13,319 bases of DNA. It comes from a virus. Its lineage: Duplodnaviria; Heunggongvirae; Uroviricota; Caudoviricetes. Positions 1-13,319 of this stretch are shown piece by piece (within the stretch, counting starts at the first letter, position 1; each line of letters begins with the position of its first letter). The notes under the pieces are model-generated. The model did not search any database. It had not been told where the DNA came from and saw only the letters and a list, made by a program, of their open reading frames with translations. The translations under genes and the position numbers were made by a program. Where the stretch lies: the IMG/VR virus record IMGVR_UViG_2529293239_000011; one strand, 5' to 3'.

Positions 1-1236
1 CTACGATAACCGCGCATTCAACATGGCTATCTGTTCGTCGTTCATGTCATCAATCCACATACCGTAAATTTCATACACCATTTGCGCAGTTTCATGCCCC
101 ATCTGGCTGGCTATAAATGCCGGGTTCGCTCCTGCCGTCAACAGCCAGCAGGCAAAAGTATGTCGCGTATGGTACGGATTACGGCGGCGAATACCAGCAC
201 GTTTTACTGCTGCATTCCATCTTGCACCCAAACTGCTTACCGAGTAATAAGGTTTCTGTTTTTCGTTACACACCCTGGGCATGAAAACAAAATGCAGTTT
301 TTGCTTTTCAGTTCTGCCGTACTCCCGATGATAAAAAGTGATTTCGCTTTTGCGATGATGCCCGGTCAGTTTGTATTGCTCCTTCAGTGCTTCAAGAGCC
401 GGCTGCAGTAATGTTACCGTCCGGATCCCGGCATTTGTTTTTGGGGGACCGAACATATCAAGTATCGTCAGGTTTCTTCTGACATTCACAATTCCCTTCT
501 CGAAATCCACATCCTCCCACGCCAGAGCTGCCAGTTCCCCGTGACGAAGCCCGGAGTAAACGGCAAATTTCCACAAGTTTTGGCTCTGTCCTTTTTCACT
601 TTCCATTAATGCATTGAATTCTGTTTTAGATAACGGGTCAGGTTTTATTCTGTTTCGCTGTAATTTTTTTACTCCTTCAAATGGTTTGGTTGATATAAAT
701 CCCGACTGATACGCAAAACGTAACAACGAACAGAGCAGGGCGATATAGCTATCAACTGTGCGCACGGTTCTTCCTTTTTTGTTGGATCTTGGATTATCTA
801 GGTAAAGCGTTTCTCCATGCAGCAGTTCATTCCGGTAGTTTAAGATATCGCTATAACGAATATGCGATATCGGGGTACTCTCACAAATTATTATCCTGAG
901 TGTTTTTAATTGTGATTTCGTTTTCTTCATTGTGTTTGTTGTTAACTCTGTCTCTTTAATTTTTGTCCAGATATCACAAAGCTCCCCGAATGTTTTTATG
1001 ACCCTCGTTGTCACCATTTTTGCCCCAGTGCTGGACTGGGGAAAACGTCTTAAATACTCAAATTCACCGGAACTGATTTCATGAACTATCAACGCTCTTA
1101 AATTCCCGGCCTTTTTAATGTTACTGTTAGTAATCTCCCAGCCTTTCAATGTTTCCCGACATCGTTTTCCTCGAAACATGAACCAGATGCGAATGTATTT
1201 ACCTCGAATCTCGACACCTGTTGGTAATTTAGACAT
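1..1236 (-). CDS. int: Tyrosine-type site-specific integrase (phage/island integrase), about 411 aa
   Basis: Long minus-strand ORF with tyrosine-recombinase hallmarks near the C-terminus (RHGELAALAWEDVDFE, HTRHTFACW, C-terminal Tyr region). The six-frame track starts at a GTG at 1272 that lies inside the IS600 left end, so I place the start at the ATG whose reverse complement is 1234..1236 (MSKLPTGVEIRGKY...). Stop codon is at 1..3. Confidence 0.8.
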   Translation of the reverse strand: MSKLPTGVEIRGKYIRIWFMFRGKRCRETLKGWEITNSNIKKAGNLRALIVHEISSGEFEYLRRFPQSSTGAKMVTTRVIKTFGELCDIWTKIKETELTTNTMKKTKSQLKTLRIIICESTPISHIRYSDILNYRNELLHGETLYLDNPRSNKKGRTVRTVDSYIALLCSLLRFAYQSGFISTKPFEGVKKLQRNRIKPDPLSKTEFNALMESEKGQSQNLWKFAVYSGLRHGELAALAWEDVDFEKGIVNVRRNLTILDMFGPPKTNAGIRTVTLLQPALEALKEQYKLTGHHRKSEITFYHREYGRTEKQKLHFVFMPRVCNEKQKPYYSVSSLGARWNAAVKRAGIRRRNPYHTRHTFACWLLTAGANPAFIASQMGHETAQMVYEIYGMWIDDMNDEQIAMLNARLS

Positions 1237-1310
1237 ATCATGAGTCTGAGGTAGCCTGAGTTTAACGGACACTCCTTCCTGAAATAGAATGGCATCAGAA
1301 GGAGCTAATA

Positions 1311-1613
1311 ATGAGCAGAAAAAACCAACGTTACTCTAAAGAGTTCAAAGCCGAAGCTGTCAGAACGGTTCTTGAAAATCAACTTTCGATCAGTGAAGGC
1401 GCTTCCCGATTATCCCTTCCTGAAGGCACTTTAGGACAATGGGTTACCGCCGCCAGAAAAGGGCTCGGTACTCCTGGTTCCCGCACGGTGGCTGAACTGG
1501 AATCTGAAATTCTGCAACTGCGTAAGGCGTTAAATGAAGCTCGCCTTGAGCGAGATATATTAAAAAAAGCAACAGCGTATTTTGCACAGGAGTCGCTGAA
1601 AAATACGCGTTAA
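1311..1613 (+). CDS. IS600 OrfA (transposase N-terminal, DNA-binding part), 100 aa
   Basis: Protein identical to the OrfA of the complete IS600 copy at 6173..6475; recognised as IS3-family OrfA. Confidence 0.9.
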   Translation: MSRKNQRYSKEFKAEAVRTVLENQLSISEGASRLSLPEGTLGQWVTAARKGLGTPGSRTVAELESEILQLRKALNEARLERDILKKATAYFAQESLKNTR

Positions 1614-1648
1614 TCGAACAATGGCGACAACAATTTCCCATTGAAGCG

Positions 1649-1875
1649 ATGTGTCAGGTATTTGGTGTATCCAGGAGCGGTTATTACAACTGGGTACAGC
1701 ATGAACCCTCAGACAGAAAACAAAGTGATGAGCGGCTAAAACTGGAGATTAAGGTGGCACATATCCGCACTCGCGAAACATATGGAACCCGGCGGCTCCA
1801 GACGGAGCTGGCAGAGAATGGCATCATCGTTGGTCGTGACCGACTGGCACGTCTTCGTAAGGAGCTAAGGCTACG
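1649..1875 (+). pseudogene. IS600 orfB, truncated after about 76 codons by the IS629 insertion
   Basis: Matches the N-terminus of the intact OrfB at 6511.. up to ...RKELRLR, then diverges into the IS629 terminal sequence. Confidence 0.85.
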
Positions 1876-1929
1876 TGAACCGCCCCGGGAATCCTGGAGA
1901 CTAAACTTCCTGAGAAAGAGGTAAACAGG

Positions 1930-2252
1930 ATGACTAAAAATACTCGTTTTTCCCCCGAAGTCCGTCAGAGGGCGATTCGTATGGTTCTGGAAAGTCAGGG
2001 CGAATATGACTCACAGTGGGCGGCAATTTGTTCCATTGCCCCAAAGATTGGCTGTACACCGGAGACTCTGCGTGTCTGGGTACGCCAGCATGAGCGGGAT
2101 ACCGGAGGCGGTGATGGCGGGCTCACCACCGCTGAACGTCAGCGTCTGAAAGAGCTGGAACGTGAAAATCGTGAACTGCGCCGCAGTAACGATATCCTTC
2201 GCCAGGCTTCCGCTTATTTTGCGAAGGCGGAGTTCGACCGCCTCTGGAAAAA

Positions 2253-2256
<4 letters not shown>
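1930..2256 (+). CDS. IS629 OrfA, 108 aa
   Basis: [33 protein letters not shown]..., recognised as IS629 OrfA with a helix-turn-helix and coiled-coil. Confidence 0.9.
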
Positions 2257-3494
<1,238 letters not shown>

Positions 3495-3622
3495 TGGAGC
3501 ACCTGTGTTGTTCTGAGGTGAGCATATCACCTCTGTTCAGGTGGCCAAATTCAGTGTGCCACTTCAGCCCGAAAGGGCGGGGAGCAGTCACACATCTGTT
3601 TCCGATAGCCCCGTTCTAATGC

Positions 3623-3628
3623 TACACT
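3623..3628 (+). promoter_or_regulatory. Candidate extended -10 element (TGcTACACT) upstream of the QueH-like gene
   Basis: TG at 3620..3621 followed by hexamer TACACT; no convincing -35 or Shine-Dalgarno nearby, so weak. Confidence 0.25.
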
Positions 3629-3641
3629 CTTTGATATTTTT

Positions 3642-4328
3642 ATGACCCCAATAAACATATTTATGACAGTTGCTGATTTCAAACGGCCCAAATTGGAGCT
3701 CCCAAACGGGGCAAACAAACTACTACTGCACTCTTGCTGTGCTCCATGTTCCGGTGAGGTGATGGAGGCGCTTCAGGCCTCGGGAATCGACTACACCATC
3801 TTTTTCTACAACCCGAACATTCATCCTCAGAAAGAGTATTTAATTCGTAAGGATGAGAATATTCGCTTTGCTGAACAACACGGCGTGCCGTTTATTGATG
3901 CTGATTACGACACAGACAACTGGTTTGAACGAGCCAAAGGAATGGAATGGGAGCCCGAACGAGGGATCCGTTGCACCATGTGTTTTGACATGCGTTTTGA
4001 GCGGACAGCGCTGTACGCCGCTGAAAATGGTTTCAGTGTGATCAGCAGTTCACTGGGCATTTCACGCTGGAAAAATATGCAGCAGGTTAACGACTGTGGG
4101 CGGCGAGCCGTCGCGCATTATCCGGGCATGGTGTACTGGGATTATAACTGGCGCAAGCAGGGAGGCTCGTCCCGTATGATTGAAATCAGCAAGCGCGAAA
4201 AATTCTATCAGCAGGAATATTGTGGCTGTGTGTATTCTCTGCGCGATACCAATCTACACCGCAAATCTCAGGGACGCCCTCTTATCAAAATTGGTCAACT
4301 CCACTACGGTAAAGAAGAGAAGGAGTGA
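3642..4328 (+). CDS. queH: QueH-like epoxyqueuosine reductase (DUF208 family), 228 aa (alternative start at 3663)
   Basis: Contains motifs I associate with DUF208/QueH: [12 protein letters not shown] near the N-terminus, [26 protein letters not shown] and QEYCGCVYS. Neither candidate ATG has a good Shine-Dalgarno. Confidence 0.6.
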
Positions 4329-4350
4329 TTTTATGGGGCACCTTTCTGAT

Positions 4351-4380
4351 TGATTTCATATTGGCGAGGTAAGTAGAATG
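4351..4380 (+). promoter_or_regulatory. Candidate hok mRNA promoter (-35 TTGATT at 4351..4356, -10 TAGAAT at 4375..4380)
   Basis: Sigma70-like hexamers with 18-bp spacing; predicted start near 4387 coincides with GGGUGCUUGAGG, which resembles the 5' end of plasmid R1 hok mRNA. Confidence 0.45.
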
Positions 4381-4395
4381 ACTGCGGGTGCTTGA

Positions 4396-4440
4396 GGCTA
4401 TCTGCTTCAGGCTATCTGCTTCAGGCTATCTGCTTCAGGC
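4396..4440 (+). repeat. Tandem direct repeat, 14-bp unit GGCTATCTGCTTCA in 3.2 copies, within the predicted hok mRNA 5' leader
   Basis: Perfect copies at 4396..4409, 4410..4423 and 4424..4437, plus partial GGC; a partial inverse (GGCAGATAG) follows at about 4454. Confidence 0.9.
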
Positions 4441-4526
4441 ATGAACACCAAAAGGCAGATAGAGAAAAGCCCCAGTTAACATTACGCGTCCGGCAAGACG
4501 CTTAACATTAATCTGAGGCCAATTTC

Positions 4527-4739
4527 ATGCTTTGCACATGTAGGTTAGCCTCTTACATGCCGAAAGGCAAGGAGAAGCAGGCTATGAAGCAGCAAAAGGC
4601 GATGTTAATCGCCCTGATCGTCATCTGTTTAACCGTCATAGTGACGGCACTGGTAACGAGGAAAGACCTCTGTGAGGTACGAATCCGAACCGGCCAGACG
4701 GAGGTCGCTGTCTTCGTAGACTACGAATCCAGGAAGTAA
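4527..4739 (+). CDS. mok: Mok-like overlapping reading frame (modulator of killing), 70 aa, in-frame N-terminal extension of hok
   Basis: ORF MLCTCRLASYMPKGKEKQA followed by the hok sequence; same arrangement as mokC/hokC in E. coli K-12. Confidence 0.55.
   Translation: MLCTCRLASYMPKGKEKQAMKQQKAMLIALIVICLTVIVTALVTRKDLCEVRIRTGQTEVAVFVDYESRK
4584..4739 (+). CDS. hok: Hok/Gef family type I toxin (small membrane toxin), 51 aa
   Basis: MKQQKAMLIALIVICLTVIVTALVTRKDLCEVRIRTGQTEVAVFVDYESRK closely resembles HokD/RelF and HokC/Gef; AAGGAG Shine-Dalgarno 8 nt upstream; GC hairpin right after the stop (4748..4775). Confidence 0.85.
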   Translation: MKQQKAMLIALIVICLTVIVTALVTRKDLCEVRIRTGQTEVAVFVDYESRK

Positions 4740-4795
4740 GAGTGACCGGGCGGGGAGCTGATCCCATCCCCGCCCACCTCTGATGTGTCAGGCAT

Positions 4796-4808
4796 CCTCA
4801 ACGCACCC
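4796..4808 (+). other. Candidate fbi (fold-back inhibition) element of hok mRNA, complementary to its 5' end
   Basis: CCTCAACGCACCC is near-complementary to the 5' end GGGTGCTTGAGG at 4386..4397. Confidence 0.4.
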
Positions 4809-4816
4809 GCACTTAA

Positions 4817-4859
4817 CCCGCCCATCGCTGTGATCTCTCAGCGTTTCGGCGGGTTTTTT
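4817..4859 (+). terminator. Rho-independent terminator, likely the hok mRNA 3' end
   Basis: Nested stem (CCCGCC...GGCGGG with inner CGCTG...CAGCG) followed by TTTTTT. Confidence 0.55.
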
Positions 4860-4879
4860 GTTGTTTATTTCCGGTGAAT

Positions 4880-4907
4880 TTGATTCGCGCACCTTCGCAG
4901 ATAGAAT
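4880..4907 (+). promoter_or_regulatory. Candidate sigma70 promoter (-35 TTGATT, 16-bp spacer, -10 TAGAAT) upstream of the orphan ORF
   Basis: Hexamers at 4880..4885 and 4902..4907. Confidence 0.35.
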
Positions 4908-4988
4908 CGACTCACTTAAGTAGCGCGCAGGGAGAAGAGGGATGGACCCCGAACAGGGGAGAGCTATTTATCTGGAAGGATTCTGAAG

Positions 4989-5276
4989 ATGAAAATCGAA
5001 GAATTGCGTGAAATTTTTAGTGAAAATGGCCTCTATGCTGTGCGCGTTGAGAATGGAGCGATTGTCAGCCATTGCCGCATTAGATGTTTGCAATCTCAAC
5101 AAAGGAAGAGCGGTGCTGTGTTATTTTATTTTTGTAATGGACTTCTGACGGACGGTTTTATTTTGCGTGAGGACGAATTTGTCACATCATTACGGGTTTT
5201 GAAAGAGATTGGTTTTAAGGCTGGTTTTCTGCTTTTGCTGAAGAATAAACTCATCTACAATCTTGAGCAGGATTGA
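4989..5276 (+). CDS. Hypothetical protein, 95 aa, no family recognised
   Basis: ATG start with GGAAGGA Shine-Dalgarno-like sequence upstream; closely spaced with the next gene in the same orientation. Confidence 0.45.
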   Translation: MKIEELREIFSENGLYAVRVENGAIVSHCRIRCLQSQQRKSGAVLFYFCNGLLTDGFILREDEFVTSLRVLKEIGFKAGFLLLLKNKLIYNLEQD

Positions 5277-5314
5277 ACTCCTGCTGTGTAACACCGTGCC
5301 ACCGGAGAAAGCCG

Positions 5315-5914
5315 ATGGCGCATATACAACTGATCAAACAAACCTCTTCCGGATTACTTCTCCCGGCGACGCCGGAGAGTTGCGATTTTCTGCATCAAAT
5401 CAAAACAGGTGAGTGGATACACGCAGACTTTAAGCGTGTGCGTAACTACGCATTCCACAAGCGTTTTTTCAAACTCCTGCAACTGGGATTCGATTACTGG
5501 ACTCCGATCGGTGGGGCGATTACGCCTCGCGAACGAGAACTGGTATCAGGCTTCGTTGAGTACCTGTGCGAATCAGTAGGCCGGGAACATACGCCAGCTC
5601 TGAGCGAAGCCGCAGAGCAATATCTGAATACAGTTGCGACACGCAGAACCCGAGATACAGCATTGCTAAAGTCGTTTGAGGCTTTCCGCGAGTGGGTAAC
5701 CATTCAGGCCGGATTTTACACCGAGCATATTTATCCGGACGGTAGCCGTGGGCGCAGGGCGAAATCCATCTCGTTTGCGAATATGGACGAAACCGAGTTT
5801 CAGCAGGTTTATAAATCTGTGCTGAATGTACTGTGGAACTGGATCCTGTTCCGTAAATTTTCCTCTCCGGAACAAGTCGAAAATGTGGCCGCGCAGCTAC
5901 TGGAGTTTGCGTAA
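5315..5914 (+). CDS. Lambdoid prophage nin-region-like protein (possibly DUF1367 family), 199 aa
   Basis: ATG at 5315 preceded by GGAGAAAG Shine-Dalgarno (the track ORF uses an upstream TTG); stop overlaps the next ORF start (TAATG). The family assignment is from memory and uncertain. Confidence 0.5.
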   Translation: MAHIQLIKQTSSGLLLPATPESCDFLHQIKTGEWIHADFKRVRNYAFHKRFFKLLQLGFDYWTPIGGAITPRERELVSGFVEYLCESVGREHTPALSEAAEQYLNTVATRRTRDTALLKSFEAFREWVTIQAGFYTEHIYPDGSRGRRAKSISFANMDETEFQQVYKSVLNVLWNWILFRKFSSPEQVENVAAQLLEFA

Positions 5915-6108
5915 TGGTGGATTTACGTAAAGCGGCGCGGGGGCAGATGTGCACCGTCAGAATTCCTGGCTACTGCAATCACGATCCGGAAACGTCTGTG
6001 CTGGCGCATTACCGACTGGCGGGTAAAAACAAGCGATTACACCAAAGAAGAATTACGCCTGATGCATGCAGAAGGTGTTTTTCGCACGCAAGAAATCTGG
6101 AGAAAGGA
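5914..6108 (+). pseudogene. ybcO-like (DUF1364) prophage gene remnant: N-terminal part in one frame, C-terminal part in the +1 frame, 3' end hit by IS600
   Basis: Frame 1 gives MVDLRKAARGQMCTVRIPGYCNHDPETSVLAHYRL (YbcO-like N-terminus); frame 2 from about 6020 gives ...SDYTKEELRLMHAEGVFRTQEIWRK, resembling the recalled YbcO C-terminus. The Cys-rich middle appears deleted. Confidence 0.45.
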
Positions 6109-6172
6109 TGAGGTAGCCTGAGTTTAACGGACACTCCTTCCTGAAATAGAATGGCATCAGAAGGAGCTAATA

Positions 6173-6475
6173 ATGAGCAGAAAAAACCAACGTTACTCTA
6201 AAGAGTTCAAAGCCGAAGCTGTCAGAACGGTTCTTGAAAATCAACTTTCGATCAGTGAAGGCGCTTCCCGATTATCCCTTCCTGAAGGCACTTTAGGACA
6301 ATGGGTTACCGCCGCCAGAAAAGGGCTCGGTACTCCTGGTTCCCGCACGGTGGCTGAACTGGAATCTGAAATTCTGCAACTGCGTAAGGCGTTAAATGAA
6401 GCTCGCCTTGAGCGAGATATATTAAAAAAAGCAACAGCGTATTTTGCACAGGAGTCGCTGAAAAATACGCGTTAA
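6173..6475 (+). CDS. IS600 OrfA, 100 aa
   Basis: Identical to the copy at 1311..1613. Confidence 0.9.
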   Translation: MSRKNQRYSKEFKAEAVRTVLENQLSISEGASRLSLPEGTLGQWVTAARKGLGTPGSRTVAELESEILQLRKALNEARLERDILKKATAYFAQESLKNTR

Positions 6476-6510
6476 TCGAACAATGGCGACAACAATTTCC
6501 CATTGAAGCG

Positions 6511-7329
6511 ATGTGTCAGGTATTTGGTGTATCCAGGAGCGGTTATTACAACTGGGTACAGCATGAACCCTCAGACAGAAAACAAAGTGATGAGCGGCTA
6601 AAACTGGAGATTAAGGTGGCACATATCCGCACTCGCGAAACATATGGAACCCGGCGGCTCCAGACGGAGCTGGCAGAGAATGGCATCATCGTTGGTCGTG
6701 ACCGACTGGCACGTCTTCGTAAGGAGCTAAGGCTACGCTGTAAGCAGAAACGCAAGTTCAGAGCGACTACGAACCCGAACCACAATCTGCCAGTTGCGCC
6801 AAATCTGCTGAACCAGACGTTCGCTCCTACAGCACCAAATCAGGTCTGGGTGGCGGACCTGACGTATGTTGCCACACAGGAGGGATGGTTGTACCTCGCT
6901 GGCATCAAAGATGTTTATACGTGCGAAATTGTCGGCTACGCCATGGGAGAGCGCATGACAAAAGAGCTGACAGGTAAAGCCCTGTTTATGGCGCTCAGGA
7001 GCCAGCGCCCACCTGCCGGGCTAATCCACCACTCTGATCGAGGTTCACAGTACTGCGCATACGATTACCGGGTCATACAGGAGCAGTCTGGTCTGAAAAC
7101 ATCAATGTCACGTAAAGGTCACTGTTACGACAACGCTCCGATGGAAAGCTTCTGGGGAACGCTGAAAAATGAGAGCCTGAGCCACTATCGTTTTAATAAC
7201 CGGGATGAAGCCATCTCAGTAATACGGGAATACATTGAGATTTTCTACAATCGTCAGCGTCGTCACTCTCGTCTGGGGAATATCTCCCCGGCAGCCTTCA
7301 GGGAAAAATATCATCAGATGGCTGCTTAA
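6511..7329 (+). CDS. IS600 OrfB (DDE transposase catalytic domain), 272 aa
   Basis: Contains VWVADLTYV, HHSDRGSQY and YDNAPMESF catalytic-region motifs. Confidence 0.9.
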   Translation: MCQVFGVSRSGYYNWVQHEPSDRKQSDERLKLEIKVAHIRTRETYGTRRLQTELAENGIIVGRDRLARLRKELRLRCKQKRKFRATTNPNHNLPVAPNLLNQTFAPTAPNQVWVADLTYVATQEGWLYLAGIKDVYTCEIVGYAMGERMTKELTGKALFMALRSQRPPAGLIHHSDRGSQYCAYDYRVIQEQSGLKTSMSRKGHCYDNAPMESFWGTLKNESLSHYRFNNRDEAISVIREYIEIFYNRQRRHSRLGNISPAAFREKYHQMAA

Positions 7330-7384
7330 AAAAAGAACAAATGGTAGTGTCCGCTATTGCCAGTACACCTCAGGAAGGTTATTT

Positions 7385-7939
7385 ATGATTTACCCAACAA
7401 ATACAGGCAAAAGCGGGGAACACCTTCGTCTCACCACGCTGGAAAGTGTCTGGATTCAGGGAAAACTGCGCATGTGGGGGCGCTGGTCGTATATTGGCGG
7501 CGGTAAGACGGGGAATATGTTCAACCAGTTGTTGGCCTCTAAAAAGCTGACAAAAACGGCAATTAACGAGGCGCTCCGGAGGATGAAAAAAGCAGGTCTG
7601 AACAAGTCTGAACTTGAGGCTTTTTTGCGGGATATGATTAACGGTAAGCAAAAGAGCTGGCTGGCGCATTGTACTGATGCAGAGGCGTTATGTATTGATC
7701 GGGTCATAAGTGAGGTGCTGGCAGAGCATCCAGGATTGATTAGCGTCCTTCGGCAACGGTATGAGGGGCGGGGGATGACCAAACGCAAAATGGCTGAACT
7801 GCTGAATGATGCACACCCGAAATGGAGTTTAAGAACCTGTGAAAGACGCATTGAGCATTGGCTAAAGGTGGCAGAATTTATTTTGTACAAACCAATGGTT
7901 ATGGCTTTTGGTATAGAGAAAAAAGTTATTGCTTTTTGA
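7385..7939 (+). CDS. Late-gene antiterminator Q-like protein, 184 aa
   Basis: ATG at 7385 with AGGAAGG Shine-Dalgarno; an RWG-W motif near the N-terminus like Stx-phage Q as I recall it; followed by a short intergenic region, a strong terminator and tRNA genes, as in lambdoid late-control regions. The track ORF start at 7235 is read-through from IS600 and is rejected. Confidence 0.55.
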   Translation: MIYPTNTGKSGEHLRLTTLESVWIQGKLRMWGRWSYIGGGKTGNMFNQLLASKKLTKTAINEALRRMKKAGLNKSELEAFLRDMINGKQKSWLAHCTDAEALCIDRVISEVLAEHPGLISVLRQRYEGRGMTKRKMAELLNDAHPKWSLRTCERRIEHWLKVAEFILYKPMVMAFGIEKKVIAF

Positions 7940-8016
7940 CGTAAAAACTGCTTCAATTCTTGTACGCTTCGCAAAGCTGTACCGCGAGGCGAATAGCAGA
8001 CATGGACATTTGAAAG

Positions 8017-8041
8017 AGCCCGCTTTATGCGGGTTTTTTTA
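8017..8041 (+). terminator. Rho-independent terminator (tR'-like) between the Q-like gene and the tRNA cluster
   Basis: Stem CCCGC / GCGGG with loop TTTAT, followed by TTTTTTT. Confidence 0.65.
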
Positions 8042-8128
8042 TACCTGAAAAACGGCACAGGACGTTAAACGTGCTGGTGGTCAGATGGGTTTGCAGATGT
8101 GATGACATATGGTTATTATTCTGCCTCC

Positions 8129-8205
8129 GGCCCTTTAGCTCAGTTGGTCAGAGCGAGCGACTCATAATCGCCAGGTCGCTGGTTCAAGTCCAGCAAGGGC
8201 CACCA
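8129..8205 (+). tRNA. tRNA with CAU anticodon, resembling E. coli ileX-type tRNA-Ile2 (cannot exclude tRNA-Met from sequence alone)
   Basis: Cloverleaf with 7-bp acceptor stem GGCCCTT/AAGGGCC, anticodon loop CTCATAA, T-loop TTCAAGT, encoded CCA. Confidence 0.85.
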
Positions 8206-8206
8206 A

Positions 8207-8283
8207 CCACCACTAGCTCATCCGGATAGAGCATCAACCTTCTAAGTTGACGGTGCGAGGTTCGAGTCCTCGGTGGTGGGCCA
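8207..8283 (+). tRNA. tRNA-Arg (anticodon UCU, reads rare AGA codons)
   Basis: Acceptor CCACCAC/GTGGTGG, anticodon stem TCAAC/GTTGA with loop CTTCTAA, T-loop TTCGAGT, encoded CCA. Confidence 0.85.
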
Positions 8284-8285
8284 GC

Positions 8286-8361
<76 letters not shown>

Positions 8362-8364
8362 TAT

Positions 8365-8425
<61 letters not shown>

Positions 8426-8497
8426 TGAAGTGGCACACTGAATTTGGCCACCTGAACAGAGGTGATATGCTCACCTCAGAACAACACAGGTGCTCCA

Positions 8498-9663
<1,166 letters not shown>

Positions 9664-9671
9664 CCACTTCA

Positions 9672-10056
9672 GTTGCTGGATATTCCTGGCGTTGGACCAC
9701 TTATTGCGACGGCAGCGGTGGCCACCATGGGGGAAGCATCAGCGTTTAAATCGGGGCGAGAGTTCGCCGCATATGTTGGTCTGGTTCCAAAACAAACTGG
9801 CTCCGGAGGGAAAGTACGTCTGCTGGGGATAAGCAAACGTGGTGACACTTATCTCAGGACATTATTTATCCACGGTGCAAGAGCGGTGGCATTAGTAGCT
9901 AAAGAGCCTGGCCCGTGGATAACCGAACTGAAAAAACGTCGTCCAGCCAGTGTGGCAATCGTCGCCATGGCAAACAAGCTGGCACGAACAGTATGGGCGA
10001 TAACCGCCCATGACCGTAAGTATGACAGGAACCACGTCAGTATCAGACCATATTAA
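9672..10056 (+). pseudogene. IS110-family transposase, C-terminal fragment (127 aa frame), 5' end removed by IS911
   Basis: Frame beginning directly at the IS911 right end reads LDIPGVGPLIATAAVATMGEASAFKSGREFAAYVGLVPKQTGSGGK...GISKRGDTYLR, typical of the C-terminal domain of IS110-family transposases. Confidence 0.7.
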
Positions 10057-10330
10057 TCGCTGATACCATTAAACAATGAACTCTTAACAAAAGGGTGAAT
10101 GCTGAAAGGTTGCTATGGCGGCCAGAGTGATGACAAAGACAGGTAAGACCGTGACTCACTAAACCTGAACAGTATTTTGGGCTTGAAGTCCGCCGTGAAA
10201 ATAAGGGGTGAGTCGGCGAATTACATAGGGGCTCGCAGCGTTACGGCTGCAATAAAGCCGGATATAAAGCTGCAACCTACCCGTCATGTCAAAACAATGG
10301 ATGCCTTGCAAACGGGATGCGTTCATATAA

Positions 10331-10510
10331 ATACTGTGGGCCGATCGTGACGGGTTATGCCTGTTCGCCAAACGCCTGGAACGGGGCCGCTTCGTCTGGC
10401 CGGTGACCCGGGAAGGGAAAGTGCACCTGACGCCAGCTCAGTTATCCATGCTACTGGAGGGGATCGCGTGGCAACATCCCAAACGGACAGAACGGCCTGG
10501 CATCCGGATA
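10331..10510 (+). pseudogene. IS66-family tnpB (Orf2) 3' fragment, about 59 codons
   Basis: Translation ILWADRDGLCLFAKRLERGRFVWPVTREGKVHLTPAQLSMLLEGIAWQHPKRTERPGIRI matches the conserved C-terminal half of IS66 TnpB; the N-terminal half is absent. Confidence 0.7.
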
Positions 10511-10532
10511 TAACCCGTGATAAAACAAGGGA

Positions 10533-12134
10533 ATGAACAATGAACTCCCCGATGATATTGAGCTGCTTAAAGCCATGTTGCGTAAGCAACAGAGTCGGCT
10601 TCGACAGTATGCCTGTCAGGTCGCGGGCTATGAGCAGGAAATTGAACGGCTGAAAGCGCAACTCGACAGGTTGCGTCGTATGCTGTTCGGCCAGAGTTCA
10701 GAGAAAAAGCGTCATAAGCTTGAAAATCAGATCCGACAGGCAGAAAAACGACTGTCGGAACTGGAAAACCGGCTGAACACAGCCAGAAATCTTCTGGAAG
10801 ATGCATCGTCAGTCACAGATTCACCTGACACCAGTCCCCCGTCAGAAAACCCGATCGCCAGTAAGCCTGAATCCCCGGGACGAAAATCTTCACGAAAACC
10901 GCTGCCGGCAGAACTTCCCCGGGAGACACATCGCCTTCTGCCTGCTGAAACCAGTTGCCCGGCCTGTGGAGGTGTTCTGAAAGAAATGGGGGAAACAATC
11001 TCAGAGCAACTGGATATCATTAATACCGCCTTTAAAGTTATCGAAACCATACGTCCCAAACTGGCCTGTAGCCGGTGTGATGTCATCGTTCAGGCACCAC
11101 TTCCCCCTAAACCGATCGAACGCGGTTATGCCAGTGCAGGGTTACTTGCACGGATCCTGGTCAGCAAATATATGGAACATATCCCTTTATATCGCCAGTC
11201 AGAAATATACGCGCGACAGGGCGTGGAGCTGAGCCGTAATACCATGGTGCGCTGGGTATCAGAAATGGCAGACAAACTCCGTCCTCTGTATATAGCGCTG
11301 AATGACTATGTTCTGGAGGCAGGAAAGGTGCACGCAGATGACACTCCGGTGAAAGTACTGGCCCCGGGGAACGGAAAGACGAAAACGGGTCGTCTGTGGG
11401 TATACGTCAGGGATGATCGTAATGCGGGTTCATCCCTGCCGGCAGCCGTCTGGTTCGCGTATTCGGCAGATCGCAAAGGAGAACATCCGCAGCTCCACCT
11501 GGCAAAGTATCAGGGCGTACTGCAGGCTGATGCCTATGCAGGTTATAACGTACTGTACGAAACGGGCCGGGTGAAGGAAGCCGGGTGCCTGGCCCACGCC
11601 CGCCGAAAAATCCATGACGAGGATGTGCGCCGTCCGACAGAAATGACTCAGGAAGCGCTCAGACGGATAGCAGAGTTATACGACATAGAAGCGGAGATAC
11701 GTGGCAGTCCGGCAGAGGAACGGCTTGCAGTCAGAAAAGCCAGAAGCGTCCAGTTGATGCAGTCATTGTACGACTGGATACAGTTGCAGAGGAAAACGCT
11801 GTCGAAACATGCGGAGATGGCGAAGGCGTTCGACTATATCCTGAATCACTGGAATGCGCTGAACGAGTTCTGTCGTGACGGCTGGGTGGAAATAGACAAC
11901 AACATCGGTGAAAACGCGTTACGATCGGTGGCGGTTGGAAGAAAAAATTATCTCTTTTTCGGCTCAGACAAGGGAGGAGAAAGTGCGGCGATCATCTACA
12001 GTCTGCTGGTCACCTGCAAACAGAACGAAGTGGAGCCGGAGGACTGGTTGCGCGAAGTGATCGAGAAGCTCAATGACTGGCCGTCGAACCAAGTGCATGA
12101 ACTGCTGCCCTGGAACTTCTCGTCTGTAAAATAA
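10533..12134 (+). CDS. IS66-family transposase TnpC, 533 aa
   Basis: Long ORF with N-terminal coiled-coil, zinc-finger-like CPACGG...CSRCD and a DDE region ([11 protein letters not shown]...), typical of IS66 TnpC. Confidence 0.85.
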
Positions 12135-12167
12135 TCCTTACGCTACGTACTTCTCGGGGCGCTTACG

Positions 12168-12251
12168 ATTTATCGCCGTCAGCGGGAGCTGAAGGAAGAG
12201 CTGAATAGTCTGAAGGATTTGAATTCGGTTAGGAATTTTATCGTGGAATAA
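12168..12251 (+). pseudogene. 3' remnant of an unidentified gene (last 27 codons, ...IYRRQRELKEELNSLKDLNSVRNFIVE*), truncated by the IS66-family element
   Basis: Open frame running from the IS66 right end to a TAA at 12249..12251; no start codon on this side of the IS. Confidence 0.3.
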
Positions 12252-12259
12252 CAGAAGCT

Positions 12260-12288
12260 GCGGCACGTCGTATGCAGGAACGTGCCGC
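12260..12288. other. Perfect 8-bp inverted repeat (GCGGCACG / CGTGCCGC) with 13-nt loop, in the convergent intergenic region
   Basis: Read directly; lies 9 nt after the stop of the gene remnant. No flanking T-run, so a terminator role is uncertain. Confidence 0.4.
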
Positions 12289-12420
12289 GGTTGGCTGGTA
12301 AACTTTCGATAGTGCGAGTATTGAATGATTTCTAGGCGTTATCGATTTTACGTATTTTTTGCATGATAGAATTCGTACCTCCTCCCAACGACCTTCCATG
12401 GCTTTCCGAACTTCTGTAGG

Positions 12421-12440
12421 CTGGCGGACGCTGGCGGACG
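12421..12440. repeat. Tandem direct repeat CTGGCGGACG x2, just downstream of the sitD-like gene
   Basis: Two perfect adjacent 10-bp copies. Confidence 0.8.
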
Positions 12441-12461
12441 ATGCTGTCCTCGGATATTGTG

Positions 12462-13319
12462 CTAATTGGGTGATAACAGATCCTGTGTATGGGCGTTTCC
12501 CTTTGTGCGTGCGTTGATGCTGGTAACGGTAAACGTCATGATGAACACGACCGCGAATAAGACGACAATCGTCGGAGCTGGTGCGCTGTCGATAAAAAAG
12601 GACAGCCAGACACCAGTCATTGACACTATTACCGATATGCCAGTCGCCAGTAGGAGCGCAATATGAAAGCGTTGTGTCAGGAGTACTGCAATGGCGCCAG
12701 GCGCAATGAGCAGAGAAATAGAGAGAATGATACCTACTGCTTTCAGCGTCGCCACAATGGTCAGGGAAACCATGCACAGCAGCCCATAATGCAGCCATCT
12801 CGTATGCAAACCGCTTACCTGCGCCTGTTGATAATCAAAGCTGAACAGCAAAAAATCCCGCCATTTTACGCTAATAACAAGTGTAACCAGCCCGGCAATA
12901 ATCACCGTCTGGATTATATCGCCGATGGTTATCCCGAGCATGTCGCCGAAAAGAATATGGTCAAGATGTACGTCTGGTTTGATTGCAATATACAAGATCA
13001 GACCTGCGGCAAACATGCCAGAAAAAACAATCCCCATAACTGTATCTTGCTTGATTCGGCTGTTGTCTTTCAGGTATCCCGTCGCCACCGCGCAGAATAC
13101 TCCGGCGACGAATGCCCCTGTAGCCAGAGGTAACCCCAGAATCCAGGTAAGCACGATGCCAGGAAAAACCGCATGACTCATCGCGTCACCCATCAGTGCC
13201 CAACCTTTCAGGACCAGAAAGACCGACAGCAGCGCACAGGGTATGGAAACTACCAGTGAAATCAGCAGTGCGTGACTCATAAAGGTGAACTGCAGTGGCT
13301 CCAGTAATAATGCCATCAT
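12462..13319 (-). CDS. sitD: Metal (Mn/Fe) ABC transporter permease, SitD-like, 285 aa; the start codon coincides with the window edge, so the N-terminus may extend beyond it
   Basis: Highly hydrophobic multi-helix protein of ABC-3 permease type; sequence resembles what I recall of Shigella/E. coli SitD. It is the last gene of the putative operon, since convergent non-operon sequence lies downstream. Confidence 0.65.
   Translation of the reverse strand: MMALLLEPLQFTFMSHALLISLVVSIPCALLSVFLVLKGWALMGDAMSHAVFPGIVLTWILGLPLATGAFVAGVFCAVATGYLKDNSRIKQDTVMGIVFSGMFAAGLILYIAIKPDVHLDHILFGDMLGITIGDIIQTVIIAGLVTLVISVKWRDFLLFSFDYQQAQVSGLHTRWLHYGLLCMVSLTIVATLKAVGIILSISLLIAPGAIAVLLTQRFHIALLLATGISVIVSMTGVWLSFFIDSAPAPTIVVLFAVVFIMTFTVTSINARTKGNAHTQDLLSPN

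Follow-up and report, generated by a model that had tools for sequence, protein, structure and literature searches.

A queH-family epoxyqueuosine reductase gene carried by lambdoid prophages of Escherichia coli and Shigella

The open reading frame at 3642–4328 of the window, as we call the whole 13,319-nucleotide stretch of viral DNA analyzed here, can be identified from its sequence as an intact, well-conserved copy of queH (family QueH; DUF208, PF02677, IPR003828). We consider it probable that the gene encodes a functional QueH and serves in lysogens as an accessory ('moron') gene, giving the host a second, B12-independent route from epoxyqueuosine (oQ) to queuosine (Q). The product would act as a cobalamin-independent iron-sulfur epoxyqueuosine reductase that converts oQ34 to Q34 in tRNA-Asp, -Asn, -His, and -Tyr. 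On this account, queH and its own promoter would go back to a single uptake from an Enterobacteriaceae chromosome, and the gene would have settled in the early-right ('nin-like') part of Rac-type lambdoid genomes, with replication genes on one side and hok/sok on the other. A second route beside the core enzyme QueG would then free Q maturation from external corrinoid supply. In the window, queH survives intact, with the IS911 fragment upstream of it probably leaving the core promoter in place.

The original prediction assigned this frame to QueH from its Cys-rich motifs, which are indeed present, as with QEYCGCVYS in the plus-strand translation of the listed ORF. Comparison with the DUF208/QueH profile gave a strong match, as Pfam PF02677 aligned with the 228-aa protein over profile positions 1–174 of 175 at 220.6 bits (E = 1.9e-65), relative to a curated cut-off of 23.5 bits. 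PF02677 was the sole Pfam family matched, and the cobalamin and ferredoxin domains of the QueG/reductive-dehalogenase type found no match in the protein. A profile search of NCBIfam returned no matching model, which is neutral toward the Pfam result.

Thermotoga maritima QueH (PDB 7lc5) was matched by sequence with E = 5e-22, and the CCAP, CxxC, and CGC motifs of the two proteins coincide in the alignment. In the numbering of the 228-aa protein, this alignment places the ligand cysteines at C32, C33, C36, C111, C114, C194, and C196. All seven metal-ligand positions are thus Cys and the ligand set is complete, so the iron-sulfur ligands, whose loss had been named earlier as a point to check, are retained. 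Presumably these seven residues hold a [4Fe-4S] cluster and a single iron, as is reported for the 2021 T. maritima structure. Cys36 aligns with T. maritima Asp13, the residue changed in the D13N mutant (PDB 9dco); the titles of the C9S and D13N entries mark both sites as probed by the depositors. At the D13-equivalent position, Cys is the norm, occupying 71 of the 75 non-gap residues in family representatives, and the other ligand positions are Cys in 61–84 of 86 members. To sample the family, representatives at 50% identity were searched exhaustively, giving 4754 matches at E ≤ 1e-3, and 86 near-full-length sequences were aligned.

An AlphaFold2 model of the protein, built on 37 homologs, is of moderate confidence (mean pLDDT 77.5, pTM 0.77). 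Its top five fold matches in the PDB were all T. maritima QueH (E ~1e-9, target-normalized TM 0.80, rmsd 3.3 Å), followed by TtuA and LarE (E of 8e-5 or weaker), that is, by tRNA thiolases and LarE of the same superfamily. The predicted fold is therefore of the QueH type, with an adenine-nucleotide-alpha-hydrolase-like core. T. maritima QueH (PDB 7lc5, 7lc7, 9deu) shares with the window protein the full-length domain, the fold, and the three Cys motifs (CCAPx/CxxC/CGC). On the other hand, the two are only ~31% identical, the window protein has Cys in place of Asp13, it extends ~18 residues farther N-terminally and ~25 farther C-terminally, and it is encoded by a prophage.

The longest reading frame in the ORF list (3642..4328, +) opens with an in-frame ATG at 3642 and gives 228 aa, but the likeliest coding sequence runs from 3663 to 4328 (+), giving 221 aa with the stop codon included in the coordinates. 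The later start is preferred because RefSeq starts queH at the ATG equivalent to window 3663, also giving 221 aa, and because the chromosomal QueH proteins of Scandinavium, Kluyvera, and Enterobacter have their first Met at the equivalent position in the alignment. Thus, the true start is probably the second ATG. The ATG at 3642 is conserved among prophage copies yet unneeded to explain them, and was set aside on the homolog alignment. A Shine-Dalgarno sequence is absent or poor before both candidate starts, and it is likewise lacking in the chromosomal homologs. Because the weak context is common to them, it is no mark of decay in the window copy, and on sequence comparison we regard it as a family trait. 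The window ORF itself is without any lesion.

Among 5426 complete E. coli genomes, 995 (~18%) carry a queH coding sequence, of which 985 have a full-length copy, and 1014 of the 1017 places are chromosomal. Every E. coli row among the matches listed bears the RefSeq name 'epoxyqueuosine reductase QueH'. When the query included the queH flanks, 2252 E. coli genomes were matched, and the flanks occurred without queH in ~1250 further genomes.

Two genomes, FDAARGOS_944 and 042, have queH within a Rac-like lambdoid prophage whose intact order is cI/cro-like genes, ydaT, ydaU/V, DUF977, queH, hokD, DUF1367, DUF1364/YbcO, DUF1133 (a Q-like antiterminator), tRNAs, and lysis genes. The isolated temperate phage HannyBb carries it at the same site (20001–20687, 96.5% aa identity), annotated there as 'hypothetical protein'. 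The proposal that queH is prophage cargo is thereby borne out, since the gene sits between the replication module and hok in the Rac-like prophages and also in this phage. IMG/VR contains 189 stretches matching queH, and the best 80 of the 189 were examined, all being full length and 99–100% identical. Within these best 80, hok follows queH by 231–245 nt in 63 of the 78 loci with enough sequence, and DUF977 precedes it in 69 of 73.

A bacterial survey with one genome per species gave a different picture, as phage neighbors of queH were seen in E. albertii only among the best 80 loci; the hok, DUF977, DUF1367, and lysis neighbors were absent at the other 79. Thus, the prophage-versus-chromosome survey that had been suggested comes out in favor of cargo in Escherichia, where queH lies in a hok-linked prophage, while copies of other species among these best 80 loci are in ordinary chromosomal contexts save for E. 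albertii.

The closest other relatives are from Scandinavium (92% aa identity), Kluyvera (91%), and Enterobacter (89–90%), whose chromosomal queH genes lie in ordinary and mutually different neighborhoods. Chromosomal QueH proteins 79–92% identical occur in Serratia, Pantoea, Erwinia, Photorhabdus, Providencia, Dickeya, Enterobacter, and Kluyvera, and QueH-named chromosomal proteins 76–86% identical occur in many Enterobacterales and other Proteobacteria. The chromosomal Enterobacteriaceae copies resemble the prophage one in encoding a near-identical protein (89–92% aa) with the same start, having the same −10-like element ~35 nt upstream, and lacking a Shine-Dalgarno sequence as well. They differ in having no phage genes nearby, whereas the Escherichia/Shigella copy is always in a lambdoid prophage by hok. 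The simplest reading of these relationships would be that one lambdoid phage lineage of Escherichia/Shigella acquired queH a single time from an Enterobacteriaceae chromosome.

Like the lambdoid 'morons' and the cargo of the nin/early-right region, queH is an accessory gene placed between conserved phage modules and missing from many related prophages. Its location inside a prophage, its position between conserved modules, and its absence from related prophages were all observed. An own promoter is probable, but no own terminator was detected, and the product is a housekeeping-type tRNA-modification enzyme, unlike the toxin, exclusion, or virulence factors that morons encode.

All 5426 complete E. 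coli genomes contain full-length queG, so every queH-positive genome carries both genes, and the prophage invariably contributes an additional reductase, never a replacement. This agrees with the proposal that queH adds a B12-independent route beside the B12-dependent QueG. An analogous pair is said to exist in Acinetobacter baylyi ADP1, where Zallot and colleagues reportedly found in 2017 that Q is lost only on deleting both queG and queH. E. coli is unable to make B12 de novo. The accompanying statement that enterobacteria normally use QueG stands for E. coli, where the gene is universal, but is too broad, as many Enterobacterales have a chromosomal QueH.

QueG (YjeS) of E. coli carries out the oQ to Q step in a cobalamin-dependent manner (PMC4646009, citing Frey 1988 and Miles 2011), and QueH has been described as its non-orthologous replacement (PMC5372724). 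The two enzymes perform the same reaction on the same tRNAs (PMC5372724, PMC4646009) but are non-homologous; QueG, with its cobalamin and two [4Fe-4S] clusters, needs B12, and queG is core (5426/5426) whereas queH is accessory (995/5426). The upstream queuosine genes tgt and queA, known from E. coli and Shigella (PMC5372724, PMC1950534), are absent from the window.

Expression of queH would start from a promoter of its own. The ~75 nt before the queH start are common to all prophage upstream variants, including the invariant TGCTACACT at 3620–3628. This putative extended −10 promoter element (TGcTACACT, 3620..3628, +, with the hexamer at 3623–3628) emerged from comparative alignment, as only the element (GCTACAAT or GCTACACT) and the ATG are conserved between prophage and chromosomal upstream regions, and nearly nothing else is. 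At the 8 closest genome loci, GCTAC[AC][AC]T sits 30–35 nt upstream of the start despite unrelated flanks, while the same pattern was found in 7 of 1580 control windows. More distant Enterobacterales have similar −10-like sequences at the same upstream place.

A generic sigma-70 promoter scan called nothing convincing upstream of queH, where the −35 is weak, and it is because of this poor −35 that the −10 element went unflagged. From the position of the element, we infer that transcription would start near 3635, leaving a leader of ~28 nt before the ATG at 3663. Because the element is common to prophage and chromosomal copies, queH probably brought its own promoter, and a native extended −10 promoter probably travelled with the gene. 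Downstream, a terminator scan from the stop at 4328 to the promoter-like site of the hok locus (4350–4379, +) revealed no terminator-like site.

With no terminator found between queH and its neighbors, and with the gene flanked by replication genes and the Q-like antiterminator in the early unit transcribed rightward, the same enzyme may instead serve the phage. It would then be transcribed with the delayed-early operon in lytic growth and convert oQ to Q for optimal NAU/NAC decoding, any effect on the lysogen being incidental. Such a role would suit a gene carried by the plaque-forming phage HannyBb, and according to a 2026 preprint, Q goes up and oQ goes down through queG induction when Shewanella is infected by phage, making the oQ to Q step responsive in infection. 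However, the −10 element inherited from chromosomal homologs argues for expression independent of phage promoters, and the window queH has stayed intact although the prophage around it no longer has repressor, replication, lysis, or structural genes. We consider a primarily lytic purpose unlikely, although lytic and lysogenic roles of queH are mutually compatible.

The preferred reading, an accessory gene expressed in lysogens from its own promoter, has to accommodate the IS911 fragment upstream of queH in the window. This inverted fragment, comprising the left end and orfA (3186..3566, −), was found by self-BLAST, in which 3186–3567 is 98.7% identical to 8803–8425 of a full IS911 copy in the opposite orientation. 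Its end at 3566 lies 75 nt before the ATG at 3642 and 96 nt before that at 3663; to the extended −10 element farther up, the distance is 54 nt as far as the TG (3620) and 57 nt as far as the hexamer (3623). Intact prophages have DUF977 and a hypothetical gene where the window has this fragment, and the junction recurs in 3 of the best 80 of 189 IMG/VR loci. As the IS911 end is upstream of the conserved −10 element, the core promoter is probably intact, even though the phage genes farther upstream are gone, and with them any transcription reaching queH from phage promoters. The original prediction had called expression uncertain on account of the weak start context and the IS911 cut. Both features are there, but the weak start is a family trait and the −10 element is retained.

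Incidentally, a GC-rich hairpin with a GAAA loop (CCGCCC-GAAA-GGGCGG) precedes the window-type queH allele at 3567–3590 (about 9000–9025 in locus L001). It is missing from queH alleles of the 042/HannyBb type, and the IS911 end falls in the left arm of the window hairpin.

Prophage copies of queH are in general under strong purifying selection. Comparison of the window copy with other prophage copies gave 13–23 synonymous and 1–5 non-synonymous differences (dN/dS of 0.017–0.051), a range equal to that between chromosomal orthologs. Copies of the window's Shigella-like lineage in IMG/VR are mutually 100% identical, and dN/dS is therefore silent on selection within that lineage.

The prophage of the window is, from its gene content, an IS-riddled, Shigella-like remnant next to sitD. 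A Shigella or enteroinvasive E. coli background is suggested by its IS content and by the closest match in the E. coli collection, a strain whose 261-kb plasmid bears ISSfl3 and ISSbo1. It begins at its left end with an integrase (1–1272, −), followed by an IS600 fragment with an inserted IS3-family element, the IS911 fragment, queH, hok/sok, DUF1367, a truncated YbcO with a second IS600, a DUF1133 antiterminator-like gene, tRNAs, the full IS911, IS110 and IS66 elements, and sitD. Relative to an intact prophage, all that normally separates int from queH has been lost, as has all that normally lies beyond the tRNAs.

Several details of the remnant deserve recording. The insertion sequences at 1247–3566 are nested, with an IS600 copy (1247–1875, 100% identical to 6109–6737) broken by the IS3-family element, which has a frameshift ALIL pseudoknot at 2211–2327. 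Next comes the inverted IS911 fragment, and the entire early-left, immunity, and replication region of the prophage has given way to these elements. The putative nuclease gene YbcO/DUF1364 at 5914–6111 covers only profile positions 2–38 of 92 and is truncated by the second IS600 at ~6109. The right end of the window (12462–13319, −) encodes a SitD-like permease of the ABC-3 family (manganese/iron transporter), and the remnant abuts this sit locus, from which it is parted solely by IS911, IS110, and IS66 elements.

Beside queH lies a separate hok/mok/sok type I toxin-antitoxin locus (4350..4739, +), which appears intact. The hok neighbor named in the original prediction is accounted for by mok/hok ORFs at 4527–4739 (+; Pfam HOK_GEF PF01848, E = 4e-23) and a sok-family RNA match at 4386–4589 (+; Rfam RF01794, 108.5 bits), preceded by the promoter-like site from the promoter scan mentioned above. 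Just downstream of queH, the hok/sok leader contains 3.7 copies of a 14-nt tandem repeat, TGCTTCAGGCTATC, at 4389–4440. The spacing from queH to hok is 231, 240–242, or 245 nt across related loci, and the 231- and 245-nt values differ by one repeat unit, which, judged from spacing alone, suggests copy-number variation. Farther on, between hok and DUF1367, a 95-aa ORF (4989–5276, +) has a G+C content of 0.40 (~0.50 in its neighbors) and no Pfam match; it is 99–100% identical in window-type prophage copies (L084–L099) and missing from several other IMG/VR loci.

The phage-type tRNA genes said to lie about 3.8 kb away were also located. The cluster (8129..8428, +; ARAGORN, Rfam) holds Met/Ile-CAT, Arg-TCT, and Thr-TGT genes and a truncated fourth; the three complete genes found by ARAGORN at 8129–8361 are 3.8 kb downstream of queH, and an inserted IS600 accounts for 1.26 kb of that distance. 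A functional link between queH and the cluster was dropped, as none of the tRNAs has a GUN anticodon. Because tRNAs with CAT, TCT, and TGT anticodons are not queuosine substrates, the proximity reflects lambdoid genome layout only. Intact prophages have Ile, Arg, Thr, and Gly tRNAs at this site. The gene at 8129–8205 is Met (CAT) according to ARAGORN and its equivalent in the intact prophage is tRNA-Ile according to RefSeq, so that the product is probably a tRNA of the lysidine-modified Ile2 type, like those encoded by the tRNA clusters of other lambdoid phages. The fourth tRNA (8374–8428, a partial Rfam match to model positions 10–63) is cut by the IS911 copy that begins at 8426.

Such a degraded setting raises the question of whether queH in the window is a silent passenger, switched off by IS911 and by the loss of upstream phage promoters. 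Besides the damage itself (IS600, an IS3-family element, IS911 twice, IS110 and IS66 fragments, and truncated YbcO and tRNA genes), the IS911 end is just 96 nt upstream of the start and the Shine-Dalgarno sequence is weak. The gene would then be kept by the youth of the remnant, as copies of the lineage, being 100% identical, would have had no time to decay, or by the adjacent, seemingly intact hok/mok/sok, which would disfavor deletion. However, the ORF is undamaged, the putative −10 element is kept along with ~54 nt before it, and the chromosomal homologs, which are presumably expressed, have the same weak Shine-Dalgarno context. Silencing thus seems quite improbable to us. As for why queH is retained in this remnant, usefulness, youth of the remnant, or linkage to hok/sok could each be responsible, and in the last case the gene could be hitch-hiking.

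A new function of the prophage QueH, on another substrate such as modified 7-deazaguanine in DNA or in phage–host conflict, is hardly credible: phages do use 7-deazaguanine chemistry on DNA (PMC6884629) and QueC-like proteins have been recruited to defense systems (PMC13639016), but the protein is 89–92% identical to chromosomal QueH, purifying selection on it is very strong, none of its ligand residues has changed, and neither DpdA/TGT-like nor other queuosine/7-deazaguanine genes were found in the prophages of FDAARGOS_944 and 042 or in phage HannyBb. An anti-phage-defense role was dropped too, as a PADLOC search gave no defense-system match for the protein.

The identity of the protein is known, since RefSeq already gives it the name QueH (WP_012421537.1 and related entries), and the gene identification made here is ordinary and well founded, with a modestly interesting, testable angle. 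Phage-centered resources miss it, as PHROGs labels the matching family phrog_3217 (E = 1.7e-138) 'unknown function', the HannyBb gene is called hypothetical, and homologs of QueA, QueG, or QueH were reported as absent from the viruses analyzed when viral 7-deazaguanine genes were surveyed in 2019 (PMC6884629). Residue 34, past the CCAPC motif, is where the phrog_3217 profile begins, a hint that an internal Met of QueH is taken as the start in many phage gene calls. Our literature search on QueH and epoxyqueuosine reductase in phages and prophages revealed no paper that treats queH as phage cargo, as the apparent hits either dealt with queG or arose from reference lists. What is under-appreciated is how commonly temperate phages of E. 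coli and Shigella carry a tRNA-modification enzyme, reaching ~18% of complete E. coli genomes, and that this enzyme invariably has the same task as a core gene dependent on a vitamin for which E. coli lacks a de novo pathway.

With more doubt than confidence, we suggest that prophage queH could be a lysogenic-conversion factor acting on host translation, freeing Q maturation from B12 in about one-fifth of E. coli strains and in Shigella. Any selective advantage from avoiding B12 is conjectural, as it would require that tRNAs with oQ and tRNAs with Q differ in function. If the suggestion is true, decoding of NAU/NAC codons would be altered in B12-poor niches such as the host-cell cytosol and the urinary tract. 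Q-dependent virulence in Shigella might also be affected, where translation of VirF depends on tgt/Q (PMC1950534, PMC5041530). In that event, no phage-carried enzyme of the tRNA-specific queuosine branch would have been documented before QueH, and if the B12-independent route shifts the Q/oQ balance in B12-poor niches, it would offer a simple and testable example of how a prophage can tune the translation of its host.

Follow-up and report, generated by a model that had tools for sequence, protein, structure and literature searches.

Do three tandem copies of a 14-nucleotide unit in the leader of a hok-type toxin mRNA represent a recent expansion, and would they alter how that mRNA folds, opens for translation, and becomes exposed to its antisense RNA? 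The question is raised by a locus in a 13,319-nucleotide stretch of viral DNA (IMG/VR record IMGVR_UViG_2529293239_000011, hereafter the window), for which an earlier note, made without database searches, had proposed a complete hok/mok toxin locus with a triplicated leader repeat. We examined the identity and anatomy of the locus, the copy number of the repeat in related loci, and the predicted folding of RNAs that carry one, two, or three copies.

Identity of the locus

The Hok protein encoded in the window matches Pfam model PF01848 (HOK_GEF) over profile positions 1-42 of 42, with a score of 81.1 bits against a cut-off of 22 (E = 4.3e-23), and a public assembly collection has the identical protein in 3,093 indexed blocks. 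Rfam model RF01794 matches the + strand at 4386-4589 over model positions 1-157 of 157, at 108.5 bits where the gathering score is 59 (E = 2e-24). No NCBIfam model reaches its cut-off, the Hok subfamily model scoring 55 bits where 73 are required, and the name HokD therefore rests on RefSeq annotation of sister loci; RefSeq so labels a near-identical E. coli locus beside QueH. Some gene callers attach the PF01848 annotation to the 70-residue mok product of sister loci as well. These matches, together with the tac/fbi, ucb/SD-mok, tac/ucb, and SD-mok/dcb pairings recovered in silico, bear out the identification proposed in the earlier note and support designation of the locus as a complete hokD-type hok/mok/sok type I toxin-antitoxin module.

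The locus lies between queH and rem in what is left of a lambdoid prophage, decayed and riddled with IS elements, in a Shigella lineage of the S. flexneri serotype 6 type. Prophage hok/mok/sok systems are textbook examples, already catalogued and annotated, and nothing described here is therefore new in kind. All that sets this locus apart is a short 14-base repeat, which varies between strains and is placed in the RNA hairpin that normally silences the toxin message during its synthesis.

Anatomy of the hok mRNA

Every part of the architecture that had been proposed (a candidate promoter, an mRNA 5' end resembling that of R1 hok, mok, hok with its Shine-Dalgarno sequence, a 3' complement to the 5' end, and a terminator) is present at 4350-4859. 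Table 1 lists the features.

Table 1. Features of the hok/mok/sok locus in window coordinates. Element names (tac, ucb, dcb, fbi) are those used in PMC9841398.
Feature	Position	Strand	Description and basis
Candidate hok promoter	-35 TTGATT 4350-4355; -10 TAGAAT 4374-4379	+	18-nt spacer; sigma70-like consensus scan
tac (mRNA 5' end)	4386..4397	+	GGGUGCUUGAGG; pairs with fbi (full-length MFE, ensemble) and with ucb (Rfam consensus, 5'-domain folds)
Ancestral 5' metastable hairpin	4390..4412	+	Arm a1 GCUUGAGGC 4390-4398, loop UAUCU, arm a2 GCUUCAGGC 4404-4412
tac-stem, 3' side	4453..4473	+	Upper-stem arm AAGGCAGAUAGAG, core GCAGAUAG 4455-4462; Rfam consensus structure and folds
ucb / anti-SD	4467-4473	+	AAGCCCC; Rfam consensus structure and folds
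Predicted Sok RNA	about 4535 to 4461	-	About 70-75 nt; 5' single-stranded tail, long hairpin, GGGGCUUUUCUCU tail
mok initiation region and Sok target hairpin	4515..4552	+	SD GAGG 4515-4518, ATG 4527, UUUG loop, dcb GCCUC 4548-4552
mok ORF	4527..4739	+	70 codons; ORF list; in-frame N-terminal extension of hok
Candidate sok promoter	-35 TTGCCT 4570-4565; -10 TAACCT 4547-4542	-	17-nt spacer; positional conservation
hok toxin gene	4584..4739	+	51 aa; SD AGGAG 4570-4574, 9 nt before ATG
GC-rich hairpin	4749..4775	+	GGGCGGGG...CCCCGCCC; in all MFEs
fbi	4796..4808	+	CCUCAACGCACCC; complementary to tac 4386-4397, 12 bp with one bulged C
Intrinsic terminator	4817..4859	+	CCCGCC 4817-4822 and GGCGGG 4848-4853 around an inner hairpin, then T6 4854-4859; in MFE

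The promoter scan returned two sites where 0.5 were expected in shuffled sequence. Transcription of hok probably starts at about G4386, the nucleotide to which the first position of the Rfam hok-leader model aligns. The SD of mok sits 8 nt 5' of its ATG, and the UUUG loop of the mok initiation hairpin is one that we take to be YUNR-like, as in Sok/hok recognition. The terminator was overlooked by a simple scan because of its long loop.

Folding in silico recovers the structures expected of the family at both ends of the message. The metastable hairpin, folded as a 31-nt nascent RNA, has a predicted energy of -14.3 kcal/mol (z = -3.3); six further members of the family, R1-like plasmid loci among them, yield the same hairpin, with a compensatory change of U-A to G-C. 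In the full-length RNA, the 3' element that had been thought to pair with the 5' end does so, 4796-4808 with transcript nucleotides 1-12, both in the MFE structure and in essentially the whole ensemble. The ucb/SD-mok pairing of the closed state has an ensemble probability of about 0.8, and the SD-mok/dcb stem appears in open-state folds. The closed state (ucb/SD-mok) and the open state (tac/ucb plus SD-mok/dcb) are both MFE structures, at different transcript lengths, and both also occur in the ensembles. By analogy with R1, whose truncated hok mRNA (Tr-hok) ends in a terminal GC stem (PMC9841398), the GC-rich hairpin just 3' of hok is likely to be the protective 3'-terminal stem of the processed message.

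The predicted Sok antisense RNA

An antisense Sok RNA had been expected on the minus strand around 4440..4560, and a candidate with a family-conserved promoter does occur there. Its start was placed 7 nt downstream of the conserved -10, and its ends by homology. The predicted RNA folds at -30.2 kcal/mol (z = -4.9), none of 200 shuffled sequences folding as well; it has a U-rich tail, and its 5' tail is complementary to the mok start region. The promoter signature TTGC...TAnnCT is invariant in position in six diverse hok loci. The candidate -10 overlaps dcb, an arrangement described for R1 (PMC9841398). The candidate Sok unit escaped a generic scan for promoters and terminators, the promoter's match to consensus being too weak for so simple a scan. 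The Rfam match named 'sok' was ruled out as the Sok gene: it runs along the + strand from the mRNA 5' end to the hok AUG, and thus models the hok leader rather than the antisense RNA.

The tandem repeat

Direct reading of the sequence finds three perfect tandem GGCTATCTGCTTCA units, at 4396-4409, 4410-4423, and 4424-4437, just as the earlier note had reported. Tandem Repeats Finder describes the same array as 4389-4440, with period 14, 3.7 copies, 97% matches, and a score of 97. An imperfect partial copy lies directly 5' of the triplicated array (TGCTTGAGGCTATC versus TGCTTCAGGCTATC). Two extra exact tandem copies of a 14-mer have a probability of about 4^-28 per site, and the triplication is therefore not a chance occurrence.

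Aligned to the Rfam hok-leader model, the array shows as 30 nt inserted into the hairpin 1 loop. Within the conserved 5' metastable hairpin, the GGCTATCTGCTTCA unit covers the loop together with the 3' arm, and it doubles as the 5' arm of the upper tac-stem, and the extra units supply two further arm copies, a3 (4418-4426) and a4 (4432-4440), to the metastable hairpin region. The possibility that the repeat creates a new promoter was ruled out by a consensus promoter scan, which found none on either strand. Overlap with Sok or its promoter was likewise ruled out, since no less than 24 nt separate the array from the predicted Sok 3' end, whose position is about 4461 or higher.

Copy number among related loci

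The closest E. coli locus (FDAARGOS_943) is identical to the window over about 540 nt except for a single 28-nt gap. Of 25 related loci compared, 21, other Shigella and E. coli loci among them, have a single copy of the unit, two have two copies, and two have three. The three-copy loci are the window itself and that of Shigella flexneri serotype 6 strain CCH060 (complete genome CP099865.1, L009), which has four further differences from the window. The window, L009, and a further record, L004, share a common IS context and show four to six other differences over 10.7-13.3 kb, while carrying three, three, and two copies, respectively. Since two- and three-copy alleles occur in otherwise near-identical, IS-rich contexts, the array must be viewed as a real slipped-strand VNTR. 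Comparison with the relatives shows the expansion that the earlier note had proposed: one copy, not three, is the ancestral state, and the triplication is derived. The finding that would have refuted the note, homologous loci with three copies as the ancestral state, was thus not obtained.

Tandem repeats can in principle be mis-assembled, so an assembly or sequencing artefact deserves mention, but nothing specific speaks for one here. The 42-nt array is far below any read length, the three copies recur in an independent complete genome with its own four differences, and the two-copy intermediate is present in two further records. An artefact has negligible probability, and is rejected on the strength of these independent three-copy and two-copy records.

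Only four records with multiple copies were found, all of them in closely related contexts. A two-copy probe, in both unit variants, had no matches in 5,426 complete E. coli genomes, in which a 31-nt single-copy probe used as positive control did give matches. Alleles with at least two copies were absent from INPHARED phages, PLSDB plasmids, and GTDB species representatives. A degenerate two-copy pattern, designed for expansions in other hok leaders, found none in the GTDB representatives and matched only two records, L003 and L004, in IMG/VR; its sole metagenome match (L015) was rejected as an unrelated GC-rich repeat. The repeat in the leader is mentioned neither in two papers on hok (PMC9841398, bioRxiv 10.1101/2025.08.07.668861) nor in the text of an S. 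flexneri MLVA paper (PMC2806262).

Predicted folding of one-, two-, and three-copy RNAs

In the full-length RNA, an enforced tac/fbi pairing carries no penalty (0.0 kcal/mol against the free ensemble) with one, two, or three copies. Early in transcription the alleles are predicted to differ. With expansion, the predicted energy of the nascent 5' structure falls from -17.1 to -26.1 kcal/mol, and findpath puts the barrier to the tac-stem at 13.2 instead of 11.0 kcal/mol. Only in the three-copy RNA do the metastable hairpin and the upper stem form together in the predicted folds.

For the processed message, results vary with the 3' end assumed. In the leader alone, the open tac/ucb state costs 1.3, 4.6, and 6.1 kcal/mol for one, two, and three copies, and its ensemble probability is 0.14 with one copy and no more than 0.001 with two or three. 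In RNA truncated at 4780 the corresponding costs are 3.6, 6.6, and 4.5 kcal/mol, and at 4790 they are 3.6, 3.6, and 3.2 kcal/mol, values that leave the alleles indistinguishable. The MFE of the 5' domain, and also of the leader through dcb, contains the open tac-stem even with three copies. At the truncation point judged most plausible, ViennaRNA does not make the open state the prevailing one even with the single ancestral copy, the penalty there being 3.6 kcal/mol. Because of this, and because the alleles are indistinguishable at 4790, the direction and size of any effect of the repeat depend on the model.

Accessibility of the hok AUG shifts in opposite ways, from 0.61 to 0.17 in the leader-only RNA and from 0.005 to 0.32 at truncation 4797. 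Masking of the hok start by an extra CUGCUUC, through the two GAAGCAG motifs that flank the hok AUG, is seen in some MFE structures and is not robust. The folds weakly suggest that extra copies alter folding. The earlier suggestion that they would do so thus holds in part: the 5' hairpin and the balance of open and closed states are predicted to shift, modestly, while no change is predicted in the Sok target or in the fold of the full-length RNA.

Interpretation of the expansion

We consider it likely that this hokD-type module operates by the canonical hok pathway, and that a recent slipped-strand expansion from one to two to three copies has had an effect between neutral and mildly attenuating. 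The identity of the locus and the expansion itself are shown by the matches and alignments; the behavior of the RNA is something we infer from thermodynamic folding models. In the nascent transcript, the 5' tac would be held in the local metastable hairpin. In full-length mRNA, end-pairing of tac with fbi would close the molecule, with ucb sequestering the mok SD. Slow 3' trimming would then allow the tac/ucb and SD-mok/dcb stems to form, opening mok and hok to translation and exposing the Sok target, and Sok, predicted as a minus-strand RNA of about 70 nt (about 4535 to 4461), would trigger decay of the opened message.

Slippage probably took place between GCTTGAGGC and GCTTCAGGC, the two nearly identical hairpin arms, which are 14 nt apart, each added 14-nt unit contributing one more loop plus 3' arm. 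The full-length inactive fold, the Sok gene, and its target would be unaffected. Added copies would lengthen the hairpin that sequesters tac in nascent RNA, and in the tac-stem would form a small additional hairpin at the tip. With three copies, the upper tac-stem could use the last copy while the metastable hairpin stays unmelted, a state that would modestly favor the closed, untranslatable conformer to an extent that varies with the truncation point. On these models, the net effect on toxin activation is most likely neutral to mildly attenuating.

A stronger consequence may be imagined, in which a more stable tac-sequestering 5' hairpin, and an upper stem able to form while tac stays bound, trap the processed mRNA closed, and Hok goes untranslated. 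The expansion would then be a loss of function or strong attenuation, and one more stage as a Shigella prophage toxin decays or is domesticated. We regard this as unlikely. The collapse of the tac/ucb probability in leader-only RNA would fit it, as would a rise of 3-5 kcal/mol in the open-state penalty in that RNA and at some truncations, and the surrounding prophage is heavily disrupted by IS elements. The R1 toxin message loses its toxicity through single substitutions that make the tac-stem weaker or the closed state stronger (PMC9841398). However, at truncations 4790 and 4780 the penalty of the three-copy allele rises by only 0 to 0.9 kcal/mol, the open tac-stem persists as the MFE in three-copy RNA, both for the 5' domain and for a leader extended through dcb, and the remaining elements of the locus are intact and identical to those of the one-copy E. 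coli locus.

Two further readings give the repeat a regulatory role. The added units might serve as alternative 5' arms that keep tac sequestered while the upper stem forms, making the expanded hairpin a heritable rheostat; were this so, the processed mRNA would convert later, or less completely, to its translatable and Sok-accessible form, and slippage among one, two, and three copies would tune activation of a prophage toxin in S. flexneri 6-type lineages. We find this unlikely as well. It is very improbable that reversible slippage has itself been selected, in the manner of a contingency locus, for tuning the speed of toxin mRNA activation and so diversifying prophage maintenance or abortive-infection behavior. 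The unit is placed exactly in the element that times activation, and assemblies with essentially identical flanks do differ in having two or three copies, but a single copy is found in most loci (21 of 25), the multi-copy records number only four and come from closely related contexts, and repeated independent gain or loss is not evident among the loci compared. Moreover, a 14-nt unit at two to three copies slips far less than classical contingency tracts, which counts against such selection. The reading we prefer remains that of a recent, neutral to mildly attenuating expansion in an otherwise canonical module.

Comparison with known systems

The hok/sok (parB) system of plasmid R1, the archetype of the family, has the same Hok/Gef domain and a leader that fits the same Rfam model. 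Its metastable 5' hairpin occupies the same position; the tac/fbi, tac/ucb, ucb/SD-mok, and SD-mok/dcb pairings are held in common; the candidate sok promoter here is in the same place, overlapping dcb; and a GC-rich stem follows hok in both. In contrast to the plasmid-borne R1 system, the present locus is in a chromosomal prophage, and it has two extra 14-nt units in the 5' hairpin region. Its leader has diverged from R1-like loci outside the conserved boxes, blastn matching only segments of 43-82 nt. Mok here is an in-frame, 70-residue extension of Hok, whereas the R1-like equivalent, annotated as DUF5431, is read in a different frame and stops within hok. The mokB and mokC genes of E. coli K-12 are in frame with hok, like mok here.

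Closer relatives are the hokD-type loci of E. coli prophages (FDAARGOS_943, O18), which share the gene order queH, hok, rem, DUF1367. FDAARGOS_943 encodes an identical Hok and has one repeat unit rather than three. The common O18 type also has one unit, with C for T within it (GCCTCA), and differs further in its Hok C-terminus and in a simpler terminator, the terminator loop of the window having an insertion of about 25 nt by comparison. The O18 promoter is longer by 10 bp, relative to which the candidate hok promoter here has a 10-bp deletion.

The hokD (relF) gene of the Qin prophage of E. coli K-12 encodes a homologous toxin and, on the K-12 map, has the same rem neighbor. That gene is reported (Pedersen and Gerdes 1999) to lie downstream of relBE without a mok/sok leader of its own, whereas the leader here is complete. 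HokD is listed as toxic (bioRxiv 10.1101/2025.08.07.668861).

The repeat resembles the slipped-strand VNTRs used in MLVA typing in its perfect short unit, in copy numbers that differ between near-identical genomes, and in a flanking direct repeat able to seed slippage. It differs from them in lying within a regulatory RNA hairpin, not in an ORF or promoter spacer, and in ranging only from one to three copies. The multi-copy alleles are in effect natural insertion mutants of the element that times refolding of hok mRNA, comprising the metastable hairpin and the upper tac-stem. The isogenic series of one, two, and three copies in sequenced strains, including CCH060, offers a ready test of how far a co-transcriptional folding trap tolerates duplication. 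The repeat may also serve as a minor typing marker in the S. flexneri 6-type lineage.

Tandem repeat in the leader of a hok/mok locus

Direct reading of the window finds three perfect tandem copies of GGCTATCTGCTTCA, at 4396-4409, 4410-4423 and 4424-4437. Tandem Repeats Finder reports the array as 4389-4440 (period 14, 3.7 copies, 97% matches, score 97), where the extra 0.7 copy arises because the preceding TGCTTGAGGCTATC is one base off the repeat register TGCTTCAGGCTATC. Chance would produce two more exact tandem 14-mers at a rate of about 4^-28 per site, which rules chance out. An earlier note, made from the sequence alone, had placed this triplicated unit inside the leader of a complete hok/mok locus, and both parts of that description hold. 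The toxin reading frame belongs to Hok/Gef, the leader is recognized by Rfam model RF01794 over its whole length (4386-4589, plus strand, scoring 108.5 bits where 59 is the gathering cut-off, and with 30 nt inserted in the loop of its first hairpin), and the expected pairings are recovered in folds. Relatives occur in 4,713 of 5,426 complete E. coli genomes by megablast, labeled in RefSeq as "type I toxin-antitoxin system toxin HokD" and adjoining QueH. By every sequence-level criterion tested the locus is a hok/sok family member, so the system is one already known. Processing, toxicity and Sok-dependent decay would be predicted for such a locus.

The elements are listed in the table below, with names taken from the R1 model (summary in PMC9841398). 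Pairing of tac with fbi and of ucb with the mok SD is present in the full-length minimum free energy (MFE) structure. When the 5' domain is folded by itself, the tac/ucb stem of the Rfam structure forms, and extending the fold as far as dcb yields the open state, including the SD-mok/dcb hairpin. The metastable hairpin and tac-stem are also kept, with compensatory change, in folds of R1-like loci. Here mok (4527-4739) shares its reading frame with hok, whereas the mok-equivalent ORF (DUF5431) of R1-like plasmid loci is out of frame.

Elements of the hok/mok/sok locus in window coordinates
Element	Position	Strand	Sequence or basis
hok promoter	4350-4379	+	TTGATT-18-TAGAAT, promoter scan
hok transcription start	about 4386	+	inferred
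tac	4386-4397	+	GGGUGCUUGAGG
Metastable hairpin arm a1	4390-4398	+	GCUUGAGGC
Metastable hairpin arm a2	4404-4412	+	GCUUCAGGC, 3' of loop UAUCU
Upper tac-stem 3' arm	4455-4462	+	GCAGAUAG
ucb / anti-SD	4467-4473	+	AAGCCCC
mok SD	4515-4518	+	GAGG
mok ATG	4527	+	
dcb	4548-4552	+	GCCUC
hok SD	4570-4574	+	AGGAG
hok toxin ORF	4584-4739	+	51 codons; Hok/Gef, Pfam PF01848, 81 bits
GC hairpin	4749-4775	+	terminal stem of processed mRNA by analogy to R1
fbi	4796-4808	+	CCUCAACGCACCC
Terminator	4817-4859	+	
sok promoter	-35 4570-4565; -10 4547-4542	-	TTGCCT-17-TAACCT, alignment to family members
Sok candidate transcript	about 4535 to about 4461	-	homology

Between -35 and -10 (4356-4373), 10 bp that the O18-type locus common in E. 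coli carries (TGACGTGAGT; L002 3030-3100) are missing from this lineage, and its -35 hexamer at functional distance from TAGAAT is therefore TTGATT instead of TTGGCG. A second sigma70-like site, TTGATT-16-TAGAAT, with both hexamers identical to those of the hok promoter, lies at 4880-4907 (plus strand), upstream of a rem-like ORF (4989-5276). The terminator loop (4823-4847) is enlarged by about 25 nt, which include a small hairpin of their own, compared with the simple CCCGC-TTCG-GCGGG of E. coli O18, and the Hok C-terminus reads VDYESRK rather than TAYEPEE. Codon 47 of hok (Tyr47, TAC 4722-4724) lies in CUACGAA (4721-4727), which includes a UACG motif, here inside a near-perfect palindrome, UUCGUAG A CUACGAA; a preprint (10.1101/2025.08.07.668861) describes TadA A-to-I editing that turns the equivalent Tyr codon of hokD-type mRNAs into one for Cys.

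Copy number among related loci

The nearest E. coli locus, in FDAARGOS_943, is identical to the window over about 540 nt but for a 28-nt gap that leaves one copy. Probes of 31 nt spanning two copies, in T and C unit variants, matched none of the 5,426 E. coli genomes, while a 31-nt single-copy control probe matched 19; no multi-copy unit was found in INPHARED phages, PLSDB plasmids or GTDB species representatives. IMG/VR holds two contigs with a two-copy unit (L003 and L004), and contigs encoding an identical Hok or QueH protein added 20 loci, of which 19 are single-copy and the remaining one, L009, has three copies. The earlier note had allowed that homologous loci might carry three copies as the ancestral state; these searches and the tally of 25 loci, with one copy in 21, two in 2 and three in 2, instead show that the triplication is not ancestral but a derived expansion. 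Nor are the extra copies an artefact. Contig L004 is collinear with the window throughout (13.3 kb), sharing its IS insertions and showing five other small differences, and has the unit twice. The best-matching record, L009 (CP099865.1, the chromosome of Shigella flexneri serotype 6 strain CCH060), differs by one mismatch and three single-base indels over 10.7 kb and has it three times. The array is therefore a genuine, lineage-restricted VNTR.

It likely expanded by slippage between the metastable hairpin's two arms, which in the DNA also form direct repeats at a distance of 14 nt. The arms agree at 8 of 9 positions in the T variant (GCTTCA) and at 7 of 9 in the C variant (GCCTCA) common in E. 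coli, and every expanded allele found is of the T variant. No description of a multi-copy hok leader allele was found in the literature, as far as our searches reach. It is a small polymorphism in a decaying prophage; its attraction is as a natural series of one-, two- and three-copy alleles in an element that times hok mRNA refolding. A separate repeat occurs in the QueH ORF, where CATGCGTTTTGA is duplicated in frame as a 12-nt tandem (3977-4000, plus strand, 91% match by Tandem Repeats Finder).

A candidate Sok antisense RNA

Sok had been expected on the minus strand with its limits not set. Its predicted promoter aligns with TTGC...TAnnCT, invariant across six diverse family members, and overlaps dcb, as also described for R1 (PMC9841398). 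The candidate thereby delimited by homology begins with a 5' tail, single-stranded and complementary to the mok start region, runs on into a long hairpin and finishes in a tail of GGGGCUUUUCUCU; it has a fold of -30.2 kcal/mol (z = -4.9). A generic promoter and terminator scan flagged neither the sok promoter nor a Sok terminator. The predicted 3' end is at least 24 nt from the array, and the expansion would therefore leave Sok and its target unaltered. RF01794 is named "sok antitoxin (CssrC)", yet it runs from the hok mRNA 5' end into the hok AUG and is therefore a model of the hok leader in sense orientation. It has no match on the antisense strand, where Sok is encoded, and pipelines relying on it would give the wrong strand and extent for Sok.

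Predicted effect on folding

The unit supplies the loop and 3' arm of the metastable hairpin and also the 5' arm of the upper tac-stem, so these two structures are mutually exclusive in one-copy RNAs. With three copies and GCAGAUAG transcribed, the MFE structure combines the tac-sequestering hairpin with an upper stem from copy 3, which is impossible for a one-copy RNA. Going from one copy to three takes the nascent 5' structure from -17.1 to -26.1 kcal/mol and raises the barrier to the tac-stem, estimated along a direct path, from 11.0 to 13.2 kcal/mol. The cost of the open tac/ucb state with one, two and three copies is 1.3, 4.6 and 6.1 kcal/mol for the leader only, 0.6, 3.3 and 2.2 for RNA truncated at 4765, 3.6, 6.6 and 4.5 at 4780, and 3.6, 3.6 and 3.2 at 4790; the open state is not dominant in the model for the one-copy ancestor either. 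With extra copies the models thus predict a modest lean toward the closed, untranslatable state, one that varies with the assumed 3' end. In computed folds of the full-length three-copy mRNA, tac/fbi closure is retained at a penalty of 0.0 kcal/mol, with the upper stem formed by copy 1 and a small apical hairpin by copies 2-3. The earlier suggestion that extra copies could alter folding would thus apply, to a modest degree, to the nascent 5' structure and the open/closed balance, but not to tac/fbi closure or the Sok target. We conclude from these models that the hok leader architecture would tolerate the insertion, and that its effect on activation is most likely none, or a mild delay or attenuation.

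Prophage setting

The neighborhood is a lambdoid prophage, split in the window by IS elements, with genes for cI/Cro-like, YdaT, DUF977, QueH, Hok, Rem, DUF1367, YbcO and a DUF1133 Q-like protein, a tRNA cluster, holin and lysozyme. Three tRNAs of the cluster (8129-8428, plus strand) carry the anticodons CAT (Met by ARAGORN, Ile in the annotation of the E. coli homologue), TCT (Arg) and TGT (Thr). Where that homologue goes on to an intact tRNA-Gly, the window has a truncated fourth tRNA (29.3 bits, Rfam model positions 10-63), cut off at the IS start near 8425. Within that IS element (about 8426-9671) the window has three single-A deletions and one substitution (8731-8746, 9171) relative to L004 and L009 alike, which could be sequencing errors or reflect a different IS copy. 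One IS3-family element, which we take from its ORF sizes (100 and 272 aa) to be IS600-like, occurs in two copies, within 1247-3185 and 6109-7372. The first ends at 1875, abutting another IS3-family element of 1.3 kb with an ALIL frameshift pseudoknot (2211-2327, 116 bits), and the second sits between the DUF1367 and DUF1133 genes.
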